Source: Octopus vulgaris
Taxonomy: Eukaryota
DNA length: 64,000 bases
Direction of reading: 5' to 3'
NCBI GenBank assembly: GCA_951406725.2
Contig: OX597814.1
Coordinates: forward strand, 66,836,001 to 66,900,000
Part shown: positions 1 to 64,000 of the stretch, in pieces
Layout of the letters: every line of letters starts with the position of its first letter
Numbering within the stretch: the first letter of the stretch is position 1
Notes under the pieces: model-generated
What the model was told of the DNA's origin: nothing
What the model saw: the letters and a program-made list of their open reading frames with translations, nothing else
The model's database searches: none
Translations under genes and position numbers: made by a program

Positions 1-28
1 CGCTGCTGAATTTCTTCCCATTTATAGT

Positions 29-50
29 TTGTGTGTGTGCGTGCATGCGC

Positions 51-93
<43 letters not shown>

Positions 94-114
94 TCTGTGT
101 GTGAGTGTGTGTCT

Positions 115-150
<36 letters not shown>

Positions 151-319
151 GATGCGCTTTCAGTTTCCACGAATCAAACCCATTCAAGGCTTTAGACGGC
201 CCTAGGCTATAGTAGAAGACACTCGCAAAATATTGCGCAGTGAGACTAAACTCAATACCGCACGATTGAGAAGCAAGCTTCTCAACCGCACAAACATGCC
301 CATGTTACGCGTGTGTGTA

Positions 320-412
<93 letters not shown>
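29..412. repeat. (GT)n/(CA)n microsatellites, representative of many similar tracts across the window
   Basis: Direct reading. The HT/CV/YI-repeat ORFs are translations of such tracts. Confidence 0.95.
148..302 (-). mobile_element. Decayed 5' half of tRNA-derived SINE family B
   Basis: tttcagtttcc...aaacccattcaaggcttt...ggctatagtagaagacact matches the copies at 30395-30545 and 33126-33290. Confidence 0.7.
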
Positions 413-415
<3 letters not shown>

Positions 416-1090
416 CTTATGTATAGCGTATATCTTTGCATGACTGTGTGAAGGTAAATAAAATGCGTTTGTGCATATATACGTGCACATAAAAAGAAAT
501 AACTAATTGTTTTCAGTTATTCACAGTAGGGTTTAAATAGATGATTTAGGAAAAACCAACACACTTAAATATATGTGCGCAGGTGCATCAGGGCGCAGGC
601 ATGTTTGCTATGCAAAAGGAAAGATAATAATTTGTAAGATTTGTGAAACTTGCAATAATGACTCTTAAACAGCGAAGTGATACCAAAATTTATACTGATT
701 TTTCATTTCGTTTAAGTTCGATTATTTTCAGCGGTAATTGTTGTTTCGTTAATTAAACAATTTTGATTGTTTTAACATCCCTTCTGAATCGTTAATTAAA
801 CAATGTTGATTGTCTTGTTGAGTAGCAAATTAAATAAATTCTCATTGTCTTCAATAGCTCTGTTTATTAAAAGTAATTTCACTGAAAGCTAAGTTGAAAA
901 CAGTTAGAAATAAAAAACACGGTATGAAAGGATTTAGGACATGTGGAATTTTGTAAAAATAAGTTCACGTTCCAGTCTGCCCAATGTAACAGTTTGAGAC
1001 ATGTTGTTTACAACTTTCATGCTTACATTGAAATTTGAATATTGTATTATTCCAACGTCCTTTTCGTTAATTTATGGTTTCAGGTTAAGA

Positions 1091-1129
<39 letters not shown>

Positions 1130-1718
1130 ATGTTGTAATGTATTTTCTGAGCTTGTAGTTAGGTTCGGTGCCGATCGTGTTTGGTCTCATTAGTTATTCA
1201 ATGATATATTCATTTTATAACCAAGGTGTACATTTTCCTGAACGCATACGATGCAGTTAGTGTATTTCTATTGAGTACTGCATCGCTCCTGATCTTGTGT
1301 TGTGGAATACCTATATTTTAGTCTATTAGCAATGCTAAAGTACATAATACATGATTTAATTGTTACATATATAATGCAGATATATATTACATATATAATA
1401 CATACATAATGCAATAACATTCTTTAGAGTGCGATAGTCTATAAAACAGAAATGAAATTTATAAATTTATTCTTTCTGTGCGACCATGTAATAAATGCAG
1501 TTGGTTTGGGAACCCTATATTAGAGTACTCATTGTTAATCATTGTTAACTAATGTCTGTTTAGCGATTATCTAAGGCTTCATTAGAAGGTGAATATGTGT
1601 GTGTAGAGGGGGCGGTTATAGTCCTGGTTACAGCTATGCCGTTACTCAGAAATTCGTGCTCTTCGAAAATTCTTCTGTCGGTACTGATCTATTGAACCCA
1701 GTCAGCCACAGTCGTTCT

Positions 1719-1757
1719 CTCAACTGACGACTGAATCACAAACTTTAAGTTATTGAG
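1719..1757 (+). ncRNA. Degenerate minimal type I hammerhead-like motif
   Basis: ctcaa-CTGACGA-ctgaatca-CAAA-ctttaagtta-ttgag. Stem I is 5 bp and stem III is near-palindromic, but G12 is lost and stem II is poor. Confidence 0.3.
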
Positions 1758-2384
1758 TTCTTCTCTACTTCCGTGTTTTAACATTATATAATTTCACAAA
1801 CACATAACGTACTATACATGTGTATATGTGCATGTATATATGTATGTATATGTGTGGGGTGGGATGTACATAAACACAAATATATACACACATGCAAACC
1901 ACATACTCACATGTGTGTGTATGAGTGTATGTGTGCGCGTTTAGATTTATCAATAAAGCCATAAAATTGGTTTTTGTATAAACCAATATATTTGCCCCAT
2001 TTCCTACAATTAATTATGTAGGAAAATCATTCTAGATGGAGCATTGTTTCACACTGCTAAAGACCGCACACATAACTCGCACACATAATATTTCCAGGTT
2101 CTAGTAGGAAAAAAGGGAGGGACTTAGCCCGAATGCTGGTGACAGAGCGAACTCCGCTAAAAGTGCCCCAAGTAGTTAATCCGGGTGTCATATAAAGTCT
2201 ACCGACTGAGATCATTGAGTGTAATGGTGCCACACAGTGGAATTGAAAACGGGACCTCAAAATTGTGTGGAAAATTTCTTGATCATTGTCTCTATCAAAT
2301 CCATTACAAACGTCATATGAAATGACGAACAGATAACAATAAAGGCAGAATATATAACATAATCCCTGCCGATAACAATCTTAA

Positions 2385-2592
2385 TAGCAGCAGCAGCAGT
2401 AGCAGTACCAGCAGTAGTAGTACCAGCAGAAGTCGTAGCAGCAGCAGTAGTCGTAGCAGCAGCAGCAGTAGTCGTAGCAGCTGCAGCAGCAGCAGCAGCA
2501 GCAGTAGCAGTAGTAGTAGTAGCAGTAGTAGTAGTAGTAGTAGTAGGAGGAGGAGGAGGATGAGGAGGAGTAGTAGGAGGAGGAGGAGGAGG
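2385..2592. repeat. Compound (CAG)/(TAG)/(GAG) trinucleotide tract
   Basis: Direct reading; tag triplets interrupt any + strand frame. Confidence 0.9.
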
Positions 2593-4091
2593 AATAACCG
2601 CTTTGTCGGATAAAACCAGTGGTAGTGACGTCGATTAATTTGTCCTTGATCTGTCTGATCAAGGATCACAAGAGTTGCAACCGTCACAATCGATTCTTTC
2701 TTCTATGAAATAGTACATGCAGGAATACACTGTCCAATATGCTACTTTATAGATTGCAGAGTACCATTTCAGAGAGATATTTCTACCATTTATAACACTT
2801 GCCGGAGATGATTTATATAGTGTTGGTAATTATATTTTTCTCGGTTGTGGGGCTGGTAGTGGAGGCAACGATAACGGGCAGGTTGATACTGATGATGTTG
2901 GTGGTAGTAATTGGGCTGTTGTAAGTAATGGGAGTACTGTTATTGCTACTGCTGCTGCTGTTGCTGCTGCCACTACTGCTGTATATTTGTGGTGGTATTG
3001 GTTATGACATTTCAAATACCACCTTACCGATTTAGAAAACGTGTGGAGGATTCGTGAGGGAGTGGGGATGGGGAGGGCAGCTGTACTGTAAAGATAAGAA
3101 AAATGAGGGGACGGGATCATAGCTGCTTCGTGAAAAAGTGAGCAGGCATAGGGAGTAGGAGAGAAAGGGAGACGACCTTTATCTAGCTAATGTCTTGGCT
3201 GTTAGTGCAAACAGACAGCTCTGATTTATATCGTGAATCTATACATATACACACATGCACACTCATTCATTCACTTATTTATTTACACATACACTTACAC
3301 ACAAACACATATTCATATATCCACCAGCTGTTGTCGGATTAGCCGAGTGATGTGTTCCCTGGGTGGTGGATTGGGAATTCCTTGGAAACAAGATTGTTTC
3401 GAATAAGAAAACGTGAGCCATTTGTAGAATACAATAGAATACAATAGAATACTGCACACACTCCTCAAATCAATCTTAAACTAATCGAAATTTAACACTC
3501 GTTTCAGTCAGATTAGCGGGAACTTACGTCCAACAGCAAGCCTAAGAATTATGAGGCTACAGGACGCGAAAATCAAAACCTAAACTCCAAAGCACTTTCA
3601 TATGCATTTAGAATACGTATATTGTGTCAGAAGAATTCCATTTAACTAACTGATCAGATAGAAAATATAAATTAGCACATCTTAGGGATCAGTGAATTTT
3701 GAAGACCTGATGAAGTGTTAATAGAAAGAAAAAAGTACCTTTTCTACCATGTAGGCAAAGAAGGATTTAAGGTGGATTAAATTAAGAACAACATCTAGAA
3801 CTTTAAACATTTCTGATCGTGTAGCCAACTTTGTTTGGAAGATAGCAATGAAGTGCTATCTCAAAATAATCCAAATAAATCTAATAACATATGCAAATGC
3901 TCTAAAAGAGTAGGAAATATTTTACGAGGTCAACGAAGCAATTGATTGTCACAAATGAGAGACTTAAACGCCAATATAGGATAAGGAAACGAGCACTGTT
4001 CAGGAAAATACAAGACACGGGAAATTACAGAGGATAAGACCAAATAAACTGTCATAATATACAATATTGCATTTTTTGCTTAGTACTGTCC

Positions 4092-4151
<60 letters not shown>

Positions 4152-4159
4152 TGAGTTGT

Positions 4160-4890
4160 TTTAACTTGCGTTGTCTGTTATGTCCCGAAACTACCTCGGT
4201 AGATGCTCTTCCATGGACATGGTTTCGGGGCATTAATTGCAGTAGGCTAACATTACAATTTTTCCTTCCAACATCGACGGCAATCATAAATTACTGCTTG
4301 TCTGCATCGAGCGTTATTTTCATCCAAGAATTATGACAAATAATCGTTTCCCGTTAAGTAAAAATCACAAAGCAGGGTGTAGATGATATATCAAACTCTT
4401 TTCATCCTGGTTTCTGGAAGGATTTGTAACTGCCGTCCTATTACATTTAACGTGTTGAACTCGAGCAACGTACCTTTCTGGATGTCGATAATGCGGGTTA
4501 TCACACCGAATGAAAGGAGATGTCTAGAGTTTACTTTTAGTAGTGAACACTTCATCAAGTCTACTATCGCTTGGTTAGAAAATCCTCGGAGTAAAAATAA
4601 ATATCGCAGTGTCATGTTCATGATGTCTTTGATGAAGACAATGCGAAGGAGGGCTATAAATTATCATATCATTCACAGCTAAAACTTTATTCTTGATCGC
4701 TTACTCTTGGGACTACACCAAGCTATCCGACAACACTGTGTGATTGTAGAAAACACTGTAAACATCTTTCTTTTTAAAGCATTTATGTTCAATATGGCTT
4801 CCTTTGTTAAGATCAGTTTTCTAGTCACCCGAACAAAATACTCCTCCAGACTCATTGCAATAGGAAGGCAAAGAAAATTACCTACAATCA
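4160..4890 (-). pseudogene. Possible decayed ORF1 (gag-like) of an L1/Tx1-type LINE
   Basis: Consecutive broken minus-strand ORFs in non-repetitive sequence with only loose ORF1 resemblance and no diagnostic motif. Confidence 0.25.
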
Positions 4891-5037
4891 TGGCACATGC
4901 GTATGTGAGTGTGACTGTGTGTAAATAGTGCTCGATATCTGTACGTGGAATCCTTTTATTTTAGGTATGTAAATTAGTCAATTACAAAATGAAACTGAAA
5001 GTAAATGTTAATTGCCAATAAAATTAGCAATATAATC

Positions 5038-5434
5038 CCTTCTACTATAGGTACAAGGCCTGAAATTTAGGGAATGGGGATAATCGATTACATCGACCCC
5101 AGTGTTTTACAGGTACTTAATTTATCGACCCCGAAAGGATGAAAAGCAAAGTCAACCTCGGCGGAATTTGAACTCACAACGTTGCGATAGGCAAAATACC
5201 TATTTCTTTACTACCCACAAGGGGCTAAACACAGAGGGGACAAACAAGGACAGACAAACAGATTAAGTCGATTACATCGACCCCAGTGCGTAACTGGTAC
5301 CTATTTAATCGACCCCGAAAGGATGAAAGACAAAGTTGACCTCGGAGGAATTTGAACTCAGAACGTAGCGGCAGACGAAATACCGCTAAGCATTTCGCCC
5401 GGCGTGCTAACGATTCTCCCAGCTCGCCGCCTTA
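5038..5434 (-). mobile_element. tRNA-derived SINE family A with duplicated core module
   Basis: Minus head aaggcggcgagctgg...gagttcaaattcc (A/B boxes), then tttcatcctttcggggtcgat...gtaccag (Meta/MESC-like domain, by inference) present twice. Confidence 0.85.
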
Positions 5435-5721
5435 ACATTGGCAATATAATGTAACCCAAATGGCTGCACTTGGAAGGCCCGAACGTTCGTAAAACAAATG
5501 TGTGTGTGAGTGTGTGCATGTGCGTGCGTGCGAGCGTGCGTTTGTGTATGTATAGACAAACATGAAGGAACCAAAAAAACCACTGGTTCAAGGATCAGGT
5601 TATATTATACACACAAGTGACGTGAACTAGTGACTTTTGGAAATCTTTGACAAACGATGTTATTGGTCATAAATTTCGACATAAATTAAAACAAACAAAT
5701 AAATAATTAAACTAATATACC

Positions 5722-5930
5722 TCGGCACAAGGCCTTGAAAATGTTTGAGGAGAAGGCGGCTAATCAGTTACATCGACCCCAGTGCGTAATTGGTAATTAT
5801 TTCATCGACCCCGTAAGGATGAAAGGCGAAATCGATCTCGGCGGAATTTGAACTCAGAGCGTAGCAGCAGACGAAGTACTGCTAAGCATTTCGCCCAGCG
5901 TGCTAACGATTCTACCAGCTCACCACCCTA
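5722..5930 (-). mobile_element. SINE family A
   Basis: Same head and core as 5038-5434. Confidence 0.85.
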
Positions 5931-6102
5931 GTACTTAAATTAATATAACTTCTGAACAACATTAATCGAATATGTAGCTTCTATAAACAACGACTGTACA
6001 AGCTGTACAATTTAAATTGTTATCAATGCCGCTCATTATTATTAGATGTGAAGCCTTAAATTCTGGTCTCGTGCTCGTTGATTCAGTTCAGGTCTGTGAA
6101 AC

Positions 6103-6153
6103 ATGGTCGAGCCAACGAATGGTCGAGCCAACGAATGGTCGAGCCAACGAATG
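6103..6153. repeat. 16-bp tandem repeat x3 (atggtcgagccaacga)
   Basis: Three exact copies with no spacers. Confidence 0.95.
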
Positions 6154-6524
6154 AGGTCGGTCGAACTGGTAGAAATACCAGCCATACCTTTCTCAAAACT
6201 CTTTTTATTAAAAATATTCATTGGTTAATTTTATGAATGTCTTACAACCGAATACAGGATGGTCACAACTTGGTTCTCAGATCTGTTAAATCATGACTGC
6301 CTGCGATTTAAACAACCTGCAATGGTGGGTATCTATATTCTTTCTTGCTCACACCTCGTTATAGTTTGATTTTTTTTCCACTGACTTTTTTTCTATTTCT
6401 AAAGTTCTCAGCCATCATCATCATCATCATCTTGAGATGAGAATGCAGCGTCTGTGATAATTGATTTGAAAAGTTGTAAGCTTGTTTTCGTCAGCATAAA
6501 ACAATGGTGAAGCCTTTATTTAGT

Positions 6525-6725
6525 TGGTCGACAAGCTAGAAACAGCAGCTATATTTTTCTCCTGCAAACACCTTACCACATCTTACATTTAACAAAGGAA
6601 TTACACATCGAATAATGTAGTCCTCGGTGTAGAAAATGTCTGACCGATAGAGACTAAAATATGTTTGGTCATGAGTCCTACTTGATTAAGCCTTATCTGG
6701 GGCTAAATAACAATAACAACAACAA
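6525..6725 (+). mobile_element. Old dispersed SINE-like repeat with (CAA)n tail
   Basis: Loosely similar segments at about 6165-6320, 27610-27792 and (minus) 2640-2740 and 23050-23170; ends ggggctaaa+(caa)n. Confidence 0.45.
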
Positions 6726-7073
6726 GATGTAGATTGCTACAGTAACAAGTACCGAAAACGTTGACGCTTGGTATCACCCTACACATGAAAGAGATGGTAA
6801 ATTCCCTTTACTAAAAAGTGCTAAAATATAATTCACTAGTACCAGTACCCCTGGGAGAGGGAAAGCAAGTTAAAGGTGATTAAGTCACTTACAATCCGTT
6901 AATGTGTGACGCCCTTCTTCATACAGAAGTGGTGGTTAACTCGCTTCTTCCATATGAAACTGGGTTATCTCGCATTTTCACTGATAAAATTAAAACTATG
7001 TCAGCAAAGAACTGGAGTGCAGAAGGCAAGCCCTACTTATATTCTTAATACCGATTAGCGATATATATATACC

Positions 7074-7132
<59 letters not shown>

Positions 7133-7379
7133 TTATGACGACGATGATGATGATAACGATGATGATGAAGAAGAAGAAGAAGAAGAAGAAGAAGAAGAAG
7201 AAGAAGGAGAAGGAGAAGATGGTGGCGATGATGATGACGCCGATGATGACGATAACGATGACGATGAAGAAGAAGAAGAAGAAAAAAACAGAGAAGGGAG
7301 AATATGAATGGGTGTAAATATAGCTATGAAGGGGCTGATTAGTTCCTGGTGTGTCTGGGTGGCATATATAAGATATTGC

Positions 7380-7437
<58 letters not shown>

Positions 7438-7481
7438 AACATATATATATCATATATATATATATATATATATATCTATAT

Positions 7482-7553
<72 letters not shown>

Positions 7554-8035
7554 GCGAATGTGTGTCTGTGCGTTTGCATATGGGCGCGCACACTCACATA
7601 CACACTTATCGAGGTGTATATAGATAAGCGTATTTGAATGTGAGCGCATACACAGTTACATATGCACGCATACTCTCAAAATACATACACGGTGTGTGTG
7701 TGTGTGTGTGTGTATCATGCAAGAATTATAAAGCATATATCTAGCATTAAGGGAAATATTACCTGATATGCAACTCAGTATTTGGGATAGAATTGTAAGA
7801 TATACTTGTTAAATGAAAATAAATGACAATGCAAAGGACAGTCGCCACCAGCCGCCAAGCGAACTAGAGTAGAATAATTTTTATAAACACATGCACATTC
7901 ATACGTACACCAGTTTATATCATCAGCTCCATACATAGGTTTCCCCACTGTGGTTGTTGGGAACCATATTGCTCAGTATATCATAACCGGTAATGCCACC
8001 AAATATATTAGTAATCTAAGTACTCTACTAGTCGA

Positions 8036-8145
8036 TAAATTAAGTACCAGTTACGCACTGAAGTCGATGTAATCGACTTAATCCATTTGTCTGTCCTTGT
8101 TTGTTTTCTCTGTGTTTAGCCCCTTGTGGGTAGTAAAGAAATAGA
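8036..8145 (+). mobile_element. 3' fragment of SINE family A
   Basis: taagtaccagttacgcactg...gtcgacttaatcc-like...agccccttgtgggtagtaaagaaatag, reverse complement of the 5200-5300 module. Confidence 0.8.
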
Positions 8146-8291
8146 TAATCTATGCGGATTAACTCAACAATAGCAGTCGTACATCTATTTCCATACTCTC
8201 TCTCACAGTATACTCTCTCTCTTTTTCTTTCTCTCTCCCTCTCTCGCACGCACACACACACACACACACATATATATGTGTGTGTGTATAT

Positions 8292-8404
<113 letters not shown>

Positions 8405-8432
8405 CATACATACATATATATATATATACACA

Positions 8433-8468
<36 letters not shown>

Positions 8469-8479
8469 TATATAACGAA

Positions 8480-10612
8480 ATGAAGGAAGACATTACAGAA
8501 TTTTGTAGAAAATTGCGACTTAGTGAGGAACTATTCGACCAGCACAATGAGGATGAGTCACTAGCTAGAAATAAAAGCAACTACACCCCACCAAAAGGTA
8601 GAAATAAAATCCTAGACGAATTCTGTGAGCACATTACAAACTTCCCCTACCAACACTTACACAAACCAAAACCCAAACCAAACCTCAACAAGAAAGAGTG
8701 GGAAGAATTAAACAAATTAAAAAATGAAAGATCTATCACCATTAAAGAGGCCGATAAAGGAAGTGCAGTAGTCTTAATGGAGACAGAATACTATATCAAC
8801 TTAGCACTCTCCACCTTGGAAAATGGAACATATTACGAAAAGGCTGAACACTACAATCAACAGAAAATTATGAGAAACTTAAAAACCCTGATCAACCCCC
8901 ACAAAGAAGAACTCACTAACAAAGAATTCAACTTCATCACAAATTTCACTAGTAAAACCAGCCTCTTCTACGGTATTCCCAAAATTCATAAAAGCGAATT
9001 AATAAGTAAGGCATGCAAGGAAGCCACAAACTCTGTAATCAATGTCCCCTCACCAAATGACCTCAAATTGAGACCTATAATAGCAGGTCCCGCGTGCGAA
9101 ACCCACCGCCTTAGCAACTTCATTGATACCCTTCTCAAGCCGTTCCTCAAACACATTAAAAGCTACATAAGGGACGATCTAGATATGCTTAACCACCTCC
9201 CCAATACACTTCTTGCTGAACAAACCCTGCTAGTAACATTCGATGTAGTTAATCTTTACTCCAACATCCCCCACAACCTAGGAATAGAAGCTATCCAATT
9301 CTGGCTGGATAATTACTCCAACGAACTCCCACACCGCATCAAAAAGGAATTTATTTTAGAAGGACTCAAATTCATCTTAGAGAATAATTTCTTCACCTTC
9401 AACAACAAATTCTACAGACAGAAAATCAGGGACGGCAATGGGAACGAAGACAGCTCCCACTTACGCCAACCTAGTCATGGGATACCTGGAAATCACCCTC
9501 TATAATAACGTTCTTAACCACTCTCCACACACACATAGAGAAGAACTGGAAGAGATATCTTGATGACTGCTTCATCCTTTGGCCCGAAACCGTCGAGAAG
9601 CTTAAAGAATTTCACACCCTTATAAATGGGCTCAACACAAACATTATTTTCACAATGGAATACAGCCCTCAACAAATTCCCTTCCTCGACATCCTCATTA
9701 AAATTCACAACAAAAAAATAGAAACAGACATATACTACAAGCCCACAGACTCCAAGCAATACCTCCCTTTCAATTCATGCCACTCTAGACACGTTAAAAT
9801 TAACATTCCCTACAACTTAGCCAAGAGAATTTGCACTATAGTCTCCAATAAAAACACCCGTCTCTTACGTCTACAAGAACTCAAGGGCACATTAACAAGC
9901 AGGGATTACCCCACGTCACTAATTGACAATGGGATCCAACGCGCCCTAAAACTCAGCACACAGGAACTTAGACGCCCTAAACCTGTTACATCGAAACCCC
10001 ATACTCTACCATACATCTCTACACACAGCCCCCTCAACAATGAAGCTTTTGACACCATCCTCCAGAACATTCCTGTATTAAAAAAGGACCACAGAATGAA
10101 CCAAATCCTCCTAACACACGAAATCATAAAGAGCAAAAGGCAACCCAAATCATTGAAAACCATCCTAACAAATGCCAAAGTACTGCCAACCACAGCAACT
10201 AAACCCACAGTAAACAAATGCAATAGACCCAACTGTGGTATATGCATCAACCTAATAGAAGGTCCGGAATTCCTTTTTAAACAAGGACAACGTTTCACAG
10301 TAAAACACAACTTCACATGCGCATCAGAAAACCTAGTATATGTCTTAACTTGCTCGGGCTGTAATGAACACTACATAGGCCAAACTAAAAATAGCCTCCG
10401 CCAACGCATGACTGTCCACAGATCCCAAATAAAAATACAGGAATACAGAAAAATAGCACTTAGTGCACATATTGATACCTGTGCCGCACAACTCCATCCC
10501 AATTTTAGAATCTTTCCCCTCTACAAATTTAAAGACAATGCCACTCATACCCATGGAATCCCACCTTATTAATAAATACAGACCACTTCTAAACACATCC
10601 CCCTAACACGAA
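8480..10612 (+). pseudogene. PLE reverse transcriptase + GIY-YIG endonuclease, frameshifted
   Basis: [34 protein letters not shown] (after a frameshift near 9429), WKRYLDD, PFLD, YYKPT, CNRPNCGIC linker, LVYVLTCSGCNEHYIGQT. Confidence 0.93.
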
Positions 10613-11484
10613 CCCACAACAAACACACTTACACCTGCACACACCCTACACACACCTTTACCCAGATATTAACACCATGACACACGCAAATATATGGTTC
10701 CACACATACACATAATTGAATACGGGTGCAAAATATCCAACACTATTTTTTGGAAATGTCTGTAAATATTGACTTCACACAAACACGTTGCTTCCCGATA
10801 CAGGCACAAGGCCAGCAGAACTATAAATATTGAAAATTGTACCCACACACGCACACATATATACACGCGCGCGCGCCCCAACATATATATAAACACACAC
10901 ACACTCACACACACACACACACACATACACACACATACACACACACACGCGCGCGCGCGCACACACATACATACATACAGCTCTTCCTGTCCTAAACGAA
11001 CTTACTTATCCAGCTCAAATTCAGTCAAGCGGAAAATACACTCCCTAACTACGCACTGAAAAGCTATTTAAAATATCCACATGACGTCTACTGACCAGCC
11101 TGAACAATAAGAATTTTCAACAACGCTATTTTCGAAAATTCTAAACATTCACGTGACCTCTTTATTATGACCACATCCACGTGACCTCTTTATTATGACC
11201 AATAAGAAATTTTAGGCGCGACACTAGCCAAATTTTAACTTCTCTGGAGCCTTTTTTCTTACCCCAACACCAACTTCCATTCAAACATTCACGTGACCCC
11301 TTCATAATGACCAATCAAAATTGTATTGACCATTGTCCACAAGAAATTTTAGGCGCGAAACCAAGCAAATCCAAAACAACTCTGGAGCCTCTTTTTTCAC
11401 ATATAAGAGACAGCAAACCCAACATAAAGTCAGATAAGAGGAAAAAATCTATCAGAGAAGGAACTCTAATCTCTCTTTAAAAAA

Positions 11485-11526
11485 TATATTTTGATAAGCA
11501 TAACAAATGCGCAACCGGTAAAAAGA
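11485..11526 (+). ncRNA. Minimal type I hammerhead variant (U3-A8) in PLE1 3' end; mirror copy on minus at about 11744-11785
   Basis: TTGATAA-gcat-aacaa-atgc-GCAA-ccgg-TA. Stem II is 4 bp and stem III is the palindrome ACCGGT. A13C and a weak stem I suggest damage. Confidence 0.55.
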
Positions 11527-11823
11527 ACTTTCACCTAATTAAATTACATAAATTACTTAAATTATTTTGTCAGCATTTTCTTCATTTCCTTTTTATATAT
11601 CACAACTCGTGTTCCACATCTCCTTTTTTATATATATATATAAAAGGAGATGTGGAACACGAGTTGTGATATATAAAAAGGAAATGAAGAAAATGCTGAC
11701 AAAATAATTTAAGTAATTTAAGTAATTTAATTAGGTGAAAGTTCTTTTTACCGGTTGCGCATTTGTTATGCTTATCAAAATATATTTTTTAAAGAGAGAT
11801 TAGAGTTCCTTCTCTGATAGATT

Positions 11824-11875
<52 letters not shown>

Positions 11876-11879
<4 letters not shown>

Positions 11880-13065
11880 GCTGAGTAAAAAGTAAGTGAC
11901 GTTTAGAAACATGAAATTCATCACAATATATTTCAACAATGCGGAATTTTACTCATCAAAGTAAGTACCATTACAATCAACACGTTTTTGCCAACGAGTT
12001 ACAAGTTTGTTTATTCCGGTAACATAAAAATCTGGAAGTCTGGAGCTGATGAACTCTTTGAACGTACTTTCAGCATCGGTTTGATTTTTGAACTCCTTCT
12101 CTTGGAGGAAACCACCGGGGTGCTTGAAAAAGTGACAGTCGTTAGGAGAAAGGTCTGGAGAATAAGCTGGGTGGGGAAGAACTTCGTAGCTAAGTTCCCT
12201 CAACTTCTGGAGCCTCATTAGTGAAACGTGTCATCGAGCATTGTCATGAAGAATGATTGGCCCTCTTCTGTTGACCAGTCTGGGACGGAGGAGCAGAAGT
12301 TTTTTGTTCATTTTGGCAATTTTATAGTAATATGTTTCTGCAGTAATGGCATCACCAAACAGTCACCCATAACCTTCTTTTTAAAAAGCTCAGGTTTAGG
12401 GAAGGTTTTCGGTGCTTCATTTTGGTCCAACTACATTTGTACAGAATCCAGTTTTCATTGCAAGCTTCAATACGGTCGAGAAATGGATCGGTTACAGAGA
12501 AGTGATGAGCAAATTTCGTATCTGCACATTTTCTGATTTTCATTCAAATCGAGCCGTTTTGATTTTCCGATTACATGCAAATGGTTGCTGGCAATTTTCT
12601 GTCTAACTTGAAGTTCTTTCGTCGGTTCTCGAGTGGTTCTACATGGATCTTTCTCAATGACGGTCTTTAATTAACCGTCATCGATGGCATATGGGCGTCC
12701 ACTACGCGCACAATCTTCAAGGCTCAGGTCTCCACTGCAAAATCGTTTAAACTATGTTCAAGATGACCACTCACTGGTCATTTCCTCACCAAACGTTTCA
12801 TTGATATCGCGAACAGTTTCAGTCGCTTTACGTCCTTTTCTGAAGTTGAATAGCAAAATTGCTCGAATATCGAGGTTTTGACAGTTTCATTTCAGATTGT
12901 TGTAACAACAGTGAAAAAAAATCAATGTTAATTTATTGATGCATTTGGGCAAGTCTATGTCTGTATTATCAGACGATTGCAAAAAATGTTTAAAAGAATT
13001 CAAAACTGCAAAAATCCGGTACAAATTCATGGTTCAAAACGTTGCTTACTTTTTACTTAACCTGA
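11876..13065 (-). mobile_element. Full-length defective mariner (DD34D-type) transposon
   Basis: TIRs tcaggctgagtaaaaagtaag / cttactttttacttaacctga with TA flanks; HPAYSPDLSPNDCHFF in ORF 11949-12218. Confidence 0.92.
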
Positions 13066-13075
13066 TATATATCTA

Positions 13076-13114
<39 letters not shown>

Positions 13115-13115
13115 A

Positions 13116-14306
13116 CAGGGTGGCCCAAAAGTCACTGAGGGTTTGCAATTTTTGATAGTTCTTTTTGATAGTTCTGGTGATTTTATGAACTACGTCCTGG
13201 AAATTAATTATGGAAAAATATGGCACCATACAACACACCCAAGTGGTGAAATTGTTCTATCAAAATCAAAGGTCAATTAATCAAACCCAGAGACCATATT
13301 GTCGGTACTTTCAAGTGAGAGTTGGAACTTAGTCGTTTTGAAAAACAAGAAGCAGTAAGTGATCTCGCACGATCTAGGAGATCTCGCGCTGTCAGAACCC
13401 ATATGGCAAGGGAATGAGTGCAAGAAAGTATTGAACAGAATCCAGACAAATCAACTCGAAGGCGGTCCAGACAGTTTGAGATTTCACGAACTTAGCTGTC
13501 AAGGTATAATTGGTTCAATGCAAAGTACAGTTGATTGAACATTTGAATCCGGAGGACTATGAAGACAAAAATTTTTACACAAAAATTGATCATGTTTGAT
13601 GAAGCTCACTTTCATTTAAATAGGTTCATCAGCAGACAAAAATTGCCGGTTTTGGGGCTTTGAGAATCCGAGAGCATTATACCAAAGAGAATTTCACCCC
13701 ATAAAATCGGACCTTATTTCTTTAAAGACGACGATGGGAATGCTGTCACTGTGACTGGTGAGCGATACAAGTCGATGATCGAGAACTTTTTGCGCTCAAC
13801 TATTCGAAATAGGCCCGGCATGTGGTTCCAACAACATGGGGCAATTTCTTATACGGCAAGAGACACAATACAATTGCTGAGGCAATGTTTTGGAGAAAAA
13901 ATCATCTCCCGCTACTACGATGTCAACTGGCCATCGCGTTTCCCAGAATTGACCAGCCCTGACTTTTTCTTGTGGAGGTACCTCAAGCAGAGGGTTAATA
14001 TCCACAAACCAGAAACCCTGGAGCAATTAAAGGACAATATCACTAGAGAAATCAGGGAAATGGACCCAGAAACCCTTACAGCTGTCATGGAACATATTTT
14101 GGAAAGGGTACGGATGTGTGAAGCTGAAAATCGACGTCATTTACAAGATGTCATTTTTCATATATAATGCAGAGGTATGATGAAAAAGGACTAATGCAGA
14201 TTAATCTTCATTATTTCATCTACATATGAATAAAATTTACTACGCCTGTTTCTAGAAATAAGGGAGTTACTAAAAATTAAAACCCTCAGTGAATTTGAGA
14301 CATCCT
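13116..14306 (+). mobile_element. Defective Tc1/mariner transposon, DD41D (rosa-like) spacing
   Basis: TIRs cagggtggcccaaaagtcactgagggttt / aaaccctcagtgaatttgagacatcct. WFQQ(H)GA...WPSRFPELTSPDFFLW has 41 residues between catalytic positions, with the second D mutated to H. Confidence 0.85.
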
Positions 14307-14318
14307 ATCAATCTATCT

Positions 14319-14385
<67 letters not shown>

Positions 14386-14600
14386 TAATATATCTGTGTG
14401 TCTATCTATATACATATATCTATCTTTCTCTCTATATATATATATATATATCTGTCTATCTATGTATCTAGCGATCTGTATGTATGTATATATGTATGCA
14501 TACATACGCACATACATACATACATACATACATACATACATACATACATACATACATACATACATGGATGCATACATACATACATACATACATACATACA

Positions 14601-14636
<36 letters not shown>

Positions 14637-14642
14637 CATACA

Positions 14643-15790
14643 TAGAGGGTGGGCTTTAAATTTCGCAGGCTGACTATGAAGGAGTGATGCTAGAGCTGTG
14701 AAATTTTGCATTCATTAATTTCAATTAGTAATAATTGCATTGATTCGATCCATGTAAACTGGCAGCTGACTGTTCAAAGAAAAATTCAAAAGTAACTAGT
14801 AGCCTCTTCTCTTGAAAATGGACAAAAGTTGGCATCATGGTTGTTATCAAGTATCTGCAGGAGAAGAGTTTAGCCTCGCCAAGGACATCCACTCTGATAT
14901 GGTTGCTTCATTAAGAGATGACTTTCCAGTTTTATAAACTGTACAAATGTGAGCAACTGGATTTAGAAGGGGAAGGGAGAATTTTGAAGTTGACCCAACG
15001 TCTGGACGTTCTGCAACTGTCATCAGCGAGGAAAACATTGATCGTGTTCACCACATGCTGATGGATGACAGGCTATTGACAGTAAAGCAAATAGATAATG
15101 CTATCAGTGTATCCCGTGAGATGGTTGAGAATATTCTGCACAATGAACTTGATATGACGAAGGTTTTTGTTTGGTGGGTACCATGTCTTTTGATACCTGA
15201 TCAAAAGCGCACCAGGCTGATCACATCACAATAAAATCTAACATTGTTTGAGATAAATTCAGGTGGTTTCCTAACCCACTTTGGGCCAGAGACAAGACAA
15301 TTCATGCAGTGGAAACACTCCTCCTCGCCTGCTCCAAAGAAGGCCAAGGTCTCTTCATCTGCAGGAAAGGGGGTGGCCTCAGCTTTTCGGGATGCAAAAG
15401 GGATTGTGTTTATTGACTACCTTGAAAAGAGACACGCTATCAGTGGAGAGTACTATGCCAACTTGCTGAGGCAGTTACGAAAGCTATCAAGACCAAACGC
15501 TCAGAATATCTAACGGAAAGGTTCTTGTTTCATTAAGACAATGCTCCAGCACGCAAGTCGTTAGTTTCATTGGCCGCTGATCGTGACTGTGGTTTTGAAT
15601 TGGTTGATCAATGCCCCTACCTCTATTCTCCTGATTTGGTCCCATCTAGTTATCATCTGTTCCCCAACATAAAAAAAACACTTGGCAGTGATGATGACGT
15701 CATATCCACTGTCGATGACTTTTTTATTTACCAGTAGGATGAAAGCTTCTTCATTAATGGGATCCAAGCACTGCAACACCAATGGACAAC
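14643..15790 (+). mobile_element. Defective mariner, 3'-truncated
   Basis: ATG at 14818; WVP motif near 15175; QWKHSSSPAPKKAK, GIVFIDYLEK; YSPDLVPSSYHLF at about 15620-15665. Confidence 0.85.
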
Positions 15791-15994
15791 TTGTTGCATA
15801 AGAGCGTAGAATAGCAGAATGCTTTGTATGCCTGACAAAATACTGCACACTTTTTAGTTAAAGTCTTTTAAATTTTGAATTGAATTCCCGCTGAGATTAG
15901 CATAATGGCGTAGATAAAATAAGGCAACAGTAAAAATACGAGTCGATTAAGGAGTTATTGTATAAATAAATAGTAGTATATAAATTTTGTTCAG

Positions 15995-16348
<354 letters not shown>

Positions 16349-16566
16349 TAATTAAGGAAAGATAAGAAAATATTAGATTTATAAGCCCTAAAATTTACTC
16401 CATAATTGCTCATGGGCATATGGCGTGCTGTTAAGAGCGCGGGATACTAACCCCAAGATTTCGAGTTCGATTCCATGGGCATATGGCGTGCTGTTAAGAG
16501 CGCGGGATACTAACCCCAAGATTTCGAGTTCGATTCCAGGTTGTGACCTGAATAATAATAATAATA

Positions 16567-16945
16567 AAAATTGTACAATACCACAGATTTGCTTGTCAGT
16601 TGTTTGACGTTAACCAGTTGAGCATGTCTCTTAGTGGCTGACGATATATGCATCTCACGAGCAGAATTAGTCTGAATAGTTCACCTCTGGAAACATGGGT
16701 GTTTCATTCAGCATCTTTAAAAACCCTTATCCAGGGACTTTTGAGCAGGATGGGTTACTCGACCAGAAGAAAATTCTAACTGGGCCTCACCTGCAATGTG
16801 CTTGATATGAGATCACTATGTCGCACACATATGGTTGCGATGCATGTGCCTAGAGTACCCTTATCAGATAGATAGTCATGATGGGTATACTGGGCTTCGT
16901 ATACTTTACACCAGTGTCACTTTGATAGCAAGCACTGCTCTCACA
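16567..16945. mobile_element. Unclassified ~380-bp insertion inside the (AAT)n tract of copy 2
   Basis: Bounded by (aat)n on both sides and absent from copy 1. Confidence 0.55.
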
Positions 16946-16969
16946 ACAATAATAATAGTAGTAGTAGTA

Positions 16970-17015
<46 letters not shown>

Positions 17016-17065
17016 CATCGAAAAATAACTTAGAAATGAGAACCCAGGTTCGAAATTTCCCCAGG

Positions 17066-17102
17066 ACACCTGAAGACTGCTGGCGAGTATATCAGCCGAA
17101 AC
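17066..17102 (+). ncRNA. Partial type I hammerhead
   Basis: acac-CTGAAGA-ctgctg-gcgagtatat-cagcc-GAAA-c, with the 3' strand deleted. Homolog at 16076-16120 (-). Confidence 0.55.
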
Positions 17103-18739
17103 AAACAAGATGAGCACACATATCCGTCAAATGTAAATAATGTAAATAATATAAATTTTGTTGTATCCCAGTGTATTTAAACGAAATATAACTACACGCA
17201 CGTACACACGCGCGTGTGCACACACAAACACGCATACGCACACACACACATTGACATTAAAATATTGTCATGCCAGCAAATAGAAATATGAACATTTCAC
17301 ATAAGGTTCCATGTCCTTTTCAGCGTCTACGTTCGTGAGTTGACACAATTTCATTTACTATTACTAATGGTTCTCATGTTACCGAAAACGGTGTCGTTGG
17401 ATGAGCTTGTGCCAACCTCTGACATTGACATTTATTCTATTCCCTCCAGATTCGTTGTGTAAACAGATTTTGTTTCTATTACAACCAGAAGAAGCACATA
17501 CTACCAAGGAGAGATATAAACTGTCTCAACCAATTCGAAGATTTCTATTCCCACGGTTAAAATAGCAAAATAACCAAGAAAGTGTTAACATGTGGTACCC
17601 TCTACGTAGATACTATACCAACAGTGGTTAATGACTCAACATAATCACGCATCTATTTCATGAAAAATACCAATGAGAAAAGATTTTCAGATCACGTAGA
17701 TGAAACAGCAATTGCGAGAGAAGAGACAGCACTCACTTTCACTGGATTCCCAAATGATCTACTGGAATATAAAGGAAACATCTTTAAGCTGTTCAACATA
17801 ATCCAATACGGTTTTCCATTGTCACTAAATATTTTCCAGGTCATTCACACTTAATTATTTCACATTATATGCAACATTGTTACTCACAGATGTCTAGATT
17901 TAATATCCGTAAGTTATTGAGCTTTCAGTATTCATTGACATCAATGCGATTTTGATATCCACTCTGGAAGTTATGAATACAATTTGTGAGGCGGTCGTAA
18001 TCTCTCTCCACAATAAGTGAGCTCCGCTTAAAAAGAAAATGGGTTTTGGAAGTTAGAAATATGATCATTGGAATGGCTTCTTCGTTGTCAATTATTCAAT
18101 AACTATTTTGGAGATAATACAGATTATCCTCATTACCATTGTTATTGGTATGGTTGCACACGTGCACGTACTGTTTTTTACACTCACTCTGAACGGCTGT
18201 CGTATTACAACGAAAAGAAATGTTCTCTACTGAAGTTGATTGTGGTGAGAGCCATTCCTCCTGTTAGGCATTACACATTACAAAAATCCAAAATAGAGTA
18301 AATAAAATTATATATAAAACTTTTGTATCATAAGTAATTTTTGTGCTCCAATGGACACGAAAATTCAGTCATTTGGAGGTACAATTCGGCTCTTCTTTTT
18401 ACGCAGATGTTCTTATTCAAAGTTTTAACAAAATCTCACAATAGTAGACAAATTGCTTTCAATAAACTTTAAACTTCGGGAGCCGATATAATAATGAGAG
18501 GTAATATTTATCCTCACTTAAACGTGGCCATTCTGTTGGAATAAGCTATACCATGAGAGAAACTCTCATATTTGCTTTTGGTATTAATATTAATTATCAT
18601 TATTATTCTTTCCACTATTGGATGAAGGCCTAAAATTTTGACGGACAACACATGCCACTAAGTATTTTCTCCTGCATGCTTACGATTTTGCCAGTTCATC
18701 GCCTTAATAATAATAACAACAACAATAATAATATTAAGT

Positions 18740-19590
18740 CATAGTACCTAACAACTATGAAGAAAAAGAAGAAACAACAAAAGCTGTAAAACAACTGAAA
18801 TCCAAACTATAACTGGAACAGCAACGGATCACGATAAAACTATGGCAAGAAAAGCCCCTTTATGGCAAATACTGGGTTAAACTAAACAGAAAAGAAATAG
18901 ACAAAACCAAATTCCAACAATGGCTGAGAAGCTCAGGACTAAAAGCAGAGACTGAAGATTTTTAATTACAGCGCAAGATCAAAGCCTCCCACCACCACCA
19001 CCAGAAATCACCAAAAACATGTAATGAAAAAAAAAACATACAAGTAACTGCAGAATATATGGAGATGGAGAAGAAACAATAAATCATATTATCTCTGGCT
19101 TCCCAGTCCTGGCTAAGAAGGAATATATTCACAGGCACAACAGAGTTGGGACCTATGTACACTGGAAGCTATACCAACACTATGGAATAACAATAGAGAA
19201 AAGACGGTATAGGCACACACCAGAAAAGGTCACAGAAAATGAGAACGTAGCCTTACTCTGGGATATGCCAATATACACAGAGAAATTAAGGCCAATAGAC
19301 CGTATATATTTGTCAGAAATCATCAAGAAAAGAAATGCTTTCTAATCGATGTATCAGTATCAACAGATGACAATGTTTCTCTAAAAGAAGCGGAGAAACT
19401 TTCAAAATACACAGATCTGGAAATAGAGGTAACTCGAACGTGGAGCCTAAATACAGAAACAATTCCTATTATAGTAGGTGCATTAGGTATGATTAAAAAA
19501 AAAATTCAGACAAATACATAAGAAAAACACCCGGGCTTACAAGTATATATATAACATACAGAAAATAGCACTACCAGGCACCGCACACAA
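18740..19590 (+). mobile_element. R4/Dong-type non-LTR 3' fragment (restriction-like endonuclease), decayed
   Basis: QWLRSSGLKAETE, AQDQSL, LWDMPI, FLIDVS, ETIPIIVGALGMI; starts after an (AAT)n run. Confidence 0.8.
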
Positions 19591-19594
19591 TAGC

Positions 19595-20583
19595 AAATCA
19601 AAATGCGCTTGAACAGTTGGCTGATAGGTGGGAACAAAAACCTCTGCATGACAAATATGTGGCCCGTAGCAAACAAAATGATGTAGACCAGAAGCACACA
19701 CATCAGTGGCTACGGAGCCTAGAACTAAAAGCTGAAAGTGGAGGCTTTATCTTGGCTGCCCAAGATCGGAGCTTATTAATCCGTAACTATCAAGTCAGTG
19801 AGATGGTGTAGACTCAAAGTGTCGATACTGCAACGATCGGATAGAAACAGTCGACCACTTAATCACTGGATGTAAGGTTTTAGCACCTATAGAGTACAAA
19901 TTAAGACATGACAGACTTGGCCAATATCTACATTGGATAATGTGTCGGCATTATATAATCAAAACTGCTGACAAATGGTACAAACACCACCCTGAGGCTA
20001 TAACTGAAGGAGAAAATGTAACTATCCTTGGGGACTTCCCAGTATGTACAGATCGGAACATCAAGGCGAACAAACCAGATATTGTTGTGAAAAACAAAAG
20101 CAATACAATTTGTTTATTGGTTGACATGAGCATACCATGTGACCATAATATCTCGGCAAAAGAATTTGATAACCTCAGAAAATATAAAGATTTGCTAATC
20201 GAAATCGAAAAGATGTGGCATCTCAAGACGGTTACAATACCAGTGATTGTAGGAATACTTGGAATGATCAAAAAAGAAACTTACCATCCATGCAGGAAGT
20301 GCATAAGATTGTCTTATCTGGTACACCAAACGTATTGAGAAGAGCATTGTCGCTGTAAATTTTCTTTCCTTTTCCCCCTTTATTTTATTTGCTTAATTTT
20401 TTATTTTTTATTTTTTCCTTTTTCTCTGTCTTCCCCATTTTCTCCATCACATGACTCTGTAAATGAACAAGCTGGTGTGTTCGTTTTAATGGCCTACCAA
20501 TGTATATAGTACGCTTCTCTGCCCTAGGTGTCAGGAAGATACTCGGCAAGAAAAGGAAACAATTGAAAGAAGATGCTCATGAA

Positions 20584-20585
<2 letters not shown>
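19595..20585 (+). mobile_element. Second R4/Dong-type 3' fragment with 3' UTR and (AAT)n tail
   Basis: CRYC...ETVDHLITGC zinc knuckle, RHD, KPDIVV...LLVDMSIP...KYKDL (PD-D/ExK); followed by (AAT)n at 20585-20664. Confidence 0.88.
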
Positions 20586-20664
<79 letters not shown>

Positions 20665-20665
<1 letters not shown>

Positions 20666-20875
20666 TTTTCTATAGGCACAAGGCCTGAATTTTTTTCAGA
20701 GAGGAGGTAGTCGATTATATCTACCCCAGTGCGCAAATAGTATTCTTTTCATCGACCTCGAAAGGATGAAAGGCAATGTCGACCTTGGCGGAATTTGAAC
20801 TCAGAACGTAAATACGGACGAAAAACTGCTAAGCATTTCGCCCGGCGTGCTAACGATTCTGCCAGCTCACTGCAT
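20665..20875 (-). mobile_element. SINE family A
   Basis: Same head and core. Further copies at about 21135-21325 and 28990-29180, with decayed remnants elsewhere. Confidence 0.85.
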
Positions 20876-21579
20876 TAATAATAATAATGCCCTGATAAAG
20901 TATCAGAGATGATGATGATGATGATGATGATGATGATAATAGTAATAATAATAGTTTCAAATTTTGGCAAAAGGCTATCAATTTTAGTGGGTGGGAGTTA
21001 ATGAGTACCTTTAACTCTAGTACTTCACTAATATTTAGACGAAAGGCAAAGCTGTCCCCTACCGAGATAAATAACAGTTCAGGTACATACCAGCAATTTG
21101 TAGTGAAGTGTTTAATAAACATTTCTACTACAGACACATGATATAAAATTCTGAGAAAAGGGGCTAGTCGATTACAAGGGCCTTGGCGCTCAACTGATAC
21201 TTAATTAATTGACCCCGAAAAAAATGAAAGACAAACTTGACCTGGGCGGAATTTGAACTCATAACGCATAGCCAGACGAAATGCCGCTACGAATTTTGAA
21301 TGACATGCTATCGATTCTGCCAAAGGTATAATAATAATAATAATAATAATAATTCTTTCCTTATTTTTACCAAAAGGGAAACAGATGAAGAAACATTACA
21401 GAGATACGCCACAAAAATGTGTTGGTGTTCACAGTGAAATCGAAGAAAAGAAAGTGGTAGTATACACAGTATGCATTCTTATATAATAAAGTTTCTTGAG
21501 GAGGATTGCCATCTAGGATCAATAATGAACCCCACAGATCCAGAATTATTCTAGCAAATATACCCGCTTACGGCTGTAT

Positions 21580-22520
21580 TCTTTGGGCTACAGGTACATG
21601 CTGAAAGTAGGACCACTCACACCGGCTATATTCGATATTTACTGATACAACCAATTTCAACAAATTTACTTTCCGCCATCACATTCCTCTCCAAGTAGAA
21701 TTTGAAAGAGTTGATGAGGATCTGATTAGAGAGGAAGGCGCTGTGATTTCTGCATTTAGATATATATATAAAAAGACCAACAATGAATGCAATGATACTA
21801 AAATAAAATCATATTCGTCAATCAATAAATTTTATACAATGAAAGGATTCTTGGTGAATTGGCTGAACGTGTAAAGTCGAAATTCATGTAAGAATCGTGG
21901 AGGTGATGAATAAAAATGGAGAAAGAAATCACTTTCTCTGATGTGTTACAATCAAGCAATAGTTTTTTCGAGAAAATTTGTTTTGTCATTCGGTTTTTAA
22001 CGAAGAATCAAATACCTAACACGAATAAAACATTTTTCTACCTAAAAATTATCTTATTGGCAAAAACTCATTTCCTTTTAGGTTCAATAAGCTTTCATTT
22101 TATTGCCAGTCGTTCTATATTCTTAAATCGAAAGATTATTGAATCGGCAAGAGTCCCCACTTTCTATTCAATTCTGCCTTTCGAGTCCAGCACATCATCT
22201 CAAGGAAAGTCCTTGATCTCGAATCTACTGAACGCTCGACAACAATATTCGAACTCTGAACGACTGTGTGGAGGGTGGTTTCATCGCTCTTGTACGCATC
22301 TAGCTGGCGGCCATTCTGGTCCTGTAGAGCTTTCATTTCAAACCAACCATGACACACTCTTCTCAGTGTTTGTGGAAGCCCAAGGAAGGAAGTGAGCCAT
22401 AGTCCCAAGTGCTTAGTCTTTCGTAATAGATTAGTTAGTAAATTCTCTTCGATAGCCATCTCATTGAGAACGCCGTCACATTTCTCCACATCTAATCCTC
22501 ACTAGAAAACTAGCATGATA
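21580..22520 (-). pseudogene. Possible L1/Tx1-type LINE 3' relic
   Basis: DETTLHTVVQS resembles the ET-x-H zinc-knuckle segment; downstream LINSFKFYLERNV; heavily decayed. Confidence 0.4.
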
Positions 22521-23514
22521 GCATAGTCCCGGGAACAGAGAGGCAAGTGCACCTCATAAAACTTTTGTTGGATGCAAAATCAAGATTTGCACCCCTACTT
22601 ACTTTTCTCGAGTTTAGAAAACCCGAGTGTGTGAAAAGTGATCTGTAAAAAGTAGCTTGAAGTTAGGTTTATTCTCAAAGAACAAGCAACAAACATAAAT
22701 ATGTAAAAGAAACACAATAAGATCTTGTTTGTAAAAAATTTTGAATCTGAGTTTGCACACCTAAAACGAATTTCGCTCCCGAGCCAGTGCATGTTAGTTG
22801 TACCAGACTAAAGCAGATACATCCAAAGTTATTGAGTTTGGGATGTCTTACAAAGTACCAACTCAAAACAAAACTTTGCGCTCGATAGTACAATAAAGTA
22901 GTGTTACGAAAAATAAGACAAGAAGACAAGAAGACAAGAAGACAAAAAGACAAGAAGAATGATTTATGTTATTTAATGCAAAGGAGAAATGAGGTGAAGA
23001 GATGTTCATACTTTTAGTAAGAGAATTGATAATATAAGAGATGAAATGGTTTACATCTGGTTTGAAACTGCACCGCAGTCTATCATGTAGGATTACTGCG
23101 AGCTTAACCACATGCTGTGACGACGATAAATCTGGGCACCTGTGAATGCCTAGAAAGAGCTGCTATAAATAACGCTGTAGACAGTGTAGCGTAGAAATGA
23201 TTAAGGGATACAGACTCGGGATTTCAGTAAAATCTAAAAGGGGAAATGTTACAGGTGCTTGCTACCCTTCGTTTACTCTCCTTCCCTATCACAAGAAGTG
23301 AATGACCTGGACGATAAATAGTAACATAGGGAAATCACATTTGATTATGTGGAGTAGACGTTGATAAGGGTCTACTGCATAATGAGATTTAATACTCTAC
23401 AGGAGGATGGAGGTAAATAGATTTATCCTTCATCAACGGTAGAATGTACCACTTTAACAGCGTTACTGAAGGGATGTCAACGAGCTAAGAACGAAAACAC
23501 AAAGTATCTTTTAC

Positions 23515-23555
<41 letters not shown>

Positions 23556-23983
23556 ATGTGCTCGTAATATTAAACACATTGCACTCATTTAAGCAACAAT
23601 TTATGATCTTAGACGAATAACAAAACAATGATAACACACGAAACGGGTATTTAGCGATAGCTGCGTAACTACGTTACTGGTTGATTATATTACATTTTGA
23701 TTGATAATGCGATCGCTCGCCAAATAAAGATTTTCTAGTTCCGTCAGGAGCTTGGTTTGTAGCTTACTTTCAATATGAAATTCTTGCTTATACAGATAGA
23801 CAGACAGACAGAGAAAGGGAGAAAGAAAAAGAGAGAGGGGGAGACAGAAAGAGAAAGAACAGATAGAAACATATAGAGGGAGACAACAGAGAGGGACACA
23901 TACACAACACAAATTCACTTTCCTATTTCCAACAAAGTGCAATTTAAAATTAGTTTATTTACCATAAGCACCACCACACCCAA

Positions 23984-24016
<33 letters not shown>

Positions 24017-24396
24017 GCACGCATACAAGTACAACACCCCCACCTCCAGTGGTATTGAACTCTTGACCCAAAAGATCCCGATACTTTAGCTACACTTTCA
24101 TTTGGCCTAATTATATCCAGCGTATAAAACAATAAACATCGAACTTGTACAATACTCGGAACCAATTAATGTCACTTTTATAATCAGCTGTTTTTATCAG
24201 TATTTGATTGGATGTGTTGGGAAAAGTGAGTAAAAGATGTTCATCTCTTTACTAAAGGGATTAACAATGCAAGTAAAATAGTGAGGGACCAGTAATCGAA
24301 CATGGAGCTCAAAATTATCTCATTCACAGGAGTTTACCGCTTACGCTACGCACACGTTATATTGTTATTAAACATTGTTTAAACACACACGCACAT

Positions 24397-24434
<38 letters not shown>

Positions 24435-24568
24435 ATACACACAAATACACACACTCATAAACACGCATACACACATAAACATAGGTATAACTATATATGT
24501 TTATATATATCCATATATATGTATCTCTACATGTACTACATGCATATTACATGTGTGTGTGTGTGTAA

Positions 24569-24614
<46 letters not shown>

Positions 24615-24677
24615 ACATACATATGTGTATGTATGTTTACATATCTCTATGAATGTTTGTAGATGCGGGTGTGTGCG

Positions 24678-24724
<47 letters not shown>

Positions 24725-25620
24725 TGAAGACAGAATAAAGGAAGATCAAGAAAAAGTCAGGCATATGTTTCTGTGTATGAGAGTGTGTGTTAGTGTGTGC
24801 ATGTGTGCGTTTGTGCTGTGTTTGTGTATATGTGTATAAGTTTATCTGAGTGTATAAGTTTGTCTGTGTATATAAGAGTGTGTGTGGTTATTACAGTATA
24901 TGTAATATAGTTGTACATCTGAACTGCAGACTGTTTGTATACAAATATATTTCTCACTGAAAGTATTCACAACCGGTACACAGTTATATATGTAACGCAG
25001 AGTATAAGAGCTGCGGCAAAGCATGTGAAAAAACAGGTACATCAAACTGAATTGAATAGAAATGTATAATGATACCAAACACCTACACACTTATACACAC
25101 AGATCCGCACACATAGATATGTGTGTGTATGCTTGTATTTGTGTGTGGAAGTTAATCCCTGATTGAGTAAATACAAGTTACCTACCTCTAACTGAGTAAA
25201 ACACACAGGCCTCGTCCTCATGATAATTCTGTTTGATACCGGTCCTTGTTAATGTTTTCCGTGCACAGTTTGGACGTTGGTAGTTATATAGATATAATGC
25301 ATATATATATAATATGCATATCAGTCATATATGTAAATGCATATCGGTATGTATGTATGTCTATATACACGCATAGGTTTCTACATGAAGCGTAAACTTG
25401 TTGTTGTGTATACACAAAAAATATATTCCTAAATATGTATGTATGTATGTATGTATGTATGGATGGATGGATGGATGTATGGATGGATGGATGATTACTA
25501 TGTTTTTGTTTACACTTCCTATTAGCTTACCTTGCCGGCTTCTAACTTCTATCGCAATGTTGAAGTATGCATATATGAAGCTCCATGTGTTTTTATGTGC
25601 TTGTATGCTTATAGGTATGC

Positions 25621-25701
<81 letters not shown>

Positions 25702-27189
25702 TGACAGAGTGAAAGCTGGAGGAATTGTGTATGTGTGTGAGTGCGTGTGAAATTGTATGTTTATGTTGTGAATACTATTTGCAAATGCATTACTGAAACC
25801 AAACATAACATGGTTCGATGCTTTGTCTCTCTCTCTCTCTCTCTCCCTCTGTCTATCTAACTTGTTTTTATTCTTGTGTGTGTGTGTATAGTTGCCTTCA
25901 TATGTAAGTATATGTAGGACTGTCTAACTATCTGTATAACTGCCTATATATATCCATGTCAACCAACATGTTGTTCGTGGTGGTTGTGGTGATGGTGGTG
26001 GTGTTGTTGGAGGTTATTTTGTTCTTATTTATGTACGTGCCCGCGCGTTGCTTCTAGTCTGTGCGTCCGTGTCTGTATTTTGTAATCTGTGCTCTGTATA
26101 CATCTGTATAAATTATAAAAAGTGTGCGTCTTTAAGTCTCGGTAGGTATGAGCGAGTATGTATGTGTTTGTATCAACAGTGTGTGTTTGCGATGGGAATG
26201 CGTGTGGTAGGTGATAGAAAGTTTTCCTCCAGATTTTGTACATGTGTGTGTGTTTGTGTGTATGTGTGCATGTGAATGTTTTCTAAAAGTTCTCCCGTTT
26301 TCTTTTTCAAAAGTCCGTGCCGGTTCTTTCAGAAGATCCCACCTTCCGTAACAAGTTTTTGAGGGATTTTGTTTTGTTTCTTTAGGAGGAAACTTAAAAA
26401 ACAAAACCGCGGAGCCACGGCTAAGCTAAAGAAAATAGCTTCTACTACACCAACACTAACAGCAACACGAACAACAACTACAACTACAAACTGTAATTAA
26501 GTATATAATAACGTTCACTGCAGTCACCCAACACACGACTCTCAGATAACACACAAACACACACTAACTCGGCCTCCCTGTCTCACCTTTTTTCTTCCCC
26601 TTGTTTTCTTCTATTTCTCTCTCTCTCTCCCTCTCTCCCCCTCTCTCTCTCAGTTCATTTGTCAGCTTGTTTCTCGCTTGCTCGCCCTCGTACCACCTTC
26701 TCTCTCTCTCTCTTCTCTCTCTCTCTCTTCTCTCTCTCTCTTCTCTCTCTTCTCTCTCTCTCTCTCCCTCTCTCTCTCTCTCGCTCTCTCTCTATATATA
26801 TCTACCTTTCTATGTAACTATATATATATATACACACACTCACTAGAAAATCAACATGACTATCAACATTAATATCCTCACCCACATCACTATTATTATA
26901 TATTATAATCTCCACAACTTAGGAACAACAACTATTACGTGATCTTTTGATGTTTGTATGTGTGTATGTGTGTATGTAAGAAAATGTGAAACAATTTGCA
27001 TCTTGGTGAAAATGAAAGATAAATAAATAATCGTTAACAATCGGCAAACATCGTCAACAATGAAAGCATTAGCCGTAAAATGTGAATTTTATTTCATTTT
27101 ATTTCAATGCCTTTTTTACTGTTGCACGACTGAAGATTGGTGGGGGAAACTACGAAATCAACTTCGGTTCATAACTCGCTTAGGAAGCA

Positions 27190-27221
<32 letters not shown>

Positions 27222-28941
27222 TTCTCCCTCCATCTCTCGCCCCCTTTCTCTTATTCACTCTCTCTCTCAATTGTTTGCTCTCTCATTCTCTCTCTCTCTC
27301 TCTCTTGGAATCACAGCTATACATGCATATATACATACGTACGTACATACATACAGGTATGCATACATACATACATACATACATACATACATACATACAT
27401 ACATACATACATGCTTACATACTTACATGCATACATACATGCAGGTATCCATACATACATGTATACATAATACAAAAATACATACATACATATCGCTCGC
27501 CCTCGCTGACAATTAGTGCTTTCCTTTCACTTTCGGTCGGTGCCATTTGTTTCCCTTTGTCCCTATTATCTCCAACTACCGACGCAACCACTTTTACAAC
27601 TAACAAGGGAGTTTCTACGCGATTACTTGAACTGCTAGTGCAGCACCCAAATGTGCCCCAAAATACGGCTGTTACCCTCAAAAAAGAAGGACAGTGAGTA
27701 CGCTATACTGAAAACAAACAGGGATAGTCAAGAATGAATGTCTTTGATCGTGTTCTGTTTTACAAAGACCGACCTTGGGTTTAAGCAACAACAGATTTTT
27801 TTACCACCACCACCATCACCACCACCACTACCACAACTTTTCCTTCAGATACCACAACTCTATAGCATATAGCTTACATTGTTCATCTCCAAGCTCGGAA
27901 ACAACTACATGATCACACACACACAAACACACATGTACGAAATCTACCAGATTTGAGGGGAAGGGTTCGTCAGTTAACTCATCCTCACTATTTGAAATGG
28001 AAACCAGAGCGTGAAATACCATAACTAAATACTGTAAGTATAATAATTGTTCCTAATATAGGTACAAATCCTAAAATTTGGTGAAGGAAGCGTGGGAGTA
28101 GTCGATTCTTATCAATCCCAGATTTTAATTATTGCTTTATTTTATCGACTCTGTGTGTAGCAGCTGGATTGTCTACATTGGACGCTGAGCTTTAAAGTTT
28201 TCTTCTGAACGCCCTCTACAGGACACATTTCTGGTATAACTTTGTGGTCTTACGGGATCACGAGGACAGCATGTCTGAGCCATCTCACCTGATCACATAA
28301 CGCCAAATGTTACTTTTGTGCTTATCACTCACCATTATTTTGCCACAAAGCCAGAAATCGACATTGCCGACATCACTCATCGTGATCTTGAGTTCCTCTT
28401 TCTACAAAACCAGCAAGTGAGCAGGTGGATTGCCTAATATTAGTAATTTTGCACCTTAATTACTCCGTCTCTCGGTGAGGGATATTTCACTAAAACTATC
28501 TGCAAGGTCTGTCTCCAATTCCCGTTTGGATTGGACCAGAAGAACCCGTTGTCTTTCTCAAGTCAGAAGTACGTTACCTTTCTCCTCTCGCGGGCCTCTG
28601 TAACAGATTATGGAAAACTGACACCAATTCGATGTTTCTAACATTCGAACTTTCGGGGAAAATGTTTCGTTTCGAGAGTTTTCAGTTGAATAAAGCATTA
28701 ACAAAAAGCACTTTTTCGTTGTTCGTATTTACACCCGAAGCAGTACGTACGTGCATACTCCTGTTGTTGTTGACAAGATTATTTCTCAGTTGAGATAAAT
28801 GTTATTAATATTTTTCTTACAATTAAATTTTGCATGCTGTTTTTCGGTTGGTTTCTGCGTGTGAAACATTATTTTGTACATTTTCAGTTTTTTTCTTTGG
28901 GAATGAGACGTGAAATGTTTATGGCCATCAGCAGCGAATAA

Positions 28942-28990
<49 letters not shown>

Positions 28991-29436
28991 TTCTACTATA
29001 GGCACAAGGCCTGAACTTTTCGGTGAGGTAGTTAGTCGATTACGTCGACCGGAGTGCTCCACTGGTATTTATGTTATGGCTCCGAAAGGATGAAAGGCTA
29101 AGCCGACCTCACCGGAATTTGTACTCAGAAGGTGAAAACGGACGAAATGTCGCTCAGTACTTTGCCAGCTCGCCGCCTCAAATAATAAATGTAATAATAA
29201 CAATCAGTCTTTTTTCATCAACCATCACACCCTCAAAACTCAAGCGTTTATTAAATATGGAGAGAAATAAAAGGATTTGTCACGACAAGGGCTGTTTAAA
29301 AAAATACGAAATATTTAAAAGTAGTAACTGAAATGTACAAAAATTATGAAAGTACATAATACCACCTCCCGCGCGTGCGCGCGCACACACATGCACACAC
29401 GCATATATATATATACCGGTATATAGAAAGACAGAC

Positions 29437-29521
<85 letters not shown>

Positions 29522-29842
29522 CATAGACGCATCCATACGTAGATGCATCCATACGTACATACATACATGTGCTTGTCTGTGGGTGCATAGGAATGTATAT
29601 ATGTGTGTGTGTGTGTACAAATACATATATACAGAGACACACACACACACACAGGCAGCTATAAATTTACCTAAGTAACTCGAGGGCCGAGCGTTTTGTG
29701 TGTTATACTTATCAAACTTGCACTTCCCAAGTGCAACTCACGAAATTCATTTTACTTCTCCCTACATCACCCCTCGCTCCCCTCACAGTCTTTCTTGACT
29801 TTCTCGTATTCTCTTTAAAGCAGCCATAACATTAGCCTCTAT

Positions 29843-30259
29843 AGCATTGGTTCTCAATCATTTTTTGCCTATGGAACCCTCTGATTCCTATTTTACTGTA
29901 TGGACCGCCATAGTTATTCGATTTCTTTGAAAAAAAAAACTTTCTACTTTATTTTTATGATTAAATATTATAAGGAATTGTCTAAAAACAAGATTAAAAT
30001 ATTTTGTGCATTGTATAAGTATATGCAATTTATTTATCTTTTATCTTCTACCTGTTTCAGTCTTTCGATCGCGGTCATGTTGGGGCACCGCCTTGAAGAA
30101 TTTTTAGCTGAATGAATCGACCCCAGGACTTTATTTTGTTAAACCTGGTACTTATTCTATTCTTCTTTTTCGCTGAACGGCTAAGTTTCGGCGATGTAAA
30201 CACACCAACACCAGTTTTGAAGCAGTGGGGAATGGGCAGACACAGACACAGATACGCAT

Positions 30260-30335
<76 letters not shown>

Positions 30336-30615
30336 ATGTATGTATATATGTATATGTGTATGTGTGTGTATGTATGTATGTATATATATATATACGACGG
30401 GCTTTCAGTTTCCGCCTACCAAATCCACTCACAAGACTTTGGTCGGCCTGAGGCTAAAGTAGAAATCATCTACCCAAGGTGTCACACAGTGGGACTGAAC
30501 AAGGAACCATATGGTTGGAAAGCGAAGTTTTTACCACACAGTCATTTTAACAACCAAGTCATGTATGGAGCCCCAAGGGCTTTATGAAACCTGGGTGAGA
30601 TCCGCCGTTCTATTG
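29843..30615 (+). mobile_element. hAT-like MITE split by a SINE B insertion
   Basis: 29843-30030 and 30545-30615 align with the two halves of 39015-39272. Confidence 0.65.
30035..30545 (-). mobile_element. tRNA-derived SINE family B (CORE-like domain, internal microsatellite)
   Basis: Minus head tgactgtgtggtaa...gttcagtcccactgtgtgacaccttggg, an internal microsatellite and a 3' module homologous to 32240-32430. Confidence 0.85.
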
Positions 30616-31843
30616 CTACTCTATCTAGATATGCTAGACTTTTAAATCCTCTAAGCAAATCAGTTCGTTGTAATTTTTTATTCTCCAAACTTCTGTAGAC
30701 AAACAATTCCCCGCAAATACCTCTGTGATTGTTCATAGTTTTTCTATCTTGGGTATTCTACGTATGTTTCTTTTTACTTTCATTGTGAATATACATTGTT
30801 GCACAACACTGCTACTAATTTAGTTGCTGCTAGTGTGCACAGTAATAAAGAAGTAACGATGAACGAATTATACAATAAATGAACGAAACTTGAAGAAATA
30901 AATATTTGAAGAGAATAACAGCGAAAATGTCACGATGAATTTTTTTGTTAAATATATAAAATGAAACTTCAAAGTTTCAATAAAATCTTTTATTGAAAGT
31001 TTTCAATTAAAAAAAGTCCTAATAGTTGTCGAAATGTTTCATATGACATATGGGGTTTGTGAAACAAAAAATTTAAGAAATATCAAAAAATAAGTGAAGT
31101 TTGATCAAAATCTGCAGAGATATTTGCTTCATATTTAGGTGGACTGTCACTAAATTTGAAGCTAGAGTTTGTTGCAGTGGATAAAACGTGCAACAAATAA
31201 AACACTTGGTGGACGTTGCACAATCCACCTGGCGTTATATTCCGCTCTAATCAGAAGTCTTTTACATTTCAGCTTGTAAACGCATGAGAAAATTTGATAA
31301 TTTGTGTCGGTAATTATGAATGGGCACAAATGACAAAGATACGTAAGAGAGACAAATCAAATAAGAATTTAACTAGTGTCAGCTCTCACACTGTGATTCT
31401 TGGCAGTTTCGATATTTTTATATAGATTAACATTCAAGAATCTAAGTGTGTTTTATTCTTCCGCATCGTACTTATTTGTCTTGTCTCGTATTATTTATAC
31501 CATAATTGGTATAATTTTTTGTCTTTGCCCAAATCGTTAGTATTAACCTTATTTCTCCCATTTCCTTGCCTTTTCACCGCCTCACTAGCTGAGACTCTAC
31601 TAAAATGGTTTTGCGTCTCATCCTGACTGCAGTCGTAGTCTAGTAACCATATCCAACTATGTCCGGGCGTTATTAAGGCAGAGGTTCTACATGAAGATAT
31701 CGAAACTACCAAGAATTTAAGCATGGGAACTGATGCTGGTTAAATTCTTATTTGTTCTGTTTCTGTTACATATCTTTATCATTTGTACCCATTCATAATT
31801 ACCGGCAGAAAGAGTCAATTTACTCACACGATGGACTTCATTG

Positions 31844-31880
<37 letters not shown>

Positions 31881-32451
31881 TACATCGGTCCATCGAGTGA
31901 TGATACTAATTCTTCTTCATTTGTGAAGTTTTGAATAACAACTGAAAAGAAAATGTTTATTTCAAATAAATACTATTTACTTCGTCATTTTTATACTTAT
32001 ATATGTATATATACATGCATACTTATATGTGCATATATACATGCATACAGACACACACACACTAACGCACGTACACACACACACACACTCACACTCACAC
32101 AAACACATACATACACAAAAGAAAACTGACCATATTTTTTTTAATATACGTATAAATTATAAACATATTTTAAATATGCTAATGAGAGATTGGCTTTGGG
32201 TGCTACTTAGTCTTCTGCATATAAAGCGTAAATATAGAACTCTTTTACTCTTTTACTTGTTTCAGTCATTTGACTGCGGCCGTGATGGAGCACCGCCTTT
32301 ACTCGAGCAAATAGACCCTGTTCTTTGTAAGCCTAATACTTATTCTATCGGAGTCTTTGCTGAACTACTAAGTTACGGGGACGTAAACACACCAACACCA
32401 GTTGTCAAGCGGCAATTGTGGACACACAATAACACAAGGACACACACACAC

Positions 32452-32499
<48 letters not shown>

Positions 32500-32501
<2 letters not shown>

Positions 32502-32835
32502 GGAGATTTACTTGCATAGCAAGTGATTTGATCTGAGATCGTGTGCTGAAACGAAAATAATTGCAGCGTGGAAGGTGTTTGTAAGCCATTTAAGAAACGC
32601 ACCAAAGCCGTTCGATTCACTTCAACATTTAAGTTTAATTTGTCAAAATATTTTCGTCGCTTTAAGACCGCGACCTGTTCACTGACAAAAATCCGTGCAG
32701 CACGGATTTTTGTCAGTGAACAGGTCGCGGTCTTAAAGCGACGAAAATATTTTGACAAATTAAACTTAAATGTTGAAGTGAATCGAACGGCTTTGGTGCG
32801 TTTCTTAAATGGCTTACAAACACCTTCCCGCTGCA

Positions 32836-32840
<5 letters not shown>
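32500..32840. mobile_element. Fold-back element in (TA)n: 140/139-bp inverted arms centred at 32699
   Basis: 32559-32698 is the reverse complement of 32700-32838 with one indel. Confidence 0.9.
32709..32759 (+). ncRNA. Minimal type I hammerhead variant (G3-C8); mirror copy at 32639-32689 (-)
   Basis: tttgtca-GTGAACA-g-gtcgc-ggtcttaaa-gcgac-GAAA-atat-TT-tgacaaa. Stem I is 7 bp, stem II is 5 bp and stem III is the palindrome AATATT. Confidence 0.7.
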
Positions 32841-32888
<48 letters not shown>

Positions 32889-32891
<3 letters not shown>

Positions 32892-33074
32892 AGAGTTTAC
32901 GAAAAAAAACAAAAGACGAAGACAAGGTGGTGTACAAAACAAACAGATGTATTAGTATAACGCTCGGGAATAGAAAAAGTCTTTTAGGCTTCGAGCCTAT
33001 GCTTTTCTACAGAAAGGGACACAGAAAAAACAAGGAGAGAAAAAATGTGTGTAGTGGCTAACGATCTATCATGG

Positions 33075-33077
<3 letters not shown>
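32889..33077 (-). mobile_element. ~190-bp microsatellite-embedded element, family C, with hammerhead-like motif at 32981-33016
   Basis: Minus: cttt-CTGTAGA-a-aagc-atag-gctc-GAAG-cc-TA-aaag; homologous to 37160-37336. Confidence 0.65.
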
Positions 33078-33128
<51 letters not shown>

Positions 33129-33900
33129 GACAGGCGTCTTTCAGTTTCTCTCCACCAAATCCACTCTCAAAGTTTTTGCTGGCCGAGGCCATAGTAGAAG
33201 ACATCGAAGGTGCCACGCAGTGGAATTGAACCTGGAACCATGTTGTTGGGAAGCAAGGTTCTTACCACACAGCTACATCTGCGCCTAAAGTATGTATGTG
33301 TGTATGTAAGTACTCATGCATGTATGCATGTATCCATGTACGTCAGGTTAGTCTTAGTGCTACTAGTAACATATAATCCAGTACTTGTCGCACGGTGGGA
33401 CCAATGGTGACTTAAACCGACAAATTTACCAAACCCACTGGGTAAGGGGTGGGGTCATTGGAGACCTTACAGGATGAAAAATGAAATGTCAAAGGATCGT
33501 TGTACTCAGTATGGTGAACGGTCATCCAACAGCTAGAGTCTTTGTTTAGACAACTCTCTAGATGAAGGAAATTCTAATATAACACCTGCTTCATTACGAA
33601 GGCGGAAATATTGCTCTTGATTGTTTCTGGACGTTTTGGTTTTGTAAGTGAGATATTTTTTTGGCGGTGTTTCAGCACGAGCATTGTTGACAGCAATTGT
33701 CTTTAATATCTAGGATAAGATTTTGTCAGTGCTGGCCACAGTCGTTTACAAGTTGATGGCCACCATGCATATATTTATGTATGCGCGTTTACGCATACAT
33801 AGGCTCTATGAAATTTCTGTGAATACGTATTGAGCATTGTTTTTACCAAAAACGAAATAATTCAGCTATTAACCTCGCTTTTACATCTCTCTCACACACA

Positions 33901-33970
<70 letters not shown>

Positions 33971-35158
33971 GACGCATACAGGAATACACCACACTCTCAA
34001 AGACAACATGTCTCTGCATGCATTTGTGGAGATGCGCGAGCGCGAGCGTGTGTGCATGTATGTGCGCGCGCGTGTACTCCGTCTGTTGCTCTATATTTTG
34101 ACGATCCACTATAGTAACACAACGATTACTACTTCTGACATTACTTTATGGAGATAACACAGTGGATCAGATTAATTCTTACACTTGACTGGTCCATATT
34201 TATCCACTCAGAAGGATAAGAGATTAATTCCATCTCGGCGATATTTCAATTCTAGTAGTAAAGCAAGACGGTTTTTCTAAACCTCTGCTTAATTTCTCAC
34301 TTCATAATGATAATTTCCAATGAAGGTACAACAGGGCCGTATATTTCTTTTTGTGGGCGAAGAAAAGGTAACTGTTTTGATAAATCTCATCACTTCACTG
34401 AGTCTTATTTTGGCGAACCCAAGTATAAAAGTCAAAGTAAATTTTAACGGTATTGGACCCGAGAATTTCAAGGGACTTAACTCAATTTGGTAAGGCGTTG
34501 TATCCGTCGCATAACGGATACTGCAATCTACGCCCTTCCTCTCGCGACCGAATGGTATAAATAGCGGAAATAAAGAGAAATAACTCAGGCTGGTGATATT
34601 GACAAATATGCCGCTGAGATATGTCAGAGTAACAAGTGATTTTGTTGGGATTTTGTTTTCCGTTTGAAAATAAAAGAATAAATAAATAATTGGATAACGG
34701 TTGAGAGTGGAAGCTGAGAGCAAAAGTAAGGGGGTTGTTCTTATATGCCCTGCTGTCCTTCTCTCATCAGCATCCTCTCCTCTCAACGTGATTTACCCTC
34801 TTTCCCGAAATAGTTCGCCTTAACCTATTCCACCTCCCCCACCACTACCACCACCCCAACCCTCATTCCTACTATCCACCACATCATCACCCTCCTCCCA
34901 CCCCTTCCACTCTCCCTTTCATCCCATAAACCCGCATCATGTTCAAGATAAGGTGAAGTGAATTTCTTCTCTCTCTTCCTATATCTCCCCCTCTCTCTCT
35001 TTTCACAAACACACACACATATTTAGAAACATACATATGTACACGCGTGTACATGCGTGTGTACTCTCCTACTGTCCATCACCCCAACCGATTCAAAAAC
35101 TTTCCAAATAGTTGTGAAAGAGATAGAGAGATAATACGCGCCCACATACGCACGCACG

Positions 35159-35219
<61 letters not shown>

Positions 35220-36410
35220 GCCGTCTTACACTTTCTGTCTCAATTTCCCGTCCATTTTGTCTTTACTTGCTTCTTCCTCGTTCTCTCGCTTTCCACATCT
35301 GCTCACTATCTTACTTCGTACCTTCAATCCACTTTATCTGTCTTAGTACCCTTTTCTTTAATGCTTTCTATATGCACTCACTAGCGTACATGTACACACA
35401 CGTACACACACGTACACATACGCACATCCACTCATTTAAATAGTTATGACTATAGTATCATAAAATAAATGTCTATACTATATGTGTATTATATGAGTGT
35501 GTCTGTACTATATTATACACATGCGCGCGCACATATGAATGTGTGTATGCGTGCGAGTATGCGTGCGCGTTTGTATTAAAAAATTAGTCTACAATAATTT
35601 TCGGTTTATAATTCCTAATATAGCATGCGTGTATGAGAATCCAAAATATTCCGATTTCGACCTATTTACGTGCCATTCAACTCAGTGGCACGAGAAAGGC
35701 AAATGCTATCTAGACCCTGTTCATCGAACCCAATATTGATGACCATTCTCTCCTCCATTTGTGCATCTTTTAATGTCTGTGCATTCCAGTCCTTTATGCT
35801 ATAGCTTCGGTTGCACACGGTACATGTACAAATTTGTTCAGAAAAGCCAGGTGTGACTCATGTTCAATGTTCTTTTATCGCTTTGTGCTTTTCTCATCCA
35901 TATCAAATCCCTTTCAACAGTAAGCCTGTCAAAGTGAGCAGCAGGTAGCGATCTCTTCCAGAAAGGAAGAGAAGGGTAGCGCCGCTCTTTTTTCTTTTTA
36001 AAGCTTTTCTGGGATACGTGAGTCAGACATATCCGAGCGGGTTGATGCCTAGGTAATCAACGACTCTAATGTTCTGTTCGACAGAGAATTTCTGTCGTTG
36101 ACAATGAAGCGCTGCCTAGGTATCCGAATTAAGAGGGTATGGCTACTTGTTCTTGTTGCTTTTGTTGAAAGAAAGAAGCCATAGAGAGGATGGTGAAGTA
36201 TGCCGCTCATAGATTACCTCAGTTCTGTCATTAGTTGTAACGGCACATGTACATAGTACGTGTGTGTGTGAGTGTGCATGCATACACATTTATATATATA
36301 TATATATATATATAAATATATGGCGGTGCCCCAGCATGGCCACAGCTCATTAGCTGAAACTGGAAAAATCAAAATCAAATCATATATATATACATACACA
36401 CATAAATATA

Positions 36411-36813
<403 letters not shown>

Positions 36814-37076
36814 GTATACATATATTTCTCTTAGGCATTGCGATACAAACAACCTGGTATAGAAATAAATATACATATGCTTTAGAACGAAGCGTTAGTC
36901 GAGTACAGAGAGGTAATAAGAAAGTAAGAGGATAAAGGAATAAATGATTATCTATTGAACTCCATTAGCTTACAGCTGTTTCTGCTATAGGATGCAGTGG
37001 GCTGATACTTGACTGCCTGAATAACTCCTTATAGCTACAATCGAAGCTTCAAATATTCCTTCGTCATCTCATTTTC

Positions 37077-37141
<65 letters not shown>

Positions 37142-37159
37142 CTCGCGCGCGCCCGTATG

Positions 37160-37336
37160 TGTGTGCGTGTTTTTTTCTTTGTTCTCTGTCCATTTTATAC
37201 CTCACAACACTTTCTGTCGAAGTGCGTAGGTTCGAAACGTCAAAAATTTTACTATTCTTCCCGAGCGTCAAACTAATACACCTGTTAGCTGTTCCCTCAC
37301 CTATCTTTGTCTTTTTCTTTCTGTAAATTTGAACTA
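37160..37336 (+). mobile_element. Family C element with hammerhead-like motif at 37211-37244
   Basis: ttt-CTGTCGA-a-gtgc-gtag-gttc-GAAA-cg-TC-aaa; ends at tatata. Confidence 0.7.
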
Positions 37337-37382
37337 TATATAAATATATGTGTGTATGTGTATACATTTACATGTATATATA

Positions 37383-37413
<31 letters not shown>

Positions 37414-37480
37414 CATACATACATACATACATACATACATACATACATGCATGCATGCATGCATATACACACATGCATAC

Positions 37481-37900
37481 CCTCTGAGAACCCAATAAGG
37501 TTCGAAAATCGATTAAGGTTTTCTTCATTTTTTTCAGCCTGTGGAGAAATGGTTAAAAATTTGCCCTGCTTATACCGTATGTTACATATTTATCATTATA
37601 CTTTGATACTGTGTGGACTAAGATCTTGGTTGACAGGCCGCTGGTATATACAGTGTTAAACACTTTCGGTGTGCAAATTAGGGACACCTTCATAGAGTAA
37701 CTGCTGCATTTGTTGAGTATATAAACAGTTTGGCTGCTTGTTTCTCTGGAGACTGTCAAAATGATGTAGACGCCTCTGATAAGAATCCAATAAGGTTCGA
37801 AAATTGATTAAGGTTGGGGTTTTTTTCAGTCTGCGGAGAAATGGCTAAAAATTTGCATGGTTTGTAATTATACCATATGTGACATATATATACACTTTTA
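37481..37900 (+). mobile_element. Retrozyme-like partial tandem, 295-bp period, each repeat starting with a minimal hammerhead
   Basis: Direct repeat 37481-37614 vs 37773-37898; HHRs at 37481-37518 and 37773-37813. Confidence 0.75.
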
Positions 37901-38130
37901 AGCAAACAACCTTGGCGCGAACAAAATGGAAATCTTCGTGTCAAAATGGTATGATACTTTGTTTCAAAACAACTTTAATAGGCTTATGGGGTGAGGCATA
38001 GGAGAAAACTGGCCGCAAATATAACGCCTGTACCAACCTCCAATCCTTATACTTGCAACATCTGTGGGCTTATTTGCAAATCGGTCACGGGACTCAAATG
38101 TTACATTCGACAGGAGCATTATGACTAACA
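37900..38130 (+). pseudogene. RTE-like LINE 3' relic
   Basis: TCNICGLICKSVTGLKCYIR, a degenerate C-terminal zinc finger. Confidence 0.45.
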
Positions 38131-38257
38131 AAGAAAATGTAGATTGTCGGATCCTAATATCTCGAAACCGACGGAGAGTCCATGTATATACATACATACA
38201 TACATACATACATAAGTTATATGTGTTTGTGTGTGTATCCTTGTGTGCATGTGTGTG

Positions 38258-38289
<32 letters not shown>

Positions 38290-38944
38290 CATACATACAC
38301 TCACATAAATGTACGTACATACATATATGATGATTATTACTCGATTTCGAGTAATGCCATCCCTTGGCTGTTCAGTGAAACATAAGCGGCAGTCTTTTCA
38401 GTATTGTTACGAACTTATTCTTTTGCATAGATGCAGTAACAATGGGTAGGTACTGTTATGTAAGACTCTCAGAAAAACTCTGAAGAGACTTTTATCAAGG
38501 TAAATTACATCCATCTTTGAACTAGAAGTTTCGCGTCGTATAGCTTATAGTAAGTCCTGTGCTTATTTGCAGGTAATACCTTCCTTCATGGTTACCTGCC
38601 AGTTTCCGTCTTTCCTCTGGATCGAGTGTAACCACGACGCACATGAGAGTTTAATATTCATTAGATAACATTAATAATACATAGCTCAAATCTAATACGT
38701 GGCACAGCACTAAAATGACGAGTAATGAAAGAACGATTTTAAGATACAAATCGGTAACTTAATGCAATTATCACCAATGCCACTAGCAGTAGGTGTTGCA
38801 GTATTGTTTCGGTGAAACTTCGTAAGACCTTTCAGTCTGCATCCTGGTACAAGTTTTTTTCTACACTAGTAGAGATGCTGTATAATGTATAATTAACAAC
38901 CTCCTTGTGTGTGTGTGTCTCAGTGTGTGCATGTGTGTATGTTT

Positions 38945-38983
<39 letters not shown>

Positions 38984-38989
38984 CTTTTC

Positions 38990-39620
38990 TAATGACTTCT
39001 GAGGCCTGCTTTACCAGTGGTTCTCAACCATTCTTTACTTATGCCCCCTACACACATACTTTGTTTCCTATTTTACTCTACTGGACCCCCATAGCCATTT
39101 GATGCTTAAAAATTTCTATTATATTTTTATAATTAAGCATTATTGTGTAAAAACAATTGTTAAAACATTTTGCATATTGTAGAAGTATAACCAATTTATT
39201 GCTCATAAATTTTAAGGAGAAAATTTTATATGGACCCCCAAGGACCATAAGGACCCCAGTTGAGAACCACTGACTGACAGACACCACACACACGTTACAT
39301 GTTAAATCAGGCTTTGCGTTAACATATTCAGGCATCTTAACGTTAATACCCTTACGAATATCTCTCCTGTGTTTTTCATGTTCGATAGGATTTCGTTCGA
39401 ACTTTCTCCTTCCATCATGCATTGCTTTCTTCCACAATGAACAATCTAAAGTGAGCTTTTCCCATCCATTCTCAAGATATTTATTTTCTGAAGTACATTT
39501 TTCGTGCGGTCTTGATAACGTAATTTCGATTTATGCGCTGGTCTTTTACTCTGGACCAACTCAAAATATACAAATCGCTTGGGGATCTGATCATCTTCCA
39601 TCCTAACCTCATAACGCTCC
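38990..39620 (-). pseudogene. RTE-like LINE 3' relic interrupted by a MITE
   Basis: Minus: IPKRFVYFELVQSKRPAHKSKLRYQD...WEKLTLD...LTCNVC, continuing as gtaaagcaggcctc (KAGL) past the MITE. Confidence 0.6.
39015..39272. mobile_element. hAT-like MITE
   Basis: TIRs cagtggttctcaac / gttgagaaccactg (14 bp); no clean 8-bp target-site duplication. Confidence 0.8.
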
Positions 39621-40495
39621 ATGGTGCTCGGTGCTGAGGTAAGAAGTACATTATATTGGTAGTCTAACTCCGTTCGGGGACTTCAACGCCACTTACATAT
39701 ATGTCTAACATCGGACACTCAGGACCCGGCGGAGACACTGATGAGGAAATCACTATAGACTTTTCATGTCTCGAAGAAGTAACCCTGGTCTCACGTGAAT
39801 AGGAATGAAAGCAAAGCACAAATAATCTAGACCTTCGACTTTGTCTCAGTTGAAATTCGGCGCCGAAACCATAAACATCTATGGTCTTTTCGAAACGCAT
39901 TACTAACTTTCTAGATTCGGAGGAAGAATTCATCTCTAAGAGTATTTTCATGTTTTCATATTTATCTACAATATCTCTCCAGACGTATGAATGTCTGGGT
40001 CAGAATACTTTGACTAGATCAAAATACACACACACAAACTCAGAAGCACACACATGCATTCATATTTATATGCATACACAAGCATAACACATACATACAT
40101 ACATACATACATACATACATACATACATACATACATACATACATACATACATGCGCGCACACTCACACACACACATTCACACACATACACACACTCACAC
40201 ACACACATATACATACTAACACGTACGCACAGAAAACTGTTACACTTACATTATTTTTTTCAATTGTGTTGTTTACTATGAAGTGTAAAATTGTTTCGTC
40301 GCTCTTAATGTCTAAGAAACTGACACAATTTCGCCGTTTCCGAGAGTGAATACAACAGCTTTATATATGTTTTATATGGCAAAAATGCCTATTACATGAT
40401 ATAATTGTTTTAGTCTCAACATACGTTCTCAGATTAAATCACTTGTCAAACAAGTACAAACTTCGTAATATATATATGTGCGTATATGATATATA

Positions 40496-41750
40496 CAGGG
40501 GTTGAACAAAGTAATGGAAACAACTAGCATCATAATTTCCAAATACATATAAAACCGTCAAATGCTTGTTTATTTTTATGTTTTTTGATTTATTAATAGT
40601 GTTGCTTAATATCTTTCGCTAAAATTGATATTTCTTTTCAGATATTATGAGAAAAAAGTAATTAAATTTCATTAAAATGACAGGTGCATCGGACTTTCAA
40701 AGAGGTCAAATTGTTGGGGTTTGTATGGCAGGCGCTAACGTAACGAAAACAGCCGAAATGTTTGGTGTATCAAGAAGTACTGTCTCTAAAGTAATGACAG
40801 CCTTTGAGAAAGAGGGGAAAACCTCCTTGCTGCGACAAAACTCCGGAAGAAAACCAAAACTTTCAGATAGGGACTGTCGGACCCTTACGCGAATTGTTAG
40901 AAAGGATCACAAAAGTACAGCTCCCAAAATTACTGCAGAAATTAATGATCACCTCGAAAACCCAGTTTCCACAAAAACAGTTCGCCGGGAGCTGCGCAAA
41001 GTCAGATTTCACGGGCAGGCTGCAATCAGGAAACCACTACTTTCAAAAACAAACGTCGCAAAGCGTTTAGAGTGGATTAAAAACCTACAGAATTGGTCCC
41101 TAGAGCAGTGGGAAAATGTTATTTTCTCGGACGAGTCATCCTTTACTTTATTTTTGACCACAGGCCGAGTATACGTGTGGAGACAGCCAAAAGAAGCATT
41201 TGACCCTACTGCCTTCTTCCAACTGTAAAACATGGAGGAAGATCTGTGATGATCTGAGGGGAGGCTATATCTTGGAAATTCGCCGCCCCAATGGTTTCCT
41301 TTCAAAGCAGAATCAATAGTCAAGACTATTTAAGCATTTTATCTGATCAAATTCATTCTATGCTTGCGGAACTGTTTCCGAAGGGAAACGCAATCTTTCA
41401 GGATGATAATTCACACAGCTAAAGTTGTTACTGAATAGCACGAGGAACATTCCGGTGAAGTTGAACATCTTATCTGACCAAAACAGTCTCCAGATCTTAA
41501 TATTATTGAACATTTATAGTACATTTTAGAAAAACAAGTAAGGCCTCGATATCCTCCACCATCATCACTACAAGAACTGGAGACTGTTTTAGATGAAGAA
41601 TGGACAAAATTCCTTTGGAAACCATTCAAACTTTGTACGAGTCCATACCTTGTAGAGTTCAAACTGTAATTACTGTTAAAGGCAGTCCTACATCATATTT
41701 AAATAAATTTGTTTGAAAATTTAAGGTGTTTCCATCATTTTGTCCAACCC

Positions 41751-41753
<3 letters not shown>
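40496..41753 (+). mobile_element. Full-length defective Tc1 (DD34E-type) transposon
   Basis: TIRs caggggttgaacaaagtaatggaaaca / tgtttccatcattttgtccaacccctg with TA flanks; ORF 40677 has paired HTH and VIFSDES; later FQDDN and SPDLNIIEHL. Confidence 0.93.
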
Positions 41754-41809
<56 letters not shown>

Positions 41810-41811
<2 letters not shown>

Positions 41812-43305
41812 AACAGAGGCACCCGGCGTTGCCTGGCAATGAAATTTTTCCTTACATATTGGGAAAAAAAGCAAAATATCTTGTATAGAAATTTGTTATT
41901 CTAAATTCAATTTATTCTTCAATTGGGATACAATTTATTCCTTAATTGGGAAATCAATTCTGAATTCATAATGCAAAATAATGATAATAATAAATGAAAA
42001 TACAAGATTTACCACTTTTATGAAAGGAGATAAATTCTACCACATATGTTGAAGGAAATTATGTAAGACCTTCTTCATACATTCTTTGTTTTCTGGTTTG
42101 GAGCATAGACAAATACGTCTTGCAAATTACCTACCCTACATAAAGCTGACCATGAGAAAAGCAAACCAGTAAATTTCAAAGACTGGCCTTGAGCTTTTTT
42201 AATAGACATTGCAAGGCAAAGTCGCATTGGGAATTGTGTTCCTTTGAACTCAAATAGTATGTTGGTTTGATTGGAATTCTTGGAATGAAGACCTCTTCCC
42301 CAGAGGAACATCCAGGGATGATGATAGCTTCTGTTAGATTAGGTGACAATGTCTTCACAATCAACCTCATCTCATTACCTAATTTAGGAGGATCTAAATT
42401 TCTTAGAAGCATTATTGGGACTCCTACCTTCAGAAAAAGTTTATGTGGATAATTTCCTGGTGAATCAAGAGAATTAAGGAACTCTGTTAAGTAATGGATA
42501 GCTTGATTTTCATCAAGGACTGAATCAACTGATTTGTACTTCTTAATGAATGTTGGAATCTTATTCATTAATTGATGGTTAATCCTTGCTACTGTATCAT
42601 TTTTTGCCCTTTCGCACAACCATTTATGTGAATTATAATTGTTACTTAAGTCTAGCAATACCCTGTTCTTCAATTCAGCTGGGGAATTCACCATGATAGT
42701 AATATGAGGCAAACTGATATCACCATTCCCATCAAATGGCACGTTCCCATTTTGTAATTGGAGGAGCTAGGTTGAAAACTGTCCCCATGTAATGAAGCTG
42801 GCACGTTAGTATTGAAGGAGAATTTCATGACTTTATTCCATAAGTGTGAAGACTTAATGCATGGTTTTATTCCATCAATTCTCGTTCGTCCCAGAAGGAC
42901 TGGTAATGCCTGTCTGAAGTTTCCCGATGAAACTAATGCAATTCCTTCCATATTGATGCCACTAATGTCCTGTAAGGTCTTACCAAGAGCTTCCATTGCA
43001 CCTCTATGTGACATGGTGCATTCATCCCAAACGATAAGGTGACACAATACTTCTGCTGAGCCTGAATCTTTGCTTATGTTACAAATTGGACCTTCACTTG
43101 TGACCAGGTTTCGAGGTAATTTAAAAGCAGAATTAGCTGTTCGTCCTCCTGGAAGAATGGTGGCAGCAAAGCTAGACAATGGTACAGCAACTGCAATTCT
43201 TTTTTGTTACCTTACCTTAGAGAGAAACAATGTTACAAATGTTTTATCTGTGCCACCAGGAGCATCAAGAAAGAAAATTCCTCTGATTTTTCTGATGATT
43301 GTGGA
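41810..43305 (-). mobile_element. Helitron 3' half (Pif1-type helicase, decayed)
   Basis: Walker A remnant (DAPGGTDKTF), LPGGRTANSAFKLP, VWDECTM, LKVGVPIMLLRNL, FIPRI, QFPMRLCLAMSIKKAQGQSL; 3' hairpin gccaggcaacgccgggt near 41820-41837. Confidence 0.9.
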
Positions 43306-43482
43306 ACGCCGCACGCACGCACGCACAGATACATATACATACAGTATTAAACATCAGGTGGAATGGACGCGTGTGTGTGCATGTATGTGTGAGAGAGAGA
43401 GACAGTGAAAGCAAGTAAAGGGGTATGTTGTCATGTATACGTACATACATAAATAAATAGGCATACATCATTCTTGTATGTA

Positions 43483-43520
<38 letters not shown>

Positions 43521-43905
43521 CCACTTAGACATCTCTCTCTCGCTCTCTCTCTCTCTCACACACACATACATTCCAAAAAGATGTATGCATATGTATTTAT
43601 GTTTGTACGTATACATGATAACAAACCCCTTCACTCACTCACTCACACACATACATAAATGTATATAAACGTACATACAAAAACACACGTGTGCGTATGT
43701 GACTGACTACAAATACATAGAGCTGAACACGGCATGAAAAAGAAAATAAATAAAAAATGTTTACGGAAATTAACGAAGCGTTTGAGTTCAAGCAAAATAA
43801 TGCCCATATACTTTGGACGTCCCATTTTGAATTGCAAAATTTTAACGTGATTTTGTGTAATAAAGAAATCAAACCTGGTGTGTGTGTGTGTGTATGTGTG
43901 TGTGT

Positions 43906-43974
<69 letters not shown>

Positions 43975-44440
43975 TGTGTGTATGTGTGTGTGTGTGTGTG
44001 TGTGTTTGTGTGTGTGAGAGAGAGAGGGGGAGAGAGAGAAAATTGCAAACAATGAATGAGTTAGACATGGAATGAAAAAATCGTATAAATAAAAGCACGT
44101 TAAAAGCGTACCGAATATTTAAATTTATGAACTTAATAAATATTCCTTTCACTAATTTATTGTAGTTGTTTACAAATAGCGAATTAAAACATTAAAATTA
44201 GACAGGAACAGACTTCGCCCTTTTTACGTCAATAGCGGAAGTTGACATTGAGAAACCTTTTTAAAGAGGTGAATCTAATAATATATAAAATCAAGTAATA
44301 TCCTTTATTTTTAATTAAAAAATCAAATGAAGATCCTATAATTTGTCCGAGGTGGAATTATTCATGTATCACAAGTATGGGTGCAATTGGTGAAGCTGTT
44401 TTCGCGTAAAAAGTGAATAGACACACATCTCAATTTTTTT

Positions 44441-44577
<137 letters not shown>

Positions 44578-45048
44578 CAAAAGGAAAACAGGACGCAAAG
44601 GATTTTGCGGTACATATGTTTTCGGCTTTATTGAACAACTTATTCTTATATCAATGCAAAATTGATACAACAGATAGATCAAAAGCCTTCTTCAGTCGTG
44701 TACAATTACCACACGAAAGACATGTATCACATTATAACAGGTTTGAGAAAGAGTTTGAGAAAAAAACCAAGTTTCATTGGGAAAGTAAATCCTCATAGGC
44801 GTACATGATATTGCAAGACTCCAAAACAAATCGTCCATACCGTTTCTTCACTCGATAAAGAATGAATGCGGGGTAGATTACTTCATATAAGGGAAGGGAT
44901 TGGATATTGAGAGAAAGAGGGAATGAGGGGAAGGGGGTGAAACTTTAATGAAGTTGGGATCACATGAACTATATATATATATATGAATTTTCTGCTTTAA
45001 ATAAAGTATATATATAATAGATATATATATATATAATATTTATATATT

Positions 45049-45139
<91 letters not shown>

Positions 45140-45163
45140 GCATATATGCATATATATATATAC

Positions 45164-45204
<41 letters not shown>

Positions 45205-45600
45205 GCATGTATGTATATGCACGTGGAGATTTAGAGAGGGAAAGAAGCAAATAGGCATTTTTTTTTTCATGGGAGCGAAAAGTAGGAACTTGAAATAAAA
45301 ATAAAGTGCAAGATTATTTATTAGAACCTGGTTTCAGACAACGTTACTTCATCCAAAGATCAACAACGTTTAACTCCGAACAAGGTGACGTAAAACACTC
45401 TCTACCTCCGCCTGCCACAGAGTCGTTGTTCTGCTGGGTCAAAGGAGGGAGAATCGAGAGGGTTTGTATGACTGCTCACGACTGCATAGACACTTAAAAC
45501 AATTAACAAAAGCGTGGTACAAACAAGTAAGTTATAGTCGATTGCGACTAACGACTAAGCATGTTAAACACACACACATATATACATATACATGCATATG

Positions 45601-45639
<39 letters not shown>

Positions 45640-45955
45640 GTATATATAAATATAAACATACATATATATATACACACACTCACATATATCTATAAACTCC
45701 ATAAACAGATCTGATAAGAATATGTATACACATATATTAGATATGTATATTTATACATCCATGTGTGTGTGTGTTTGTGTATGTGTATGTGCGTCTGTGT
45801 GTGTGTATGAGAGAGAGAAAGAGAAATAGTGTTTGTGTGTTAACATATAAGGCTCGCACCGTTATTAAGAGAGTATTTAAGGAGGATTTATATTTGGAAA
45901 AGTTTGACAGACTCGTAACCCACATACACATACAGAGAGAGACACACAGAAGGAT

Positions 45956-45986
<31 letters not shown>

Positions 45987-45993
45987 CATAAAT

Positions 45994-46085
<92 letters not shown>

Positions 46086-46699
46086 GCATCCATATGTAGA
46101 ATAATGAGAATGGGGAGACAGGTTTAAGAAATAATAGTCATTTTACGATGTTTGGTGAAACAAGTATTTATAGTCTGTGTATTTATGTCAACATTTCACA
46201 GGAATGTTATTCGTATTGTGTGTTTGTTTATGAACGTGTGACTTATACGTGCCTTTGTATATCTATGTGTCTGTTATATATGTCTGCTCTTTGCTTCTGT
46301 CTGCCTGTCTTTGTATATTTGTATGTACGTGTATTTGTGTGTTTGCGCATGTGTATCTGAGTGTTGGCGCATGTGTGTCTGTGTCTGTGTGTATAAGTCT
46401 GTGTTTGAGTGTTTTCGGAAACAGACAATTAATAATAGAAACAAGATGGCCTCTAAAATCGGCACAAGAATAGAGTTTATATGTCGATAGTATAGCCGAT
46501 AGTACCGAAACCATTTGAATTGTACTTAATTTTCTTGACCCAGATTAAATGTCACATTTCTCACGGGATTTGAAACTGTAACTTAAAGGGTCCTTACCAA
46601 AACCTGTTAAGCATTTGTCCTTCGCTCTGAAAATTCCGTCATAATACCTCTCTTATAACAAGGCTCTTTGTTTCCCTCTCTTACAGTCTCAATGTTATT

Positions 46700-47720
46700 G
46701 CCACTTAAGCAAGGCACACAATTAGTCTACAAGACATTAATCGCTTGTTAGGCTCTTCCGTCTAGTAACCTAGTCTCTTTTTACCGGTAATCCTAGAGAA
46801 TCATAACACTTTATTTACTACTGTATCCTCTGGTACATGCTTATATGATATTTCTGTAGCAGTGATCTTGATTTCTTTGCATGTCTTCTAATATTCTTAG
46901 GTAGAAAAGCTATCAAAGTTTCTGGTATGTTCTTATGCAATGTGGATCATCCATTTAGTATGTGGTTGATGGACATATCAAACCTATCACTCGAGCAGCA
47001 TTCCAGCTTGAAAGTCTGCTTCAAAATATACTTTGGGAAATATTTCATTCAGAGACACTGATCCTGAATGGCAATCCCCAGGATTTTATATTCTCATTGA
47101 ATGCAGTTCAAAGAACCAGTTGGAACTCTGTTGTTTGTCACAATCCAATCAATATAGTTGTTTTGGGAATAGTTATTATAGAGAGTTATCATGTTGTAAT
47201 CATTTCTGCTTCAATCTTTTCTTTAATTACATAACGAAGCGTACCTCAAGTGAAGCGTTGTTTGTGACTTTTGAGAAATCCATGGGTGGAATATCTATTT
47301 CTGCTAAATAGTTTTATGCTTCTTTAAGTACAACTTTTTTTTACAAAGTTAAGCTGTTTTTTGAAAGTAAATATGCATGAATATCAAGATCCTTCGTTAC
47401 CACTCTGACCATTCTAGTATTTTTTATGGTCCACATCCTTGCACTTTTTAGGTTTTGGTATTTTTCAAACTTTATTTTTTCTCGTACATTCTGTTGTCCC
47501 GCGGAGATGCCTTAAAAATTATTTGGCTATATCTTTCATTTCGTTCACGATAACAATTTGTGGTACTTTTGCTTCAATGTTTTGTCTTACTTGACCCATT
47601 TTCAATACTGAAATGCTACAACTTAAATTCCTTTTCTTATACTCCGTTAGGTTGATATTCGTAACATCTCTCCAAATTATACTTTTTTCTCAGTTCCGTG
47701 CAATATTCTCTAGTGAGTGC
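46700..47720 (-). pseudogene. Highly decayed non-LTR RT relic
   Basis: MDFSKV near 47265-47283 resembles IDFSKAFD; other motifs are barely visible. Confidence 0.35.
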
Positions 47721-48988
47721 GCATGCTAGTTCTGTTTTTATAGAACGGCCGTATTCTACAGATGAGAAGGTCCATCTGCACGGCCTGCTCAGAATGCCGT
47801 GGTGGATAATATGCATTCATGTTCGCCTCTGCCAGTGACATTTTTGCCACGGAGTTAATATCAAATTCAAGCCTGGATTAAGGTGGGTGTCATACATCTG
47901 GAATACTGTTAGGATCTCAGACCCCAATCAGTCAGACAATATAGAACTTTCATTCTACTGAAGGCTGTCATTGCGCATGCGTACGTATTTCATTTAGTAC
48001 TCGGTTGTTGTTGTCTTTGGAGTTGAGTTTGAATCACGCCATCGCTCACTATGGCAATGAAGGACAGGACATTTTTCTCTGTCTAATTACTATAGCGAAA
48101 GATTTTTCGTGATCCCTCCAACCCATCCTTCATCAACTTCTTGAAATGCAACTTGCAGTAGAATGCCAAAATGGCGGAAAACACGCTAATTCGAAACATG
48201 TAAGTCTTCCAATTTGTTAATATATCAACCAGCATAACTCTAAAGTTGTGAAAATATGAAAACTGCAGGAATATACTTTGAAACAGCAGAATTCTTGCAA
48301 CATTTACAAGACAACAAAATATAAAGTAAATGTTTAAATCAAAAGCTGGAGATGTTGTTTCAGAGAATTTTACCTCCCTGTCAGATGACTGTTGTTTATA
48401 TAAAATATATTAGACCTTGTTCCTACTCTATTTTCTACATGTAAAAAAATTCCTTTCAAGTATTCCAAAGTGAGTAGAACCAAACCATAAAGTTTCGTGC
48501 TGCGCATTTGTAAGGTCAAAATATACTTCAAAATGACCTTCAAATTAAATACTAGGATTGTTTGGCTTTATTCTAAAAGGTAAACATTATGACAAATACT
48601 TATGTGTCATTAATGGTACAATATGATGGAACTTGCATATGAATCTTAGCGGGATGTCATGGGATTGTTTGCCAAAGAAATATATATATAATCTGTTGAA
48701 ATGTTTGTAACAGAAGAGAATGAGACCACAAATAAGTTTTATCCGTTAAAACAATTACACACACACGCACACACATGCACACACCCATACACAAATTTGT
48801 TTGACAAACACAAAATATATTTGAAGAGAGACAAAGCGAGACACAGAGTCTATGTGAACGAAGAAGTTTGGTATAAGAAATATAAGCGTAGAAAGGACAT
48901 GCGAATATGAAGCAAAAGTTACAAAGGTTCTAAGTTCGATCCCATAGTGCAGCACACACATATACATATGTATGTATATGTGCCTGTG

Positions 48989-49087
<99 letters not shown>

Positions 49088-49103
49088 ATATATATACACA
49101 TAC

Positions 49104-49760
49104 ATTATCGGGTTAGAAAACGGTGAGAGATCTAATGGATACAAATTAATTTATTAATTAACATATTCACTCTACAATTGTTTCATTTCACAATCAAAAT
49201 TACAGCTACAAAACATATATAAATATATATAATTTGGCATTTTAAAATACGTTGGATGGAAAATCACCAGATCCTTTGTTCGCATTAATTCTTTTCCATC
49301 AAAGGTATTTTAAAATGCAAAATTATATATTCATATATGTTTTGTAGTTTTAATTTTGGTTGTGAAATGAAACAATTGTAGGTGAATATGTTAAATAATT
49401 ATTAGATTAATTTATATAAGGTGGCGAGGTGGCAGAAACTTTAGCATGCCGGGCGAAATGCTAGGCGATATTTCGTCTGTCTTTACGTTTTGAGTTTTAT
49501 ATTCCGTCGAGGTCAACTTTGCCTTTTATCCTCTCGGGGTTGATGAATTAAGTACCAGTTGCGTACTTGGGTCAATCTAATTGACTGCCACCCCCATTCC
49601 AGAAATTTCGGGCCTTATGCCTAGAGTAGAAACGAATGAATTAATTTGTATCCATTAGATCTCTGTTTTCTAACTCGATAATAATATTTCATATTTTACG
49701 ATATTTTATATAATATATTCATTGAAGAAATATATCCTCAGAATATAATATATCAAACCA
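49104..49760. mobile_element. Old imperfect fold-back element next to (TA)n, right arm interrupted by a SINE
   Basis: 49104-49263 is the approximate reverse complement of 49292-49413 plus 49641-49682. Confidence 0.8.
49418..49637 (+). mobile_element. SINE family A
   Basis: aaggtggcgaggtggcagaa...gccttttatcctctcggggttgat...ggccttatgcctagagtagaaa. Confidence 0.85.
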
Positions 49761-49789
49761 GTGTATCTTGGATAAAAAATATCCCTATA

Positions 49790-49992
49790 AGCTTTCTTCC
49801 AAGGAATCTAGTGCTCTTACCTGAGTTTTTCCTTGGGGCTGGCCAGAAATTTGCCGAAATTGCAAAGATAATTTGGAACTCGACTGAGGAAAGAAAACTT
49901 CGAATGACACGTCCGTGTTTTTTCTTCTCCCTTTTTTGTGTCATCTATCTGTCTGGATGTTTTGCGTTCTTGTCCCATTTTTTGTATTCCTT

Positions 49993-49995
<3 letters not shown>
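49790..49995 (+). mobile_element. Family D element; permuted hammerhead with substrate strand deleted (49837-49904)
   Basis: Homologous to 57675-57880 and 60580-60820; retains ggctg, ccag, gccGAAAttgc, atttgg and CTGAGGA. Confidence 0.75.
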
Positions 49996-50028
<33 letters not shown>

Positions 50029-50049
50029 TGAATGAATATATATCTAATC

Positions 50050-50258
50050 TGGCAACTGGCACTCCGTCGTTTACGACGACGAGGGTTCCAGTCTACTCGT
50101 AACATTCACAGACACGTGTACCCTTAACTTAGTTCTCAGGGAGCTTCAGCGAAACAGAGTGTGACAAGGCTGTGCCATCTTAGTCGACTGGAGCAACGTG
50201 AAATAAATTATCTTGCAGAAGGGCACAACGAATATCCTAACCACGAAGTCACGCGCCT
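50050..50258 (-). mobile_element. Decayed SINE-like repeat
   Basis: gactggagcaacgtgaaataaa...tcttgc...gggcacaac, ending cctaaccacgaagtcacgcgcct (tRNA-like head on minus). Confidence 0.5.
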
Positions 50259-51049
50259 GAAGAACGAACGCTGGTAAAACAACAAAGATTTCTTCCTCAA
50301 TTATGAAACACAATTCATATTAAGCCATAAATCCCAAAACCCATTCATAAAAGGACCCATAACGAAGACTTCCACTGTCCCCCATAAACACCACCCCCAA
50401 ACCACACCTCAAACACACATACTCTCGAAACCCCCTCCACACAGGACAAAACCTCCCCCAACCATACAAAAAGCCCTTTTCCCCCCTCGAAAAAATTCAA
50501 GCAAGACCCACCTCAAAACCTGGATCGTTAATCATTCTAACCCTCCTTCCCCACCGACAAGAATCATCAAGAACCCCCCATACGCTAGGAATTATTCCCT
50601 TCTCAATGCTCCCCACTCTCACACTAATAACAAACACCTACCCACACCTATACATCCTACCCACACCTATACATAGAATCCCCACACAACGAACCCCATA
50701 CAGTCCACCCAATCAACACCAACATTCCTGCCACATTTCCTACAGATCTTCAAACCCTCACATCCCACACCAACATAATCACTATAACTACATACCCCCC
50801 TACAACCTTCTATACAGTCTACCCTACAAACACCCACAAACCCACCACATTTCTCACGAAACCTTAAACCATCACATCCCATACCAACATAAGCACTACA
50901 ACTACCTACCCCCTTCCAACCTCCCCACCCAACAACACCCCTACACCTACAACCAGAACATTAATAATCAATACACCCCTTACTTCAACAGTCATTTTTT
51001 AGACAGAGTGGAAAAAGACAGGCACCACCGCTAACTCAGACCCAAAATA

Positions 51050-52877
51050 AGAAAACAAAAATAATAAACCTCTCTAATATAACCCTTACACCAACCCAAA
51101 TTAACATCCTAGCCAGAGACTTGAAATTCACACCTACCCCAAGAACACCCAAGAACACCCAAGGATGACATTTCTGAATTTTGCAGAAAACTTCGGTTAA
51201 CAGAAGCTTTTACAGACCTCAACAATGAGGATGATTCAATTGTCCAAAACAAAAGTAACTACCTACCATCAAAAGGAAGAAATAAAGCACTGTACGATTT
51301 TTGCAACCACATCCAGAGTCTCCCCTTTACCCCATACAAAACCAAGGTTAAGTCCAACTTTAATAAGGATGAATGGAAAAACCTACGAGACCTACAACAG
51401 GACAAAAGCCTTACTATCAAAGATGCCGACAAAGGTAGTACTGTGGTCCTTGTGGACACGGATTTTTATAAACACCTAGTGCTTTCCTTGCTAAACAACA
51501 ACACTTTCTATGAGGTAATCACCAACTATAAACAACAAAAAACACTAAAAAACCTCACCACCCTCATACTCCAACACGGTCAAGGGCTCACGGAAAAAAT
51601 GCAAGCCCAACCTCTTTTATGGCCTTCCTAAAGTCCATAACCGAAGCCTGCAAACTTTCCTCTGACATCCACATCAACATCAAAGCACCGGAGGACCTAA
51701 AACTAAGGCCCATCGTAGCTGGCACCTCCTGCGAAACACACCGCTTGAGCAATTTCCTGGACATCCTTTTGAAACCTTTCCTTAGTCACATCTACTTAAT
51801 GGAAAACTGGAAAAGATACTTAGATGATTGTGTCATCATATGGAAAAAATCTTATGAAAAGCGTCTGGAATTCAAAACCACACTGAACAACATACATCCC
51901 AACATTCAATTCACTATGGAATTCAGCAAACATCATCTCCCTTTCCTTGATCTCCTAATTATAAAAACACCTAACAACCAAATCACAACAGACATCTACC
52001 ACAAACCTACAGACTCACAACAATACCTCCTCTTCAGTTCATGCCACCCAAAACACACCAAGATAAATATCCCTTTCAACTTAGCTAAAAGGATATGCAC
52101 CATTGTCTCGGATCCCAAAACTCGAGAAATACGCCTTCAAGACCTCAAAAAACACTATTACAACGCCAATATCCCTCCACACTCATAGTCTATGGAATAA
52201 AACGTGCCAAAAATAATACACTGAAAACCACCCAACACAGTAACACACCCAACCCCAAAATACTTCCATACATTTCCGCCCACAACCCCAAAAATATCGA
52301 AGCATACACCACAATCATACAAAACCTCCCCTTACTGTCCACAGACCCAAAAATGAATAATATTATCAATACTCATAAAATCCTTAAATGCAAAAGGCAA
52401 CATAAATCTTTGAAAAAACTCTTAACAAATGCCAAACTTCACACACCACATCCATCCCCATCAGTTAAAAAATGTGCACGCCCTAACTGTGGTACCTGCC
52501 CCTTCCTACTTGGAGGCTCTGAATTTACTTTCAAACAAGGAACAAAGTTTAAAATCAAGACCAACTTCTCCTGTTCTTCCGAGAACCTCATCTACGTTCT
52601 CACATGCGCCCGTTGCCAACACAATTATGTTGGACAAACGAGCCTTCCTTTACGTAGAAGAGTAGCGGTCCATAAAGAACAGATAAATCTCCCACAATAC
52701 CGTCAAATTCCACAAAGTAGCCACATAGACTCTTGCGCTAGAGATAAAAATCCTAAATTTCACATATTCCCTTTCTACCAATGTGAAGACGGAATCTCTA
52801 CACAAGAAAGAATCAACAAGGAGAATTTTTTAATTGAAAAATTTCAAACGCATCTTAATATGCAAACTCCACGATGA
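51050..52877 (+). pseudogene. PLE RT + GIY-YIG, frameshifted, RT core deleted
   Basis: IINLS...LKFTPTP, DADKG, LRPIVAG; jumps from FLSHI to WKRYLDD; CARPNCGTC; LIYVLTCARCQHNYVGQT. Confidence 0.92.
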
Positions 52878-53261
52878 CCATACTCCTCTTTCTAGCATCC
52901 TATCTGACAAAAAATTGATATATGCATCCTGTTTGCATCATTCCAATTAAAGAGCATAAAATCCACAGAGTTGTCTCCCCTTACTCACAGGAACTGGATA
53001 ACTCCTACCCCGTTTCCTGTTTTGACACACATTTACCCAACGCTTTAAACTAATCACTACATTTAAACACATGGATCCTAATCCTCCAAAAAAGCTTTTC
53101 CAAGGACTATTATTGAACTCTAAAAGCATAAAGACTCTACAATGTATTGGTATACTTATTTATTAATTTTTGTATATACGTATTATTATTTTTTTGAAAA
53201 AATCATTGTAAATTTCTTTTTTCCCCTTCCTCAATTTTAAAACAATTTCTTTTCCCCTTCC

Positions 53262-53304
53262 AAATCTTGAAAATTTGCCTTGCGATGAAAAACCGGTTTG
53301 ATTT
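53262..53304 (+). ncRNA. Minimal hammerhead variant (U3-A8) in PLE2 3' end
   Basis: aaatc-TTGAAAA-tttgc-ctt-gcgat-GAAA-aaccggttt-gattt. Stem I is 5 bp with palindrome AAACCGGTTT; register at position 17 is ambiguous. Confidence 0.55.
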
Positions 53305-53473
53305 ATAATTTTTTCTTTTTTAATTTTCCATAAACCAATTTTTATAAAAATTTACTTTCAATTCTGCCTTATTATAATTTATACTATAAATCCTCATTGT
53401 GACTATATATATATTATATTATATTATATATTATATATTATATATCATATATTATATATATATATAATATATA

Positions 53474-53541
<68 letters not shown>

Positions 53542-53624
53542 GATTTATAGTATATATATATATATATATATATATATGAGGATTTATAGTATAAGAGGTT
53601 TATATATGCTGCCTTTGAATGTCA

Positions 53625-53822
53625 TATCATATCGCTTCGGCAACATCTTTTAACTACCATGTCTCGAAGTGATCCCTTGACCAAGTTCGCCCACATGAGG
53701 CTGATAACATCATAAGACTTGGCAAACTGCTTCTTGAGCAGCATTAATTTTCTGATAAACTTAAATATATGCCCAAAGAAGTCGCTTGCCTCCGGATACT
53801 TATTGATCAGACCCCGTATATG
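53625..53822 (-). mobile_element. Mariner 5' fragment
   Basis: Minus TIR-like tacggggtctgatcaataagtatccgga. Confidence 0.45.
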
Positions 53823-53999
53823 AGCATGTCTAGATATGCATGAAAATACATACCTAAAACGAACATAGAAATCTGCACGTATACATACATACATGCAGTC
53901 AGATAGACAGACAGACAGACAGACATACATACAAGGTTGGTATAGAAGGTTTTGCTGACCTACTGCCTCTCCCCTATTTCTGTCACCGTGAGCCATCCT

Positions 54000-55210
54000 T
54001 GTTCTTAATCACCGTTAATTCTGACCTATAGAGTGCCAGTTCTCTCCTGCATCTTTTAAAACTTCTTTCATCTGCAGCCTGCTTCAATACCTTCAATCTA
54101 TAATTCTCGAAGTCATTTTTAGGTGTTGTCTGATCGTTTTGCAGAGAACGGAATACACGACATATCTTTCATGTTACTCTTCATCGTTTTCCAATTCTTT
54201 TGCATTTCCTTCATCTCCTCCGAAATTCTTCTATCCTGCTGGCTTGCAGTTTTTGCTTACTATATCCAGCTTTTAAGTTTCTGGACTGTAGTTCACATCT
54301 AGCTTTTCAAATTGACTTCTCGATAGCTTCCTGGAACTGTTTCACCTCAAAGGCCTTGATGCATTGATTCTTCATTGGACCATTTTCTCTCTGATTTCAT
54401 TGATCACGATATTTGCCCGTAGCAAGCAATGACCACTGCCTGTGTTGAATGGCGCTACTAATGAGACGGCCTGCAATATGCACTGGTTATTGACCAGGAT
54501 GTAGTGTAGCCAATTTCATTTTTGCGTTGAGCATTTGGGGCTATTCAGGTTGCTTCATGTATAGACTGTTCCCCATGTAAAGAGGTTTTGTTTTTACACC
54601 AAGCTTTTTAAATCATCAGTGAAAATCGCTCCCACACGACCACAAATGCTGGAAGTAGTGTCACCTATTCTTATCAGTGAAATCGAAAATGCTCTCAACC
54701 TGATGAAAACAGACAAAGAATCCGGGAAATATGGTATCACACCAGTGATGTTAAGATGTAGAGGTGAAGAGCTGTGGAAAATCCTCGTTATAAACTTCAA
54801 TCGCTACCTGAAAAAGGGTAAAATACCCACACTGTGGAAAGAGTCAAATACCATCCTACTTCATATGAAAGGTGATAAAAAAAATCTGTCGACCCATATG
54901 CGTCTATAAGCTGTTTACAAAAGTCGTAGCCACCATTCTATCGAAGCATCTTGACGACCAACAGTCGAAAGAGCAAGCAGGTTTCCGTAAGAACGATGGA
55001 TCATGTATTCACAGTAACACAGCTCATAGAATGAGTGATCGAATACAAGCTTCCTCTGTGTATCTCTTCTGTTGATTACGAAAATGCAGGGTGTCTAGGC
55101 ACAATACATCTAACTGCTCAAAGGTGCAAACTCTGAATGCAAATCAGATATAGCTTTGTTATCTCCACCAGTAAGGGTGTCAAGCAAGGAGATGCCATCT
55201 GTCCAGAGCT
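54000..55210. mobile_element. RTE-type LINE relic with inverted 5' part
   Basis: Minus 54550-54000 is the APE C-terminus (IAPNAQRKNEIGY, FNTGSGHCLLRA). Plus 54590-55210 is RT (WKESNTILLHMKGD, RPIC, EQAGFRK, KGVKQGDAICP). Confidence 0.7.
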
Positions 55211-55545
55211 ACTTCATCTTCTCAATGTCTTCAAAACGACTTCCTCTGAGGTCCTTCTTCAGCTTTGGAAACAACCAAAAGTCACAGGAAAAACGATCCG
55301 AAGTGTAGAGAGGGCGAAGCTCAGATTTGATGCTATCAGGCTACCAGGATGGAATTGTGAACTCATGCAGGTGTTCTGGCCTTTTGCGATGACATACCTT
55401 CTTGAACTCCCTCAAAATTTCCACAAAGTACTCTTTCTTGACCGTCTGGCCAAAGGGTATTCAGTGGATGTAGGTGATGCCCTTATTGTCATAAGCTTCT
55501 CAGTGGACTTGCTTTGTCAGAACTCTTGTACCAGCGAAAAACATA
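55210..55545 (-). mobile_element. Mariner transposase fragment
   Basis: Minus: DNKGIT...YFVEILREF, CDFWLFPKLKKDLRGSRFE. Confidence 0.7.
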
Positions 55546-56277
55546 TACAGGGATTATACAAGTTAATCTAGTATAGAGCATTTCATAAGTTTCTGAAATT
55601 TAATTGTTCAGTTTAACACATTTCTTGCATAGCGAGCTTCCAGCTTGCCTCCCCGACCGCATTCTGCAAACTAGTCAGTTATGACAGGCAGTGTTCATTA
55701 GGGTGTGCTGAAATTGCTTTTGGAGCAGTTTCCTTTAATTTGGAATAACAAAACTTAGCAGGACAACTTAATAGATATGTATTGTAATGATATACTAAAA
55801 TCACAAAAATCTAGGACAGTTATAACTATCTTTTCCCAAAAAGATCTCAGAACCTTGGAATGCACCTCCTGTGGGTGTGTGTGTGTGGTGGGGGCGTATC
55901 GCTACGTGATGTTTCTACATCTTCATTAAACTTTCTTTAATAGCTGATATTTGACAAATGAGTGAGTTTGACGTTGCTCTTCTCGTTTGCGCTTCCTGCC
56001 GTGAAGTTGGTTTATCTGGAACATTTGACAGTTTTGTTTGAAGACATCTACATCAATCCAATATTGCTCTCGGGTCCTTTGAGAAGATATTGAAGCGCTG
56101 TGTTACTCTGTATCCCAAGCTATTGCAATATCTGGTTCTGTATTTTGATGGCAAGTGTGGGATCTTTGGCACTATGCAAAATACATACATACATACAAAC
56201 ATGCATGCATATGTAAGTTTGTATTTATGCATGTATGTATGTGTATATATGTGAATGTATGAATATGTGTATGCATA

Positions 56278-56344
<67 letters not shown>

Positions 56345-56509
56345 AATATGTATATCGATATCTATATATTTATCTATATATATATATGCATGTATATATT
56401 TATCTCTCTCTCTTTCTCTCTCTCTCTCTATATATATATATATGCATGTATATATTTATCTATATATATATATGCATGTATATATTTATCTATGTATATA
56501 TATATATGC

Positions 56510-56564
<55 letters not shown>

Positions 56565-56599
56565 CATGTATATATTTATCTATATATATATATATATGC

Positions 56600-56704
<105 letters not shown>

Positions 56705-56814
56705 TATATATGAGAGAAAGAGAGAGGTTTTGGTATCCAGAAGACCCAAAATGGTAGGTAAGGCTATGAATTGCTAAGGAAAGACCGTAGCTAGGCTCCC
56801 GGTTCAATAATATT

Positions 56815-57405
56815 TATTTCTTTATTTCCCACAGGGGGCTAAAAGTTGAGGGGACAAACAAGTACAGACAAAGGAATTAAGTCGATTACATCGACCCCAG
56901 TGTGCAAGTGGTACTTATTTAATCGACCCCGAAAGGATGAAAGGTAAAATCGACCTCGGCGGAATTTGAACGTAACGGCAGCAAAATACCTATTTCTTTA
57001 CTACCAGAAAGGACGAAGCACAGAGAGGACAAACAAGGATAGACAAATGGATTAAGTCGATTACATCGACCCCAATGCGTAACTGGTACTTAATTTATCG
57101 ACCCCAAAGGATGAAAGGCAAAATCGACCTCGGCGGAATTTGAACTCAGAACGCAGCGGCGGACAAAATACCTATTTCTTTACTACACACAAGAGGCTAA
57201 ACACAGAGGCGACAAACAAGGACAGACAGACGGATTAAGTCGATTATATCAATCGTAGTGCGTAACTGGTACTTAATTTATCGACCCCGAAAGGATGAAA
57301 TGCAAAGTCGACCTCGGCGGAATTTGAACTCAGAACGTAGCGGCAGACGAAATACCGCTAAGCATTTCGCCCGGCGTGCTAACGATTCTGCCAGCTCGCC
57401 GCCTT
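56815..57405 (-). mobile_element. SINE family A with three tandem core+tail modules
   Basis: gtcgatta(c/t)atc recurs at 56881, 57056 and 57239; single head at 57345-57405. Confidence 0.9.
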
Positions 57406-57459
57406 TCAATAATATTATGAGTAAGGAGGCTAATTTAGGTCGTATGTGAGCATGTATAA

Positions 57460-57595
57460 GTTAAATAATATGAGACAACAAAGCCAAGGCAGTGTGAAAT
57501 TTCTTGGACATTATAAAGAGAAAGGTAGTTTTTCTCTTTATAAATGTCCTAGAAATCTCACACTGCCTTGGTTTTGTTGTCTCATTTTAGTTAAC
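57460..57595. repeat. ~135-bp imperfect hairpin/palindrome
   Basis: atgagacaacaaagccaaggcagtgtga...ataaagagaaa / tttctctttata...tcacactgccttggttttgttgtctcat. Confidence 0.85.
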
Positions 57596-57622
57596 ACATA
57601 CACACACACATGTGTATGTATG

Positions 57623-57671
<49 letters not shown>

Positions 57672-57674
57672 TAT

Positions 57675-58320
57675 ATGTAGAAAAATACAAACTGGGACAA
57701 GAACGTAAAACATTTAGAAGACGATACAAAAAACATGGACGGGACATTCGAAGCCTTCAATCTTCAGTCAAGAACCGGATCATCCTAGCAATTTCGGCTG
57801 ATTAATCTTGAGATCGCTCCGATCCGGCCAGCCCCAAGGAAAAACTAAGCTACGAGCATTAGATTTCTTGGAAGAAGGATCGAATGTATACGAAACAGGG
57901 ACAGAAAAACGGACGATGCCACACGAATATAAAATACAAAAAACAATAATGGTAAAAACAGGACAAAAACAGCGGGTGTCTTACGACTAATAAACAGTAC
58001 AACAAGTTTAGCTGGCGTATTTGGAAAAAATGCCTTTATCGGCAGACGAAGACAACAATGTTCTCACGGCAGTGGCCGGAGGCCAAAAGGCTGATTTTGA
58101 GCCAACAGAGTGTAGCAGTCCTATAAAGGACGATGTTACTGTTGTTTTAACCCCAGGGAAACATATTTTTCAGCTGGCTATCGACACAGTTTGTGACCAG
58201 GAACCTAGGTTTGTGAGTATCACGTAAGGCTAGAAATAGGAGCGACGTCATCCCTTGCAAATGCTATACGGACACATATCCGTTAACGGTTATTTTCAAT
58301 ACTTTTCTCGCTGTTTGGTG
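57675..58320 (-). mobile_element. Family D element ending at (TA)n
   Basis: 57680-58030 aligns with 60580-60965; non-coding. Confidence 0.8.
57747..57833 (-). ncRNA. Candidate permuted/pseudoknotted hammerhead (intact copy)
   Basis: ggctg-gccggatc-gg-agcgaTC-tcaaga-ttaat-cagcc-GAAA-ttgct-aggat-gatccggt-tcttga-CTGAAGA-hairpin; all four helices pair fully. Confidence 0.7.
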
Positions 58321-58324
58321 CGTT

Positions 58325-58611
58325 CGTTTCTTTTTTGCATCTGTTATTTCATTATTGATTTTCTATATCACTGAAGATATATCCTTTAATTTGCCGCTTT
58401 TTTTTTACACGAAATGAGAAAATACTATGTGGAACCGTTATTTTAACGAATTATATCTATTTATCATTCGAAAACACATATCTGCATCGTCGGATGACCC
58501 TAAACCTGTTGTTAAGTATCCTACTCGTGAGGGATCGATGCTAGATGTGACGAAACAATTGCAGTGATTAATTATATTCTCGTATCTTCCATTTTTCGTC
58601 TTTCACTTACC

Positions 58612-58615
<4 letters not shown>
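58325..58615 (+). mobile_element. TA-adjacent element with split hammerhead-like motif (about 175-nt stem II region)
   Basis: atca-CTGAAGA at 58367-58377; GAAA-caattg-cagtgat at 58552-58568; internal hairpin cacatatctgcatcg / cgatgctagatgtg. Confidence 0.45.
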
Positions 58616-58660
<45 letters not shown>

Positions 58661-58666
<6 letters not shown>

Positions 58667-59918
58667 GGCTTAGTAAAATAAATTACTTTGCCGCATACTG
58701 AACTCATTAGAAATAGCAGCCAAAAAAACTTTTTTAAAACTATTTCCAATACTTAAAGAAAATCTCTCTCATATAGTGCTTGTTCAATTCAACTCACGAA
58801 AGTATGAGGGTAGAAACATTAAAAAATCAAATGCAAAGGTTATTTGAGAACGTACGTTTCAAGATTAGTCAAACTCGACACTTCTATCATCAGCTCAGAA
58901 CTCCCTGGTTTGGATTTGAAAACACTGAAAGCAGGAGTATACCTATTCGGCTTCCCATCGCCTCCGAAGATCCACTCGCAACTAACAGTGCCAGCAAATT
59001 CAAATATGCAAGCGAAGAATTTCTGCTCTCCCCCTTCCACCAGCGTGGGTTAAAATCAACAAACAACATGCTTTTTTCGGTAAAATCCGAGGCATTAAAT
59101 AGAGAAAGATGAATTATAATTTCAACAATTGAGGGTAAAATTAATTAATTAATCAATTTCACCAAGTGTTCAGTATGCAAAGGGACCATTTAAGGCGAAT
59201 TCAAATTATTACATTATATAAAAGGGCTTAGTAAAATAAATTACTTTGCCGCATACTGAACTCATTAGAAATAGCAGCCAAAAAAACTTTTTTAAAACTA
59301 TTTCCAATACTTAAAGAAAATCTCTCTCATATAGTGCTTGTTCAATTCAACTCACGAAAGTATGAGGGTAGAAACATTAAAAATCAAATGCAAAGGTTAT
59401 TTGAGAACGTACGTTTCAAGATTAGTCAAACTCGACACTTCTATCATCAGCTCAGAACTCCCTGGTTTGGATTTGAATTTGCTGGCACTGTTAGTTGCGA
59501 GTGGATCTTCGGAGGCGATGGGAAGCCGAATAGGTATACTCCTGCTTTCAGTGTTTTCAAATCCAAACCAGGGAGTTCTGAGCTGATGATAGAAGTGTCG
59601 AGTTTGACTAATCTTGAAACGTACGTTCTCAAATAACCTTTGCATTTGATTTTTTAATGTTTCTACCCTCATACTTTCGTGAGTTGAATTGAACAAGCAC
59701 TATATGAGAGAGATTTTCTTTAAGTATTGGAAATAGTTTTAAAAAGTTTTTTTGGCTGCTATTTCTAATGAGTTCAGTATGCGGCAAAGTAATTTATTTT
59801 ACTAAGCCCTTTTATATAATGTAATAATTTGAATTCGCCTTAAATGGTCCCTTTGCATACTGAACACTTGGTGAAATTGATTAATTAATTAATTTTACCC
59901 TCAATTGTTGAAATTATA
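58661..59918. mobile_element. Retrozyme-like element: 558-bp unit, ~1.5 direct copies plus an inverted copy, in (TA)n
   Basis: aaaagggcttagtaaaata at 58662 and 59220; inversion from about 59471; three HHR copies. Confidence 0.88.
59579..59631 (+). ncRNA. Type I hammerhead with canonical core; identical copies at 58845-58897 (-) and 59402-59454 (-)
   Basis: tgag-CTGATGA-tagaagtgtcgagtttgactaatctt-GAAA-cgtacg-TT-ctca; palindrome AACGTACGTT; irregular stem II. Confidence 0.75.
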
Positions 59919-60019
59919 TATATATATATATATATAAGCAATTGGATGCGCGCACATGTGTGTGTGTGCGCGCGCGCGAATGGTGTGTGTGTGTGTGTAT
60001 GAGCGTGTGTGTGTAATAA

Positions 60020-60480
60020 ATAATTTGGACAAAAAGGTATAATTCAGTTATTGTGTGTTTAAATGTTGAGTAGAGCATCGGCACAGTTTAGGTTACCTGT
60101 TGTCAACCGCAGTTGTGGTACACCTCTGTTGGATCTACTTCAGGTACTCTGCAGTGACAGTTAAGGTAATAATATTAATTAATAGTAGGAGATGGATTTC
60201 GTTTTAGACTTTTATTAGGGACAACATATGTTTTGACAAATCAGTCTGGGTCTATCCAAGTACATTAATAAATTAAAAAAAGTCTCCTTAGAGATTATTA
60301 GTCTCAGCTGGCTTTTAGTTGTAAGCCCACCAAGTTAAGGAATGAATAGAAGCAAATAATATTGTAGAAACGCAAAAAATTCAAGTAGGAATTCAAATCT
60401 TGCCTTCCAGTTTAGATAAAATGACCTAATCAGCTTTCGTTGTCATAACTGCTTAGAGAAAAAAGGAAGTAGAAGGAGAA
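60020..60480 (-). mobile_element. Non-coding element with decayed hammerhead at 60219-60263
   Basis: 60178-60263 is homologous to 61914-61996. Confidence 0.5.
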
Positions 60481-60548
60481 AGGAAGATTAATACTTAGAC
60501 AAGTAGTTTCATGTTCGTGCCTATACATACAGACAGAGGGACAGACAC

Positions 60549-60579
<31 letters not shown>

Positions 60580-60586
<7 letters not shown>

Positions 60587-61310
60587 CAAAATGGGACAAG
60601 AACGCAAAACACCCGGACAGTTAGGTGATACAAAGATAGGACAACAAAACAACCAGATAGATGATACAAAGAAAACAAAGACGGGTCATTCGAAGTTTTC
60701 TTTTCTCAGTCAAGTACCAGATTATCTTCGTAATTTCGGCTGATTATACTTGAGATTACTCCAATCCGGCCAGCCCCAAGGAAAAACTAAGCTAAGAGCA
60801 TTAGATTTCTTGGAAGAAAGCAGCGACTGTATACAAAAACAAGGGCGGAAAAAACGGAAAATATTAAAGAAATACAATAAAAATAATAACAGGACATAAC
60901 AATAGGTGTCTTTCGACTAAGGATGAATTAAATTAAGCTAGCGTGTGTGGAAATGAAGCCTTACGGCAGGGATACGAGTTTTCACAAACACAGGGAGGAA
61001 TATCGATGCTGCACGGACAGCGGCCGACCAAGAAAGAAAGAACAGGCTTGGCCGAAAGCCGGTCACATGGGAAGAGGAGAGAGAGAAGTAGAAGCGGAGG
61101 GACAGAAGAATTAAGGAGGGACAAGAAAAAATGACAAGGCACAGTGAAGGGGCTGATAGACGGAAATAGAGTCGCAACAAACTTGCTTGCTGTTAAATTA
61201 TCATTTGTAAGTTTGCGGTATGCATTACGTCTCTTACCTTCGTTTATACATGTGAAATCTGTGATGAGCCTAAATGACGCTGATGACCTGGAGTCGCCTC
61301 TGGTATACAT
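60580..61310 (-). mobile_element. Family D element, second subfamily
   Basis: Aligns with 57675-58030 and 49790-49995; abuts (TA)n. Confidence 0.8.
60689..60775 (-). ncRNA. Candidate permuted hammerhead, covarying copy (G8A in core)
   Basis: ggctg-g-ccggatt-gga-gtaaTC-tcaagta-taat-cagcc-GAAA-ttac-gaagat-aatctgg-tacttga-CTGAGAA. Confidence 0.65.
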
Positions 61311-61571
61311 AATACATATATACATACATACATATATACATACATACATACATACATATATATACATATATATATATACACATGCACATACATAGATGTA
61401 TACATACATATATATACATACATATACACACACATACATAAAGATGCGTGTAGATACGCACATGTATCTACACACACATATACATATATATATATATTTA
61501 TATATGTATCCATTCACATACACATACACATGCGTATATACATATATACACACATGCATGCATATATAGAT

Positions 61572-61646
<75 letters not shown>

Positions 61647-61654
61647 CACACATC

Positions 61655-62000
61655 TAGATTGTAAAGTTACGTTTCTAAATGTTATTCGGATCTTCTTTTA
61701 GTATATAAAGTTTTAACACAGGAAATCCGAGTTGTAGGTGTTAGGTTTGCATTAGTTAGGTGTGGTTTAGATCGTTGTATGTGAATGTGCTTAGCTGTAT
61801 GCAGAAACTTGGGTAATTACTCCTTTGTTAACTATATTGAGAGTGGCTCTTCGGAACATAGCTGGCATTTCCGAGATAATGTATTATAGGGACTCGTATG
61901 TCTGATTATCAATATACCTGAAGAGACCTTGACTGATGGGTTGAAACAAATGTACCTAATAAAAGTCTAATATGAAATCCATCTCCTACTATTAATACTA
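61655..62000 (+). mobile_element. Microsatellite-flanked element with hammerhead remnant at 61914-61955
   Basis: atac-CTGAAGA-gacc-ttgactgatg-ggtt-GAAA-caaat-gtac. Confidence 0.55.
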
Positions 62001-62042
62001 TATGTGTGTGTGTTTTTATGTGTATATGTATATATATATGTA

Positions 62043-62159
<117 letters not shown>

Positions 62160-63079
62160 ATGCATGTATATATACATGTAGATTATATATTTGTGTGTAC
62201 ATATATGTATATACGCTTAGGTATAAAGGGTATCAGAAGTGGAATATCAATAGTAGTAATAAACAGGAACACAAAATAATTCTAGCCTGTGCCCATAAAT
62301 TTCCTCAGAAAAAAAAACTTTTACAATTCTTCACTGTCCTCTAAAGAAAATGATTTTCATTAGAATAATAATGAAAGACTGTTTTCTTTATCACAAGGAT
62401 CGCCGGTTTTGGGTACTGACATATTTTTTTACCACCTTTCTCTCTCTCGCTCTCTCTCTTTCTCTTTTGTCTTCATATTATCGAAATTCTGGATGTCGAT
62501 ATTTTTTAACGCTTAAACCATCACACATATATTTTTAAAAGGCAATTTTTATATCCAACATAACGTAGATGCTTTGTTAGAACGCCGAACAATGCAGTAA
62601 CCAACTTGAGAGAGCCTCTCATATGGACTCTTGCTGCATAAAAGCATACATATTTATATTGTTGGCAGACGTGTATCGTCTGCCATGGGCGCCAGAACTA
62701 ACAGGTCATGTGATTTCGACGTACTGCATCTCTTCAGTTACAGCTATCCGCTGGCCGCATACCAGACAAATCCCACAGTCAACGATATATAGAATAGCTG
62801 TAACTCTTCAGGCGCTGATGTCGCAAATAGCCACCAGGTTTATTAAAAGATAATGGCAGTTCCAGTGCCAATAGCAGACGATTCATGTCCGCCACCGATA
62901 TAAATATGTGTGCTTTTATGCACCAAGCATCCATATGAGAGGTCCTCTGAAAGGGAATGGCACAATATTTGGTATTCTAACAAAGTATCCACTTTAAGTT
63001 GAACATAAAGATTGCCTTTTGCTATTAATACGGCTTCTGTCACAAAAAAATTATATATATATATGTATACACACACACA

Positions 63080-63143
<64 letters not shown>

Positions 63144-63424
63144 TATATAATTTCAATGGAGGTAATACCAGCGGAAAACTAGAGAACATGACCAATAGAA
63201 TATTCAATATATATGTAGACTTTCATTGAACATTAATAAATCAATATAAAGTTCCGGATAATACAGTAGTAAAACATACAAGTATATGAACATGTAATTT
63301 TTAATATTTAAAAATACGCAAATATTTAAAAATACGCAAATATTTAAAAATATATTTTTAAATATTTAAAAAATACGTTGGCATTATAAATGTATAAATA
63401 CATAATTAGATATCTATTTGTATA

Positions 63425-63686
63425 TCTATTTATGCGGCGAGTCCTTTCTTGTTACCACTTTTGCTTTGCAAGGACTGTTTCAACGAAGTTGCGTCTTGTC
63501 CTTACCTTAGAAAAGGCGGAGTAGATGAAACAGGGACAACTGAAGAAGGGGAATATTCCTTGTATTGTATGTTTTGTTTCTCTGTGTTTTTTTTTTTCGT
63601 TGTTCGAAAAATGTTCTTTTCTATGTTTTTGTTTTTATGTTTTCGTTTCTCATTGTGTTCAACTTTTTTGATGTCCTGTACCCATA
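63425..63686 (+). mobile_element. Family J non-coding element in TA-rich context
   Basis: Structured segment followed by a T-rich tail ending gtcctgtacccatata, reminiscent of the family D tail ttcttgtcccat. Confidence 0.55.
63469..63561 (+). ncRNA. Candidate permuted hammerhead, unrelated sequence family
   Basis: aagg-a-ctgtttca-acgaagtt-gcgTC-ttgtcc-tta-cctta-GAAA-aggcggagtaga-tgaaacag-ggacaa-CTGAAGA-aggggaatattcct. P (8 bp) and I (6 bp) are perfect; III is damaged. Confidence 0.55.
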
Positions 63687-63790
63687 TATGCAGGTATATA
63701 TACATATATATGTATGTACATATGCATATATTTATATATTATTTAAATTATTATATGATCGAACGCCACTCATCTTTTTCCAAGTAAGTT

Positions 63791-63830
<40 letters not shown>

Positions 63831-64000
63831 ATGTATGTATATATATATATATATATATATACAAATTGCCCTGTAATGTGACGGAGACTTGTCCCCGACA
63901 GCTGGTTATGCTGTTTTGTATGTGTTCTATTCTATACACTTCCTAAAACCATCTCACGGGTGTAGTAGCAGAGGGGAAACTGTACACAGAACATCATAAT

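Follow-up and report, generated by a model that had tools for sequence, protein, structure and literature searches.

The described hammerheads closest to the motif reported here are the permuted types SGC, CSG and GCS of Eckert et al. 2023 (PMC10085705), for which cleavage and stem rescue were shown, related SGC and CSG RNAs having been found to cleave in vitro. In type SGC a link of approximately 3 nt joins stem I to stem II and, together with an extra helix, replaces the contact between loops I and II. The available text of that source assumes that CUGANGA and the paired bases adjoining it are uninterruptible. According to the same text, none of its RNAs comes from the genome of a known organism except one GCS candidate, and type CSG is made up of two sequences, from metagenomes. 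Octopus, Naiad, Acropora and Nippostrongylus are absent from the supplement text that accompanies it.

Hammerheads are also known from retroelements. Those of Penelope elements are minimal and carry an extra base between positions 9 and 10.1 (PMC4209133, as available). The hammerhead of an anole Penelope element cleaved only with the help of the element's protein, and insertion in vitro did not require the hammerhead, according to the accessible part of PMC11167929. Craig et al. 2021 described Naiads, a group of Penelope-like elements, without a canonical hammerhead, some of them labelled 'HHR_core' or 'HHR_half_core' (PMC8557442). In the available portions of that paper no structure is given for the half cores, and Naiads of Octopus and Euprymna are among those labelled.

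Here we describe a motif in a 64,000-nt stretch of the Octopus vulgaris genome (hereafter the window, numbered from its first base) that has the strand order of type SGC with block C, the strand carrying CUGANGA, split between A9 and G10.1. We think it very likely, judging from sequence, that this is an active hammerhead of the reverse-order (non-circular) class that has been opened between these two bases. None of the six permutations of blocks that Eckert et al. consider opens at this point. If the assignment is correct, a helical junction can stand in for the A9-G10.1 link of the catalytic strand, and the six-permutation scheme is extended.

Arrangement of the split-core motif

A hammerhead assembled in a scrambled order had been proposed at 57747..57833 from the letters of the window alone (the sequence-only reading). 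Direct reading of the minus strand and a descriptor match, which assigns C3, G12, C17 and G10.1 to 57767, 57795, 57812 and 57833, respectively, confirmed that all of the hammerhead parts are present at the positions it gave. The limits it gave are too short; with two further helices, P0 and H, the motif spans 57886-57745 on the minus strand (Table 1), the strand on which its G-U pairs lie. The order read from the sequence, S-G-C, is as proposed none of types I-III. The 5' strand of stem II is indeed the upstream GGCUG (57833-57829), and A9, the last base of the C3-A9 strand (57767-57761), is not joined to G10.1 (57833). That standard hammerhead descriptors would miss the motif was also borne out, Rfam at gathering scores giving no match anywhere in the window.

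The suggestion that the order is undescribed did not survive comparison with the literature. The order is that of type SGC, and the replacement of the loop I/loop II contact, proposed in the sequence-only reading for the link from stem I to II', is also part of the description of type SGC (PMC10085705, available text). What is new is the break between A9 and G10.1, that is, the split in block C. No description of an A9/G10.1 split or of permuted Naiad hammerheads was found in a search that had most of the subscription literature outside its reach.

The core is that of a hammerhead, with CUGANGA, GAAA and an NUH triplet with the U16.1-A15.1 pair. It is kept in full in every sequence group described below, the triplet being AUC, AUA, GUA, GUC or GUU, and N7 of CUGANGA is A in 77, U in 14, G in 8 and C in one of 100 pattern matches. 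Stem III is 4-7 bp or more in length.

Table 1. Features of the split-core motif and related copies in the window
Feature	Positions	Strand	Support or remarks
Whole split-core motif: P0-H-II-P-III'/UH/I-II'/GAAA/III-P'-I'/CUGAAGA-P0'	57745..57886	-	
P0, 5' strand: CAUUCGA, U, CCUUC, then UU opposite UU at the junction	57872..57886	-	Covariation, RNAalifold, fold; absent from the sequence-only reading
Hairpin H, 3' end adjoining G10.1	57834..57871	-	Covariation, fold; absent from the sequence-only reading
Stem II, 5' strand GGCUG (G10.1 = 57833)	57829..57833	-	Descriptor; separate from A9
Helix P, 5' strand GCCGGAUC	57821..57828	-	Covariation; corresponds to the type SGC I-II interaction helix
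Block S: III' AGCGAU 57818-57813, C17 57812, stem I UCAAGA 57811-57806	57806..57818	-	
Predicted cut	between 57812 and 57811	-	After AUC triplet
5-nt linker from stem I to II'	between 57806 and 57800	-	
Block G: II' CAGCC 57800-57796, GAAA 57795-57792 (G12 = 57795), III AUUGCU 57792-57787	57787..57800	-	
P' 57781-57774, I' UCUUGA 57773-57768, CUGAAGA 57767-57761	57761..57781	-	
P0, 3' strand, beginning directly after A9	57745..57760	-	Covariation, RNAalifold, fold
5'-truncated unit copy, unit bases 396-828 of 832	57665..58100	-	Ends in a (TA)n run
Second copy, subfamily B	60646..60962	-	Compensatory changes in I, III, P and P0; core mutated to CUGAGAA
Decayed mini-copy	36658..36739	+	Match starts at unit base 682, immediately 3' of the predicted cut
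Decayed copy	49794..50010	+	Block S deleted
Decayed copy of the GAAGG-stem-II group	63480..63551	+	Same topology; by-eye comparison

A descriptor of this order gave 13 matches in 114.9 Mb of dinucleotide shuffles, or about 0.007 per 64-kb window, with minimum stem lengths set below those of the window copy, so that the estimate refers to a looser motif. A same-order descriptor matched one of 20,000 shuffles of the motif region, and the split-core descriptor found no match in reversed copies of 938 kb.

When 57886-57745 was folded without pseudoknots, the pair probabilities in P0, H, P and III were mostly 0.9-1.0. Stems I and II cross other helices, and folding of this kind cannot draw them. 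The fold energy of the full motif was modest (z -1.65, with 14 of 200 shuffles equally good), and the shorter region of the sequence-only reading gave no signal (z +0.99 against shuffles). The 57840-57740 transcript suggested there for a cleavage assay lacks H and the 5' strand of P0, and could fail for that reason alone.

Copies in the octopus genome and the partner of stem II

The octopus genome is 2.8 Gb in size and microsatellite-rich. A strict 32-base pattern for the group to which the window copy belongs (A-D, after the four subfamilies A, B, C and D that are set apart by compensatory changes) has 5196 exact matches genome-wide. A pattern for a second group with GAAGG in stem II, which includes many subfamilies, has 4927; the control gave none in either case. 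The GAAGG/CCUUC copies surfaced unsought as descriptor matches in the flanks of four loci. With a further 272 exact matches to the motif of the Octopus Naiad consensus, the total exceeds 10,000 exact pattern matches in this one animal genome. The three groups have three different, perfect stem IIs, namely GGCUG/CAGCC, GAAGG/CCUUC and GACAC/GUGUC. Type SGC, by contrast, was found in metatranscriptomes, and if the motif is what it appears to be, non-circular permutations move from rare environmental RNAs to high-copy elements of animal genomes.

Within groups, I, III, P, P0 and H covary, and pairs changed on both sides outnumber those in controls in which the partners were slid. The A-D alignment has 31 rows, comprising the window copy, whose row starts 10 bases late, and 30 of 34 selected copies, four rows with indels having been dropped. 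In it 90.1% of cells were paired and 13 of 55 pairs had changed on both sides, compared with 4-6 for slid partners. Two-sided change was seen in four of the 16 P0 pairs and three of the eight P pairs, and one column of helix P was unpaired in 17 of the 31 rows. The GAAGG alignment contains 28 of 31 selected copies and omits P, which the aligner put out of register between subfamilies. Here 98.2% of cells were paired and 10 of 24 pairs had changed on both sides (I 4/5, III 3/5, H 2/4, P0 1/5, II 0/5), with slid partners giving no more than 2. Kinship among the copies inflates these counts. RNAalifold, unaided, recovered P0, inner H, III and part of P. An additional tally of P0 and H (216 of 224) used loose rules without a control and carries no weight as evidence.

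No two-sided change in stem II was found within either group (A-D, n=31; GAAGG, n=28). The rows had been picked with patterns that cover stem II and part of P0, so the invariance is partly built in and is uninformative. Support for stem II comes instead from the presence of different perfect stems at the same place in different groups.

The bases downstream of A9 were examined for a competing partner, as expected if the motif were an ordinary type SGC hammerhead whose stem II is built from bases just past CUGANGA, leaving the upstream strand, P0 and H as an alternative and perhaps inhibitory fold. Some such pairings exist. In the GAAGG group a weak stem II joined to block C is possible (GGGG/CUUC, 4 bp, two of them G-U, with one extra base), and Penelope minimal hammerheads typically leave a base unpaired between 9 and 10.1 (PMC4209133, as available). 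In subfamilies A, C and D a 4-bp GGCU/AGCC could form after a 5-nt gap past A9, which would leave a 5-nt bulge, and the Naiad of the spider Sdum is by eye an SGC with an intact block C. Against this, subfamily B has no downstream partner even when a 6-nt gap is allowed (1 bp). Among 14 copies compared across the groups, those from A, B, C, D and the Naiad group have no partner longer than 2 bp within 2 nt of A9, and by eye the Naiads of corals, Clytia, Morbakka, Beroe and Pomphorhynchus also lack one. All groups have an upstream stem II of 5-6 bp, with an energy of -8.7 to -12.1 kcal/mol compared with -4.1 for the downstream option of the GAAGG group, and the bases past A9 are occupied by the covarying P0. 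We regard an ordinary type SGC as quite improbable; in all groups the upstream strand alone is the predicted partner in stem II.

The split-core motif resembles type SGC (the HRIMA-1 motif and its variants) in the order S, G, C, the short linker between stems I and II, the extra I-II helix and the full core. In type SGC, block C (I'-CUGANGA-II) is continuous, with no more than 1-2 nt from CUGANGA to stem II, whereas in the octopus motif the 5' strand of II and P lie upstream of block S, and P0 and H are present at the break. The resemblance to type CSG is of another kind, in that moving the front P-I'-CUGANGA of CSG to its end gives the octopus order exactly, but CSG keeps A9 and G10.1 joined and is without P0 or H. 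If circularised, the octopus motif is an SGC or CSG hammerhead with a two-helix insert after A9. It would thus appear to work like a hammerhead, and it is neither one of types I-III nor an SGC as defined, because block C is split.

Elements that carry the motif

The motif lies within non-coding tandem units of approximately 700-830 nt that are inserted in (TA)n. In the A-D group the units are arranged head to tail with spacings of mostly about 660-870 nt, and the window copy is what remains of an 832-base non-coding unit, its 3' 436 bases. In the loci examined, neither the A-D nor the GAAGG units had an ORF joined to them. Like the animal non-LTR retrozymes (PMC7229834; bioRxiv 10.64898/2026.07.22.740005; both as available), these are non-coding head-to-tail tandems, each with a hammerhead, and like the minimal type I hammerheads of Penelope elements (PMC4209133, as available) the motif is near the end of a pLTR-like unit and is irregular between 9 and 10.1. 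The hammerheads of both those systems are type I (C-G-S), often with a minimal stem III and dependent on dimer formation, and the irregularity is a single extra base. In the octopus motif, in contrast, the order is reversed and a two-helix domain lies between 9 and 10.1; the units share the tandem non-coding structure of non-LTR retrozymes and lack their type I hammerhead.

The window's family shares with Naiads the targeting of (TA)n and a motif close to the 3' end, and the Octopus and Euprymna Naiads labelled as half cores carry the same topology. It differs from them in being a non-coding unit and in the sequences of its stems. An insertion bias for (TA)n and a tandem pLTR-like structure were both found, but this feature is not diagnostic of Naiads because it is shared with Neptune-type elements, and the hallmarks of the Naiad ORF (an N-terminal GIY-YIG, a CxC motif and a C-terminal RT) were not found in the window's family in the loci examined, making it at most a non-autonomous Naiad derivative. 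The units would be non-autonomous and retrozyme-like, with a ribozyme architecture that appears to be common to the Naiad Penelope-like elements.

Two candidates for an autonomous partner were rejected. The first, a Neptune-type family, differs in its pLTR, which carries an ordinary minimal-hammerhead-like motif. The second, endonuclease fragments found upstream of units in three loci (L114, L118 and L039), represent separate insertions into TA runs that they share with the units; Pfam has no family for the endonuclease piece.

The Neptune-type Penelope-like family is high-copy and also lies in (TA)n (loci L121-L138, for example L123, minus strand, 1200-3989 and downstream), with long open frames encoding RT, a Cys linker and GIY-YIG. 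The motif in its pLTR has U at position 3, and approximately 110 bases upstream there is an S-G-like hairpin without a matching CUGANGA. The window itself contains two broken Penelope-like RT-endonuclease fragments (8477-10620 and 51161-52880, both on the plus strand), approximately 28% identical to the Neptune-type protein and approximately 50% identical to each other; no split-core motif was found downstream of either.

Other repeats in the window include a 183-base repeat present three times in tandem at 56815-57356, which recurs in many loci and which we take to resemble a SINE-type element. Another repeat inserted in (TA)n, also found in locus L016, is present at 58660-59920 as nested copies in direct and inverted orientation. 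In L005, at the start of a unit, and upstream in L098, a donor-like GTAAGT lies close to where the tandem unit starts and is followed by a long CT-rich tract, which suggests a possible pLTR intron.

The last 330-380 bases of 53 of the 54 Naiad consensi (PMC8557442 File S5) were read by eye, with wider context for eight. Ten of the 53 share the octopus topology. These are from Beroe, Clytia (Clytia 3), Acropora (three, near-identical), Morbakka (Morbakka 2), Pomphorhynchus, Octopus (two, near-identical) and Euprymna, and represent seven independent sequence types from four phyla (a ctenophore, cnidarians, an acanthocephalan and cephalopods). By eye, P0 follows A9 and H precedes G10.1 in these Naiads, the stems being unrelated in sequence to those in the window; stem II is, for example, GGCUCC/GGAGCC, GGGGA/UCCCC or GGCCCC/GGGGCC. 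P0 and H can both be made out clearly by eye in Acropora, Clytia, Morbakka, Beroe and Pomphorhynchus, and the Beroe Naiad has the same two junction U-U mismatches as subfamily A but a stem I of 2 bp. The cephalopod Naiads are less regular, with a mismatch in stem II and an indistinct H in Euprymna and a mismatch in P0 in Octopus. If these assignments are correct, they explain why many Naiads seemed to be without a hammerhead.

Six nematode Naiads (Naiad-1/2/3_Nbra, Hcon, Hpol and Asuum) appear by eye to be clean CSG hammerheads that include a P helix, and if this is right the known examples of type CSG rise from two to at least eight. The arthropod Naiads (Sdum, Smim, Ptep and Dst 1-4) are by eye in S-G-C order, the ostracod ones less certainly so, with other arrangements near A9/10.1. 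Among the spiders, Sdum is SGC-like, its block C being intact and its core U3/A8; Ptep and Smim have another arrangement near A9/10.1, and in Ptep stem II is a local hairpin after stem I. In the other approximately 34 consensi, several of which are incomplete, no hammerhead was seen by eye in the last 330-380 bases; in these the motif may lie further upstream. Bivalve and hemichordate Naiads have a common conserved 3' motif, with no hammerhead in view.

5' ends of copies and a proposed mechanism

The 5' ends of truncated copies were compared with the predicted cut in copies sampled by genome order, with the anchor 3' of that point. Among 92 of 96 A-group copies (four with internal deletions were dropped), 28 ended in 0..+20, nine in -60..-1 and six in +21..+43, giving a hazard ratio of 6.0 (P 3e-7). 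The windows for counting were chosen after the A-group data had been viewed, and the GAAGG group provides an independent test; of 69 copies used out of 70, 17 ended in 0..+10 and nine in -60..-1 (ratio 7.8, P 5e-7). Microhomology with TA was rejected as the cause of the pile-up in the GAAGG group, as 0..+10 there is 36% AT with no TA or AT step (three copies), compared with 62-72% AT upstream. It possibly contributes in the A group, in which 0..+20 is AT-richer. Genome-wide, junctions at which a TA run meets the element gave 194 matches at the cut, 35 at about -9 and 25 at about -22, some places being counted twice. Among the 92 distinct junction places listed, 81 are by eye without C17 and 11 have it. 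In contigs of four runs guessed to be RNA, summed depth falls 5' of the cut, but contigs show neither ends nor levels and genomic truncation gives this shape as well, so it carries no weight here. A pile-up of copy ends at the cut would be expected if reverse transcription ran to a 5' end made by a ribozyme, and is indirect evidence of cleavage in vivo. Together with the variation of stem II across families, it supports an active ribozyme. The footprint is relevant to the question of whether ribozymes of the Penelope type cut in vivo and have a part in shaping insertions.

The fold could also be real and non-catalytic, a signal for recognition or stalling by a retroelement protein, with the pile-up made by RT stops or a protein nuclease. 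The anole element offers a parallel, its hammerhead being unneeded for insertion with no RNA ends at its cut, according to the accessible part of PMC11167929. On the other hand, the full core and NUH triplet are kept in every group while the stems turn over and N7 is free, the ends at 0..+10 are past the point at which an advancing RT would have opened I', P' and III, and they drop sharply at -1, with C17 usually lost. We therefore hold a non-catalytic role to be very unlikely.

In the active-ribozyme reading, the chain would enter via P0, form H, lay down the 5' strand of II and P and then blocks S and G and I'-CUGANGA, and leave through P0 directly past A9. P0 and H are envisaged as stacking beside stem II and the core as a four-way junction, which would hold A9 beside G10.1 without a covalent link. 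Helix P and the short linker from I to II' would dock stems I and II, as in SGC, and the standard core would cut after the NUH triplet, AUC in the window copy. In hammerhead chemistry G12 acts as the base and the 2'-OH of G8 as the acid. Cuts in a tandem transcript would release unit-length RNA. Reverse transcription would start near the (TA)n end, approximately 100 nt past the core, and run off the cut 5' end, giving mini-copies. P0, P, II and III would keep the two ends of a cut monomer close to each other and so favour its ligation into a circle, and circles serving as templates for tandems would explain head-to-tail arrays with intact ribozymes. Since transfer of P-I'-CUGANGA to the end turns CSG into this motif, a tandem duplication with its boundary after A9 could have produced it from CSG.

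Cleavage might alternatively occur in trans, or after splicing has rejoined A9 to G10.1 in a dimer of tandem units or a back-spliced circle. The units are tandem, a polypyrimidine-CAG precedes G10.1 in the GAAGG group, and the Penelope minimal hammerheads were proposed to act as dimers, one of them overlapping an intron end (PMC4209133, available part). Splice rejoining was rejected, as no group has a GU donor past A9 and the CAG forms the 3' end of hairpin H, where CGG is often found instead together with a compensatory change. A single copy suffices to form all six helices, and we consider such routes extremely unlikely.

On balance we lean towards a broader interpretation, in which this is a seventh natural hammerhead arrangement, active as a monomer, with CUGANGA severed from stem II and a four-way junction keeping it in place. 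It would be the usual 3'-end ribozyme of Naiads and their non-autonomous derivatives from ctenophores to cephalopods, nematode CSG and spider SGC being circular openings of one ancestral reverse-order ribozyme. The cut would determine where the RNA template for genomic copies begins at its 5' end, and the helices would keep the cut ends together for circularisation. If so, engineers also gain a new site at which to open a hammerhead or insert domains.

Several copies have short inverted or duplicated pieces of the element at the 5' junction, as known for Penelope-like insertions.

Follow-up and report, generated by a model that had tools for sequence, protein, structure and literature searches.

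A predicted knotted hammerhead with a split core in a high-copy non-coding retroelement family of Octopus vulgaris

Do paired changes between copies of a hammerhead-like motif in the octopus genome reflect selection on an RNA fold, and what would such an RNA do? The question arises from a stretch of 64,000 nucleotides of Octopus vulgaris DNA (assembly GCA_951406725.2, contig OX597814.1, positions 66,836,001 to 66,900,000), called the window below. A preliminary description compared two copies of a repeat, family D, at 60.7 kb and 57.8 kb. It reported paired changes in three helices of a "scrambled hammerhead" and took them as a sign of selection on this fold in the source elements. All letters given for the two copies were found, on the minus strand, at 60703-60775 and 57761-57833. 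Those given for a third copy, at 49.8 kb on the plus strand, were found as well, with CCAG/UUGG in helix P and a CUGAGGA core.

The 60.7-kb copy was delimited by blastn against the fetched loci to 60585..61149 (minus strand). It belongs to subfamily B, is truncated at the 5′ end and has its 3′ end in a (TA)n run. Searches of the 2.8-Gb genome with each copy separated the relatives into two groups, A (the 57.8-kb type) and B (the 60.7-kb type). Group B relatives of the 60.7-kb copy are 89-92% identical to it by similarity search, and those of the subfamily A copy (57685..58108, minus strand) are 98-99% identical. The latter copy carries an intact motif at 57744-57886 (minus strand), with the predicted cut between 57812 and 57811. 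The third copy (49791..49995, plus strand) is of B type and has an internal deletion of about 19 nt, the cut site being among the lost bases. A short copy of a further subfamily, E, at 36658..36740 (plus strand), has as its first base the first base after the predicted cut (+1). The window also contains PIF1 helicase fragments at 42180-43200 (minus strand), which we take to be Helitron-like, a Tc3-type transposase fragment at 40660-41230 (plus strand), a near-perfect inverted repeat at 58723-59753 with 283-nt arms 465 nt apart, and a near-perfect 189-nt palindrome without a spacer at 11446-11823.

Inherited changes were separated from decay by comparing the 60.7-kb copy with the majority sequence of its 29 best relatives, all of subfamily B. 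There were 18 differences in 311 bases, 4 of them within the motif. The A>G change at 60767 in helix P is shared with 1 of the 29 relatives and the C>T change at 60758 in stem III with 2; the G>A change at 60731 in stem III and the G8A change at 60704 are shared with none. G8 is kept in 29/29 relatives, and the suggestion that G8A arose by decay after insertion is borne out. The role of G8 in hammerhead catalysis is established, and the 60.7-kb copy is predicted to be inactive through this change. Of the three paired helix changes described, that in stem I is real for subfamily B. Relative to the 57.8-kb type, helix P of subfamily B has two clean two-sided changes; the described P change thus contains a two-sided change inherited in B, together with a G·U wobble private to the 60.7-kb copy. 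The stem III pair GUAA/UUAC is, in this copy, coincidental and private. Subfamily B has GCAA/UUGC, a one-sided change, and a CUGAGGA core. Of 53 copies in the genome that combine UUAC with the usual GGAG leader, 4 have GUAA, versus 1 of 54 copies with UUGC (Fisher p 0.21), and the pair is therefore not shown to be inherited in the 60.7-kb copy. GUAA/UUAC was also considered as a marker of the subfamily to which this copy belongs, and rejected on these counts and on the comparison with the 29 relatives. The same pair is nevertheless real at the family level, being fixed in the young subfamily E (26/26 loci with intact upstream sequence, out of 30 fetched), whose 3′ part has 911 exact matches in the genome. 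The four private changes of the 60.7-kb copy in the motif are ordinary decay; the real result lies in its family.

A 17-mer shared by family D has 5563 exact matches in the genome. The core columns show 96-100% conservation across 125 unique full domains. All four letters occur at N7; at position 17, C, U and A were seen and G never. Subfamily majorities retain CUGANGA with A, G, U or C at N7, as the preliminary description had anticipated for a fold under selection. Inherited two-sided changes are present at I-3, I-4, I-6, III-4, P-3 and P-7, while stem II is invariant inside the family. An inherited A·C mismatch occupies P-3 in 32/125 copies, and III-4 has 15 C·A cells, mostly from loci chosen for UUAC. 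At the family level there is support for selection acting on this fold in the source elements; the comparison of two copies had blended decay with inherited changes.

The strand order of the motif is X5′-H0-10.x-P5′-16.x-UH-1.x-11.x-GAAA-15.x-P3′-2.x-CUGANGA-X3′. In the 60.7-kb copy, read along the minus strand, it begins in the leader with the 5′ strand of helix X (60814..60828, with a private change at 60827), the partner of which is the trailer after A9. Hairpin H0 (60776..60813) comes next, its 3′ strand stopping directly before G10.1, and the 5′ strand of stem II (10.x, 60771..60775) lies upstream of all other core parts. Then come the 5′ strand of helix P (60763..60769), equivalent to the stem I-II interaction helix of type-SGC hammerheads as described in the sections of Eckert et al. 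2023 drawn on here, and the 5′ strand of stem III with U16.1-C17 (60754..60759). The predicted cut is between 60754 and 60753. Downstream of it are the 1.x strand of stem I (60747..60753, partner 60710-60716), the block of 11.x, GAAA and 15.x (60730..60742; stem III pairs 60756-60759 with 60730-60733) and the 3′ strand of helix P (60717..60723). The 2.x strand of stem I with the CUGANGA core follows (60703..60716, the core itself at 60703-60709), and the 3′ strand of helix X (60686..60702) begins right after A9. The hammerhead core letters (CUGANGA, GAAA, and UH with H not G) are present in the family majorities, the 60.7-kb copy deviating at G8. The order is not the circular three-way junction order of types I-III: it is S-G-C. 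The earlier term "scrambled" is incomplete. The knotted order is that of the known non-circular S-G-C cycle, and what the term misses is the new feature, the split between A9 and G10.1; helices X and H0, predicted to bridge this split, lie outside the coordinates then given. In subfamily E (L189-L218) H0 contains a duplicated hairpin, a U bulges out of P and stem III has two additional pairs; copies of this subfamily often form dimers and trimers.

To quantify pairing, a balanced alignment of 48 copies was used, consisting of 39 of the 53 listed D copies and 9 of the 14 copies of an older relative, family G, whose rows are displaced by one column at helix P. Of 2368 pair cells 90.0% were paired, compared with 86.0 +/- 0.3% in shuffles (0/500 as high) and 29-50% with slid partners. 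Stems III and I reached 99.2% and 96.2%. Cells with two-sided changes numbered 114 versus 38 +/- 5 in shuffles, and such changes were seen in X, H0, I, II, III and P. Counted as pairs, those with a two-sided change (15) were no more numerous than in shuffles (114/500 as high), and kinship of the copies, which are not independent when related, inflates the other pairing measures. The two X pairs nearest A9 were unpaired in 31 and 34 of the 48 rows.

Single-strand folding, which is blind to knots and recovers only X, H0 and parts of the remainder, gave z values of -2.05 for the 57.8-kb copy and +0.48 for the 60.7-kb copy. In the nested fold of the 57.8-kb copy P pairs with an extended stem III and CUGAAGA with 2.x; by this model, the nested fold is a putative competing, inactive form. 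Rfam returned no hammerhead among the 150 matches listed of 327 for the whole window, nor among 14 matches up to E 10 in 57650-60950. A minimal Penelope hammerhead made of CUGANGA and a downstream CGAAU was considered and dropped: the CGAAU is part of helix X, and downstream of it there is no partner for stem I.

A loose S-G-C core descriptor had 136 distinct matches in 1.14 Mb of fetched DNA, which is enriched for these repeats by design, 0 in the reversed DNA and 2 in five local shuffles; chance is therefore excluded. In the largest descriptor group all four extra helices could be formed in 105/159 cases with the sequence's own upstream DNA and in 20/270 with foreign upstream DNA. In smaller groups this contrast ranged from clear to absent. 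A sequence-free S-G-C descriptor located further repeats in the flanks, each of them high-copy (633-2694 first-look candidates). Families G, F2, F3 and F4 and a Naiad family keep the order despite differing sequences, so that the core is held in six families. In the majorities of the further families X3′ likewise begins right after A9, X5′ abuts H0 and H0 abuts G10.1. The linker between stems I and II is 3-5 nt in D, G, F2, F3 and F4. By analogy, the predicted cut in the further families would come after UC, UU or UA. In F2 linked variation is seen within stem II: of 23 parsed rows, the 10.3/11.3 pair is G-C in 11, A-U in 9 and G-U in 1, the other 2 looking misparsed. Stem II of F3 is weak and bulged. 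Another TA-ended repeat, at L010 (about 2000-2250, oriented) and L017 (about 2150-2350, oriented), has a stem II hairpin in front of GAAA and a core variant of the CUGU type; judging from these letters, it is possibly a further hammerhead variant.

The carrier of the family D motif is a non-coding tandem repeat inserted at (TA)n, with a GC content of 42-43%. Its units are 830-832 nt in subfamily A and 843-858 nt in subfamily E, with longest ATG frames of 93 and 66 codons, and they form dimers, trimers and longer arrays. In one array (G000:C6:85539700-85544900) at least 6 units are arranged in tandem, one of them shortened to 655 nt. At 120-149 nt beyond the cut, 68/94 copies run into a TA-type stretch at their 3′ end. 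Head-to-head or internally inverted copies, typical of Penelope-like insertions, were observed at L089, L101, L126, L127 and L175.

For the 5′ ends with a (TA)n junction, a count by hand was made over two match lists, of 411 and 337 entries, using the first 100 rows of each (about 4 rows ambiguous); contigs C1-C4 were kept for equal range and duplicates merged. Among 151 such ends, 116 fell in +1..+8 relative to the predicted cut and 35 in -1..-22 (p 1e-37). The former comprised 42 at +1, 4 at +2, 21 at +3, 16 at +4, 2 at +5 and 31 in +6..+8; the exact +1 peak is helped by a 1-nt match to (TA)n. On C1 there were about 6 ends per base in +1..+12 and fewer than 2 per base in +13..+28 (n=103). 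Family F4, where the +1 base is C, had no end at -2, -1 or +1, and all its 40 matches taken together gave 30 ends after the cut and 10 before it (p 1e-8). A pattern requiring two mismatches before +1 proved too narrow and retained 8 copies. In a set of 94 copies taken without selection, the first base was +1 in 5 and lay within +1..+6 in 14, one of these 14 being an internal deletion. About 80 of the 94 run across the cut site; therefore most templates were uncut or re-joined. From the distribution of copy ends, the RNA would thus often have a 5′ end at the predicted bond. At L061, L067 and several other junction rows the first 8-20 bases after the cut are repeated at the 5′ junction, which looks as if the RT restarts at the RNA 5′ end.

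We consider the following account probable: the 60.7-kb locus is a decayed member of a non-coding, high-copy retroelement family; the RNA of this family is predicted to form a knotted S-G-C hammerhead with a break in the core between A9 and G10.1, and it likely cuts itself after C17, which sets the 5′ end of the RNA that is copied. Paired changes across families, together with copy ends piled up at the predicted cut, suggest that self-cutting likely takes place in the animal.

The same fold might be real and selected without cutting, as a signal for RT binding or priming, the 5′ edge then marking a transcription start or an RT stall. Such a role would agree with the majority of copies running across the predicted site, and with the opening of the core at a place thought intolerant of it (PMC10085705, in the sections used). 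We consider it unlikely, given that the catalytic letters are kept in six families, that N7 and position 17 vary within hammerhead rules and that the edge coincides with the predicted bond in two families whose sequences differ; moreover, no Pol III A or B box was found in the A and E units.

The split itself depends on which strand forms stem II. In an ordinary type-SGC ribozyme with an intact block C, stem II would use bases immediately 3′ of A9, leaving the upstream strand, X and H0 as a switch or accessory. In D and G, 11.x paired with the bases after A9 in 4.7% of cells (10-24% when slid 1-3 bases in the 3′ direction), as opposed to 97.9% with the upstream strand across the 48 copies. The upstream strand shows two-sided changes at 3 of 5 pairs between D and the old relative G. 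The G10.1-C11.1 pair, next to G12, is present in 47/48 rows when the upstream strand is used, and also in F2, F4 and the Naiad family. Of the 136 descriptor cores, 107 have an upstream stem II partner and 13 a downstream one. An intact block C is a second possible fold for F4 and, in part, for F2, where a G-run after A9 can pair with 11.x with one base skipped (in F4 through wobble pairs), and in subfamily A a complement of 4 bases lies 5 nt past A9. An assignment of F4 to the intact form was tried and abandoned, as it rested on one mutated copy (L156) and the family majority fits the split form. Taken over the families, an intact block C is very unlikely.

A hammerhead that cuts only as a dimer or with a protein, taking strands from two neighbouring tandem units, is a model with precedent in minimal Penelope hammerheads, which cut slowly and as dimers only according to the part of PMC4209133 used here, and tandem dimers and trimers are common in family D. 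Every helix partner in family D is, however, inside one stretch of 145-170 nt and stem III has 4-6 bp, making a second copy unneeded on paper; we regard this model as highly improbable. That the paired changes are a chance outcome of neutral decay, true of the four letters in the 60.7-kb copy, is refuted at the family level by two-sided changes fixed in subfamilies and by the same wiring in families of different sequence, and we give it practically no weight.

The predicted self-cutting RNA has its closest known counterparts in the type-SGC and type-CSG hammerheads (PMC10085705; comparisons here and below are with the parts of each source that were drawn on). It shares with them the cyclic S, G, C order with all core letters, a short linker between stems I and II, and a helix, here P, joining bases 5′ of 2.x and 3′ of 10.x. 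The related SGC and CSG ribozymes cleave in vitro, the SGC form needing the same P helix. In those ribozymes block C (2.x-CUGAnGA-10.x) is contiguous and assumed unbreakable, whereas here it is interrupted, and X and H0 stand at the interruption. They come from metatranscriptomes (SGC) and metagenomes (CSG) and from no known organism's genome in that account, in contrast to the genomic animal repeats with thousands of copies described here. Insertions next to CUGAnGA never go beyond 1-2 nt according to Eckert et al. 2023 (PMC10085705), and for this reason activity with a four-way junction beside CUGANGA is without a precedent that we could find. One unpaired base between 9 and 10.1 is common in Penelope-like hammerheads (PMC4209133). 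Judged by its sequence, the octopus RNA would work like a hammerhead of the SGC/CSG cycle lacking one defining feature, the contiguous block C, and it is predicted to cut. A split-core form was not found in the open-access literature searched.

Non-LTR retrozymes of animals (Cervera and de la Pena 2020, PMC7229834; Li et al. 2026, bioRxiv 10.64898/2026.07.22.740005) resemble family D in being non-coding tandem repeats with one hammerhead per unit and a GC content below 45%; circular RNA and a Penelope-like helper have been proposed for them, as here. They differ in having canonical type I hammerheads and units of about 150-450 bp, compared with 830-860 nt and a split-core knotted motif. Minimal Penelope-like hammerheads (PMC4209133) also have the core near the 3′ end of the element; they are of type I order, have little or no stem III, depend on dimers and are without P, X and H0.

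A link to Naiads, a clade of Penelope-like elements, is suggested by wiring. In the part of Craig et al. 2021 (PMC8557442) used here Naiads have no canonical hammerhead, 8 being marked "half core". Naiads and family D have in common the (TA)n target, 5′ truncation, partial tandems and inverted 5′ pieces; the former have an ORF with an N-terminal GIY-YIG, CxC and RT, while family D units are non-coding. Inspected by eye, the published 3′ ends of Naiad_Obim and Naiad_Ovul in the supplement show the split order, as do three near-identical records in its cnidarian part, with one further record showing most of it. Two Naiad ends near Naiad_Hcon contain, also by eye, a complete type-CSG motif with an intact block C in the order C, S, G; this type has so far been reported from two metagenomic sequences only (PMC10085705). 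On the letters, the split order and the C, S, G order can be derived from a single cycle by opening it at different points. A 22-nt motif from the octopus Naiad ends has 169 exact matches in the genome. All 12 Naiad copies sampled there look decayed, and of 10 extended loci one has an RT remnant upstream of the motif (E 1e-5, which does not reach the Pfam cut-off). No sequence link was found between family D and a coding Naiad.

A young Penelope-like family with an intact 781-aa ORF, a C-terminal GIY-YIG and many genome copies (L310 and L315 among them) is a candidate helper. In two loci that were read over their whole length its 3′ end lacks the D-type motif, and at 30 GIY-YIG loci any CUGANGA within the next 900 bases was found in only 2. 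The 3′ end of this family carries a hammerhead-like stem II and GAAA with the first core letter changed, followed by (TA)n. In the window, two broken Penelope-like elements with a C-terminal GIY-YIG match are situated at 8500-10570 and 50360-52880 (+). Judged by the wiring of the family D motif, the helper of family D is probably of Naiad descent.

The predicted ribozyme would serve the propagation of family D as follows. X and H0 would stack on one continuous leader strand and hold A9 beside G10.1, replacing the covalent link. Multimeric transcripts would be cut to unit length after C17, and a share of the unit RNAs would be re-joined into circles, X keeping the two ends together. A Penelope-like RT/endonuclease would prime at (TA)n. 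Copying to the cut end would give short copies, and copying across a joined or uncut junction would give long copies, dimers and trimers.

We lean, with some reserve, towards a broader reading. It holds that this is a new hammerhead architecture in which the chain enters and leaves in mid-core and a two-helix splint replaces the A9-G10.1 bond; that it supplies the ribozyme missing so far from the Naiad clade and from several retrozyme families derived from this clade; that it is among the most numerous invertebrate ribozymes; and that X clamps the ends, the same fold driving the formation of circles. If true, it would break the stated rule that block C of a hammerhead cannot be interrupted, and the split wiring would explain why searches with descriptors and Rfam miss such motifs. 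A junction-tolerant hammerhead core would offer RNA engineering a new place for attaching switches. It would also place non-circularly permuted ribozymes in animal genomes and answer the apparent absence in Naiads of the ribozyme that other Penelope-like clades carry.

Follow-up and report, generated by a model that had tools for sequence, protein, structure and literature searches.

Eckert et al. (2023) described the hammerhead ribozyme as three blocks, S, G and C, each assumed to be uninterruptible, and it is because the CUGAnGA block is taken to be unbreakable that the current scheme allows six orders (PMC10085705). Types SGC and CSG, the latter with two metagenomic examples, cleave in vitro; non-circular hammerheads come from metatranscriptomes and metagenomes, plus one weak genomic case (PMC10085705). 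Hammerheads are also known from Penelope-like element (PLE) pseudo-LTRs and non-LTR retrozymes, where, in the accessible parts of the sources (PMC4209133; bioRxiv 10.64898/2026.07.22.740005), the ribozyme lies at the 3ʹ end of tandem, non-coding, PLE-like units and is a circular permutation type I form with a weak stem III. In its accessible part, the 2026 retrozyme preprint (bioRxiv 10.64898/2026.07.22.740005) relies on type I models only. For Naiads, the accessible part of Craig et al. 2021 (PMC8557442) reports a lack of canonical hammerheads, with half cores flagged in some. Here we describe a hammerhead-like layout in Octopus vulgaris that shares features with each of these systems.

The window, a stretch of 64,000 nt (contig OX597814.1, positions 66,836,001 to 66,900,000), contains a decayed copy of a dispersed repeat, family E, with a unit of about 810 bp. 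The remnant occupies 63460..63797 on the + strand, as do all the parts described below, and alignments to three relatives (L010, L015 and L019) show that it comprises the ribozyme region, then a U-rich tail and then the first part of the next tandem unit; the tail aligns to these relatives at 77–84%. The first part is the 5ʹ strand of stem II (63469..63473, from sequence and alignment), which has lost G10.1 and whose family form is GAAGG; AAGG at 63470-63473 pairs with CCUU at 63505-63508. It is followed by the 5ʹ strand of P (63475..63482), a helix linking the far ends of stems I and II, in which CUGUUUCA pairs at 8/8 positions with UGAAACAG at 63526-63533. The joint from P to stem III has a C-GAA half on its left side (63483..63489) and an AGUA-G half on its right (63519..63525), which we take to form a loop-E/S-turn-like motif, kept in families E and H. 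Block S (63490..63495) consists of the 3ʹ strand of stem III and GUC, with its C at 63495, after which intact relatives are predicted, by analogy, to be cut. The stem I strand following the predicted cut, UUGUCC (63496..63501), pairs at 6/6 positions with GGACAA at 63534-63539, as read from the sequence and the pair counts.

A 3-nt linker, UUA (63502..63504), leads from stem I to block G (63505..63518), which contains IIʹ with A in place of C at 11.1, GAAA at 63510-63513 and a damaged 5ʹ strand of stem III. Beyond the joint, Pʹ (63526..63533) abuts Iʹ, and Iʹ with the CUGAAGA core (63534..63546; CUGAAGA at 63540-63546) makes up block C minus its stem II strand. The 3ʹ hairpin at 63548..63561 includes a G run that doubles as a weak rival partner for stem II. 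The start of the next unit, at 63759..63797, is a tail extension with a splice-donor-like AAGTAAGT, so named from sequence likeness only, and ends in a CT/TA microsatellite. Tandem junctions of E and of the related family E2 carry this splice-donor-like AAGTAAGT (window 63759-63797; L015, L019 and L177). An intron is known for PLE pseudo-LTRs, and a donor at the unit start would fit one.

All of the elements listed for 63469..63561 by the initial annotation were found in place when we re-read the sequence. The annotation had also noted that stem III and the pair closing stem II are mismatched in this copy, as they are: positions 10.1 and 11.1 are C and A, and stem III is broken. Relative to other copies, three G are missing at the 5ʹ strand, an extra A follows GAAA, and stem III has a C-to-G change. 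Because G10.1 is lost, 11.1 is A, an A has been gained and stem III is altered, the window copy is very likely inactive.

Are these defects those of one copy or of the family? First-look candidates in the 2.8-Gb genome number 2626 for E (40 scored, identity 90–100%), 2145 for E2, 2457 for H, 1918 for D and 1621 for F, counts that may overlap between related families. A 30-letter pattern of the intact core has at least 41 exact genome matches, and the reversed control has none. In 30 aligned E copies, GAAGG prevails in the 5ʹ strand, IIʹ reads CCUUC and stem III consists of CGCG/CGCG; G occupies 10.1 in 28/30 and C occupies 11.1 in 26/30, G12 is present in 26/30, and the CUGAnGA core adjoining stem I is invariant (30/30). 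The G10.1-C11.1 pair and stem III are thus restored in relatives, and the outcomes that would have counted against the annotated architecture, a consensus lacking stem III or GAAA or a dearth of further copies, did not materialise. We also scored copies with a full descriptor (IIIʹ-UH-I, IIʹ-GAAA-III and Iʹ-CUGAnGA, plus the 5ʹ stem II strand and helix P), which 8 of the 30 aligned E copies pass and 22 fail, in a set that had been picked for likeness to the damaged window copy. The descriptor has no full match in 3.83 Mb of locally shuffled window sequence, where a bare S-G-C core occurs once, and its only match in a random sample of 400 kb is a copy of family D. Rfam covariance models gave no gathering hits in the window, and for six loci (five descriptor-intact copies and one H copy) none of the 115 hits at E<=1 is to a hammerhead family.

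The layout is common to seven families of the genome, E, E2, H, D, D2, F and N, whose helix sequences differ; the further families were reached by walking out from incidental matches, and one decayed copy of yet another type was seen (L113). The window itself has four copies of D or D2 type: an intact D copy on the − strand (57761..57833), with a kink-turn-like joint and a predicted cut after 57812; a D/D2-type copy with a damaged core, CUGAGAA (60672..60802, − strand); a D2-type copy in which an internal 19-nt deletion took out block S (49812..49921, + strand); and a short D-type fragment (36658..36696, + strand). CUGA(A/U/G)GA, GAAA, U16.1-A15.1 and G10.1-C11.1 are kept in 7/7 representative copies of six families, and in H. 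At the family level, an NUH site is present, as is GAAA between stems II and III with A15.1-U16.1; the triplets are less usual in E2 and H (GUU, AUA). Stems I and III vary freely among natural copies of six families, and the 5ʹ partner of stem II gives 5–6 pairs every time.

Pairing is maintained across these differences. In an alignment of 19/30 E copies with 16/25 E2 copies, 95.9% of cells are paired, with both-side changes in stem I (two) and stem III (one). For nine E with 10/20 H copies, which have an upstream flank in common, 99.0% of cells are paired, and the 5ʹ stem II, with 98.9% of cells paired, is altered on both sides at 3/5 pairs. In 16 D, D2 and F copies, 95.4% of cells are paired and 9/16 pairs show both-side changes (3/5 in stem II, 4/5 in stem III and 2/6 in stem I). 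When strands were slid out of register, paired cells fell to 17–37% for D/D2/F and to 17–58% overall. All of these counts reflect few independent events, since the units of change are families rather than sequences, and P, which is offset by one column from family to family, was omitted from the counts on alignments A2 and A4 for that reason.

The proposal of the initial annotation that the architecture is a class rather than a quirk of one repeat is thus borne out: seven families have it, and changes on both sides of the helix are seen in each of stems I, II and III. The opposite view, that the layout is a product of chance or an artefact of one rearranged repeat, with inversion or truncation scrambling a type I hammerhead, has in its favour that inversions and deletions do occur in these elements. 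However, 3.83 Mb of shuffled sequence yielded no match, compensatory changes are found in seven families, and reading by eye shows the same layout in consensus ends published for four phyla. We regard this explanation as already refuted by the covariation, and assign it next to no probability.

Compared with described hammerheads, the octopus layout is closest to type SGC, exemplified by HRIMA-1 (PMC10085705). The two have in common the order of cleavage site, GAAA and CUGAnGA, all core letters, a linker of about 3 nt from stem I to IIʹ, and an additional helix that bridges stems I and II at their far ends. In type SGC, however, the strand that completes stem II and P directly follows CUGAnGA, whereas in the octopus layout that strand lies at the 5ʹ end, and both strands of P connect to stem III. 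Type SGC is also known from metatranscriptomes only (PMC10085705), whereas the octopus layout is a multi-thousand-copy animal repeat. The cyclic order and the link from P to IIIʹ are as in type CSG (PMC10085705), but type CSG is opened between G and C and the octopus layout inside C. In contrast to the type I hammerheads of PLE pseudo-LTRs and retrozymes, with which it shares its position at the 3ʹ end of tandem non-coding units, the octopus layout has a full stem III and is doubly pseudoknotted. The pseudoknot hammerhead of Zhan et al. 2024 (PMC11300833) likewise combines a hammerhead core with an extra helix at stems I and II, but its connectivity, in the accessible part of that paper, is pistol-like and unlike that described here; its main text contains neither “permut” nor “k-turn”. 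In the literature searched, this layout is not described, nor are permuted hammerheads reported for Naiads; subscription papers, bioRxiv supplements and the Eckert supplements may contain such a variant.

The block order is S-G-C, as in type SGC, but stem II takes its second strand from the 5ʹ end, so that the chain is open between A9 and 10.1, where the published scheme allows no break. The S-G-C order itself has been published before, as type SGC (PMC10085705), and the novelty lies in having the stem II and P strand at the 5ʹ end. For families D, D2, F and N, natural copies offer IIʹ a best partner directly 3ʹ of CUGAnGA (0–2 nt) of at most two pairs, and it is for this reason that these families fall outside type SGC on the position of stem II. 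In E, E2 and H, a G run that follows one extra A beyond CUGAnGA gives four pairs, two of them G-U. Hence, the E lineage could adopt an ordinary type SGC fold, in which stem II forms with this G run, A9 and G10.1 are separated by an extra A, and GAAGG at the 5ʹ side serves as a competing switch. The 3ʹ register is paired in 97.2% of cells in E and H, where 2/4 pairs are changed on both sides, through G-U. In PLE hammerheads, stem II has been reported to have an unpaired base at its 5ʹ end (PMC4209133). In folds of the window copy and of E2, the 3ʹ UUCCUUG is taken up by the 5ʹ flank, a pairing that would leave the G run free. Nonetheless, the 3ʹ register is Watson-Crick in only 2/4 pairs, and the 5ʹ strand is so at 5/5 in both E and H. 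The duplex energy of the 3ʹ register is −2.8 kcal/mol, against −4.6 kcal/mol for the 5ʹ strand, and the G run competes in a hairpin of −3.2 kcal/mol. This reading also cannot cover the class, since D, D2, F and N have no such 3ʹ partner. We consider it unlikely for the E lineage, and the 5ʹ strand, in our judgement, is probably the working stem II in E. We conclude that the layout is a real, conserved and probably self-cleaving variant of the non-circularly permuted hammerhead, seen at this locus in a dead copy.

How might such an RNA fold and cleave? The 5ʹ flank would give one strand of stem II, the 3ʹ flank would give Iʹ and CUGAnGA, and both flanks would pair with the loop of a hairpin built from P and stem III. 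P and stem III form one hairpin, with I and IIʹ carried in its loop, and the flanks leave the far end of P with 0–2 spare bases. Minimum-energy folds, from a model without pseudoknots, recover P and stem III for E (L010), D and F, and favour other pairings for E2, N and the window copy. By a rod estimate, P in a monomer must reach back 36–39 Å, whereas a stacked, kinked joint reaches 18–27 Å. A fully unfolded joint reaches 39–72 Å, and the monomer then closes in all six families. The rod values are ones that we assume, and they describe rod geometry rather than an atomic model. In D, D2, F and N the joint resembles a kink-turn, and by eye it fits what we take to be the kink-turn consensus (tandem G-A/A-G after a 3-nt bulge). 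The joint of E and H is loop-E-like, and that of E2 is an unrelated 6x7 loop. We rejected a kink-turn at the family E joint, which is 8x8.

The shortfall of a stacked, kinked joint suggests cutting by two copies. In such an assembly the arms would be swapped, with P of one tandem copy clamping the stem II strand and Iʹ-CUGAnGA onto the loop of its neighbour, and cutting would require two copies. Eckert et al. note the same distance puzzle in a few SGC members (PMC10085705), and dimeric hammerheads have been proposed, in the accessible part of PMC4209133, for PLE repeats, as has dimeric action for the pseudo-LTR and retrozyme forms. In three Naiad ends (EuTe, Amil and 3_Chem), the P-III helices are nearly continuous by eye, and so could not turn back. 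From these geometric estimates we lean slightly towards a swapped-arm pair over a monomer with a folded-back P or a melted joint.

Cutting after the NUH triplet would most likely free the element RNA from tandem or read-through transcripts. One may also suppose that this fold is genuine and under selection without being a ribozyme on its own, and instead depends on a protein (a kink-turn binder or the RT of the element) or serves as a recognition signal for retrotransposition. The kink-turn-like joints of D, D2, F and N would suit such a role, as would the strained closure of the monomer, and the accessible part of PMC4209133 reports low in vitro activity for animal PLE hammerheads. The 5ʹ ends of truncated copies show no pile-up at the predicted cut, with 2/20 in D, 1/24 in E2 and 0/19 in N lying within 3 nt of it. 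However, the catalytic letters are all kept across families whose helices are unrelated, and a binding signal would not need such letters. Moreover, the joint is not conserved, being loop-E-like in E and H and an unrelated 6x7 loop in E2. We therefore regard a fold that works only as a signal or with a protein as improbable, and we have good confidence that intact members would prove catalytic.

What kind of element carries this RNA? Copies of E are 5ʹ-truncated to varying lengths, some have inverted 5ʹ pieces, and TA repeats are found at the end. Head-to-tail units measure 811 bp in E and 830 bp in D, with eight copies in one D array. Tandems of E are preceded by another unit, and all 20 of the D unit starts sampled (20/20) are preceded by the tail of another unit, never by an ORF. 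Reading frames of the D units are low-complexity only, and we found no ORF beside copies of E (1.5-kb flanks), E2, D, F or N. The D array has the retrozyme trait of non-coding tandem units with one ribozyme each; the trait of a type I hammerhead is lacking in the octopus families. The features present, namely truncated 5ʹ ends, incomplete tandems, copies with inverted 5ʹ parts, targets in microsatellites and a tail, are marks that PMC8557442 describes for PLEs. Naiads, according to the same source, resemble these families in all of these respects, with TA microsatellites as the targets and a short tail; unlike Naiads, families E, D, F and H are known here without a linked Naiad ORF. We consider it fairly likely that what lies at this locus is a dead copy of a Penelope-like element that is non-coding and forms tandems, and whose intact members carry a hammerhead of S-G-C order with its opening between A9 and G10.1. 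That a Naiad-type partner mobilises E is, in our view, somewhat probable.

The window also contains two Penelope-like elements on the + strand, at 8294-10569 and about 51100-52874, each with RT followed by GIY-YIG; the former belongs to a young family with 784-aa open frames. The layout motif was absent from 30 loci of this RT-then-GIY-YIG family, and five relatives of the 8294-10569 element have no CUGAnGA within about 1.5 kb downstream. A CACGTGACC-like motif, possibly a promoter element, lies upstream of the ribozyme in units of E, D and F and recurs within the 3ʹ region of the RT-GIY-YIG elements (L181). Elsewhere in the genome, at G000:C13:24262096-24266090 (L163-L166), two near-identical inverted E2 pairs are about 3.5 kb apart.

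Other hammerhead-like sequences were also encountered. A canonical type I array (L100:2307-4513) has a period of about 359 bp, with five cores on the + strand and two on the − strand, and is retrozyme-like. Repeated CUGAnGA cores in inverted or tandem repeats are present in the window at +17070, −16116, +59583, −58893, −59450 and +39738; from their sequence they look like type I or minimal PLE hammerheads, and all six failed a type I descriptor. Among the matches listed for viral contigs (240 loci, two loose patterns), none fits the descriptor of the octopus layout.

The published Naiad sequences connect these families to other animals. Family N matches the published Octopus Naiad 3ʹ end; the consensus 3ʹ ends of Naiad_Obim and Naiad_Ovul show the split layout, and a motif from the published Naiad_Obim end has 470 genome matches, with 0 for the control. 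We surveyed the last 350–420 nt of 53/54 Naiad consensus records by eye. The split layout is seen in nine of 53 ends, from a ctenophore, cnidarians, a crustacean and octopus (Bfor, 3_Chem, Amil, Aacu, Anas, 2_Movir, EuTe, Obim and Ovul); in Bfor, stem I has only about two pairs. The Esco end has a decayed split layout. Six nematode Naiads (1_Nbra, 2_Nbra, 3_Nbra, Hcon, Hpol and Asuum) fit type CSG by eye, with long P helices. In the remaining 37 ends the layout was not seen in the part read, some of these records being incomplete or longer-tailed. On the evidence of these sequences, the split and CSG layouts can be read as the same non-circular circle opened at different points, and a shift of the repeat boundary within a tandem could turn one into the other. 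The two layouts may explain the reported lack of canonical hammerheads in Naiads.

Two further observations concern Naiad ends of other kinds. That of Naiad-1_Movir (PMC8557442 supplement) resembles twister, and suggests that Naiads swap ribozyme classes. Bivalve and hemichordate Naiad ends have a conserved 3ʹ motif, CGGGUG ... GCUYAC ... CACC, with no hammerhead core, which is possibly another structured RNA. The twister likeness of the Naiad-1_Movir end is judged against the motif as we assume it to be.

In its broadest form, our proposal makes the layout a seventh hammerhead wiring, with the catalytic block itself opened at A9/G10.1, and the long-missed ribozyme of many Naiads in at least four animal phyla, with thousands of copies here, and has it act as a two-copy machine, in which the P-clamped arms of one tandem unit would cut the neighbouring loop and a kink-turn would set the angle in some families. 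Taken as a whole, we offer this tentatively, as a possibility that falls somewhat short of an even chance. A core-opened form at high copy number in animal genomes would extend the six-order scheme and would supply many natural variants for structure work. Naiads are said, in the accessible part of PMC8557442, to spread without canonical hammerheads, yet 15/53 of their ends have, by eye, a non-circularly permuted hammerhead (nine split and six CSG). Since searches for types I–III and Rfam miss these hammerheads, counts of self-cleaving RNAs in genomes may be too low.
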